NCBI RefSeq assembly: GCF_001412615.1
Contig: NZ_CP013011.1
Coordinates: forward strand, 120,001-152,000
DNA: 32,000 nucleotides
Direction: 5' to 3'
From: Pyrodictium delaneyi
GTDB lineage: Archaea; Thermoproteota; Thermoprotei_A; Sulfolobales; Pyrodictiaceae
Position 1 is the stretch's first letter. Every line of letters starts with the position of its first letter. The position numbers and the translations under genes were made by a program. Under the pieces are notes generated by a model. That model did not search any database, had not been told where the DNA came from, and worked only from the letters and a program-made list of their open reading frames with translations. Shown here piece by piece: positions 1 to 32,000 of the stretch.

Positions 1-1302
1 TTGCCAGACTCGCTCATAGAGTCCAGCTCGTCTAAGCTCATCCTCGACTATACGTGAAGCCTTGCGGACGATCTCTAACTTCTCTCGAGTAACTTCGCCG
101 ATAATTCTCACAGCTAGGCCGGGCCCGGGGAAAGGATGCCGGAACGCAAGCTCATGTGGCAATCCGAGGGCTAGTGCTAGCCTTCTCACTTCGTCCTTGT
201 AGAATTCTCGAAGAGGCTCGATAACTTCTAGGCCTAGCCAGCTAGGCAGCCCGCCTACGTTATGGTGGCTCTTAATGCGGTCGGCTCCGGGTGCGGCACC
301 CGACTCTATCACGTCGGGGTAAAGGGTGCCCTGGGCCAGGTATCTTATATCAGGGTTCTCCTTGACTATTCTCTGGAATATCCTAGCAAACATCTCGCCG
401 ATACGCTTTCTCTTCTCTTCGGGGTCGCTGACGCCCCTAACAGCCTCGAAGAACTCTTCCCGTGCGTCTATGACTAGTGGCTCTATTCCAGCAGACTTCA
501 GTATCCTGACGGTCTCTTCGACTTCGCCCTCCCGGAAGAATCCGTGATCCACTAGCACAGCTAGGAGGCGGTCTCCTACAGCACGCTGGAGTAGTACAGC
601 TGTGACTGTTGAGTCTACTCCGCCACTGACAGCGACTAGAACCCTTCCTTCCTTCACGCGTTCGCGTAGCTCAGAGACGAGGGAGTCTATGAGATTCTCT
701 GGTCTCCACCACGGCTCGGCTCCTGCTAGCCTAGCGAAGTTGGATAGGAGCTGGCGCCCCTTCGGAGTATGGGATACCTCTGGGTGGAACTGTACGCCGT
801 AGACCACTGTATCGCCGTGCTGCTTCCGGAAGGCTGCCACGTAGCCGTTCTCGCTGACCGCCAAAAGACGGGCGCCGGGTGGCACCTCGCGGACACAGTC
901 GCCATGGCTCATCCACGTCTGCTCCTCTGCCTCCCAGCCCTCGAAGAGAGGGTCGCTGGGATCCAGCACCCGTACCATTGTGCGCCCGTACTCTCTGCAA
1001 CCCCGGTCTACTCTGCCTCCGAGCATCTCGGCGAGGAGGTGAAAACCATAACATATACCAAGTACCGGCTTGCCAATCTCCAGTATCCATCCGGGGATGC
1101 GAGGAGCACCAGGAGCGTAGACGCTCGGAGGTCCACCTGAGAGGATTATCGCCTTGACACTTGGGTCCTCCAGCTGCTCCCGTTTAAGCATGTTGTATGG
1201 GACTATCTCGGCATAGAAGCCTTGCTCTCGTAGCCGCCGCGCTATGAGATGCATGTACTGGCCTCCAAAGCCTACTACTACTATCTTATCCCTCTTCTGC
1301 AG
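1..1302 (-). CDS. guaA: GMP synthase (glutamine-hydrolysing), fused GATase + ATP-pyrophosphatase; C-terminus cut by window edge
   Basis: The minus-strand frame is open to position 1 and is absent from the ORF track because it is truncated. The reverse-complement translation gives DKIVVVGFGGQYMHLIARRLREQGFYAEIVPY. It also gives the PP-loop VLVAVSGGVDS (rc of ~611-643), LAQGTLYPDVIES (rc ~301-340) and RIKSHHNVGGLP (rc ~245-280). The start codon is uncertain: the first ATG is at 1254 and the in-frame stop at 1306-1308. Confidence 0.9.
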   Translation of the reverse strand, partial: MQKRDKIVVVGFGGQYMHLIARRLREQGFYAEIVPYNMLKREQLEDPSVKAIILSGGPPSVYAPGAPRIPGWILEIGKPVLGICYGFHLLAEMLGGRVDRGCREYGRTMVRVLDPSDPLFEGWEAEEQTWMSHGDCVREVPPGARLLAVSENGYVAAFRKQHGDTVVYGVQFHPEVSHTPKGRQLLSNFARLAGAEPWWRPENLIDSLVSELRERVKEGRVLVAVSGGVDSTVTAVLLQRAVGDRLLAVLVDHGFFREGEVEETVRILKSAGIEPLVIDAREEFFEAVRGVSDPEEKRKRIGEMFARIFQRIVKENPDIRYLAQGTLYPDVIESGAAPGADRIKSHHNVGGLPSWLGLEVIEPLREFYKDEVRRLALALGLPHELAFRHPFPGPGLAVRIIGEVTREKLEIVRKASRIVEDELRRAGLYERVWQ

Positions 1303-1390
1303 GGCCTATACCCCCGTGCTGCCCTGGCCCTGCCCGCCGGGGGATTATTAGTCCGGCTCTCACGCAGCCCGGCACACGGGTTACAGGATA

Positions 1391-2797
1391 TTGGCGCAGG
1401 ATACAAGACTCGTTGAAGCCCTCAGCTTCGATGACGTAGTCCTCGTGCCAGCTCTCAGCCCTGTCGAGCCGTGGCAAGTAGACATAACAAGTAAAGCATC
1501 ACGCAACGTTGCGGTCAATGTGCCGCTCCTCTCGGCTCCTATGGATACTGTTAGCGAGTGGAGGCTAGCAGTCGTCCTTGCCCTTCTGGGTGGAATAGGG
1601 GTTATACACAGGAACATGTCGGTCGAGGAACAGCGCCGCCACGTGGAGAAGGTGAAGAACCATCCAATAGTGGAGTTAGCGGATATAGCTGTATACGAGG
1701 GCGAGGAGTGCTGCCGCGTGAGAGAAACCATGAGAACGCTGGGCGTGCGCCAGCTGCCAGTAGTTGATGCAGCTGAGACCGTCAAAGGGTATGTGGAGTT
1801 CGCGGAGCTCGAGACGTGTAGCTGTGGCACGCCGGTAGCTAAGCTGACAAAGCCTGGCCCAGTCTTCGAGCTGGGCGAGGAGCGTAAAGCGATAGACTTT
1901 GTGAAGCGTGGGAAACTGGACGCGGCGGCTGTAACGCTCAAGAGCAGGTTCCTTGGCGCGGTAACAGTTCACGAGGCTCTAGCGGTCTATAGCCCTGCGC
2001 TCGACGAGGAGGGGAGGCTACGAGTAGCAGCAGCCATATCGCCTTTCGACATCAGGAGGGCCCAGGCGCTAGACGGGTTTGTGGATATTCTTGTGTCTGA
2101 CGTTGCTCATTTCCATAACGTCAACGTGATCAGTGCTGCCAAGAAGCTCGTAAAGAGTATATCAACCGACTTTGTGGCGGGCAATCTAGGTACTCGAGAG
2201 GGTGTACTTGACACACTCTCCAAGATCGAAAAAGTTGACGGCCTAAGGATGGGGATCGCAGGAGGCTCTATCTGTACTACAAGCGGTGTAGCCGGTATAG
2301 CGGCACCAACTCTCTTCGCGGTAATGCAGGCCCGTAGCGCTCTAGAAGAGCTGGGTGTAAAGCTTGACTCAATCCCGATAATAGCTGATGGTGGTATCCG
2401 AGGTCCCGGCGACGCGGTCAAAGCCCTTGCAGCGGGCGCCTCTGCCGTCATGACTGGTTACATGTTAGCTGGCACCGATGAAGCGGCTGCCCCCCTCATA
2501 AGGATTGGCAGTAAGCTCTACAAGCCATACCGGGGCATGGCCAGCCGTGGCGCGCTTGAGAGGCGGTATGCTGCAGACCGGTATTCTAGGGTAGCTAAAC
2601 GTGTCGAGGAAGGCATAGAGGGTCTAGTAGAGTATCGCGGGCCAATACGCCGCGTAATACTCGAATTTGTCGAAGGACTCAAGGCGGGACTGGGCTATGC
2701 AGGTGCATCATCCATACCAGAGCTTTGGAGGACGGCACGTTTCGCAAGGATAACGAGTAGGATAGGAGCATATACTGGTGTCGTCAAGACGAACTAG
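1391..2797 (+). CDS. guaB: inosine-5'-monophosphate dehydrogenase with CBS (Bateman) pair
   Basis: 468 aa with a TTG start. Motifs seen are LSFDDVVLVP, GGIGVIHRNM, an inserted CBS pair, the catalytic loop GIAGGSICTT, IADGGIRGPGDAVKALAAGA and YRGMAS. It lies divergent to guaA. Confidence 0.9.
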   Translation: MAQDTRLVEALSFDDVVLVPALSPVEPWQVDITSKASRNVAVNVPLLSAPMDTVSEWRLAVVLALLGGIGVIHRNMSVEEQRRHVEKVKNHPIVELADIAVYEGEECCRVRETMRTLGVRQLPVVDAAETVKGYVEFAELETCSCGTPVAKLTKPGPVFELGEERKAIDFVKRGKLDAAAVTLKSRFLGAVTVHEALAVYSPALDEEGRLRVAAAISPFDIRRAQALDGFVDILVSDVAHFHNVNVISAAKKLVKSISTDFVAGNLGTREGVLDTLSKIEKVDGLRMGIAGGSICTTSGVAGIAAPTLFAVMQARSALEELGVKLDSIPIIADGGIRGPGDAVKALAAGASAVMTGYMLAGTDEAAAPLIRIGSKLYKPYRGMASRGALERRYAADRYSRVAKRVEEGIEGLVEYRGPIRRVILEFVEGLKAGLGYAGASSIPELWRTARFARITSRIGAYTGVVKTN

Positions 2798-2807
2798 GCG
2801 ATACAAG

Positions 2808-2828
2808 TTTTGTGTGTTTTAACCTTTT
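2808..2828 (+). terminator. oligo-T tracts downstream of guaB stop
   Basis: Three T4 runs (2808-2811, 2817-2820, 2825-2828) lie within 30 nt of the guaB TAG. Archaeal termination typically uses oligo-T. Confidence 0.35.
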
Positions 2829-2850
2829 AATCTAGGAGCTAGTAAGAGCT

Positions 2851-2863
2851 ATTATTAGAATAT
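2851..2863 (+). promoter_or_regulatory. TATA-like box for the 2877 gene
   Basis: ATTATTAGAATAT lies about 20-25 nt upstream of the GTG at 2877, consistent with a leaderless or short-leader archaeal transcript. Confidence 0.3.
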
Positions 2864-2876
2864 CCTTAGCTAGTAG

Positions 2877-3719
2877 GTGAGTATTGTGCAACTATATAAG
2901 AACCTCATAGCATCCACCCGGACATTGCCGCTGCCACTAGTCCCTAGTATCGAGAAGCTCTATGAATTGGGCTTCAACAGGATCGATATAAACTACGCTA
3001 ACCTTGAGCGTAGCGGAGTAGACGACCCATCTGTCTTGACTCATTTTCGCTGGGCACTCCTAACAGCTAACAAGATAGGTGTTGATCCTGTTACGCTCCA
3101 TGCGCCCTGGGAAGAATATTTCCTGTTAGCCCTGGGTAGAGGAGTGGATTATGCTGTAGCCGAGGCTAAGCTGCTCATGGAGATGGCATATAGCTATGGT
3201 ATTGAAGTTGTAGTGTTTCATCCGTTTTCTGCAAAACATGTTGGTGCACACCGTGTAGAATGGCTTAATAAGAGATTCTTCGCTCTTCTCGCTGAGCACT
3301 CTGAGCGTGAGGGCCTATCGATTATAGCGGTTGAAAATGCAGCACATAGCCAGCCGTGGCGTAGCCTCGAGAAACTAGCAGAGCTAGTGAAACGTATCGA
3401 TAGCCCTATGCTCAAAGTATGCTTGGATACCGGACACGCTAACTTAAACGGCTACAATCTCAGTGATGCTGCTAGGATATTTGCTGACATGTCCATAGCA
3501 TGTATGCATGTGCATGACAATAATGGTAGGGTAGACGAGCATGCGATGCCAGGTACAGGCTCGATAGACTGGAGTAATGCTCGCTTCTTTCCCGAGGGAG
3601 CGCTCAAACGTATAGTGGTAGAAATAGACTGTAGAGAAGAACCAAAGATCTGTGGCCTCCATATAGTAGCGGCGTTTGCAGCGACAAGAGAACTACTACT
3701 CGGCCAGTATAATGAATAG
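2877..3719 (+). CDS. sugar phosphate isomerase/epimerase (xylose isomerase-like TIM barrel)
   Basis: 280 aa. The metal-ligand pattern is typical of the AP endonuclease 2 / xylose isomerase-like fold: HAPW, VENAAH, CLDTGHANL, HVHDNNG..DEH..PGTGSIDW. Confidence 0.7.
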   Translation: MSIVQLYKNLIASTRTLPLPLVPSIEKLYELGFNRIDINYANLERSGVDDPSVLTHFRWALLTANKIGVDPVTLHAPWEEYFLLALGRGVDYAVAEAKLLMEMAYSYGIEVVVFHPFSAKHVGAHRVEWLNKRFFALLAEHSEREGLSIIAVENAAHSQPWRSLEKLAELVKRIDSPMLKVCLDTGHANLNGYNLSDAARIFADMSIACMHVHDNNGRVDEHAMPGTGSIDWSNARFFPEGALKRIVVEIDCREEPKICGLHIVAAFAATRELLLGQYNE

Positions 3720-3739
3720 ACCCTAGGATTCCGGGAGCA

Positions 3740-4639
3740 ATGTTTATTTCTAGACGCGGCTTCGCCGTGACCATTACCGGTGCCGAGGGATGCGAGTTCC
3801 GCCTTTCTAACCTAACAGTCGCGGTGCTGGGCGCCGGTAAGATAGGCAGTATAATGGCCCGCTCGTTCTCTGATTGTGGAGTCCACGTTATAGCTACAGC
3901 TAGAAGAAAGGAACGTATAGAGAGACTGCGTATGCAAGGCTTTGAGGCAACAAGCGATAATGTCCATGCTGTGAAAAAGGCCTCGGTAGTATTCATATCA
4001 GTCAAACCGTACCAGTATCCTGCACTTGCAAGGCAGATAGGAAGTCATGTAGCTGGTAAGCCTGTAGTATCAGTGATGGCTGGTATACCTCTCCGCCTGC
4101 TACGCAAGACGTTACCAGGCGCCGAAGTATACCGTGCAATGCCTAATCTCAACGCTGCTGTAAAAAGAAGCGTAACAGGCTTGGTGGTGCCCAAGAATGC
4201 TCAGTACCGGGAGATCATAAAGAGCCTTCTCTCTTGTATGGGAAGCGTCTATGAACTGCCCGAGCAATTGATAGACGCGTGGACGGCGGTAGCTGGCTCT
4301 GGGCCAGCGATAATAGCGGAATTCATAGACTCTATGATCCTCGCAGCACTAGCTGTCGGGATCCCGCGCGACCTAGCGTACGACGCAGTGCTAGAGTCGA
4401 TAATAGGTACGGCTGAGTACTTACGAACAAGGCCGGTTCATCCAGCCCAGTTGCGCGACGAGGTAACTACGCCAGGCGGTACAACTATAATGGCCTTAAA
4501 GGTGATAGAAGGTAAGGGTATGAAATCGGCGCTCATAGATGCGGTAGAAAGAGCTACAGCCCGTGCTAGAAAGCTTGCAAAGGAGATAGAGGAAAGCATA
4601 GAGGAGCAGTATGAAAATACCAATTCAAGCTCTGTTTGA
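3740..4639 (+). CDS. proC: pyrroline-5-carboxylate reductase
   Basis: 299 aa. It has an N-terminal Rossmann motif (VAVLGAGKIGSIMA), RAMPN, and the C-terminal signature VTTPGGTTIMALKVIE. Confidence 0.85.
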   Translation: MFISRRGFAVTITGAEGCEFRLSNLTVAVLGAGKIGSIMARSFSDCGVHVIATARRKERIERLRMQGFEATSDNVHAVKKASVVFISVKPYQYPALARQIGSHVAGKPVVSVMAGIPLRLLRKTLPGAEVYRAMPNLNAAVKRSVTGLVVPKNAQYREIIKSLLSCMGSVYELPEQLIDAWTAVAGSGPAIIAEFIDSMILAALAVGIPRDLAYDAVLESIIGTAEYLRTRPVHPAQLRDEVTTPGGTTIMALKVIEGKGMKSALIDAVERATARARKLAKEIEESIEEQYENTNSSSV

Positions 4640-4747
4640 CGGGGTATGTAGCTAAGGCTTGCCGGTCAGCCTTGAAACACCTCCCCATCCCCTGGGGGTT
4701 AGGGTTCACGGCCATCTTCATCCCGGCCCTTCATCCCAGTTCCCGAA

Positions 4748-6178
4748 TTACTCGGGGGTTATCACATACTCTTCGTCCCTGTACGCTACCACATATATGC
4801 TTGTAAGTGTCGCTACAAGTGATAACAAGGATATAGATTCTACCAGGAATTGCGGGCTCCTTAGGGCTATAAGTGTCAAACGTGCTGCTATGTTCTCTCG
4901 CGTGTTTATAGCCATAAGTGATGCTTCAACGTAGCCGTTGGTTAGAAAACCTTCCGTGTTATAGGCCCCCTCAAAGTAATATGGCCTTATCATTACCTTT
5001 AGGCGATGGAACTGTGTAATGTCGACAACTATCGCTGATTCTCTTAATTGCGGTGCAGCAAGAACTATCTGTTTACCCGCCAGGTTAGGATTGTATAGCA
5101 AGCCGCTATCTGCTAGTGTGTTTATCAGCACTCTGGCTTCAATAGTCTCTGTAGCCTCGAGCAGGGGAACAATGGTGCCTCTCGCCTTAGCTATACCTAG
5201 GAATGCTACATCACGATGTATGGGTCCGGTGGAACGCCACTCTACATTATATCCGGCAAACTTTACGTCAACGGTAGTAGAGAATATAAATGCAGCAGTA
5301 GAGCCTACGAGTAACATACTTATCAATGCCAACAATATGGTCTTAGATGTTGGGCTTAGTCCACGTCTCCTGTAGAATTCTGGTATAAACACTATTATTC
5401 CGAACAGTCTGCGCGCACTTGCATACATTCTCATTATTGCTAGCCTGGTTCGATCAACTAATAATGGAAGAAGAGCTATTCCAGCTATGAAGCCGCCAGC
5501 GTGTGCGAAGAATGCCACCGTGCTGGTTACAGAAAGGTAGCCCTCCAAGACTTGTATCATGAACCAGAATAACAGGTAGTAGACGGCGAGCAGCTCGAAG
5601 CATACTGGGAAGAAGAGCAAGAGAAAGCATGCGACGAGTCTTGTGCCTGGGTATAGCATCATGTATGCTCCCAATATGCCGCTTATAGCGCCGCTGGCAC
5701 CTACGCTTGGAATAGCCAATCCATTAGGATCTTGTATGAACATGAATACTGTGTGAAATAGCGCGGCGAAGATGCCGCTCAATATGTAGAGGACTAGATA
5801 TCTTGTGTGGCCTAGCGTTCTTTCGACAGCTCTACCAAATAAGTAAAGGAAGTACATGTTGAACAGTATATGGAATATATTTGCGTGTGTGAACATGGCT
5901 GTGAAGATCTTGTATGCTGAGACGGGCTCTAGGAGCATGTAGAGTGGTACAAATCCGAGTCTCACGATCCAATCATTTGTACTGGCTATGAAGCCGGCTC
6001 GCCATGACGTGATAACGTAGATGAATATGTTAATAGCTATTATTGTGTAGGTTATCCATGGCGTCATTGTGTTGAAGGGTGCTCCTTCCTCTATTGCCAG
6101 GGGGAGTTCGCGAGTGAACCTCGGTAGACGTGGTCCTCTAGTAGCGTGCAGGGCTAGAGCACCTCTTCTAACTTCCAA
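4748..6178 (-). CDS. rhomboid family intramembrane serine protease with long C-terminal extension
   Basis: 476 aa. Motifs are HANIFHILFNMYFLYLFG (TM2 H..N), GASGAISGILGA (catalytic Ser, rc ~5680-5705) and AHAGGFIAG (catalytic His). About 230 further residues follow, with two more predicted TM segments. The start is TTG at 6178, or alternatively ATG at 6067. Confidence 0.85.
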   Translation of the reverse strand: MEVRRGALALHATRGPRLPRFTRELPLAIEEGAPFNTMTPWITYTIIAINIFIYVITSWRAGFIASTNDWIVRLGFVPLYMLLEPVSAYKIFTAMFTHANIFHILFNMYFLYLFGRAVERTLGHTRYLVLYILSGIFAALFHTVFMFIQDPNGLAIPSVGASGAISGILGAYMMLYPGTRLVACFLLLFFPVCFELLAVYYLLFWFMIQVLEGYLSVTSTVAFFAHAGGFIAGIALLPLLVDRTRLAIMRMYASARRLFGIIVFIPEFYRRRGLSPTSKTILLALISMLLVGSTAAFIFSTTVDVKFAGYNVEWRSTGPIHRDVAFLGIAKARGTIVPLLEATETIEARVLINTLADSGLLYNPNLAGKQIVLAAPQLRESAIVVDITQFHRLKVMIRPYYFEGAYNTEGFLTNGYVEASLMAINTRENIAARLTLIALRSPQFLVESISLLSLVATLTSIYVVAYRDEEYVITPE

Positions 6179-6422
6179 GTTCTTCCATATGTTGTGTCCC
6201 CTACTGTATAAGTTAATAACGTAGGTGGCACGCTCTGTGGCGATCTAAAAGAAGTGTGTAAACTAGACCACTAGGATTTACTGTATCTCTAGCACGTCCA
6301 GGGCACCCTTCTAATACCCCAAACACGGTATCGACAAGATACTGGATAGGGCGTATAGAAAGGCTGCTCTTGCTGGCCACGTGCACCTTAATACACATCT
6401 TCATGTACTCTAATAGCTAGAG

Positions 6423-7811
6423 GTGCATATAGAGTTGGACGAGATAATGGATGTTCTCGCGTCAGCCATATCTTACGCGTCGCGAATGGGTGTAGAGTTT
6501 GCAGAAATACGCATCGAACGCACCAGATTTACACGTATAGAGCTACGTGATGGTGTGATTAACGTTTCATCAGGCATAGACTATGGTGCAGCTGTGCGTG
6601 TCTATGCAAACGGCTCTATAGGATTTGCGTTCACTACTCGTGTAAGCCTAGACTCGCTGCGCCGTGCACTAGAACAAGCTCACGCGCTAGCACGTGCGGC
6701 GCCGGGTAAGCAGACTAAGCCTATGCTTTTTGACCCTGCTGAAGACTTTTATGAGCATCCTGTTAAGAGGAGCATAGAGGATGTACCTATAGACGTGAAG
6801 CTAAAGGACGTGATGGAGCTTGATAAACTTGTAGCAGAGAAAGACTTCGTAAAGTCGAGGTTCATAGTGTATAATGAGCGTAGCGAGGAGCGCTACTATG
6901 CTAGCACAGAGGAGAGGTACCTGGGCGAGAAGCGTGAACTAGTCTACCTCTACGCTTCCCTATTTGGCGCTGAGGCGGGCGTCCGTGGCTCAGCGCACAT
7001 AACGCAAGGCACCATAAAGGGCTATACTCTATGGGAGAAGATGAGCCAGGAGAAGGCGGCCGGGGAGCTCCTTGGGAGGCTTCAGAGGCAACTCCGGGCT
7101 AAAACTCCCAGAGCGGGTAACTTCCCGGTTGTCATAGCTCCTGAAGCTCTTGGTGTCTTCGTGCATGAGGCTTTTGGGCATCTAGCTGAGGCCGACTTGG
7201 TAGAGGCTGGTAGTGCACTCCAGGGCAAGAAGGGTCAGCAAGTAGCCTCCAGCCTAGTCACCATAGTTGACGACCCCGCAGTTGACGATGGCTTTGGCAC
7301 GCTGCGTTACGACGACGAAGGTGTGAAAACAGCTAAAGCTGTTATTGTCGAGAAGGGTATACACCGCCAGATAATGACTGACCGTATCCACGCTGCACTA
7401 CTGGATGCCAAACCTACGGGCAACGCGCGGGCAGAGTCGTTCCGTTATCCGCCTCTAGTCCGTATGAGGAACACGTTGATGCTCCCAGGCGATCATAGCG
7501 TAGAGGAGTTGTTTGAGGGAATAGAGTTCGGCTATTACATAGTATCGACTGCAGGTGGTCAGACAAACATAGATGGAAGCTTCCAGGTAGGAGTAGAGGA
7601 GGCGTACGAGATAGTCAACGGTGAAGTTGGCGAACCGGTGCGCAATCTAAGCATAGTAGGTAATACCCTTGAGACGCTCCTCAACATAGATGCTGTCGCT
7701 AAGGACTTCGGGCTCTTCTACGGTCGCTGCGGTAAGGGACAGCTAGTCTACGTCTCCGACGGTGGCCCACACGTCCGGGTACGCAAAATGACTGTGGGTG
7801 GACGTGAGTAG
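6423..7811 (+). CDS. tldD: TldD-type metalloprotease
   Basis: 462 aa carrying the HExxxH motif HEAFGHLAEAD, the family-typical GNAR..S and a C-terminal G-rich core. It is followed by its usual partner PmbA. The start is GTG 6423, or alternatively ATG ~6448. Confidence 0.85.
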   Translation: MHIELDEIMDVLASAISYASRMGVEFAEIRIERTRFTRIELRDGVINVSSGIDYGAAVRVYANGSIGFAFTTRVSLDSLRRALEQAHALARAAPGKQTKPMLFDPAEDFYEHPVKRSIEDVPIDVKLKDVMELDKLVAEKDFVKSRFIVYNERSEERYYASTEERYLGEKRELVYLYASLFGAEAGVRGSAHITQGTIKGYTLWEKMSQEKAAGELLGRLQRQLRAKTPRAGNFPVVIAPEALGVFVHEAFGHLAEADLVEAGSALQGKKGQQVASSLVTIVDDPAVDDGFGTLRYDDEGVKTAKAVIVEKGIHRQIMTDRIHAALLDAKPTGNARAESFRYPPLVRMRNTLMLPGDHSVEELFEGIEFGYYIVSTAGGQTNIDGSFQVGVEEAYEIVNGEVGEPVRNLSIVGNTLETLLNIDAVAKDFGLFYGRCGKGQLVYVSDGGPHVRVRKMTVGGRE

Positions 7812-7884
7812 CTGTTGCGGCTGCTTTCTCCTAGATGTTCTTTCTTCTTGTCTAGAGCTATGTAATTGGTGGAGGGTTGTGGTT

Positions 7885-9246
7885 ATGTCTAGCCGGGTTA
7901 GCCCCGCAGAGCTAGGTGTCATGGCTGCACGGTGGGCTATACGTGAGGGTGCAACAGAAGCAGAGGTATACGTTTCGGTGGCACGTGGCTATAGCATAGA
8001 CATCAGGACTAACAAGATTGAGACTCTGGAAGTTATAGATGATGCGGGTGTTGGGATAAGGGTGGCTGTTGGTAAGCGGACGGGCTTCGCCTACACTACG
8101 GGGCTCGAGTTCCGGGATGTTAGGGAAGCTGTAGCGAGAGCTGTGAAGCAGGCAAAGGTGGCACCAGAGGACAGGTGGTGGCATGGCTTCCCGGAGCCGA
8201 GTCGCAGCTACCCTGAGCCAGGCAATATCTTCAACCCGGTACTGGCGCGGATAGAGCCCGAGACTGTATTAGAGCATGCGCGCGAGATGCTAGACACAGC
8301 GTCGGCGGTCAGTGACCTCGTGCTTGCTCGTGGAAGTATCTCGGTCTACTGGGTTGAACGCGCAGTAGTTAACACTAATGGGGTCTACCGTATTGACGTA
8401 GGCACGACAGCCGTAGTGACTGCGGGGGTGACTATAAGGAAGGAGGGCCTAGTCACGCCGATGATCTACGAATTTGATGCGAGCCGCGTGGCTATACCCG
8501 AGACTAGCCGTGTAGTAGAGAGAGCTGCAGAAACGGCAAAGCTATGTACAACAATTTACCGTGACCTTCCTACGGGTAGGTACACTGTGGTGCTAGCACC
8601 TAAAGTGCTAGCAGAACTCATGGGGGCTACAGTGCTGTACTCTCTCCGCGGCGACATATACGTGCAGGGTAGGAGCTATTACCGCGACAAGCTGGGCGAG
8701 CAAGCACTCTCTGAGAAGATAACGATAGTAGATGATGGTGTGCTAAAAGGTGGGGACCGCACATGGCGCTTCGACGGCGAGGGTGTAGCAACGGCCAGGA
8801 AAGCCCTTGTGGAGAAGGGCGTCGTTCGTGAATTCATATTCGACAGCTACTGGGCTGGAAGAGCAGGCAGGGAGAGTACTGGGAACGCGTCCAGAGATGG
8901 CTACGCGTCGCGGCCAATACCTGGCTATACAAACATAGTAGTAGAGCCGGGTGATGCAGCTCCCGAAGAACTCCTAGAGGGCAAGGTACTAGTCATACAT
9001 CAGATACAGGGTGCACATACAGCGAGCTCGGACACCGGTGAGTATAGTGTCCTCGCTAATCCGGCCATATACTACGAGAATGGCGAGCCGCGGGGATGGG
9101 TACCAGGCGCAGTCCTAGCTGGCAACTTCTATAGAGAAGTAGCATCTAGTATTGAGATGCTTGGAAAGACCCTAGAGAGGGCCTACCCCGGTGTATACAT
9201 GCCATGGGCTAGGCTCAGTGGTATAACAGTAGCCACCAAAGGTTAG
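7885..9246 (+). CDS. pmbA: PmbA/TldE family protein (TldD partner)
   Basis: A TldD/PmbA-fold paralog lacking HExxxH (GNASRDGY..., HQIQGAHTASSDTGEYS). The ATG at 7885 is preceded by GGTGGAGGG. The track start at 7798 adds an implausible Cys-rich leader that overlaps tldD. Confidence 0.8.
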   Translation: MSSRVSPAELGVMAARWAIREGATEAEVYVSVARGYSIDIRTNKIETLEVIDDAGVGIRVAVGKRTGFAYTTGLEFRDVREAVARAVKQAKVAPEDRWWHGFPEPSRSYPEPGNIFNPVLARIEPETVLEHAREMLDTASAVSDLVLARGSISVYWVERAVVNTNGVYRIDVGTTAVVTAGVTIRKEGLVTPMIYEFDASRVAIPETSRVVERAAETAKLCTTIYRDLPTGRYTVVLAPKVLAELMGATVLYSLRGDIYVQGRSYYRDKLGEQALSEKITIVDDGVLKGGDRTWRFDGEGVATARKALVEKGVVREFIFDSYWAGRAGRESTGNASRDGYASRPIPGYTNIVVEPGDAAPEELLEGKVLVIHQIQGAHTASSDTGEYSVLANPAIYYENGEPRGWVPGAVLAGNFYREVASSIEMLGKTLERAYPGVYMPWARLSGITVATKG

Positions 9247-9283
9247 CCATAGTTTTAACCTCTTTCCCTTGGTTCGGGCGTGT

Positions 9284-10150
9284 TCAGCAGAGATACTTGA
9301 CTCTGATGTGCCCGGGTCCCCGTATAACATACTCTATTGCTAGAAACTCCTCGGATACACACGCCTCTGACACGCCTAGACGTTGTGCCTCATGTGCAGC
9401 GCTTCTCACGATTTCTACGAGCTTCTCAGCAGCCTCGTTGAGGGGTAGCCTTAGCTCTGCCACGTGTCGTCTTATGAGGGCTGGGTCGGGGAGCACAGCA
9501 ATACCACTGCCTGGAGGCTCAACTCCGGCAGCGCTAAGGCCAGCAGCAGCTAGCACGTAGAGGCTCTGAGGCGCTATCAAATACTTCTTAGCTCCTTTCC
9601 TTTCGATAAGGATGCCTTGTCTACCCGGTACTCTCCGTAGCCCGCTGCTTGGCCAGCAACCTAGACTCCTACTATCAACGCCTAGGCCTAGAGCGGCTGC
9701 CGCCAGTATAGGCTCGGCATGGAAGACTGTAGAGCTATCGGAGAGATGCTCCTCAAAGACTGCAAGCGCCTCAACCTCTTCCTCAAGCATGTCCAGCCAT
9801 GGTCTGTATCGCGGCTCTGTGAGTAATGGTGCTTCCTCACTAGCCTCTTTTAGTTCATAGTACGCATCTACTACGTACTCGTAGAGGGGCTCAAAACCGG
9901 TCACGTGTGCAGCAGGAACAGATGCAAACAATGTTATGAACTCGTCGTCGGCCTTGAAGCCGAGACTTTTGAGGCGGCTAGCAGTATGCTGAATAATCGG
10001 TATAAGCCACGACTCCGGGGCTAGGTATCTGCCACGCTCCTCCCGAACATTATGCATGCCAGCAACTCCAAGTCTAGCCGTAGAGCATTGAGGGGAGCAA
10101 TTATCCTCCCAGCCCTGCTCTGCATGAAACTGGATACACAGCCCCGGCAT
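9284..10150 (-). CDS. hypothetical protein, no recognisable family
   Basis: A long ORF with a normal composition and no motif I recognise. The start is ambiguous among 10243 (overlaps the channel gene), 10150 (MPGL..., sharing CATG with the channel start) and 10057 (MHNV...). Confidence 0.45.
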   Translation of the reverse strand: MPGLCIQFHAEQGWEDNCSPQCSTARLGVAGMHNVREERGRYLAPESWLIPIIQHTASRLKSLGFKADDEFITLFASVPAAHVTGFEPLYEYVVDAYYELKEASEEAPLLTEPRYRPWLDMLEEEVEALAVFEEHLSDSSTVFHAEPILAAAALGLGVDSRSLGCWPSSGLRRVPGRQGILIERKGAKKYLIAPQSLYVLAAAGLSAAGVEPPGSGIAVLPDPALIRRHVAELRLPLNEAAEKLVEIVRSAAHEAQRLGVSEACVSEEFLAIEYVIRGPGHIRVKYLC

Positions 10151-11135
10151 GACGGATAGGTGGCTGTCTGGAGGTGAATTAGCGCTGAAACGGCTAAGGA
10201 TAATAGGCATCGTGCTTGCCACGCTCACAACGATACTCGTCATAAGCGCAGCAATATTCTACATGTTTGAGCGCAGTGCTAACCCGGGCATGAGTTTCCT
10301 TGATGCACTCTACTGGGCGTTCATAACAGCCACGACTATAGGCTATGGTGATATAACACCGACAACTCTCCCCGGCAAAATAGTAGCGATAATAGTAGCT
10401 GTGGCCGGGATAGCAGCTTTCACGGCGCTCATAGGAGTCGTAGCAGACGCTCTTGTCGACAGCGCTACACGGCGCATCCTGGGCGTAGGCAGCGTCAAGA
10501 AACGCGGTCACATAGTTGTCCTAGGCTGGAGCCCGTTAACGCCAGTCTTCATACGAGAACTCAAGTCTAATGTGCCCCAGGCGGACATAGTAATAGTAGA
10601 TGAAAAAGTACCCCTAACAGTAGACGAAAACGTGCAAGTAGTACGTGGCGATCCCTTGGATCGCAACGCGTTAGAGAAGGCCGCTATATCCCAAGCAAGG
10701 TACATCGTAGTCACAGAGCTTGACGACTCACGTGCAGTACTCGAGGTGTTACACGCCCGGAAGGCGAGCAAACAGGCCGACATAATCGCGCTTGTTGTAG
10801 ACGATGAGAATATAGAGATACTAGAGCAAGCTGGGGCAAACCATGTTGTTCCAGTGACTATAGCGGCTATGCTTGCTGCGAGCTTTATCTTCGAGCCCTC
10901 TGTGCCGCAAGTGATAATAGACCTAGCTAGCAGCACCTTGGGCAAAGCAGACGTGATCGAGGAGGATGCCTTACAGTTCGCGGGTATGAGGTTTAGTGAT
11001 GTACTTGTAGAGGCTAAGACTAGGTACAACAAGATACCCATAGCTGTGCGCACTAGTAATGGCGTTGTAGTTAATCCGCCGGGGAACTATGTGATAAAAG
11101 AGGGTGACCGCTTGATATCAATAGTCAACAGCTAG
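10149..11135 (+). CDS. two-TM potassium channel with RCK/TrkA-N and TrkA-C domains (MthK-like)
   Basis: 328 aa. It has the selectivity filter TTIGYGD (10332-10352) between two TM helices, the Rossmann-like HIVVLGWSP, and a C-terminal VIKEGDRLISI. Confidence 0.85.
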   Translation: MTDRWLSGGELALKRLRIIGIVLATLTTILVISAAIFYMFERSANPGMSFLDALYWAFITATTIGYGDITPTTLPGKIVAIIVAVAGIAAFTALIGVVADALVDSATRRILGVGSVKKRGHIVVLGWSPLTPVFIRELKSNVPQADIVIVDEKVPLTVDENVQVVRGDPLDRNALEKAAISQARYIVVTELDDSRAVLEVLHARKASKQADIIALVVDDENIEILEQAGANHVVPVTIAAMLAASFIFEPSVPQVIIDLASSTLGKADVIEEDALQFAGMRFSDVLVEAKTRYNKIPIAVRTSNGVVVNPPGNYVIKEGDRLISIVNS

Positions 11136-11150
11136 AAGCCCCGGGTAAGA

Positions 11151-11160
11151 CCTTATATCC
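11151..11160 (+). promoter_or_regulatory. TATA-like box upstream of ABC binding-protein gene
   Basis: CCTTATATCC is centred about 29 nt upstream of the TTG at 11185, which is leaderless spacing. Confidence 0.35.
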
Positions 11161-11184
11161 TCTCTAGGGCGTGTTGCCAGCATC

Positions 11185-12582
11185 TTGAGAGGGATAGAGC
11201 AGGCCATGCCGACCGAGAGACAACTAGTGGTAACAATAGTAGCGCTCATGGTGCTTGGCCTGAGCATGTTCACAGCCTATTATGTTCTCACCTCGACAGG
11301 GGGTCAGGCTAGCGAGGTCAAACTCGTGATAGTTACTCGCTTGTCCCCGGAAGAGCAGAAGGCTCTACGAGAAGCCTTCCTTAACAGTAGTATAGCTAAG
11401 CAGTACAATATAGTTGATGTAGAATTCCGTAAACTCGACTACTCCCAGTGGCCCGACCTCGCGGCAAGTGGAAAGGTCGACGCCTTCTTCATAGGCGAGA
11501 AGCCGGTATACGACAGACTCTGTAGAGAGGGCCTACTAGCACCGATAAGCCTCAAAGAGCTACTAGACATAGCAGCTGAGCTCGATAGTCGGTACATCGG
11601 TAGAACCGGCAGCGGCGACATATGCTGGATAGCTGTAGGCCAGGCTGTCTACGGTTATATAGTCAACAAGATGTTCCTTGAGCGCTACGAGCTACCAGTA
11701 CCCGAGACGTGGGGAAGCCTTGAGGACCCCGTCTACATTAAGCCTCTAGCCTCGGCAAGCTATACGGTATCCTTCCCGAGGCCAAGCAAGAGCGGCACTG
11801 CAAGGACGATTGTACATGGTATCCTCCAGAAGTATGGCTGGGATGACGGCTGGCGCCTACTAACAGTGATAGGAATGGAGGCAGGGATAGTAGATAGCTC
11901 TGAGACAGCACGTGACCAGGCAGCAGAGGGTGTAGTAGGTGTTGCGCCGGCCTACATCGGCTATGGTGTTGAAGCTGAACGGGTAGGCAAGGGCGCTGTG
12001 TTCATGATACCGCGGGGTGAAGGTATACTCTACCTCTCGCTAGCAGCGGTGGCTAAGGGTAGTAAGCACCCCGTAGAGGCACAAGCGTTCATCCTATGGC
12101 TCTTGAGCGATGAGGGTCAGCGCGCACTAGCTAGGCTCTTCTACTACATACCAGTAAGGCCTGTCTCGGGAATAGACTGGGTAGAGAGGATATACAACGA
12201 ACTCAAGGACAACATATTCGACTATGACCGCGACCTAGCCTCCAAGATGGATCTCGCAGTCACAACATACTTTGAAGCCGCAATAGCTGATAGCGACTCT
12301 AACGCCCTACTCAAGCAGATAGGCAGTCTGCTAGCTGATCTCTACACTCAGGGTAAGCTGACGAAGAGCGAGTACATGGATATAATAGCGAAGCTAGGCT
12401 CGCCACTAAAGATACGCGACCCGTGGAGCGGTAACGAGGAGGTATTCACGCCCGAGTACGCTGAGAAGATAAACAGCAAGTTGGCCAACGGTGCCGACCG
12501 CGACAAGTTCTATAACGCTGTCAAGGAGGCTGCGATAGAGAGGTATCAGAACATACTAGCTATGCTCCGCGAGAAGGGCTAG
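11185..12582 (+). CDS. ABC transporter substrate-binding protein (family 1, Fe(III)/thiamine-like), membrane anchored
   Basis: 465 aa with an N-terminal TM anchor (VVTIVALMVLGLSMF). The periplasmic-binding-protein pattern is PETWGSLEDP...SKSGTART. A fused permease gene follows immediately. An alternative ATG start lies at 11206. Confidence 0.65.
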   Translation: MRGIEQAMPTERQLVVTIVALMVLGLSMFTAYYVLTSTGGQASEVKLVIVTRLSPEEQKALREAFLNSSIAKQYNIVDVEFRKLDYSQWPDLAASGKVDAFFIGEKPVYDRLCREGLLAPISLKELLDIAAELDSRYIGRTGSGDICWIAVGQAVYGYIVNKMFLERYELPVPETWGSLEDPVYIKPLASASYTVSFPRPSKSGTARTIVHGILQKYGWDDGWRLLTVIGMEAGIVDSSETARDQAAEGVVGVAPAYIGYGVEAERVGKGAVFMIPRGEGILYLSLAAVAKGSKHPVEAQAFILWLLSDEGQRALARLFYYIPVRPVSGIDWVERIYNELKDNIFDYDRDLASKMDLAVTTYFEAAIADSDSNALLKQIGSLLADLYTQGKLTKSEYMDIIAKLGSPLKIRDPWSGNEEVFTPEYAEKINSKLANGADRDKFYNAVKEAAIERYQNILAMLREKG

Positions 12583-12587
12583 CAGCG

Positions 12588-14342
12588 ATGCATACACCGC
12601 TTTGGCTGGTGCTGCCTACAGTCCTCCTTGTCGTCGTTCTCCTCCTAGCCCCTCTTGCCGTCATGTTTTCGCCGGAGGCCCTCCTTGAGGGTGTTAGGCT
12701 AGCCATAGAGCAGCCTGGAAGCCTTGCTCCAGTAACTAGCAGGCCTGCTGTAGAACTAGTGAAGCTCGGCGACCGGAGCATCATAGTCTTACGGGGGCCG
12801 AGCCTCGGCGTTATACCCAACAGCCTGACCCTAGCGCTAGTAGTGTCTCTAGTCTCGACGCTCCTAGGCTTCCTAGCCGCGTTAGCGGCTCTCCTTTACC
12901 GGGTCCTTAGCCGCGTAGCGACTGTGTTGGTCCTGGTATCGCTGCTCCCATACCCCTTTGTCGAGGCCTATGTCGTGCGTAGGCTGCTTGACCCAGACCA
13001 TGGTCTTGTAAATCTGGTGCTCCGACCGCTCGGCCTAGGCTTGGCTGTGCAGGGCCTAGCTGGCGTAGCGCTCTACCAGGTAACGGTGTTTACGCCAGTA
13101 GCCTTCGTAGTCCTCTATGGCTACGTCTCTGGCCTCAGCCGTGAGGCTGTAGAGGCTGCGCTACAGCTAGGGGCCCGTGGGCTGCAACTAGCTAGGCTTG
13201 TCGCCCGTCTCTCCGGCCCGGCTCTCGCAGCCTCGGCGGCGCTGACAGCAGTACTAAGCCTCGACGATGTAGCTGGGCCACTCGTTTTCCAGATGGATCC
13301 GGGCGCTAGGAGCCTGTTGGCCTACCGGGCCTATAGTTACTTCATGGAGTCTGTAACCGGTACTGTGTCACCCACAGCGCTGGGCTACAGTGTGATACTG
13401 TTGACGGCGTCACTAGCGATCTTCCTTGCCGGCTACCCCTTCATAGCCCGGACCTACCGTGGGCTCCAGTCAGGCGGCCGGTATGAGGGCCTACTACCAC
13501 GACTCGACAGGCACGCGCTGGGAGCCCTTACAGTCCTGGTTGTTGCCCTGGGGCTCCCGGCGCTGGTAAAACTTCTAGCCATACTCTATGGGATTAGTGG
13601 TAGCTGGGTCGCCTCTCCCCTCCCAAGCCCCGGCCTAGACTCTCTAAGGATGCTGGCAGGTATGCCAGACGTAGCGCGTGGTATCGCTAACAGTCTTCTC
13701 TACACCTCTATAGCGCTGGCAGCATCCATGGCCCTAGTGCTGCCGGCAGCTCACGTACTTGCGCGGAGAACGGGACACTTAGCAGTCCTAGCCGACGCCT
13801 TGATAGACATGCCTGTAGCTGTGCCAGGCATAGTCATGGCTTATGCGTACTACATAGTCTTTCACAGCCTCTTCGCGGACACCCCACTGGACCCGATAAC
13901 AAGCCCATGGATCTACCTTGTAGCTGGGTATACTGTGCGCAGGATCCCACTACTCTACAAGGCGGCTCAAGCCGTAGTAGCCTCGATACCGGTCGAGCTA
14001 GAGGAGGCAGCAGCCGCACTAGGAGCGGGAGCAGGCCAGATCGAGAGAGCGGTAATCGCGCCACTAGCTATCCAGAGGCTATACCCAGCCATCGTATTTA
14101 CGGGACTGAGTATAGCTACAGAGGTGAGCCTCTCAATAACCATCGGTGGCCTAGCGGGCTCTAGTGGGTTCACGCATTCAGCACCTCTCATGTATCTTGT
14201 AGCTGGCTACATGAGCTACGGTGGGCTCGTATATGCAGGTGTGCTCGCCCTAGCAACCACTGTGCTCCATGCCGGGGTTGTAGCCCTAGCCGTCCTCGAG
14301 GCCAAGCTAGCCCTAATAGTCCTCAGGAAGAGCTACCGGTAG
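12588..14342 (+). CDS. ABC transporter permease, duplicated (two-module) FbpB/ThiP-like
   Basis: 584 aa and polytopic. It has two EAA-type loops: EAALQLGARGLQLARLV and LEEAAAALGAGAGQIERAVIAPL. Confidence 0.75.
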   Translation: MHTPLWLVLPTVLLVVVLLLAPLAVMFSPEALLEGVRLAIEQPGSLAPVTSRPAVELVKLGDRSIIVLRGPSLGVIPNSLTLALVVSLVSTLLGFLAALAALLYRVLSRVATVLVLVSLLPYPFVEAYVVRRLLDPDHGLVNLVLRPLGLGLAVQGLAGVALYQVTVFTPVAFVVLYGYVSGLSREAVEAALQLGARGLQLARLVARLSGPALAASAALTAVLSLDDVAGPLVFQMDPGARSLLAYRAYSYFMESVTGTVSPTALGYSVILLTASLAIFLAGYPFIARTYRGLQSGGRYEGLLPRLDRHALGALTVLVVALGLPALVKLLAILYGISGSWVASPLPSPGLDSLRMLAGMPDVARGIANSLLYTSIALAASMALVLPAAHVLARRTGHLAVLADALIDMPVAVPGIVMAYAYYIVFHSLFADTPLDPITSPWIYLVAGYTVRRIPLLYKAAQAVVASIPVELEEAAAALGAGAGQIERAVIAPLAIQRLYPAIVFTGLSIATEVSLSITIGGLAGSSGFTHSAPLMYLVAGYMSYGGLVYAGVLALATTVLHAGVVALAVLEAKLALIVLRKSYR

Positions 14343-15599
14343 TCCCGCCCGCTGCGCCCTCAACGCTAGCTCGGCAGCCTTCCAGGGGTCGTCCAGCTCC
14401 GGTGCGTTAACGCCCTCTTGCCAGGCACGTCGGTACATCTCTGAGATTCTCTCGGCCCTTAGCTCCTCCAGCTCCTCCCTTCCCTCCAGGATCTTCTTAG
14501 CGTATAGCAGAGGCTTTGCATCCCTAGCGCTGAACCGCCACAGATGTTGTTCCCGGAACTCCTCTAGGCTAGTCCAGCTATACCATCGCCTCCACATCTT
14601 CTCGAACACGGCATCAATTAGCCCCGGGTCCTCTAGGGATGGTATACTCTCGAACTCGTGGAGCGCCTTGTAGGGACAGAGAGCACAGGCAACACGCGGC
14701 ACACCATCTAGATAGTCTGGATGGACTAACTCTGCCTCTCGGACAATCGCCACTATATCGGGTAGTGTGAACATGTATGTCGGCCGGAACTTCCTACCGG
14801 TGAGGACTACTCGGCTAGCAGCAGCTTTTGAGAGTCGCTCAAACCTCTTTGGCGACTCTGTGAGCCTATCGCCTATCACCTCTATCAGCTTCGGGTCTTT
14901 CTTCCTAGCCTCCCTCATCGGCTTGGCTTTGTACACAGTGCAGAACCTATAGCCGCGCCGAGGCATGCCCTTCCACTTGAGGAGACTCTTCATATCCCTC
15001 CGCGGGGCGGATCTTACGTCGACAGTAATGCCTAGCCGTGATGCAAGCTTCTCGACGAATTCGACGCTACGCGGGCTCTCCAGGAACGGTATATGGATGA
15101 ACATCACATGGAGTCGGAAGTCTACATACTCTTGTAGCTTGAGGAGTGTGAGGAGTGCGGCCACAGAGTCCTTGCCGCCGCTAAAGCCCAGGAGCACAGT
15201 CCTGCCACGCAGCTCTCTACCGACCATGCGGACAAGCATCCTAGCATACTCGTCGAGGTCAGGAACGGCTCTGGCATGAACGTATGGCGGGGAAGAGAGC
15301 CATGGCCTTACTGGCGCAAAACCACGCCCGCGCCCGGCATCTACTTCCAGTATGCCTCTACGGTTGAGGAGCCCGGTAACATCCAGGGCCCGGCTCCTGG
15401 AGACCCATAGGTAGTAGCGGCAGCTACCGTCAACGTTACAGATCTTTGTAGCGTCGCCCCCACTGCCTACTACTCCACGTAGCTCGCCCCTCTCTATAAC
15501 AGGGTACAATTCAGTCATTGCATGATCACCGCCGTCGGCAACGATGCCCCAGTGTGCTCCGTAGTGGTCAGGGACGGGTGTAGGGGGCGGTCTCCTCAT
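14313..15599 (-). CDS. PAPS reductase/DndC-like PP-loop ATPase family protein, paralog 1
   Basis: 428 aa. Motifs are the PP-loop FSGGKDS (rc 15165-15182), RFCTVYKAKP, VIGDRLTESPKRF and ACALCP. The N-terminal ~110 aa and the ~115 aa C-terminal tail are unassigned. An alternative ATG start is at 15518 (MTELYPV). Confidence 0.75.
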   Translation of the reverse strand: MRRPPPTPVPDHYGAHWGIVADGGDHAMTELYPVIERGELRGVVGSGGDATKICNVDGSCRYYLWVSRSRALDVTGLLNRRGILEVDAGRGRGFAPVRPWLSSPPYVHARAVPDLDEYARMLVRMVGRELRGRTVLLGFSGGKDSVAALLTLLKLQEYVDFRLHVMFIHIPFLESPRSVEFVEKLASRLGITVDVRSAPRRDMKSLLKWKGMPRRGYRFCTVYKAKPMREARKKDPKLIEVIGDRLTESPKRFERLSKAAASRVVLTGRKFRPTYMFTLPDIVAIVREAELVHPDYLDGVPRVACALCPYKALHEFESIPSLEDPGLIDAVFEKMWRRWYSWTSLEEFREQHLWRFSARDAKPLLYAKKILEGREELEELRAERISEMYRRAWQEGVNAPELDDPWKAAELALRAQRAGLPVALPEDY

Positions 15600-15607
15600 A
15601 CCCGGGG

Positions 15608-15647
15608 CCTCGGTGGCTCAACCCTTCATCAGCCCGAGCCCGGGGCT
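15608..15647. repeat. GC-rich motif block, copy 1 (CCTC-GGTGGC-N-GAGCCCGGGGCT)
   Basis: CCTCGGTGGCTCAACCCTTCATCAGCCCGAGCCCGGGGCT shares collinear blocks CCTC, GGTGGC and the 12-mer GAGCCCGGGGCT with 17293-17326. The statistical support is weak. Confidence 0.25.
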
Positions 15648-15657
15648 ATGCTTACAC

Positions 15658-15674
15658 CTATAGTCGCCTATATC
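15658..15674. promoter_or_regulatory. only A/T-containing patch in the divergent spacer (CTATAG..CTATATC); possible bidirectional TATA
   Basis: The region between the two PP-loop genes is otherwise G+C-rich. CTATAGTCGCCTATATC is the only TATA-like candidate on either strand. Confidence 0.25.
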
Positions 15675-15758
15675 AGCCCCTCCACAGCCGTCTACACATC
15701 GTAGGGGTGCGCCGGGGACCGGGCCTCCGTCGAGAGGAGACTGGGTGCGCGAACAGCC

Positions 15759-17192
15759 ATGTTCACCATCGTAACGAGGAGTAAACGCGATGCAGACGCC
15801 GTAAAAGCTATGATTGAGCGCTTCTATCCAGGCTGGGGTATAGACGTCAAGACGCTCCATGGGGCGCGCAGCGGCGAGGCAATGCTGCGCGAGCTATCCG
15901 GCATTATCGAGCCAGACCGCTTCTACATAGTACTTCTCGGCAGGGAGGATCGGCGCGCGGCAAGAGAGCTCATCGAGGAGGTGCCGCCTAACGTCGTAGT
16001 ACACGTGGTGCCGCGGTCTCGGGTAAGGAATGCGAGGCTTGAGCTGCTCTACGCGGAGGTAGCTCGTGCCCGTGCCGTCATCAGAGTAACCGCGGTCTGG
16101 GACGAAGCTAGGAAGGTGTTTCTCCTAGGTCCTCGCCGGCGTGGCCAGCCCCTGGAGGGCTTGGAGCCCCAGCCTAGCTTTGACAACTTCATCGGTTTAG
16201 GTAGGTTTGCGAAGATAGTATCGAGGCTCGCAGGGGGTCGAATCGGCCTCAACCCCCTGGTAGTCCGTACACGGGGCGGCTTGCACCTAGTCTACAACGG
16301 GCCTAAGCCGCGGGCCGAGCTAGAGGTTAGGGATGAAGGACTCACGCCTCAGGCACGCATAGTCGGAGACGATGAGCCAGTGGATGTGAACCTTGAGGCA
16401 ATGGTGGAGGCGAACCGGAGCATACTCCAGCTCTACGAGCGGGCTTCCCTAAGGTTCCTAGAGAGCCTGGGAGAGTTCGACACAATAGTTGTGCCCTGGA
16501 GTGGGGGCAAGGACAGTACAGCAATACTTCTACTTGCCATAACCCTCTATGGCCGTGATAAGGTGCGTGTAGTCTACGGCGATACTGGCACGGAGTTCCC
16601 TCTCTCCAAGCACTATGTTGAGGAGCTGGCCCAGAAGCTCGGCATAGAATACGTAGAGGCTTACGGCGGCGTCGATAAGATGCTGCTCGAGGGCGTAGCA
16701 CCCATGCCGACGCATAGTAATAGATGGTGTACCGGGCTCAAAGTGGCAGCGATAGAAGGCGTTGTAAAGAAGCTTGCAGAAGGTCGGACGCTCCTCCTCG
16801 TAGGTGATCGTGACGCCGAATCGCCGCGCCGGAGCGCGCGGCCCCCTGTTAGGCCGGGCCCAGCAGACAACATAACCATGGCGGCGCCGATCAAGCTCTG
16901 GGGAGGAGCACACGTACAGCTCTACGTGCTGTCGAAGGGTGTACCGCTAAACCCCATGTATGAGTACGGCTTCTATCGGATAGGTTGCTATATGTGTCCG
17001 GCCCTACGTAACTGGGAGCTGCACGTGCTGACGACGACGCCTAGGCTGCACCTACAGCTGCTGCGTAGCCCTATCTACAGACGCTTCGTCATGATGCGGT
17101 TACGCGGCAAGACTAAGGCGGCGGATTTTGAGCCGGAAGAGGAGGCGGCTTGTAGCTTCTCGTCGAGCGTTGTGACCGACTGTGGCTACTAG
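15759..17192 (+). CDS. PAPS reductase/DndC-like PP-loop ATPase family protein, paralog 2
   Basis: 477 aa. Motifs are the PP-loop WSGGKDS (16500-16517), RWCTGLKVAA, LVGDRDAESPRRS and GCYMCP (~16985-16999). A ~245 aa N-terminal region is unassigned. Confidence 0.75.
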   Translation: MFTIVTRSKRDADAVKAMIERFYPGWGIDVKTLHGARSGEAMLRELSGIIEPDRFYIVLLGREDRRAARELIEEVPPNVVVHVVPRSRVRNARLELLYAEVARARAVIRVTAVWDEARKVFLLGPRRRGQPLEGLEPQPSFDNFIGLGRFAKIVSRLAGGRIGLNPLVVRTRGGLHLVYNGPKPRAELEVRDEGLTPQARIVGDDEPVDVNLEAMVEANRSILQLYERASLRFLESLGEFDTIVVPWSGGKDSTAILLLAITLYGRDKVRVVYGDTGTEFPLSKHYVEELAQKLGIEYVEAYGGVDKMLLEGVAPMPTHSNRWCTGLKVAAIEGVVKKLAEGRTLLLVGDRDAESPRRSARPPVRPGPADNITMAAPIKLWGGAHVQLYVLSKGVPLNPMYEYGFYRIGCYMCPALRNWELHVLTTTPRLHLQLLRSPIYRRFVMMRLRGKTKAADFEPEEEAACSFSSSVVTDCGY

Positions 17193-17203
17193 CTCCCCAG
17201 AGC

Positions 17204-17242
17204 CCCCGGGAGGCATAAGCATACAAGAGAGGCCTCCCGGGG
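17204..17242 (+). other. perfect 11-bp G+C-rich stem-loop 12 nt after the paralog-2 stop codon
   Basis: CCCCGGGAGGC - 17-nt loop ATAAGCATACAAGAGAG - GCCTCCCGGGG. Confidence 0.5.
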
Positions 17243-17292
17243 AAGCCGCCTCCTCGGGATCCCCGGGGCTGCGGTGCTGACAACCCCTGTTA

Positions 17293-17326
17293 CCTCTAGG
17301 TGGCCCCGAGGAGAGAGCCCGGGGCT
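17293..17326. repeat. GC-rich motif block, copy 2
   Basis: CCTCTAGGTGGCCCCGAGGAGAGAGCCCGGGGCT is collinear with 15608-15647. Confidence 0.25.
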
Positions 17327-17392
17327 GGCAGAGCCCCCGAGGGGCGGGGGGGCTGTGAGGACTTCAGCGGCGACTGAGCAGCCCCTCTGCGG
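17323..17392 (+). repeat. degenerate repeat units upstream of hel308 (GGCTG[TG]G...GAGC..CCCC...GG)
   Basis: The units are 17323-17347 (GGCTGGCAGAGCCCCCGAGGGGCGG) and 17351-17392 (GGCTGTGAGGACTTCAGCGGCGACTGAGCAGCCCCTCTGCGG). They are collinear with 19674-19764. Confidence 0.4.
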
Positions 17393-17427
17393 TGTTGATC
17401 GTACACGGTGTGTGGTGAAGCATCTAG

Positions 17428-19671
17428 ATGCGTGTAGAGGATCTACCCCTGCCAACAGAGGCTAAACGTGTCCTCCTAGAGCGGGGTTACAGCGAGCTAT
17501 TCCCGCCCCAGGAGGAGGCAGTACGGGCAGGTCTCCTTAACGGTGAGAGTATAGTAGTGGCGTCGCCGACGGGCTCGGGTAAGAGTCTCATAGCGCTCCT
17601 CGCTGGTCTACGTGCCCTCGCGGAGCCGGGTAAGAGGTGCCGCGTAGTCTACGCTGCCCCGCTCCGCAGCCTAGTGTACGAGAGGGCTGAGGAGTGGCGT
17701 AGTATACTCGAGAGCCTAGGTAGGCGGGTCGCAGTATCGACTGGTGATTACGACCGCGTCGAGCCCTGGCTGGGTGAGGCCGACGCGGTAATGGTTACCT
17801 ATGAGAAGCTCGACTCGCTCCTACGCCATGGAGCTAGCTGGCTAGCAGACGTCTGCGTCCTCATTGTGGACGAGATACACTATGTAGGGGATCTACGCCG
17901 TGGCCCGGTCCTTGAGACAGTAATAGCGCGGTTAATGGCTATGAACGATGGGATGCAAGTTGTAGCACTAAGCGCCACGATAAGCAATGCTGGAGAGATA
18001 GCGGCATGGCTTGGCGCCCGGCTTGTCGAGAGCAACTGGCGTCCCGTGGAGCTACGCGAGGGCGTCTTTAACAACTATGTGATAGAGTGGGGTGATGGGG
18101 GAGAATCTAGGGTAGAGAAGCGTACCCGTAACCACAGCCTAGACGTTGCTCTCGACGCTGTAGCTGATGGAGGCCAAGCCCTAGTATTCGTGAACTCGCG
18201 CCGGAAGGCTGTAGAGCTGGCAGAGAAACTAGCGGCGGCAGCAGCTAACGATAGCGAGGTACGGCGCCTCCTAGACCCTGGCGGCGCGGCGGGGCCCTAT
18301 GTCAGCATCCTACGCGAGCGCCAGGAGCACCGGGAACTCAACGAGAAGCTCGCTAGGCTACTCAGTCTGGGAATAGGCTTCCACCATGCAGGACTCGCTA
18401 GCTACCAGAGAGACGTAGTAGAGAAGGCATTCCGTGCCCGTGTACTACGCGTGCTAGTAGCAACGCCTACGCTCGCGGCAGGGGTCAATCTTCCTGCCCG
18501 GCGGGTTGTAGTCGATACCCTCTACCGCTTCCGGCCGGGCAGGGGATCTGAGCCGATAAAGGTCTCTGAGTATAAGCAGCTCGCTGGCCGTGCTGGCCGG
18601 CCGGGCCTTGACCCGGTAGGCGAGGCAGTGATAATCGCGAGGACCCAGGAGCAGGCCTGGGAGGCGCTCATAGGCTACGTGCAGGGCGAGCTTGAGCCCA
18701 TAGTCTCTAAGCTCGTCTCTGAGGCAGCTCTGCGAAGTCAAGTGCTTGCAGTAGTCTCGAGCCTAGGCGTGGCCACGGTAGCTGAGGTAGCCCGTGTCTT
18801 CGAGAGGACGCTCTATACGGTTCAAGTAGGCCCACCTCTCGAAGAGATAGACAGGATATCCTGGACTCTGAGCGAGTACGGCTTCATAGACCGTGTCGGC
18901 GACGTGGTGGAAGCAACTGAGACAGGGCGGCGGGTGGCGGAGCTCTATATAGACCCGCTTACCGGGCATAGGATGCTACGTGGGCTAGAGGCGCTTCATA
19001 GCGAGCGGCCGCCGCTTGAGAGGCTCCTATTCCTAGCCCTGTGGAGCCCCGATGCGACGCGAATAAGGCCGCCCCGGGGGCTACACCTAGCTCTAGAGAT
19101 GGAGGCCGAGCAGCTGCTAGAGGACCTGGGCTTCACCCCTTACGAGGAAGTAGGTGAAGCCGATATAGCTGTAGCAGCTGAAGCCCTCTATACTGCTGAT
19201 ATGCTGCTAGACTGGGTGATGGAGAAGCCAGAGGACGTTATCCTAGCGAAGTATGGGATAGATCCTGGCGACCTCCGTGGTGTGGTAGAGACTTCCGCAT
19301 GGCTGGTATACTCCATGGCGCAGCTGGCTAGGGTTACTGGGCATCCCGCAGCAGCTTACCTAGACAAACTGACAGTAATGGTGAAGCATGGCGTCCAGGA
19401 GGAGCTAGTAGAGCTTGTAAAGCTCCCAGGAATAGGCAGGGTACGTGCACGCCGCCTCTACGAGGCAGGATATCGCAGCCCTAGCGACCTGGCTGGGCTT
19501 AATCCCGAGCAGCTTGCTCAGCTCCTCCGTGGCCTCGGCGAGGAGCGTGCCCGCCAGGCACTAGCTGAGGCACAACGCTCAGCACGTAGAGAGCATAGGG
19601 TCTCCAAGGAGAAGCTCAGCGCTGATGGACGGAGAGGGCAGAGGAGTATACTAGACTACCTCAGCGGATAA
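17428..19671 (+). CDS. hel308: Hel308/Hjm (Ski2-like) ATP-dependent DNA helicase
   Basis: 747 aa. Helicase motifs are motif I ASPTGSGKS, motif II DEIH, motif III SAT, HHAGL, ATPTLAAGVNLPARRVV and QLAGRAGRPG. The C-terminal helix-hairpin-helix region is LPGIGRVRARRLYEAGY. Confidence 0.9.
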   Translation: MRVEDLPLPTEAKRVLLERGYSELFPPQEEAVRAGLLNGESIVVASPTGSGKSLIALLAGLRALAEPGKRCRVVYAAPLRSLVYERAEEWRSILESLGRRVAVSTGDYDRVEPWLGEADAVMVTYEKLDSLLRHGASWLADVCVLIVDEIHYVGDLRRGPVLETVIARLMAMNDGMQVVALSATISNAGEIAAWLGARLVESNWRPVELREGVFNNYVIEWGDGGESRVEKRTRNHSLDVALDAVADGGQALVFVNSRRKAVELAEKLAAAAANDSEVRRLLDPGGAAGPYVSILRERQEHRELNEKLARLLSLGIGFHHAGLASYQRDVVEKAFRARVLRVLVATPTLAAGVNLPARRVVVDTLYRFRPGRGSEPIKVSEYKQLAGRAGRPGLDPVGEAVIIARTQEQAWEALIGYVQGELEPIVSKLVSEAALRSQVLAVVSSLGVATVAEVARVFERTLYTVQVGPPLEEIDRISWTLSEYGFIDRVGDVVEATETGRRVAELYIDPLTGHRMLRGLEALHSERPPLERLLFLALWSPDATRIRPPRGLHLALEMEAEQLLEDLGFTPYEEVGEADIAVAAEALYTADMLLDWVMEKPEDVILAKYGIDPGDLRGVVETSAWLVYSMAQLARVTGHPAAAYLDKLTVMVKHGVQEELVELVKLPGIGRVRARRLYEAGYRSPSDLAGLNPEQLAQLLRGLGEERARQALAEAQRSARREHRVSKEKLSADGRRGQRSILDYLSG

Positions 19672-19673
19672 CT

Positions 19674-19764
19674 CTCTGCGGCTGTGAGGAGACCGCCAGT
19701 GTCTGAGCCCCTCGGAGGGGCGGCGAGGGGCTGTGACTGTGCTTCGCTGACCGAGCCCTACGGG
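19674..19764 (+). repeat. degenerate repeat units downstream of hel308
   Basis: The units are 19680-19718 (GGCTGTGAGGAGACCGCCAGTGTCTGAGCCCCTCGGAGG) and 19729-19764 (GGCTGTGACTGTGCTTCGCTGACCGAGCCCTACGGG). I counted 82 G+C in 19671-19790 (68%). Confidence 0.4.
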
Positions 19765-19799
19765 ACAATGCCTAGGGGCACAGCCTCGGGTGAGAAAGC

Positions 19800-19807
19800 T
19801 TTTTGTA
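19800..19807 (+). promoter_or_regulatory. TTTTTGTA: T5 tract, either terminator for hel308 / the structured element or TATA box for TIP49
   Basis: The T5 run at 19800-19804 directly follows the GC-rich structured block. Its centre lies about 29 nt upstream of the ATG at 19832, which is leaderless promoter spacing. The two roles cannot be separated from sequence alone. Confidence 0.35.
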
Positions 19808-19831
19808 GAAGCGGGTTGAAGCCGCGTTCCA

Positions 19832-21199
19832 ATGGGTGCCAAGAGTATGGCAGCAATAAAGGAGGTAAAACCAGTAAAGGAGACCAGAAGGGTCGGCGCA
19901 CACAGCCACATCAGGGGGCTAGGCCTCGACGAGAACGGTCACGCCAAATTCGTAGCTGACGGTATGGTTGGCCAGACAGAGGCACGCGAAGCAGCAGGCA
20001 TAGTAGTCCAAATGATACGTGAAGGCAAAATGGCTGGTCGTGGTGTATTGATAGTAGGTCCAAGCGGAACCGGGAAGACAGCCATAGCAGTAGGCATAGC
20101 CAAGGAGTTAGGCGAGGATACACCATTCGTAGCCATGAGTGGTTCAGAGATATACAGTAGCGAGCTAAAGAAGACGGAAGTACTCATGCAGGCTCTGCGT
20201 AAGTCAATAGGCGTGAGGTTCCGCGAACGGAGAACAGTATACGAGGGCGCAGTTAAGCAGCTCCGCATAGCCTACGTGAAGCACCCGTTCAACCCCTACG
20301 TGAAGGTGCCCCGTGAAGCAGAGATAGTTCTAGAGACTACCGATGATAGCTTGAAGCTGCGCGTAGGTGAAGAGATAGCGGTCCAACTCCTCCAGCTACG
20401 AGTCCGCCGCGGTGACGTGATATGGATAGACGCCGAGACAGGTGAAGTTCACAAGGTAGGCCGTCTATGTAGTGAGAGTCGCTATGACATATCGGCATAT
20501 AGATGCGTAGAGAAGCCGAGCGGGTCAGTAAAGAAGGACAAGGAGATAGTCCACATGTTGACACTACACGACCTAGACGTGGCTTACGCAGCCCAGCGGG
20601 CGGCGGTAGCAAGTTTCCTAGGCATGCCAATAACAAGAGAGATACCAAGCGATGTGCGCCAGCGTGTTGACGAAGAGGTAAAGAAGCTAGTAAACGAGGG
20701 CCGTGCCGAGCTTGTGCCCGGCGTACTCTTCATAGACGATGCTCATATGCTCGACATAGAGGCGTTCAGCTTCCTGACAAGAGCTATGGAGAGCGAGCTA
20801 GCCCCGATACTAGTACTCGCGACTAACCGGGGCATGACCAAGATAAGGGGTACCGACATAGAAGCACCGCATGGAATACCGCTAGATCTGCTAGACCGCC
20901 TCCTCATAATAAGGACAAGACCCTACACAGCTGAGGAGATACGTGAGATACTAAAGATACGTGCTGACGAGGAAGAGATACCGCTCAGCGATGATGCTCT
21001 CGAAGAACTAACCAGACTGGGTGTGGAGCGTAGTCTCCGCTATGCAGTACAGCTCATGGAGCCAGCACGTATACTTGCAGAACGCGAGGGCAGGACCAAG
21101 GTGACCGTAGAAGATGTAAAAAAGGCTGCAAAGTACTTTGTCGACCTCCGGGAAAGCGTGCAATACATACAGCAGTACGAAGAGAAGCTGCTAAAGTAA
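19832..21199 (+). CDS. TIP49 / RuvB-like AAA+ ATPase (archaeal RuvBL homolog)
   Basis: 455 aa. It has HSHIRGLGLD, Walker A GPSGTGKT (20057-20080) and a domain II insertion. VPGVLFIDDAHMLDIEAFSFLTRAMES is near-identical in pattern to eukaryotic RuvBL VPGVLFIDEVHMLDIE. An alternative ATG start is at 19847. Confidence 0.9.
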   Translation: MGAKSMAAIKEVKPVKETRRVGAHSHIRGLGLDENGHAKFVADGMVGQTEAREAAGIVVQMIREGKMAGRGVLIVGPSGTGKTAIAVGIAKELGEDTPFVAMSGSEIYSSELKKTEVLMQALRKSIGVRFRERRTVYEGAVKQLRIAYVKHPFNPYVKVPREAEIVLETTDDSLKLRVGEEIAVQLLQLRVRRGDVIWIDAETGEVHKVGRLCSESRYDISAYRCVEKPSGSVKKDKEIVHMLTLHDLDVAYAAQRAAVASFLGMPITREIPSDVRQRVDEEVKKLVNEGRAELVPGVLFIDDAHMLDIEAFSFLTRAMESELAPILVLATNRGMTKIRGTDIEAPHGIPLDLLDRLLIIRTRPYTAEEIREILKIRADEEEIPLSDDALEELTRLGVERSLRYAVQLMEPARILAEREGRTKVTVEDVKKAAKYFVDLRESVQYIQQYEEKLLK

Positions 21200-21558
21200 G
21201 AGCACTTCCATGGCTCAGCCTTCTTCCATTAACATAACTCAGTAGTAATTATTGTCTTTTCATTCTACTACTTTGCCGACGCTCGTTCGGGGATGTATCG
21301 TATCCTACCTATCGATAGCGAACACTCTTTATAGGGAGTGGTATTGAAGAGGGGTTTAGAAAGTCGAGACACCTAGCTCATGAAGAGACGTATGAAATTA
21401 GCGGAATATCCTCATTAAAAGTATTGTATTATTAGTCAGTCATACTTGCACAGTGAGCTACTGATAAATGTAATGTAACGTAATTGTATGGTTCAGTCGT
21501 AAAACATGCATGTTGCTTGTAATGTATTACTCGTAAGTGGGGAGGGAATGGTGCAGTT

Positions 21559-22356
21559 ATGGTAATAAGTTCGATGCATGGTAAGTATGCAGAATACATT
21601 AAGAACTTCTTAGAAGATATTGCTAAGCTTCCTAGTGAGCAATTTACACAAGTCATACAAGCTGTACAGGAAAAGGATGTCCTAGACTTAGCCGTAGTAT
21701 ACACGGCAGCTGTTACTCGGCTCTCTAGCTTATGGTTAATATGGGAGGACTACTGCAGAGAGAGCGTAAGTAAGCCCATCTGTACAGAAATAAAGGAAAT
21801 TGTGGAGCATGCAGGCCGCGACATGGGAGTGGTAACCTTCTTTAATGGTGAAATAAAGACTCTAGTGGTTAAGCTATTCCATGACCTATCTCCGGGCATT
21901 TTTGTACCCGGCTGGGTCCTAGCCTACTCTGTACGCCTCGGGAGACCTTTAGCGTCAAAACTCCGCGAACTGAGTATAGAGGAGCAAGCAGCAAGGTTAC
22001 CTGGCTTTGTAGCTTCCTTCTACGTACTCGATGCTATGGAGAAGGCCATGCTTGATTACTACTCTTCAAAAGGCTCTGATTTTGCATATGCAACTGCGGG
22101 ATATATATACTGGGAAATAATTAAGCCATGTACTCTGCTTCCTGAAGTGTTCGCTGAAGGTATAGGTTCCACGACAAGTTTACCACAGATACACAATAGA
22201 GTCTATATAGAAGTCCAAGAGAGTCTTCTTCGGGACGACACACAGCCACCTAAAATAGATTATGCAGAGTACATAGGCCAAGCTCTGAAAGAGGCGAAAG
22301 AAGCATTAATGGAAGAATTGAAGAGGAAAAGATTCCAGTTGAACAAAAACACGTAG
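21559..22356 (+). CDS. hypothetical protein (orphan) in low-GC island
   Basis: A 265-aa ORF with plausible composition and a Lys/Glu-rich C-terminal helix (KEAKEALMEELKRKRFQ). I recognise no family. GGGGAGGG lies about 15 nt upstream of the start. Confidence 0.5.
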   Translation: MVISSMHGKYAEYIKNFLEDIAKLPSEQFTQVIQAVQEKDVLDLAVVYTAAVTRLSSLWLIWEDYCRESVSKPICTEIKEIVEHAGRDMGVVTFFNGEIKTLVVKLFHDLSPGIFVPGWVLAYSVRLGRPLASKLRELSIEEQAARLPGFVASFYVLDAMEKAMLDYYSSKGSDFAYATAGYIYWEIIKPCTLLPEVFAEGIGSTTSLPQIHNRVYIEVQESLLRDDTQPPKIDYAEYIGQALKEAKEALMEELKRKRFQLNKNT

Positions 22357-22389
22357 CCTAAAATCCTCCTAGTAAGTCAGCGGGCCCCT

Positions 22390-22716
22390 TTAGAAGCCGA
22401 AGAGGCTCTCGAGGCCTGCTGCTAGCTGCTCCTCGCTTACCTCCTCCTTCTTCTCCTCAGCCTTCTCTTCCTCTTCCTCCTTCTTCTCCTCGGCTGCAGC
22501 AGGTGCCGCTGCTGGTGCAGCAGCTGGTGCTACCGGCATAGCTGTGGCGGACTTCACTACCTCATCTATGTTGATGTTCTTGAGGGCAGCTACTACAGCC
22601 TTCACGCGGGCCTCGTCTACCTCTACGCCAGCGGCCTCGAGTATCTTCTTGAGGTTTTCCTCGTTTATCTCCTTACCAGCTGCATATAGCACAAGGCTAG
22701 CGTAGATGTACTCCAT
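22390..22716 (-). CDS. rpl12: 50S ribosomal stalk protein P1 (L12e)
   Basis: The sequence is [40 protein letters not shown]..., with an Ala/Pro hinge, an acidic KKEEEEE stretch and the conserved C-terminal GLESLFGF. The ATG at 22716 is preferred over the track start at 22737. Confidence 0.9.
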
Positions 22717-22785
22717 TGCGCGACTCCTCCAGCCCATCCTCTAAGCTTTCTTACCCAGCCCGCCTCCAGGCCCGGGTGGGTTTCT

Positions 22786-23751
22786 TTATCTTTCCGCTCC
22801 CCCGCCACCTCCCCACAGCATCAGAGGCTCCACGTTAGGTTTAAGCTGTCCTGCAACAGCTATGGGCATACCCTGGGTATTCATAGCGGCAGCAGCATAA
22901 CCCTTTGCATCGAGAACTATTATACCTAAATTATCACTGCCGAAGAGTTGGGTATGACGGGCCACAGCGGCTCGTGCAGCCTCCTCGACGGGTACACCTT
23001 CCGCGATCAGCTCAACAGCGTAAACACAGGGGCGTCCTAGGAGAATCGTCTCACCAATTCCCGTCGCAGAGCAGCCTCCAACGCCACGCTCCACGTAAAA
23101 CCCGGCGCCAGGTACTGGCGAGTCTCCTATACGCCCTGCGTGCTTCAGAACTATGCCGCCGGTACTAGCTGATGCGGCAAGCCTTCCGGCAGATAGAACA
23201 ACAGCCCCTACAGTGTCGCCATAGAGTTCATGTATCACTCGAGCCCAGCTGGGGCCTTCGCCGCTACGCAGCTTCTCTCTAAGCGTCTTCCATCGCTCAA
23301 GGGCACGTGGACTGGGACCTGGGTGCTTCTCCAGCCCAAGCCGCTGTGCGAGTTCATCCGCAGCGGGTCCAGCTAGCAGCACGTGAGGAAGCTCTCTCGC
23401 TACATACGCGGCTAGACGCACCGGATTACGTGGATACGTTACCACAGCAACGCCGCCAGCCTGCGTAGCGTCAGTCATAACTCCAGCATCCATTTCCACG
23501 CGTCCATCATATGTGAGTACGCTGCCAATACCAGCATTAAGTACGCCACTGTCCTCTAATGCAGCGACAGCTTCGACAACCGCCTCAAGTACACCCTTCC
23601 TGGCGTGATGAAGACCTGCAGCAGCTCCGGCTCTAACAGCACCGAGAACTTCCTCAATCCTGCTTATACCACGCCAGCCCCCAGCTCCACCATGCACAAT
23701 GACTGCAGGATCGCCGAGCCGGACTGGCCCATAAACAGTTATAGAAGCCAT
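22786..23751 (-). CDS. isoaspartyl peptidase / L-asparaginase (Ntn hydrolase, plant-type)
   Basis: 321 aa. Motifs are VHGGAGG, NAGIGSVLTYDGRVEMDAGVM, the autoprocessing site GDTVGAVV, GRIGDSPVPGAGFY and CSATGIGE. Confidence 0.85.
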   Translation of the reverse strand: MASITVYGPVRLGDPAVIVHGGAGGWRGISRIEEVLGAVRAGAAAGLHHARKGVLEAVVEAVAALEDSGVLNAGIGSVLTYDGRVEMDAGVMTDATQAGGVAVVTYPRNPVRLAAYVARELPHVLLAGPAADELAQRLGLEKHPGPSPRALERWKTLREKLRSGEGPSWARVIHELYGDTVGAVVLSAGRLAASASTGGIVLKHAGRIGDSPVPGAGFYVERGVGGCSATGIGETILLGRPCVYAVELIAEGVPVEEAARAAVARHTQLFGSDNLGIIVLDAKGYAAAAMNTQGMPIAVAGQLKPNVEPLMLWGGGGGAER

Positions 23752-24470
23752 GGTCTCGTCTCCCTCGCCTTCTCCTTCTCCTCCTCCGCAATCTTCCGGA
23801 GTTCCTCTACAAGATCTGCCACGCGCTCCCGTACATCAAGCCGGTACCAGGGCTCGCTGCCAGCATGCTCGCCACGGAGAGCCTTAACGAGCCGGACTAC
23901 AGCTACACCGACGTTGTATGCGTCGAGCGTGGCCTGTTCGTTCTCTAGTACGTCACCTCTCCCGTGGTAGTAGGCAGCACCCCAAGCTGGCACGTGGAAT
24001 CCCATCATGTTGAGAGTCAACAGCATCCACGAGAGGGCGTTTGCAGCGCCAGCCTCCTCACCAGCAGCTATAACTCCCGCCACCTTGCCGTCGAGCAGGC
24101 TCCGCCCAGTATGGTATATCATGTTTTCGAGGGCAGTAAGCCTGTCTATGAATGTCTTCAGCTTCCCAGAGGCCATGAACCAGTAGACGGGAGTAGCAAA
24201 TACAATAGCATCCGCCCAGAGTACAGCCTCAGCAAGCTCTCTAAACTTGTCACCCCGCTCGTAGAGCGGGCATGCTTTCGGGAAATGGCACTCATAGAGG
24301 TTGTCAGAGTAACAAGCCATACATGGCTCTAGATGGTAGTCGTAGAGATGTATAAGTCTGGTCTCGGCTCCTAAGTCATCAGCCCCCCGTAATGCTAGCC
24401 ATAGCATCTTGAAGGTATTGCCATACTTTCTCGGCGAGCCGTTAACCCCAAGAACCTTCACGCTGCCCAT
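23739..24470 (-). CDS. NADPH-dependent FMN reductase / iron-sulfur flavoprotein-like
   Basis: It has the flavodoxin-like N-terminus VKVLGVNGSPRKYGNT and the Cys cluster CMACYSDNLYECHFPKAC. The start is ATG 24470, or alternatively GTG 24482. It overlaps the asparaginase start by 13 nt, so the two are probably in one operon. Confidence 0.6.
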   Translation of the reverse strand: MGSVKVLGVNGSPRKYGNTFKMLWLALRGADDLGAETRLIHLYDYHLEPCMACYSDNLYECHFPKACPLYERGDKFRELAEAVLWADAIVFATPVYWFMASGKLKTFIDRLTALENMIYHTGRSLLDGKVAGVIAAGEEAGAANALSWMLLTLNMMGFHVPAWGAAYYHGRGDVLENEQATLDAYNVGVAVVRLVKALRGEHAGSEPWYRLDVRERVADLVEELRKIAEEEKEKARETRPWLL

Positions 24471-24619
24471 GACACTCCCCACGGTGACTGTGGAGCCTAG
24501 AGGCTTAATTCAACGCAGCTCGCAGCCACTATCAGTGTGGGTAAACGCTGAGCCAAGGAAAGGTGGCGAAATCATCGGCCTAGAGACAGTTCACAGTGTG
24601 CCCTCTGGTGGTCTAAGCC

Positions 24620-25288
24620 GTGTGTGGACACGTAGGGAATCGTGGAGCTTACATCGTGCTAGAGGGAATCGATGGTGCTGGCACAACTACGCATAGCAGA
24701 CTTTTGGCCAAGAATCTGGAAAGGTTGGGATACTGTACGTGCCTGTTCGAGGAACCAAGCAAAGGTGATGTTGGTATTGTCATTCGTAAAATACTTTCAC
24801 AAGGTCCATTTGACCAGCGTCTTCTCTCACTCCTCTTTGCTGCGGATAGACTAATGCTGCGTAATAGCATAGAGGAGTGTCTCGACAGAGGATGCATAGC
24901 CATCAGTGATAGGAGTTGGGTATCGAGCTTAGCCTACCAGAGCTATGATGGATTTCCTGGCTCAGCGTCTCCAGAATGGGTATACGTGGTTAACCGCTAT
25001 GCTATGCGGCCGGATATATTGATCTTCCTGGATGTTGACCCGGTTATAGCCTACTGCCGGCTTGGCAAAAGGCGGGGTAGTAGAGAGTTACCAGAAAGAT
25101 TACAAGCGCTACGCGGCCTAGCTAGACGCTATGAATACGTTCTAGAATTAGTGAAAGGAATAATACCTCTTGTTGTGCGTGTGAAGGGTAGTATAAACGG
25201 GCGTGAACGTCCGGTGGAGTCTGTCTCAAGAGATATTTTAACTGTTGTTCTTGCAGCGCTTAGGTACTGGGAGTATAACGAAACATAG
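24620..25288 (+). CDS. tmk: thymidylate kinase family protein with atypical P-loop
   Basis: 222 aa. Motifs are YIVLEGIDGAGTTT (P-loop position), the DRS..SSLAYQ motif and the LID-like RLGKRRGSRELPE. The Walker A Lys is replaced (see finding). Confidence 0.7.
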   Translation: MCGHVGNRGAYIVLEGIDGAGTTTHSRLLAKNLERLGYCTCLFEEPSKGDVGIVIRKILSQGPFDQRLLSLLFAADRLMLRNSIEECLDRGCIAISDRSWVSSLAYQSYDGFPGSASPEWVYVVNRYAMRPDILIFLDVDPVIAYCRLGKRRGSRELPERLQALRGLARRYEYVLELVKGIIPLVVRVKGSINGRERPVESVSRDILTVVLAALRYWEYNET

Positions 25289-25382
25289 CGGCTTGGTCTT
25301 TAGCACTGTAGTAATAATTATCGTAGCGCAGTAGAGACCCTCATGTCTCATTAAACTGCAACAGATCGGGGGTATTGCAGTA

Positions 25383-25631
25383 TTGAAACAGAGTGACAGA
25401 CCCAGAGGCGTGGTAACGCTTGATGTTATGCCTCCAGGATCTCGGGGACGGGTAGTACGTATTGAGGCTGGTACGAGGGCACTCCGGCGTATAATAGAGA
25501 TGGGTATTACACCAGGCACTATTATAGAAGTTGTTGGAAGCTATGGTGGACCAATACTCGTGAGAGTAAGGGGCACTGTGCTAGCGCTGGGCCGTGGTGT
25601 GGCGCGAAAAATACTCGTTGAGCCGCTCTAA
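25383..25631 (+). CDS. feoA: FeoA / DtxR-C SH3-like domain protein
   Basis: 82 aa with a TTG start. The pattern L..M.PG..G.V..I......R.L.EMGI.PGT.I.V is typical of FeoA. No feoB is in the window. Confidence 0.55.
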   Translation: MKQSDRPRGVVTLDVMPPGSRGRVVRIEAGTRALRRIIEMGITPGTIIEVVGSYGGPILVRVRGTVLALGRGVARKILVEPL

Positions 25632-26899
25632 ACGCGGCGAAGTAGTGCCACAAATCCCCCCGTGGATCTCGAGACATGTGGATACATGCGCTGGGCAAGA
25701 GGAAGCCATGTACTCCAAACTCCTATGAGAGGCTCTGCTTTCTCCAGTTCTGCTAGCCCCTCCTCAACAACAGTTCTAACTACATCCTCGTTCTCCTCGC
25801 GTGTAAGAGTACACGTCATATAGACTACCTTCGAGCCAGGCCTAACGGATTGAAGAATAGCACGTAGACCGTTCTTCTGGAGCTGCTGGAGCCTTTCCAC
25901 TATACCGGGCCCTGCACGCTCAAGGAATAACCGGGTCTCCGGACTATGACCTAGCCGGCCCATGCTGGTACAGTCGGGATCTACGATGGCAGCTGTAGCA
26001 ACGCTCTGTCTCAATGGCGGCCTCGTAGCGTCACCGGCTACAAGATCGACTATCGCCACGCCCTGTCTTCTGAGGAGACGCTTCTCATCCATGAGACGAC
26101 GTGGTGATATCTCCACAGCTACCGCGACCCTAGATCCGTTCCTCCACATAACGTGGGCCAGCTTATTCCCCGGAGCACTGAAGGCGTCGAGAACAGTATC
26201 TCCAGGGTCTCCGATGACATGAGCTGCGAGTGTTGCAGCCCTATCCTGTATATAGAAGAGTTCTGGGTCTAGTCGTGAAGGTGCGCCGGGCTCCACCTCG
26301 ACAGCCTCGACTACATCATCAAGTACAGGGTCTGGTCTTGCGCGTATCCCAGCTCTAGACAATAGCTCGAGAGCCTGGTCTAGAGCGAGTCTTCTACGGT
26401 TGAACCGTATCCACATTGGTGTTGGCTCCTGGAGGCTCCGGAGAAGTGCTTCGATGCCTCCAGGGGGGTCTAATTCTGAAAGTTTCTCTACCACCCAGAG
26501 CGGCAGACTATAGAGCACTGAGAGCTTCTCCGACCCCTTTAGCCCGGAGACTATATCTTTTGGCTCAGTTTCTCGAAGGCACTCTACTATGCTTCGAGGA
26601 AGTCTCGTTGATTCTACGATACGATCAGACGGCACAACGTCGCGTCGGAACATCGCCTCATACGCTCCTACTAACGGAAGCCAGCCTTCGGGGCGACCAC
26701 GCAGCTGGCCGCGATAGCCACAGTAGCGGAGTCCACGTCCGAGAAGCCGATAATTGCGGAGAACACCCAGGCATAATGCGTTGAGAAGACCACGGGGAAC
26801 CCTCGGACGGAGCGCCTCTACTACATAGCGTAGCGAATAGAGTTTAGCCTCGACTCGGCTGAGTACCATTGCACAGACATGTTCGACGCTCTGCAGCAC
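25628..26899 (-). CDS. RsmB/NOP2/Sun-family RNA (cytosine-C5) methyltransferase
   Basis: 423 aa. It has the SAM motif DAFSAPGNKLAHV, the motif IV-like DPDCTSMGRLGHSPE and the motif VI-like VYMTCTLTREENEDVV. An alternative ATG start is at 26869. Confidence 0.8.
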   Translation of the reverse strand: MLQSVEHVCAMVLSRVEAKLYSLRYVVEALRPRVPRGLLNALCLGVLRNYRLLGRGLRYCGYRGQLRGRPEGWLPLVGAYEAMFRRDVVPSDRIVESTRLPRSIVECLRETEPKDIVSGLKGSEKLSVLYSLPLWVVEKLSELDPPGGIEALLRSLQEPTPMWIRFNRRRLALDQALELLSRAGIRARPDPVLDDVVEAVEVEPGAPSRLDPELFYIQDRAATLAAHVIGDPGDTVLDAFSAPGNKLAHVMWRNGSRVAVAVEISPRRLMDEKRLLRRQGVAIVDLVAGDATRPPLRQSVATAAIVDPDCTSMGRLGHSPETRLFLERAGPGIVERLQQLQKNGLRAILQSVRPGSKVVYMTCTLTREENEDVVRTVVEEGLAELEKAEPLIGVWSTWLPLAQRMYPHVSRSTGGFVALLRRV

Positions 26900-27049
26900 T
26901 CATCCCCGTGTAGGCTGTTATAGCGAAGATAGCAGCCCCCTATCAGCATAATACCCAGTCCAGTCACACGTTGATGCTCACTCGGGGAATTTCAGAAAAC
27001 TAGTGACTGTACATGAGCCGAGGAGCTTGTCCAGAAAGGGGCGCATGAT

Positions 27050-28045
27050 ATGGGCTATCGTGTATTGATCATCGGCGGTATAGGCTATCTAGGCTACAAT
27101 CTTGCCTTTGAACATAGTAGTGGAGGCGATGTTGTGTACATTGCAGCTAGGAAATCTAGTGCACAACGCCGTCGTAGACTATTTGACGAACTCAAGCAAT
27201 TGGCGGAAAAGGTGCTCCTAACGTCTACTCTCCAAGATCCAGCAGACATACAAGGAAGCATTGATAGCATAGGATGCCCGGACATAGCCTACATGGCTGT
27301 AGGTAAGTTGACGGGAAGACCGGAGGAACTAATGGAAGCAAATGCAATTATACCTAAAAAGTGGGCTGAAGCATTAGCCCGTCGTTGCAGTAATACACTG
27401 TACGTTTACATTAGTAACACGCTTGCTGTAGGCGATGCTGGCGACTGTGCAGAAAACAATCACGTAGCCGAGGAACACCAACATCTCAAAGGCTGTCGTC
27501 CTGTTGGCCCGCACAGTAGATCCAAGATGGAGGGTGAACGCAACGTAATGAACATATGTCGGCGTACTAGGCTAAGCGTTGCAATACTCCGGCCAGGTCT
27601 TCTTGTGGGACGCTGGTGCTATCACGAGGAGTGGCGTCTTCTATACCGGCTCGCCAAGCTACACATAAGGCTCCGGGGTGGCCCCATCCTACATGCCACC
27701 CCTGCACGCGACATCGCGGTGGCCTCGAGAATACTACGAGACCGTATGGGGGACAAGCTCTGTGGCTGGTTCTATGCCACGCCGTGGCGTGGTGATTTAG
27801 GTGAACTACATGAGATGCTGCTCCGCCATCTAGGCGTCAAACATTATATTCCTCTTCCTGTGCCCCGGCCTCCTCGCGGTAAAATGCCTAGCTTCTTCAA
27901 GGTGCTAGCAGAGTATAGTGCCCAGCAGCACTTTGTCTTCAAGCCTCGCGCACTGGAGGTTTTTGGCATGGAATGGCGTAACATCGACGAGGCAGTACGT
28001 GAAGCAGCTGAATGGCTCAAAAATTACATGGGGAAGAAGCATTAG
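27050..28045 (+). CDS. NAD-dependent epimerase/dehydratase family (extended SDR), atypical active site
   Basis: 331 aa. It has the Rossmann motif VLIIGGIGYLGYNLA. The PxxxYxxxK position reads PVGPHSRSK (see finding). Confidence 0.6.
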   Translation: MGYRVLIIGGIGYLGYNLAFEHSSGGDVVYIAARKSSAQRRRRLFDELKQLAEKVLLTSTLQDPADIQGSIDSIGCPDIAYMAVGKLTGRPEELMEANAIIPKKWAEALARRCSNTLYVYISNTLAVGDAGDCAENNHVAEEHQHLKGCRPVGPHSRSKMEGERNVMNICRRTRLSVAILRPGLLVGRWCYHEEWRLLYRLAKLHIRLRGGPILHATPARDIAVASRILRDRMGDKLCGWFYATPWRGDLGELHEMLLRHLGVKHYIPLPVPRPPRGKMPSFFKVLAEYSAQQHFVFKPRALEVFGMEWRNIDEAVREAAEWLKNYMGKKH

Positions 28046-28088
28046 AGTCTAGCTGGTAGAGACAAGTAGTAGAGAGGACGGTGAAGCC

Positions 28089-28763
28089 TTGCGGGAGCAG
28101 GTTCGTCCAGAGGAACTAAGCTACGGGGAAGGTGCCTATCTGGTTAAACTAGCGCGGCAGAGCGTAGAATACTACTTCCGGCATGGTAAAAGAATGCCTG
28201 TCCCCAGTGATGCCCCGCCTAAGCTTCTCCGGCCAGGAGCAGCTTTTGTAACAATAACTACATACTATGGCCCGGAGTCTCGAGAACTACGGGGATGTAT
28301 AGGTTATGTACAGCCCGTAAAGAGTCTAGTCGAGACAGTAATAGACGTAGCAATAGAGGCTGCGTTTAATGACCCTAGGTTTCCTCCCCTCAATCAAGAT
28401 GAGTTAGCCAGGGTGACTTTCGAGGTCAGCGTCCTAGGCCCTCTAGAGCGGCTACCCCGTGAGCCCGCTAAAAGACCAGGCAGCTTCACGATAGGCCGCC
28501 ACGGTCTAGTGGCGAGGCGTGGATTCTTCCAGGGTCTGCTCTTACCAGAAGTGCCGGTAGAGTATCTCTGGGATGAGGAGACATTTCTCGCAGAGACATG
28601 TGTTAAGGCTGGTATGCCACCTAGCTGTTGGCTCGACCCCGAAACGGAGTTCTACAGATTCAGTGGTCGTGCATGGCGTGAGAAAATACCCCTGGGCGAG
28701 ATAGAGGAGCGCGACCTAGCAGAGGAGTATCAGCAGTTACTGCAGCGTTATCTTCGCGGGTAG
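28089..28763 (+). CDS. AMMECR1 domain protein
   Basis: 224 aa with the signature LRGCIGY, then DPRFPPL and GLLLPEV. Confidence 0.85.
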   Translation: MREQVRPEELSYGEGAYLVKLARQSVEYYFRHGKRMPVPSDAPPKLLRPGAAFVTITTYYGPESRELRGCIGYVQPVKSLVETVIDVAIEAAFNDPRFPPLNQDELARVTFEVSVLGPLERLPREPAKRPGSFTIGRHGLVARRGFFQGLLLPEVPVEYLWDEETFLAETCVKAGMPPSCWLDPETEFYRFSGRAWREKIPLGEIEERDLAEEYQQLLQRYLRG

Positions 28764-28832
28764 CTGTCTCCGGATCCCCTCGGAGAATATAGGGGTCGGT
28801 CGGAGCGCTAGCTCTTCTCTGGTGGCAGAGTA

Positions 28833-29381
28833 TTGGCTAGGAGGCAGCGCCGGCAACAAGTAGTAGCGCCTCCAGCCCTCACAGTAGAGGGTGCAGAGCT
28901 GTATCTCATATCAATACGGCCGGTCTATGCTTATCAGATATTCCGCTCGCGGAAGAAGTTTGAGCTACGTCGTAACGCGGCTGGCAGGATACCAGAAGGC
29001 GCAGTAATGGTTGTTTATGCATCGGGAAATGTTAGGGCGATTATAGGCGAGTTCACGGTTGGCAACGTCATAGAGGGTACGGCAGAGCAAGTATGGCGCA
29101 GAGTAATGGAGCAGCCAAACTCTGGCGTAGGCGGTGATGCGTGGCACTATATACGGGGCGCCCAGCGGGCTATGGCGCTCGAGGTCCAGAACCCGGTTCT
29201 CTACCCCCGGCGGGTCACATTGGAGGAGATACGCAGGGTTATCCCGGGCTGGAACCCACCGCTGAGCTACAAGCAGCTGCGCGAGGGCGAGCCTGTCTAC
29301 GAGCTCATAATACGCAGGCTCCGCCGCCTAGCCGGCCTCGAGCCGGACTACGAGGCGGAAGAGACGCTTCTAGAGGCTTAG
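28833..29381 (+). CDS. ASCH / PUA-like domain protein
   Basis: 182 aa with a TTG start. The N-terminal pattern LISIRPVYAYQIFRSRKKFELRR is typical of ASCH domains. The family assignment was made by eye only. Confidence 0.5.
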   Translation: MARRQRRQQVVAPPALTVEGAELYLISIRPVYAYQIFRSRKKFELRRNAAGRIPEGAVMVVYASGNVRAIIGEFTVGNVIEGTAEQVWRRVMEQPNSGVGGDAWHYIRGAQRAMALEVQNPVLYPRRVTLEEIRRVIPGWNPPLSYKQLREGEPVYELIIRRLRRLAGLEPDYEAEETLLEA

Positions 29382-30553
29382 CGGCGCGAGTGTATCTCTA
29401 CTATATCGCCGTCCTCTAGCACGTGGTCTAGGCCGACTCTCTCTCCAGGATACTTGGCTGAGGGTCCCCACACCTTGGCGTACTCGAAGTATTCTAGCAG
29501 GTCGCTATGTATCTTTGTTGCGAGATCCCTTACCGTGGCTCCGCGTCGTAGTACTACAGGTGTCTTGCTAGGCTCGCTGTTAGGCCTTTTAGTGTAGACT
29601 CTGATTATGTCAAGGCGGCGGAACAGTAGCTCGCCTAGTTTGTCAAGGTTATAGCCCGTCCGCGCCGAGACTGGTAGTAGCCAGACACTCTTCTCGCGCT
29701 TCTCTGCCAGGTACTCGTAGAGCCGGCGGTACCTCTCAGCAGCGCCGGGTACGTCGGCCTTGTTGGCTAGGACTATGGTGGGTCGGTAGACGCTGCTCCT
29801 GAGCACAGCCATCTCGATATCGTCGAGCGTGACTTCGCCCTCTACGTAGACCTTCGCCCTGTATATCCGGTAGCGAGCTAGAATCCTTTCAACATCCTTC
29901 ACGGTACCATCCACGATCCTACCGGTGCCCAACACTTGTACGCCGTGTTCACCTCCCTTCTCTATGCGCACTGTGCCCCGGGGCTTCTCTATGAACACAC
30001 CATGCTCTGCTAGGATGTCTCGTACTCGCTTGTACTGCTCTAGTGCGTCCTCCTCAAGGCTCACCACTATAATCACAGCGTCAGCGTTACGCGCTATACC
30101 GGCTATACGGGGTATATACTGGGGTGCATCCTCGGAGAGCGGAGGCGTGTCCACTAGCTGGAAGTAGATATCCTTGTAAGGCAGCATGCCGGGAACGGGG
30201 AGAGTAGTAGCAAACGGATAGTCGGCTACACGTGTACGCGCCCCAGTAAGCCTGTGTACCAACAGGCTCTTCCCTGCATTAGGCGGCCCTATGACAGCTA
30301 TCTGGGCGGCCCCCTCCTTCTCGATGAATATTCGTGGCCCGCCGCCACCCTTTCTCTTCCTCTTCTGCTCCTCTAGCTCCTCACGCAGCTCTGCAAGGCG
30401 TCGCTTAGCCCACAGTAGAAGATTCTCCACGCCCTTATGCTTTGGAACAGCCGAGAGGAACTCCTCCAACGCTTGTATCTTCTCCTCAATGGTCTTGGCC
30501 TCAGAGTACTTTGCCAGCTTAGCTTGCGCCTCTGGCGGCAGATTGGCTGGCAT
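29378..30553 (-). CDS. DRG-type (Obg family) GTP-binding protein with C-terminal TGS domain
   Basis: 391 aa. G motifs are G1 GPPNAGKS, G3 DTPP and G4 NKAD. The C-terminal TGS-like region is GATVRDLATKIHSDL...LEDGDIVEIH. Confidence 0.85.
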   Translation of the reverse strand: MPANLPPEAQAKLAKYSEAKTIEEKIQALEEFLSAVPKHKGVENLLLWAKRRLAELREELEEQKRKRKGGGGPRIFIEKEGAAQIAVIGPPNAGKSLLVHRLTGARTRVADYPFATTLPVPGMLPYKDIYFQLVDTPPLSEDAPQYIPRIAGIARNADAVIIVVSLEEDALEQYKRVRDILAEHGVFIEKPRGTVRIEKGGEHGVQVLGTGRIVDGTVKDVERILARYRIYRAKVYVEGEVTLDDIEMAVLRSSVYRPTIVLANKADVPGAAERYRRLYEYLAEKREKSVWLLPVSARTGYNLDKLGELLFRRLDIIRVYTKRPNSEPSKTPVVLRRGATVRDLATKIHSDLLEYFEYAKVWGPSAKYPGERVGLDHVLEDGDIVEIHSRR

Positions 30554-30665
30554 AGCTGTGCTACCCTCCCCTCTATCCCCGCGCCCTTGATCCTAGCCGG
30601 TACATCCTAAGGCTGTTAGAGGCCTATATCCTCTGACGTTTAGGAGGCTATGGCTCCCCAGAGAG

Positions 30666-30673
30666 TTTATAGA
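30666..30673 (+). promoter_or_regulatory. TATA box TTTATAGA upstream of 30724 gene
   Basis: A canonical archaeal TTTATA-type box lies about 55 nt upstream of the ATG. GGTGG lies 12 nt upstream of the ATG. Confidence 0.4.
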
Positions 30674-30723
30674 GAGATAAGAGTACAACCCTCCCGGCGC
30701 GGAAACCTGGTGGTAGACAAGCT

Positions 30724-31260
30724 ATGGCACGCCGGCAGCGCAGGAAAGCTATAGCAATAGCCATGGCTGGCCTCTTCATAGTAATCCTCTTCCTTGAGCT
30801 TATAGCGATATTCTCACCAGCATTACTAGGTATATTCCGGGGCAATGCGCATCACTATAGTGTTGTTGTATTTGCGCCTCCAGGCATGGAGCAGCAAGCA
30901 ATGCAGGTAGCTAAGGATGTGGCTGAACGCCTCGGCGTCAAGGAGTACCGGGTCGAGCCAGTAGATACCAATACCACTTCAAAGCTAATGTCTATAGTGT
31001 TATTTGACAATGATGAGCCTGTACTAGTGCTATTCGCGAATGGAGTCGAAGGTGTTGGTGAAGTAGTCTATCAAATAGCATCACAGATGCTGCCTCGGGT
31101 ACCCAGCAATGCTACACTGCTATACGCGGGTAGCGCGGGAGCCTTCTTACTGCCCAAGAACGCGACACTAGTAGAGGATTTCGTCAAGAGTGTTATAGCG
31201 TCACCATTACCTCAGAGCAACACCACGAATACCACAGAGGCTAACATGACACAGAGCTAG
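30724..31260 (+). CDS. hypothetical membrane-anchored protein with N-glycosylation sequons
   Basis: 178 aa. It has an N-terminal basic stretch plus TM (IAIAMAGLFIVILFLELIAIF). The extracytoplasmic part carries several N-x-S/T sites (NTT, NAT, NTTNTT, NMT). I recognise no family. Confidence 0.5.
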   Translation: MARRQRRKAIAIAMAGLFIVILFLELIAIFSPALLGIFRGNAHHYSVVVFAPPGMEQQAMQVAKDVAERLGVKEYRVEPVDTNTTSKLMSIVLFDNDEPVLVLFANGVEGVGEVVYQIASQMLPRVPSNATLLYAGSAGAFLLPKNATLVEDFVKSVIASPLPQSNTTNTTEANMTQS

Positions 31261-31382
31261 TAGCGAGGGAAATGATAAGATAGTGTGAGCTACACCACAA
31301 TGGTTATTCGTGCTTAGTCCTTTATGCCGTCTCGGCCTAGCTCTAAGGTTAGTCCCTGTAGACGACGAGGTTATGGACGGAC

Positions 31383-32000
31383 ATGAGTAGAGATAGGAGT
31401 GACGATCTCTCTAGGCTCCGTGAGCGCGTACTCTATACGGAGAGCTTATCCAGGCTGCTCCTATGGCTAGCAGCGCCCCTCATAGTGTCTGGAAGCGTTG
31501 AGGCCCTATACCAGATTGTAGATACGTTCTGGTTATCACGGTTGGGTAGCGCAGCTCTCGGCACGCCCATTGTGTCGTGGCCCTACCGCGGTATACTCGG
31601 GAGCATAGGATTTGGCTTAGCTAGCTCGATCTCAGCCCTAGCAGGCCAGTATATAGGCGCTAGGCGCTTTGACAGAGCTTCACGTGTCGTGGGAAGCGTT
31701 CTCGGCATCCTACTGGCCTTCGGCATACCAGCCTCATTAGTTCTCGTCGCTGGCCTCAACCTATACTTGGAAGCCATGAATGTCCCCGCGGATATACGCC
31801 CGCTCGCAGCAGTATACATAACGGTGACAGTGCTAACGATACCGCTGACATACATATACCTAGTATTCACTTTCGCCCTAGGAGCAGCAGGGAACACGAG
31901 GACACCCACAAAGATAAGCATAGCCTCGACCCTGACGAACGCAGTACTCGATCCCGTGCTTATCTTCTGGGCCAACATGGGCGTGCTTGGTGCAGCGCTT
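31383..32000 (+). CDS. MATE family efflux transporter, N-terminal part (runs off window)
   Basis: The frame is open from the ATG at 31383 to the window end (206 codons). The sequence LLWLAAPLIVSGSVEALYQIVDTFWLSRLGSAALG...ALAGQYIGARRFDRA is the typical MATE TM1-TM3 pattern. Confidence 0.8.
   Translation, partial: MSRDRSDDLSRLRERVLYTESLSRLLLWLAAPLIVSGSVEALYQIVDTFWLSRLGSAALGTPIVSWPYRGILGSIGFGLASSISALAGQYIGARRFDRASRVVGSVLGILLAFGIPASLVLVAGLNLYLEAMNVPADIRPLAAVYITVTVLTIPLTYIYLVFTFALGAAGNTRTPTKISIASTLTNAVLDPVLIFWANMGVLGAAL

Follow-up and report, generated by a model that had tools for sequence, protein, structure and literature searches.

Two genes facing away from each other lie within the window, the whole 32,000-nucleotide stretch of Pyrodictium delaneyi DNA that was analysed (Table 1). 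A sequence-only reading of the window had described two divergent open reading frames of 428 and 477 aa; both frames were recovered at its coordinates, as were all the motifs quoted from them (SGGKDS, RFCT/RWCT, GDR..ESP.R and CALCP/CYMCP). The leftward frame as annotated spans 14313-15599 on the minus strand and encodes 428 aa. However, homologues of its product, protein 1, are ~401 aa long with MTELYP at the N terminus, and the 27 codons upstream of Met28 show no conservation as coding sequence and are overlapped by a conserved non-coding element. Thus, protein 1 likely starts at Met28 (ATG at 15518-15516), giving a product of 401 aa. With this start, the N-terminal extra region of protein 1 shortens from the ~110 aa first estimated to ~87 aa, and the spacer between the two genes widens from 159 bp to 240 bp.

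Table 1. Features of the divergent gene pair, in window coordinates.
Feature	Position	Strand	Details
Protein 1 gene	14313..15518	-	GenBank ALL00205.1, P. delaneyi, exact match; PP-loop/PAPS-reductase-superfamily enzyme, clade '1a'
Protein 1 N-terminal all-beta domain, ~87 aa	15258..15518	-	Seven strands predicted in AF2 model
Protein 1 PAPS_reduct / PP-loop core	14673..15194	-	PF01507 E 7.6e-10, residues 136-309
Protein 1 PP-loop motif SGGKDS (ATP pyrophosphatase signature)	15165..15182	-	Invariant in 29 family members
Protein 1 invariant cysteines, candidate [4Fe-4S] ligands	14676..14942	-	C220 (14940-14942), C305 (14685-14687), C308 (14676-14678)
Protein 1 C-terminal helical domain, ~108 aa	14316..14639	-	Helices in AF2 model
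Conserved non-coding element, candidate C/D-box sRNA	15568..15632	-	Upstream of protein 1, same orientation
Protein 2 gene	15759..17192	+	Pyrde_0156, ALL00206.1, 477 aa; 100% match
Protein 2 N-terminal region, residues 1-238	15759..16472	+	Alpha/beta subdomain (1-110), beta-rich subdomain (111-205), linker of helices
Protein 2 PAPS_reduct / PP-loop core	16485..17003	+	PF01507 E 3.2e-27, residues 243-415
Protein 2 PP-loop motif SGGKDS	16500..16517	+	Invariant in 26 family members
Protein 2 invariant cysteines, candidate [4Fe-4S] ligands	16728..16997	+	C324 (16728-16730), C410 (16986-16988), C413 (16995-16997)
Protein 2 disordered acidic C-terminal tail, two cysteines (…AACSF…TDCGY)	17112..17189	+	pLDDT below 50, residues 452-477

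The non-coding element in the spacer is laid out as CTGATGA, 12 nt, CCGA, a loop, TGAGGA, GACCGCCCCCT, a variable stretch and CTGA. It is conserved in the window, in P. occultum (L172) and in loci L005, L006 and L013, and the spacer DNA flanking it is not alignable. In L013 the element stays with the protein 1 gene though the protein 2 gene is ~5 kb off, showing that it travels with protein 1. Archaeal box C/D sRNAs carry a box C (RUGAUGA), a box D (CUGA) and 12-nt guides that base-pair with rRNA or tRNA. In the spacer element, TGATGA and CTGA are conserved in the five loci and a conserved 12-nt segment precedes a degenerate D', with a C'-to-D spacing of 17-21 nt rather than 12. Its only Rfam match is to a C/D-box family and is sub-threshold (18.9 bits, E 0.011, vs. 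a gathering score of 42). The element is a candidate C/D-box sRNA.

Both proteins pass the PF01507 cut-off of 22.5 bits (39.5 bits for protein 1 and 96.1 bits for protein 2). Their AF2 models (pLDDT 95.0 and 91.8, respectively) have the adenine-nucleotide alpha-hydrolase fold, with a Foldseek probability of 1.0 to PAPS/APS reductases, GMP synthase, TilS, TtuA and NcsA. The best matches of the protein 1 core are NcsA (6scy), TilS and TtuA; protein 2 matches PAPS/APS reductases, GMP synthase and TtuA, the similarity running through the core. The two proteins share 28% identity over 197 aa (E 6e-12), and hhalign aligns 169 core columns with a probability of 99.5%. By sequence comparison, their homology is far beyond chance, in agreement with the sequence-only reading, which had taken them for diverged paralogues with a PAPS-reductase/DndC-type PP-loop core.

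The likeness is confined to this core, as hhalign detected no mutual homology between the accessory domains. The N-terminal domain of protein 1 is conserved within its family, with an invariant E, P and W; the C-terminal domain is acidic (pI 5.0) and has an invariant W-R and W. The N-terminal region of protein 2 is basic (pI above 10), and R7, D11, W26, G35, R37, G61-R62-E63, R90, R93, R109, W114, H176, G181 and N219 are invariant in it. Only 95 representative clusters in 1.84 billion proteins contain this region, always in the same architecture or as fragments; it is exclusive to its own family. It has no Pfam match and no sequence match among solved structures in the PDB, and a Pfam search relaxed to E <= 10 matched none of the extra regions of either protein, bearing out the earlier remark that they could not be assigned.

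Over residues 1-444 of its 477, protein 2 matches the NCBIfam model NF006351/PRK08576 with 517 bits against a cut-off of 290. It is a full-length member of this family, whose other members include APE_2075 of Aeropyrum pernix and orthologues in Hyperthermus, Staphylothermus, Pyrococcus horikoshii and P. abyssi, Thermococcus onnurineus and Archaeoglobus profundus. The same model is the best NCBIfam match of protein 1, but it scores 79 bits through the core only, leaving protein 1 outside the family. Protein 2 therefore has a clear orthologous group, but one that is annotated only as 'hypothetical protein'.

Each family has exactly three invariant cysteines (alignment A1 for protein 2 and A2 for protein 1, codons verified), one in R-x-C-T and two in C-x-x-C-P. 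Those of protein 2 align with the second Cys of the ECC and with the CxxC of the Mycobacterium tuberculosis APS reductase (7lhr), i.e. with three of its four cluster ligands, and those of protein 1 correspond to them by hhalign; the first Cys of the APS reductase CC pair is Trp or Phe here. The alignments agree with the three-Cys site first proposed for each protein. A [4Fe-4S] cluster would most likely be bound there, leaving one iron free. The second element of the core, the PP-loop, is intact. SGGKDS of protein 2 lines up with the CysD PP-loop, a segment also spanned by the LarE, QueC and GMP-synthase matches, and the four listed APS/PAPS-reductase alignments begin downstream of it. The invariance of the motif in both families and these alignments point to ATP-using rather than sulfonucleotide-using enzymes.

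These comparisons make it very improbable that the two proteins are thioredoxin-type assimilatory APS/PAPS reductases with added domains, converting activated sulfate to sulfite. PF01507 is named after this activity, the cysteines align with the cluster ligands in the same order (C…CxxC), and CysH-type [4Fe-4S] APS reductases (7lhr, 2goy) are the best profile match among solved structures (E 5.5e-11), with the same core fold as protein 2 by Foldseek. However, only three of the four ligands (CC…CxxC) are present, and the intact SGGKDS lies outside the listed reductase alignments. The CysH and APS-reductase models (TIGR00434, TIGR02055, TIGR02057 and NF002537) give protein 2 16-39 bits, far under their cut-offs of 154-254, and do not match protein 1. 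Some protein 2 orthologues have a flexible tail ending in Cys-Gly, reminiscent of the catalytic ECGLH, but only 37 of 118 orthologues have a Cys among their last four residues, indicating a lineage-specific feature; protein 1 has no C-terminal cysteine, and none is conserved after CxxCP in its family. Neither the window nor the 113 flanking genes of orthologues include genes for sulfate activation or sulfite reduction, and sulfurylase, APS kinase and sulfite reductase are likewise missing from the conserved neighbourhoods. That the hosts are sulfide-rich anaerobic hyperthermophiles also counts against such a role.

In DndC, the PP-loop ATP pyrophosphatase of DNA phosphorothioation, three cysteines hold a 4Fe-4S centre (PMC10853773), and the enzyme shares with proteins 1 and 2 the PAPS-reductase-type core, the intact ATP motif and the three conserved cysteines. 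The two could accordingly be read as stand-alone DNA modifiers like DndC, SspD or BrxP, for example phosphorothioating the backbone within a defence or epigenetic system. PADLOC matches the protein 2 core to BrxP of BREX type 4 (E 1e-28) and SspD (E 5e-13), its matches to DndC are weak (E 1.6e-6 and 0.005), and phage PAPS-reductase-like proteins are among the structural neighbours. Nevertheless, the PADLOC matches are restricted to the common core (positions 96-324 of 779 in the BrxP profile), the accessory domains differ from those of DndC, and on TIGR03183 (DndC), whose cut-off is 290 bits, protein 2 reaches 21.4 and protein 1 has no match. DndA/B/D/E partners are absent from the window and the orthologue neighbourhoods, and no SspABC, BREX, nuclease or mobile-element genes occur in the window or among ~110 orthologue-flanking genes. 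The genes show vertical conservation, stable housekeeping synteny and uniform GC, unlike defence islands. A role in DNA modification is thus quite improbable. The survey of the window supports the earlier view that it lacks sulfate-assimilation, Dnd and BREX genes and gives these contexts no support; neither protein qualified as CysH, DndC, SspD or BrxP.

TtuA, NcsA and TtcA are [4Fe-4S]-dependent tRNA thiolases, in which a PP-loop ATPase is paired with a sulfide-activating three-Cys cluster. They are the top structural neighbours of protein 1 (6scy, 5mkq and 5ztb), and the Foldseek matches of the two cores also include TtuA as 5b4f, but the TM-scores are only 0.3-0.46 and the similarity is limited to the core. 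They form a different PP-loop branch, PF01171, which scores 23.7 bits for protein 1 against a cut-off of 27 and does not match protein 2. They also carry zinc-finger domains, which proteins 1 and 2 do not have, and the cysteine order of TtuA (CxxC…C) is the reverse of that found here.

The cluster of APS reductase has four ligands and carries no sulfur, so the cysteines of proteins 1 and 2 could be structural. The proteins might then perform adenylation-dependent chemistry without sulfur insertion, their cysteines holding a structural cluster or a metal; examples would be RNA amidation or ligation (as in TilS, QueC and GMP synthase) or the transfer of an adenylyl group onto a cofactor or small molecule, a reaction of eukaryotic-type FAD synthase and CysD. 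The superfamily is chemically diverse, Foldseek retrieves TilS, GMP synthase, NAD synthetase, QueC and human FAD synthase as neighbours, and ALAD and heme genes lie nearby in some contexts (L081, L166, L170 and L171). These cofactor-gene neighbours are not conserved, however, and neither protein has a glutamine-amidotransferase or other donor domain. The three cysteines are strictly invariant and coincide with the ligand positions of an established Fe-S site, and among the PP-loop enzymes compared such cysteines mark the Fe-S ones (APS reductase, DndC and TtuA/NcsA). We consider chemistry without sulfur insertion rather unlikely.

The protein 2 family is confined to hyperthermophiles, namely hyperthermophilic Thermoproteota, Thermococcales and Archaeoglobus. 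Among ~75 archaeal protein 2 loci, an adjacent divergent protein 1 gene occurs only in L001, L003-L006 and P. occultum (L172), so that with the window the pair is seen only in the Pyrodictium/Hyperthermus clade. No protein 1 gene was found within up to 10 kb of the other protein 2 loci, where the contig reaches, apart from that of L013. Conversely, protein 1-type genes of Pyrolobus, Pyrofollis, Ignicoccus, a Njordarchaeote and others never adjoin a protein 2 gene, and the protein 1 matches listed include none from Aeropyrum, Staphylothermus, Thermococcus or Archaeoglobus, all four of which have protein 2. Within the pair-keeping clade, unrelated neighbours (Hel308, TIP49 and an ABC transporter) are conserved equally well, indicating that the adjacency of proteins 1 and 2 is ordinary synteny.

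This distribution bears on the proposal of the sequence-only reading that the two paralogues together form a single enzyme for the thiolation or adenylation of nucleic acids; the eukaryotic Ctu1-Ctu2 pair would be a comparable case. That reading expected the pairing to be conserved in relatives, an expectation that largely fails. The genes are adjacent and diverge from a short spacer in the two species P. delaneyi and P. occultum and in five related MAG loci, which is consistent with a complex, as is the mutual closest-paralogue relationship among NCBIfam models (protein 1 to NF006351). However, ~70 protein 2 loci across many orders have no protein 1 gene nearby, relatives of protein 1 stand apart from protein 2 or, in the four genera named above, are missing from the listed matches, and the genes of L013 are separated. 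Divergent genes are not co-transcribed. Pairs of an active and an inactive paralogue are known in the PP-loop superfamily, but both proteins here retain all catalytic motifs and residues. A two-subunit enzyme is distinctly unlikely; the separate occurrence of the two families and their non-homologous accessory domains argue for independent proteins.

Neither family has a conserved operon partner or neighbour cluster. At most 4 of the 113 flanking genes of orthologues share a Pfam family, and no sulfur-donor gene (cysteine desulfurase, ThiS/SAMP-like carrier or rhodanese) is consistently nearby. Together with the ordinary chromosomal genes and even GC content of the window, the lack of a recurrent Pfam neighbour suggests a housekeeping character. 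Among the listed protein 2 matches, T. kodakarensis and P. furiosus are absent, and this patchy distribution in the Thermococcales speaks against a central role in translation. Neighbours with translation functions are few, most of them in related genomes: gatC lies 5 bp upstream of the protein 1-type gene in Pyrolobus, a gene of the Asp/Asn-tRNA-synthetase type lies near that of L165, and Tpt1 and RsmB are found near those of L081, L166 and L171. A literature search found no biochemical or genetic data on either family.

The best explanation, which we hold with somewhat less than even confidence, is that proteins 1 and 2 work as independent enzymes that each use ATP and an Fe-S cluster to insert sulfur, probably into RNA, rather than as two subunits. 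Each belongs to the PP-loop superfamily as an ATP pyrophosphatase of its PAPS-reductase branch. By analogy with DndC, TtuA and NcsA, each enzyme would use ATP to adenylate an oxygen of the substrate, and the adenylate would then give way to sulfide or persulfide carried at the cluster's free iron. The choice of substrate may lie with the accessory domains, namely the 238-aa N-terminal region of protein 2, which is basic and rich in arginine, and the beta N-terminal and helical C-terminal domains of protein 1. Both proteins have a basic pI (9.2-9.5), and many arginines of the N-domain are invariant; these properties and the translation and RNA neighbours of protein 1-type genes faintly hint at an RNA substrate, although a high pI is frequent in proteins of hyperthermophiles. 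Most likely, the two paralogues would serve different sites on structured RNA of hyperthermophilic archaea, either tRNA or rRNA. The head-to-head layout is a synteny remnant restricted to one clade, allowing at most co-regulation from the common spacer.

The two divergent genes of Pyrodictium delaneyi were deposited with generic annotation, and the catalytic core that they encode is a familiar one. The motifs quoted in the sequence-only reading were all found where it had placed them, and the PAPS-reductase-type PP-loop core that it had recognized was confirmed by matches above threshold to PF01507 (PAPS_reduct), with E-values of 7.6e-10 for protein 1 (ALL00205.1) and 3.2e-27 for protein 2 (Pyrde_0156/ALL00206.1). 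The two proteins are 28% identical over 197 residues (E = 6e-12), and hhalign aligned 169 core columns at 99.5% probability. Thus, the pair of diverged paralogues is real. The true start of protein 1 is likely Met28, because its homologues (roughly 90) are about 401 residues long and begin with MTELYP, and because the 27 codons 5' of Met28 run into a conserved non-coding element and show no conservation as coding sequence. The deposited 428-residue start is probably wrong. The ORF proposed earlier for protein 1 stands, whereas the 159-bp spacer and the N-terminal extra region of ~110 residues become 240 bp and about 87 residues with the Met28 start. An in-frame stop was read by eye upstream of the protein 1 start in the related locus L006.

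Coordinates of the features in the window and in related loci (handles with the prefix L)
Feature	Position	Strand	Remark
Protein 1 ORF as deposited	14313-15599	-	428 aa, identical to ALL00205.1
Probably wrong N-terminal extension of protein 1	15519-15599	-	deposited ATG at 15599
Likely protein 1 start codon	15518-15516	-	Met28
Protein 2 ORF	15759-17192	+	477 aa, identical to Pyrde_0156/ALL00206.1
First N-terminal subdomain of protein 2	15759-16088	+	residues 1-110, four-stranded alpha/beta unit
C-terminal tail of protein 2	17112-17189	+	disordered, acidic, two cysteines (…AACSF…TDCGY)
Conserved non-coding element	about 15568-15632	-	~65 nt, immediately upstream of protein 1, same orientation
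Same element, P. occultum	L172:2400-2470	+
Same element, relative	L005:9735-9805	-
Same element, relative	L006:4060-4132	-
Same element, relative	L013:5225-5297	-
Clade 1b locus	L081:6001-7994		at or near Tpt1/PTS_2-RNA (RNA 2'-phosphotransferase) and ALAD
Clade 1b locus	L166:2906-6263		as for L081
Clade 1b locus	L171:9139-11233		as for L081
Protein-1-type gene after gatC, Pyrolobus fumarii	L083:5699-7239		same strand as gatC
TldD/PmbA-type tandem paralogues	6423-9246	+	overlap of 14 nt
ORF without Pfam match	9284-10243	-	319 aa
K+ channel gene	10149-11135
ORF without Pfam match	21559-22356	+	265 aa

The AF2 models of both proteins are very confident (pLDDT of 95.0 for protein 1 and 91.8 for protein 2), and Foldseek searches of the PDB matched the PP-loop core alone in each. 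Protein 1 matched the [4Fe-4S] tRNA thiolases NcsA and TtuA as well as TilS, and protein 2 matched PAPS/APS reductases, GMP synthase, FAD synthase and TtuA. The SGGKDS motif is invariant in both families. Profile searches against solved structures aligned it to the PP-loop of CysD, with LarE, QueC and GMP-synthase matches spanning the same segment; the four printed APS/PAPS-reductase alignments begin downstream of it. Each family has exactly three invariant cysteines, C220/C305/C308 in protein 1 (428-residue numbering) and C324/C410/C413 in protein 2. The latter align with the second cysteine of the ECC motif and the CxxC of M. tuberculosis APS reductase, that is, with three of the four cluster ligands of that enzyme. 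DndC has been described as a PP-loop enzyme in which three cysteines hold a 4Fe-4S centre (PMC10853773). That the proteins are true APS or PAPS reductases, as these ligand positions might suggest, is very improbable in view of the family scores, the ATP motif, the missing catalytic cysteine and the genomic context.

Both proteins probably work like Fe-S PP-loop enzymes yet belong to no characterized family, because the curated score cut-offs and the context tests fail for CysH, DndC, BrxP/SspD and TtuA-type membership alike. In agreement with the sequence-only reading, neither protein falls cleanly into a characterized orthologous group such as CysH. Protein 2 belongs only to the uncharacterized NCBIfam family NF006351 (PRK08576), of which it is a full-length member (517 bits, cut-off 290) and which is named only 'hypothetical protein'. 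Protein 1 reaches 79 bits with this model, through the core only, and is in no curated family. Literature searches for these families and their locus tags returned only general DndC and APS-reductase background. The three-cysteine core shared with DndC would also suit a DNA modifier of the DndC/SspD/BrxP kind. However, the absence of partner genes, the core-only matches and the housekeeping synteny make such a function improbable.

The regions outside the core are specific to each family. Residues 1-238 of protein 2 are modelled as an alpha/beta subdomain, a beta-rich subdomain and linker helices; they are basic and strongly conserved, with many invariant arginines. This region has no Pfam match at E <= 10 and no match in a profile search of PDB sequences. 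When 1.84 billion representative proteins were searched exhaustively with an HMM, only 95 clusters contained it, all of the same architecture or fragments of it, and the region is therefore exclusive to the protein 2 family. Whole-chain Foldseek searches of the PDB and BFVD gave core matches and no identity for the N-terminal domain, apart from two very weak TOPRIM matches. These two, both to TOPRIM-domain primases in BFVD (probability 0.2-0.3), serve only as a lead for residues 1-110, in which conserved acidic and basic residues lie at strand ends (VRSKRD…, LLGRED). Protein 1 has an all-beta N-terminal domain and a helical C-terminal domain, both kept within its family and both lacking a Pfam match (E <= 10). 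By hhalign only the cores of the two proteins align, with no detectable kinship between their accessory domains. The C-terminal tail of protein 2 might act as a mobile arm that carries persulfide, or as a catalytic tail like that of a reductase. Of the 118 orthologues compared (P0091-P0210), 37 end in such a disordered, acidic tail, which has two cysteines and closes with C-G(-x). Most of the family lacks it, and a family-wide Cys-Gly persulfide arm was therefore dropped as a defining feature.

The sequence-only reading had proposed that the two proteins form a two-subunit nucleic-acid thiolation or adenylation enzyme. A search of species-representative genomes with the protein 2 alignment yielded 80 loci, kept with flanks that reach at most 10 kb and are shorter where the contig ends sooner. 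An adjacent divergent protein-1-type gene occurs only in L001 and L003-L006 (Pyrodictiaceae or Hyperthermus MAGs), and in L013 such a gene lies ~5 kb from protein 2. Roughly 70 other loci have no protein-1-type gene in the fetched flank; they come from Desulfurococcales, Acidilobales, Thermoproteales, Thermofilaceae, Ignicoccus, Thermococcus, Bathyarchaeota, Culexarchaeia and others. The divergent pair is retained in P. occultum and was found only within the Pyrodictium/Hyperthermus clade. Protein-1-type genes of Pyrolobus fumarii, Pyrofollis japonicus, Ignicoccus pacificus, a Njordarchaeote and several MAGs never lie beside protein 2. In the clade that keeps the pair, the unrelated neighbours Hel308, TIP49 and the ABC transporter are retained equally often, so the adjacency is ordinary synteny. 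The protein 2 family further occurs in Archaeoglobus profundus and, patchily, in Thermococcales, including Pyrococcus horikoshii, P. abyssi, P. yayanosii, many Thermococcus species such as T. onnurineus, T. barophilus and T. sp. AM4, and others; neither T. kodakarensis nor P. furiosus appears among its named matches. None of Pyrococcus, Thermococcus, Archaeoglobus, Aeropyrum and Staphylothermus is among the named protein 1 matches. The distribution is restricted to hyperthermophiles. Thus, the distribution of the two genes, each found elsewhere without the other nearby, and the ordinary synteny leave the two-subunit hypothesis unsupported, and a heteromeric enzyme, for which the conserved adjacency in one clade would speak, is improbable. 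The earlier view of the catalytic core was largely right, while the paired-subunit reading is to be dropped.

The window is ordinary chromosome with an even GC content. It carries genes for IMPDH, P5C reductase, a rhomboid protease, a TldD/PmbA pair, a K+ channel, an ABC transporter, Hel308, TIP49, asparaginase, FMN reductase, thymidylate kinase, RsmB/F, AMMECR1 and a DRG GTPase, and it has no tRNA genes and no Rfam matches at gathering thresholds. Relatives keep the TldD/PmbA-type metallopeptidase pair in synteny, and in P. occultum and Pyrofollis (L081) the pair is found close to the protein-1-type gene as well. Of the two ORFs without a Pfam match, that of 319 residues shares about 95 nt with the start of the K+ channel gene, and that of 265 residues is kept in five related loci. 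Clustering of the ORFs of 81 loci showed nothing enriched and no conserved operon partner of protein 2, and no Pfam family exceeded 4 of the 113 ORFs immediately flanking its orthologues. The neighbours of protein-1-type genes vary and include a few translation or RNA genes (gatC, an Asp/Asn-tRNA-synthetase-type gene, Tpt1 and RsmB), which are suggestive at most as a functional hint. In Pyrolobus fumarii, and in this genome only, the protein-1-type gene follows gatC (Glu/Asp-tRNA amidotransferase subunit C) by 5 bp in an operon-like arrangement.

A neighbour-joining tree of the protein 1 matches resolved three groups: clade 1a, which contains the window protein and P0027; clade 1b, a further paralogue clade of Pyrodictiaceae whose identity to protein 1 is 34-41%; and a third group. 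Pyrodictiaceae probably carry at least three paralogues, all with the catalytic motifs. One 1b gene, P0081, lies on the MAG contig of L171. The proximity of 1b genes to Tpt1 and ALAD may be synteny alone, the loci being from related genomes. A metagenome scan with the protein 1 alignment gave 80 loci, of which only 8 truly belonged to the family; the others encode distant PP-loop proteins.

The non-coding element upstream of protein 1 is common to P. delaneyi, P. occultum, L005, L006 and L013, and the adjacent spacer DNA is not alignable. In L013 it remains with protein 1 although protein 2 is ~5 kb off. The element comprises an invariant box C-like TGATGA, a conserved 12-nt segment, a degenerate D', a degenerate C', the conserved GACCGCCCCCT and a terminal box D-like CTGA. 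It is a plausible C/D-box sRNA candidate. The complements of the conserved segments AAGGGTTGAGCCA and GACCGCCCCCT, its putative guides, may resemble neighbouring stretches of archaeal 16S rRNA. The only Rfam match is sub-threshold, to a C/D-box family, and the C'-to-D spacing of 17-21 nt is atypical for a C/D-box sRNA.

The two proteins are best seen as independent members of archaeal PP-loop families, probably of the Fe-S kind, that are conserved but orphan and have novel accessory domains. The analysis established the fold, the intact ATP-pyrophosphatase motif, three invariant cysteines at the positions of known Fe-S ligands, family-specific accessory domains that are basic and conserved, a distribution restricted to hyperthermophiles and a lack of partner genes. 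From these points we infer that each protein independently would use ATP to adenylate its substrate, probably a structured RNA. Sulfur delivered by a three-cysteine [4Fe-4S] cluster would then be substituted in, as in TtuA/NcsA and the proposed DndC mechanism. This proposal as a whole is tentative, with slightly less than an even chance of being correct; its sulfur chemistry and its substrate are far less secure than the enzymological class. The same adenylating core could instead serve a non-sulfur chemistry in which the cluster is structural, which is unlikely but not negligible. It is conceivable, if doubtful, that protein 2 (PRK08576), protein 1 (1a) and clade 1b are unrecognized Fe-S-dependent, ATP-driven modification enzymes specific to hyperthermophilic archaea, each with its own site in tRNA, rRNA or DNA for a thio- or other adenylation-dependent modification and steered by novel recognition domains with no detectable homologues elsewhere.

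Highly conserved, exclusive to one architecture and without recognizable relatives, the N-terminal 238 residues of protein 2 may form a new module for substrate recognition. The patchy presence of the protein 2 family in Thermococcales offers a natural presence/absence contrast for finding its product. Some Thermococcus species, such as T. barophilus and T. onnurineus, have already been used for genetics. The Thermococcus orthologues, together with the apparent lack of one in T. kodakarensis, thus bring knockout and gain-of-function tests within reach. If the proposed sulfur chemistry of proteins 1 and 2 is true, their families would enlarge the small set of PP-loop enzymes that insert sulfur through a three-cysteine [4Fe-4S] cluster (TtuA/NcsA/TtcA and DndC), and they could explain nucleic-acid modifications of hyperthermophilic archaea whose enzymes are still to be found.

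Follow-up and report, generated by a model that had tools for sequence, protein, structure and literature searches.

In the 32,000-nt stretch of Pyrodictium delaneyi DNA analyzed here (the window), the gene hel308 is bracketed by two mutually similar elements on its own strand, in the order PAPS_reduct-hel308-TIP49.

17265-17385, + strand: upstream element, ~121 nt, a predicted sRNA that is a longer variant on the C/D box plan
17428-19671, + strand: hel308, 747 aa, with the Pfam domains DEAD, Helicase_C, Helicase_dom4_arc and HHH_5
19680-19757, + strand: downstream element, ~78 nt, a predicted canonical double-guide C/D box sRNA

A sequence-only reading had described the similarity of the flanks as four degenerate direct-repeat units with five collinear exact blocks, and each of these blocks is present where it was reported. 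Local alignment of the upstream spacer (17193-17427) with the downstream spacer (19672-19831) gave a score of 38, against ~18.4-18.5±2.6-2.7 for dinucleotide-preserving shuffles, of which at most 1 in 2000 reached 38 (0 of 1000 in a repeat of the test). The score lies ~7 standard deviations above the shuffles, and the reverse-complement control scored 19. The best local alignment pairs 17308-17358 with 19685-19736; the 29-nt pair 17351-17379 / 19680-19708 also forms repeat family D2 of the window. The same test gave p=0.001 both in P. abyssi and in a Hyperthermus MAG, and was weak in P. occultum (0.08) and in the metagenome locus L128 (0.05).

The repeated unit is half of an archaeal C/D box sRNA, consisting of a stem strand (GGCU), a C-type box (GUGAGGA), a 12-nt guide, a D-type box (CUGA), and a second stem strand, and the recurring GGCTGTGA...CTGAGC comprises both boxes, C (RUGAUGA type) and D (CUGA), together with the stem strands beside them. 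Such boxes with flanking stems form the kink-turn (K-turn) signature of the C/D box RNAs that guide methylation in archaea and are homologues of eukaryotic box C/D snoRNAs. Three of the four proposed units (17351-17392, 19680-19718 and 19729-19764) are indeed equivalent, each with a C-type box, a ~12-nt guide and a D-type box, whereas the short form at 17323-17347 was rejected as a unit because it is a D' box (CAGA) with the D'-C' linker hairpin. The flank-to-flank similarity appears to have two sources, i.e., motifs common to the family and a homologous D'-linker-C' segment.

Architecture of the predicted upstream RNA

17213-17228, + strand: AT-rich box GCATAAGCATACAAGA, ~40 nt 5' of the RNA, possibly a TATA-type promoter
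17265-17272, + strand: 5' strand of the terminal stem, GGGGCUGC, pairing with 17378-17385
17274-17280, + strand: variant C box GUGCUGA, with C for A4 of RUGAUGA, directly 3' of the terminal stem
17281-17328, + strand: expanded D' spacer, conserved CAACCCCUGUU (17281-17291) followed by a lineage-specific insertion
17329-17332, + strand: D' box CAGA (CAGA, CGGA or CCGA at the same place in all taxa), with a stem strand directly after
17333-17354, + strand: D'-C' linker, in which GCCCCC (17333-17338) can pair with GGGGGC (17348-17353)
17355-17361, + strand: C' box GUGAGGA (GUGAGGA, AUGAGGA, GUGAAGA or GUGAAGC in six taxa)
17362-17373, + strand: 12-nt D guide CUUCAGCGGCGA, its core CUUCAGCGGCG invariant in six taxa
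17374-17377, + strand: D box CUGA, invariant, with the 3' stem strand directly after
17378-17385, + strand: 3' strand of the terminal stem, GCAGCCCC, pairing with 17265-17272

The AT-rich box is kept in P. abyssi as GCATAAGGCATACAAGA, and the same relative place is occupied by GTTAAAGG in P. occultum and by CATTAAAATATAGCA in L128. The terminal stem is part of the MFE structure, and among six taxa 88.9% of its cells are paired versus 72% after shuffling (0/500), five of its eight pairs having changed on both sides. The C box is invariant in 6 of 6 taxa, as is the pair between G17280-1 and the C of the D box. The tandem G·A pairs normally require their second A; in this C box it is a C, so that the second G·A pair is replaced.

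The C'-guide-D half is fully canonical, and its guide varies only at the box-proximal nucleotide (A/G). The D' spacer measures 48 nt in the window, 36 nt in P. abyssi, 29 nt in P. occultum, 19 nt in Hyperthermus and ~14 nt in L128, the insertion in the window forming a hairpin CCCCG/CGGGG (17304-08 / 17320-24). A search of heterologous rRNA operons found no significant rRNA complement of this spacer, and the sole match to its conserved AACCCCUGUUG was a non-significant 10-nt complement in the 16S-23S spacer of two Desulfurococcales. The D' spacer is probably an orphan or degenerate guide that was swollen by lineage-specific insertions and is no longer a methylation guide. The linker that follows holds most of the flank-to-flank similarity, is 82-91% conserved among Pyrodictium and L128, and can form an alternative hairpin GCCCC/GGGGC (17333-37 / 17341-45). 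An alternative fold, in which GGGGCU...AGCCCC would close a self-contained K-turn hairpin of 42 nt around C'-guide-D, was rejected, since L128 cannot form the proximal stem while the distal stem covaries.

Architecture of the predicted downstream RNA

19680-19683, + strand: 5' terminal stem GGC with a bulged U, beginning 9 nt past the hel308 stop codon
19684-19690, + strand: C box GUGAGGA, positions 5 and 6 of which are paired with positions 2 and 1 of the D box
19691-19702, + strand: 12-nt D' guide GACCGCCAGUGU, invariant in six taxa save the box-proximal nucleotide, with one change in locus L130
19703-19706, + strand: D' box CUGA (CUGA or CCGA in all taxa)
19707-19732, + strand: D'-C' linker, an 8-bp stem GCCCCUCG (19707-19714) / CGAGGGGC (19724-19731) with bulged U 19732
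19733-19739, + strand: degenerate C' box GUGACUG (GUGACGU, GUGAGGA, AUGACGA or GUGAUGA in relatives)
19740-19750, + strand: 11-nt D guide UGCUUCGCUGA, with a conserved core (G)YGYUUCGCNG
19751-19754 and 19755-19757, + strand: D box CCGA and 3' terminal stem GCC
19800-19813, + strand: TTTTTGTAGAAGCG, identical in the window, P. abyssi, P. occultum and Hyperthermus

The GGC/GCC core of the terminal stem is invariant and its outer pairs covary. Of the two pairs between C and D boxes, Pyrodictium has both as G-C, Hyperthermus has G-C and C-G (GUGAGCG with GCGA), and L130 has A-U and G·U. The UGA stop codon of hel308 falls within the C box in the Hyperthermus MAGs. The linker stem is part of the MFE structure and 100% of its cells are paired, with seven of the eight pairs changed on both sides (GCCCC/GGGGC, CCACCC/GGGUGG, GUAA/UUAC), and this stem and bulge are predicted to give the geometry of a K-turn rather than a K-loop. 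Over the whole RNA, 88.6% of the cells are paired versus 68% after shuffling, with 12 double-change pairs, 0/500 shuffles and slid controls at 55% or less. The covariation counts were made on hand-extracted constructs of equal length with guides and loops removed, because MAFFT misaligned the 3' ends of the full-length downstream RNAs; for the upstream set, L128 was shortened by the two nucleotides AU, and where L128 and L130 lack a comparable linker, Ns were filled in. Where the D guide changes between C and U, the facing residue of the proposed target CGGCGAAGCGC is G; among taxa, the register of this guide to the D box shifts by 1-3 nt.

The fold that the flanks had been proposed to share is borne out by these compensatory changes between species but not by folding energies, which are no better than those of shuffles (z = -1.4 and -0.2; minus strands similar), as is expected for unstructured guides and non-canonical K-turns. 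When the 32 kb were scanned for the complete architecture (C, 11-13 nt, D', linker, C', 11-13 nt, D and terminal stem), exactly one match was found, which is the downstream element, and shuffles gave 0-1. Judging from its position, TTTTTGTAGAAGCG would be an oligo-T terminator for hel308 and the sRNA and/or the TATA-like box of TIP49 (ATG at 19832).

Conservation beside hel308

Hel308 of the window is 88% identical to that of P. abyssi, and both elements occupy the same places flanking hel308 in P. abyssi, P. occultum, two Hyperthermus MAGs and L128, being orthologous in taxa where Hel308 identity is only 56-63%. In the six taxa, the guides are invariant inside otherwise fast-evolving spacers: 11 of the 12 positions do not vary, and the variable one is box-proximal and predicted to be unpaired. 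L130 has the downstream element and a hel308 that lacks the upstream element, while hel308 of locus L131 lacks both; the PAPS_reduct-hel308-TIP49 synteny is kept whether or not the elements are there. The downstream RNA of L128 remains beside hel308 though another gene is inserted before TIP49. The gene hel308 is no part of the two RNAs but their conserved neighbor, and it is likely to be co-transcribed with them. Exact-protein look-ups with Hel308 and TIP49 of the window returned no record, and a scan of genome contigs for relatives yielded a single one, a Hyperthermus MAG.

Predicted targets in 23S rRNA

Complementarity was evaluated on the rRNA of relatives. A neutral crenarchaeal 23S pattern retrieved from metagenomes mostly Thaumarchaeota/Bathyarchaeota-type sequences and ~15 hyperthermophile operons, further 23S sequences were recovered through spurious antisense ORFs inside 23S (Desulfurococcus mucosus and Logan assemblies), and the UbiA neighbor of the rRNA operon, used as a search handle, gave no Pyrodictium match. 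The upstream D guide matches 23S CGCCGCUGAAG at 11 of 12 positions, which is its best site in crenarchaeal rRNA operons and corresponds to E. coli 1891-1902, with C1895 as the N+5 residue. The downstream D' guide likewise has its best site in whole rRNA operons at 23S CACUGGCGGUC (11/12; E. coli 1837-1848; N+5, U1841). Each 11/12 match has p ~0.05 per 7-kb operon versus shuffled guides. Against Ignicoccus, Desulfurococcus-type and Pyrobaculum 23S, the two guides form 11 contiguous Watson-Crick pairs, with A-U and G-C pairs at N+5. Both sites exist in Ignicoccus, Pyrobaculum, Thermoproteus and Desulfurococcus-type 23S and are absent from the Thaumarchaeota/Bathyarchaeota type. They constitute opposite strands of one predicted helix, 23S helix 68, and helices 68-71 are a documented methylation hotspot. 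The downstream D guide forms 9-11 bp including G·U with heterologous 23S, which alone is not significant. Its proposed target (N+5, ~E. coli C1887) is located 35 nt away from the D' target on the 3' side, a distance that fits the definition of a "double guide."

Published counterparts of the guides

Two guides of the window are identical to guides of sRNAs that RNA-seq had defined, one in Ignicoccus and one in Pyrobaculum (Dennis et al. 2015, BMC Genomics 16:632, supplement, PMC4644070). Ignicoccus hospitalis sR103 carries the D' guide GACCGCCAGTGT, and the GACCGCCAGUGU of the downstream RNA is found in it in the same register, between an xUGAGGA C box and the D' box. The double-guide plan is also similar, and the same target in the 5' strand of 23S helix 68 is predicted, the I103 label standing above CCACUGGCGGUC in the alignment of Dennis et al. 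2015. In contrast, the D guide of sR103 is GAGCCGAGUUGG rather than UGCUUCGCUGA, and its D'-C' spacer is a short CCCCG instead of 26 nt with an 8-bp stem.

Pyrobaculum calidifontis sR33 carries the D guide CTTCAGCGGCG (same supplement), which has been placed in 23S helix 68-69 (Lui et al. 2018, NAR 46:5678, PMC6009581). Its core CUUCAGCGGCG, followed by CUGA, and its target are those of the upstream RNA, but in the latter the D box is preceded by one more nucleotide, and the predicted methylated residue accordingly shifts by one, to C and not the neighboring G. Moreover, sR33 is a compact 50 nt with a canonical UGAUGA C box and a 12-nt D' guide, whereas the upstream RNA has ~121 nt, GUGCUGA and a 48-nt D' spacer. 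Because the second guides differ in both cases, the RNAs of the window may be modular relatives of sR33 and sR103 rather than strict orthologs.

Discussion

Both hel308 flanks very probably encode archaeal C/D box sRNAs, predicted guides for the L7Ae-Nop5-fibrillarin 2'-O-methyltransferase particle. With this class they share C/D and C'/D' boxes, ~12-nt guides, a terminal stem, K-turn geometry, rRNA complementarity and a gene position abutting ORF ends, presumably with excision from longer transcripts; in Crenarchaeota, sRNA genes normally abut or overlap ORF ends, and C boxes supply stop codons. A C box near the 5' end and a D box near the 3' end stand beside the terminal stem in the downstream RNA and, given GUGCUGA, only in part in the upstream RNA. 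Internal D' and C' boxes exist in both (CUGA with GUGACUG; CAGA with GUGAGGA), at a position kept in all taxa. The guide spacers are 12 and 11 nt in the downstream RNA and 12 nt for the upstream D guide, whereas the upstream D' spacer (48 nt, 14-36 in relatives) is too long. On the 23S of relatives, all three guides have at least 9 bp of complementarity, and in the two with 11 contiguous pairs the fifth nucleotide counted from the box is Watson-Crick paired. Both RNAs also differ from the class in having a 22-26-nt stem-loop where a K-loop spacer of 3-9 nt is usual, and the upstream RNA in its non-consensus C box and expanded spacer. Neither RNA is matched by Rfam models: the window gave no match at gathering thresholds, and 17100-19900 nothing relevant at E <=10. 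Rfam holds few crenarchaeal sRNA families. Scans for tRNA and tmRNA gave no matches.

The repeat finding is thus real, and the two RNAs are unannotated members of a well-known class. Among the meanings proposed for the repeat, a paralogous sRNA was in substance correct, for both flanks are small RNAs of one family whose internal segments look homologous. Two, possibly three, guide RNA genes are added to the Pyrodictium genome, three 2'-O-methylation sites are predicted in 23S helix 68, and the sRNA-hel308-sRNA arrangement proves to be conserved across Pyrodictiaceae. Genome annotation and maps of rRNA modification in organisms that grow above 100 °C can profit from this, while the knowledge of C/D box RNAs is unchanged. 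Details for specialists are the K-turn-forming stem-loop that replaces the usual K-loop, the conserved C box without the second G·A pair, and the signs that segments have been homogenized between two sRNA genes which lie 2.3 kb from each other and whose targets are opposite strands of one helix.

As to their expression, the upstream RNA would be made from the AT-rich box, possibly on the transcript of hel308, and the downstream RNA would be cut out of the hel308 3' UTR, because it starts 9 nt past the stop codon without its own promoter and precedes a T5 run. Both would be expressed and bind L7Ae. In helix 68, the downstream D' guide would pair with the 5' strand (~E. coli U1841) and the D guide of the upstream RNA with the 3' strand facing it (~C1895), while the downstream D guide probably pairs with the adjacent GCGAAGC (~C1887). 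By this pairing the RNAs would direct methylation or assist folding of the helix.

The extra similarity of the flanks resides in the D'-C' stem-loop and is lineage-specific, which suggests paralogy or gene conversion. The D'-linker-C' modules are alike within each lineage, the shared sequence differing between Pyrodictium and Hyperthermus, and the same-genome pairing of linkers was the best of 24 permutations, which with only four lineages is suggestive at most. One possibility, which we regard as rather unlikely, is that the two are not merely neighboring sRNA genes but a co-evolving, co-expressed pair that the hel308 transcript carries in its 5' and 3' untranslated regions, as they address opposing strands of one rRNA helix and their modules are alike per lineage. 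Such likeness would then reflect repeated gene conversion or a shared lineage-specific partner, and one di-sRNP might open and methylate helix 68. If so, the defective C box and expanded spacer of the upstream RNA would mark a specialized single-guide variant, and bound L7Ae could also tune hel308 translation.

It seems quite improbable that the elements are mainly or additionally cis-regulatory kink-turns in the hel308 mRNA, with L7Ae at a 5' UTR K-turn and at the 3' UTR controlling translation or stability. Between the end of the upstream RNA and the hel308 start lie 42 nt without a clear TATA box, the downstream RNA begins 9 nt past the stop codon, the pairing with hel308 is kept in six taxa, in L128 despite the inserted gene, and binding of L7Ae to mRNA K-turns, with effects on translation, has been proposed for Sulfolobus (PMC5539422). 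However, regulation would have no need of the most conserved parts, i.e., 12-nt guides that match rRNA and published trans-acting sRNAs; hel308 persists in L130 and L131 without the upstream element, and in L131 without both; and sRNA genes in general are typically found near ORF ends.

Readings at the DNA level, which take in the other meanings proposed for the repeat, are hardly credible: operators of a hel308 transcription factor, or remnants, as terminal repeats, of a duplication, MITE-like element or cassette that brought hel308. The copies are same-strand direct repeats bracketing one gene, and MITE-like elements resembling sRNAs have been reported in Pyrobaculum. Against regulator binding sites, the conserved parts are strand-specific RNA motifs and 12-mers complementary to 23S rRNA, and the substitutions in the stems preserve RNA pairing, which is not required of DNA-binding sites. 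Orthologous positions across genus- and family-level divergence argue against scars of a recent insertion, as do the different guides of the two copies, a search in which target-site duplications and terminal inverted repeats were not found, and a synteny indifferent to the elements.

Functionless chance or compositional similarity of G+C-rich hyperthermophile spacers, for which their 64-68% G+C, the many equally long imperfect repeats within hel308 itself and the shuffle-like folding energies would speak, is already refuted by the alignment statistics, the six-taxon conservation with its invariant guides, and the covariation. The sequence-only reading had named three outcomes that would tell against the repeat, namely a score within the shuffled distribution, a motif absent elsewhere in the genome and from orthologous flanks, and hairpins lacking structural conservation; all three were tested, and none was observed.

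Two predicted C/D box sRNAs bracket hel308

The repeated unit found on both sides of hel308 reads GGCU-GUGAGGA-(12 nt)-CUGA-GC(C), which can be parsed as a C-type box (consensus RUGAUGA) and a D-type box (CUGA) that are separated by a spacer of guide length and enclosed by two stem strands. The downstream spacer is predicted to encode a complete archaeal C/D box sRNA, and the upstream spacer a longer relative of it.

Genes and spacers
15759-17192, PAPS_reduct gene
Spacer PAPS_reduct/hel308, 235 nt, 68% G+C
17428-19671, hel308
Spacer hel308/TIP49, 160 nt, 64% G+C
19832-21199, TIP49/RuvB-like ATPase gene (start 19832), directly after the downstream C/D sRNA

Upstream RNA
17265-72, 5′ terminal stem, GGGGCUGC
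17274-80, variant C box, GUGCUGA
17281-17328, D′ spacer, 48 nt, beginning CAACCCCUGUU
17329-32, D′ box, CAGA
17333-54, linker, 22 nt
17355-61, C′ box, GUGAGGA
17362-73, D guide, CUUCAGCGGCGA
17374-77, D box, CUGA
17378-85, 3′ terminal stem, GCAGCCCC

Downstream RNA
19680-82, 5′ terminal stem, GGC
19684-90, C box, GUGAGGA
19691-702, D′ guide, GACCGCCAGUGU
19703-06, D′ box, CUGA
19707-14/19724-31, 8-bp stem of the 26-nt linker
19733-39, C′ box, GUGACUG
19740-50, D guide, UGCUUCGCUGA
19751-54, D box, CCGA
19755-57, 3′ terminal stem, GCC

Both elements, unannotated so far, are new representatives of the C/D box sRNA class, and their guide specificities are already known. Their predicted sizes are ∼120 nt (upstream) and ∼78 nt (downstream). 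Some features are unusual, though minor: the linkers are stem-loops that give a K-turn in place of a K-loop, the upstream RNA has a swollen D′ spacer and a conserved variant of the C box, GUGCUGA, and the two genes bracketing hel308 are predicted to target one helix as a pair. A pattern scan for the C/D architecture plus a terminal stem returned the downstream RNA as the sole match in 32 kb, against 0-1 in shuffles, and is a weak test because the pattern was modelled on that element itself. Folding energy on its own carried no information about these RNAs.

Origin of the similarity between the flanks

The exact blocks that the sequence-only reading had matched between the flanks are all present at the coordinates it gave, and a formal Smith-Waterman alignment of the two spacers scored 38 (17308-17358 versus 19685-19736). 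Dinucleotide-preserving shuffles scored 18.4 ± 2.7; a score of 38 was reached by 1 of 2000 shuffles and, when the test was repeated, by 0 of 1000, and the reverse-complement control scored 19. Together these results show that the similarity is real and specific to the strand. Three of the four units proposed in that reading are C-guide-D halves, whereas its short form (17323-17347) is a D′ box plus linker, and its suggestion of paralogous sRNAs was right. The octamer CUCUGCGG, located 3′ of the upstream sRNA's 3′ stem (17385-17392) and 5′ of the downstream sRNA's 5′ stem (19674-19681), does occur in both flanks, but probably by chance, as neither P. abyssi nor P. occultum conserves it.

The family boxes contribute some of the alignment score, and the D′-linker-C′ segment contributes most of it. 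In this segment the window's two RNAs share 85% identity, compared with only 62% for the downstream orthologues of the window and P. occultum. The flanks in Hyperthermus match each other equally significantly through another shared sequence, UCCGAC(CA)CCCUCU(CG)CCGUGGGGGUG, and across four lineages the same-genome pairing of linkers was the best of 24 permutations. This pattern, only suggestive with four lineages, suggests two sRNA genes of common ancestry that undergo occasional segmental conversion; modular exchange among sRNA genes has been noted by Dennis et al. (PMC4644070). The other meanings offered for the repeats, binding sites for a regulator and scars of a duplication or insertion, found no support.

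Conservation and covariation

The hel308 loci compared were those of P. abyssi and P. occultum (two loci), whose Hel308 proteins are 88% and 81% identical to that of the window, of two Hyperthermus-like MAGs (L001 and L129, ∼60-63%), and of the distant relatives L128 (63%), L130 (56%), and L131 (52%). The downstream RNA is found at the 3′ end of hel308 in every locus but L131, and the upstream RNA in every locus but L130 and L131. Amid fast-diverging spacers, the guides CUUCAGCGGCG and GACCGCCAGUG show no change in six taxa, and guide variation is limited to nucleotides adjacent to the D/D′ box, which are predicted not to pair with the target.

The stems of both RNAs evolve by compensatory change. 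In hand-extracted constructs, used because MAFFT misaligned the full RNAs, 88.6% of cells in the downstream stems are paired versus 68.3% after shuffling (0/500), both sides have changed in 12 of 18 pairs, and slid controls do not exceed 55%. For the linker stem, the window has GCCCCUCG/CGAGGGGC, Hyperthermus has CCACCCUC/GAGGGUGG, and L130 has GUAA/UUAC. Pyrodictium pairs position 6 of the C box with position 1 of the D box as G-C, and Hyperthermus does so as C-G (GUGAGCG with GCGA). Likewise, 88.9% of cells in the upstream terminal stem are paired versus 72.1% shuffled (0/500), and both partners have changed in five of the eight pairs (GGGGCUGC/GCAGCCCC, GGGAGGC/GCCCCUCC, CCUCUCUGC/GCACAGAGG).

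Guides and predicted 23S rRNA targets

Dennis et al. 2015 (PMC4644070) list, in their supplementary tables, sRNAs defined from RNA-seq, and both strong guides recur among them: the D′ guide of Ignicoccus hospitalis sR103 (position 773,536), GACCGCCAGTGT, is the same as that of the downstream RNA and follows the C box AUGAGGA, and the D guide of Pyrobaculum calidifontis sR33, CTTCAGCGGCG, followed by CTGA, is the same as that of the upstream RNA. The sR33 D guide has been assigned to helix 68-69 (Lui et al. 2018, PMC6009581), and at the subunit interface helices 68-71 form a methylation hotspot (Dennis et al., PMC4644070). In the alignment of the latter paper both guide complements fall inside one 60-nt stretch of 23S rRNA (CCACUGGCGGUC...GGCGAAGCGCCGCUGAAGG in Ignicoccus, E. 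coli numbering 1837-1902), and when this Ignicoccus segment is folded locally, the two targets lie on opposing strands of one helix.

When complementarity was scored on the rRNA of relatives, the predicted sites in helix 68, CACUGGCGGUC and CGCCGCUGAAG, were exactly the best matches of the two guides in whole operons (11/12), with a per-guide significance of only ∼0.05 against shuffled guides. A neutral 23S pattern retrieved 120 metagenome loci. The targets occur only in hyperthermophile-type 23S, including that of Desulfurococcus mucosus, and are absent from the Thaumarchaeota/Bathyarchaeota type. Mapped through the published alignment onto E. coli rrlH, the predicted methylated residues are U1841 for the downstream D′ guide, C1895 for the upstream D guide, and ∼C1887 for the downstream D guide. 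The pairing of the last guide with CGGCGAAGCGC spans 9-11 bp, G·U pairs included, which alone is not significant, and from taxon to taxon the register of this guide to the D box shifts by 1-3 nt. This assignment is favored because the C/U variation of the guide faces G residues and because the distance of the site from the D′ target, 35 nt, agrees with the "double guide" rule (Dennis et al., PMC4644070).

A conserved (N)AACCCCUGUUG (17281-17291) 3′ of the upstream C box has a 10-nt complement, CAACAGGGGU, in the 16S-23S spacers of two Desulfurococcales rRNA operons (L127 and L071), within a hairpin ∼40 nt 5′ of 23S. The match, which is not statistically significant, may reflect binding to the pre-rRNA spacer or chance.

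Proposed biogenesis and mechanism

By analogy with known C/D sRNAs, the K-turns would be bound by L7Ae, followed by assembly of Nop5 and fibrillarin, and each guide would position one rRNA nucleotide for 2′-O-methylation, the one that pairs with the fifth guide residue counted from the D/D′ box. Binding of both strands of helix 68 could hold the helix open during assembly; a chaperone role of such binding was proposed by Dennis et al. (PMC4644070).

The downstream RNA would be excised from the hel308 3′ UTR, because it starts 9 nt past the stop codon, no promoter-like box was found for it, the invariant TTTTTGTAGAAGCG (19800-19813) follows it, and in L128, where a radical-SAM gene is inserted before TIP49, it remains with hel308. 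Such excision is the common mode for crenarchaeal sRNAs (PMC6009581). TTTTTGTAGAAGCG, which lies ∼30 nt before the TIP49 start codon and is the same in Hyperthermus, P. abyssi, P. occultum, and the window, is likely a TATA-type promoter of TIP49 and/or an oligo-T terminator serving hel308 and the downstream sRNA. In the Hyperthermus MAGs (L001 12150-12170; also L129), the C box of the downstream sRNA, GUGAGCG, contains the hel308 stop codon UGA. An AT-rich box (TTAAAATATA in L128) lies ∼40 nt 5′ of the upstream RNA, which may be transcribed together with hel308. In the same MAGs (L001 9880-9913; also L129), its 5′ half (terminal stem, C box, and AACCCC) overlaps the last codons of PAPS_reduct.

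Other features of the locus

In eukaryotes, RUVBL1/2 have a role in box C/D snoRNP assembly. The TIP49/RuvBL homologue adjoins the downstream sRNA in most relatives, but this is probably coincidence because the radical-SAM gene separates the two in L128, the sRNA staying with hel308.

Just 3′ of the PAPS_reduct stop, an 11-nt inverted repeat, CCCCGGGAGGC/GCCUCCCGGGG (17204-17240), encloses an AT-rich box, AUAAGCAUACAAGAGA; P. abyssi keeps the box and not the repeat. A third C/D-like candidate lies on the minus strand in a 66%-G+C spacer between two divergent PAPS_reduct genes.

15568-15635, minus, third C/D-like sRNA candidate
15632-26, minus, C box, CUGAUGA
15625-14, minus, 12-nt D′ guide, AGGGUUGAGCCA
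minus, D′ box, CCGA
15599-93, minus, C′ box, AUGAGGA, its AUG being the longest-ORF start of the minus-strand gene
15571-68, minus, D box, CUGA, preceded by a 21-nt spacer

P. abyssi and P. occultum keep its C-guide-D′ block unchanged, and the best heterologous complement, GGGCUCAACCC in 16S, matches at only 10/12. The 359-nt spacer 3′ of TIP49 (21200-21558) has 40% G+C, compared with a window mean of 54%.
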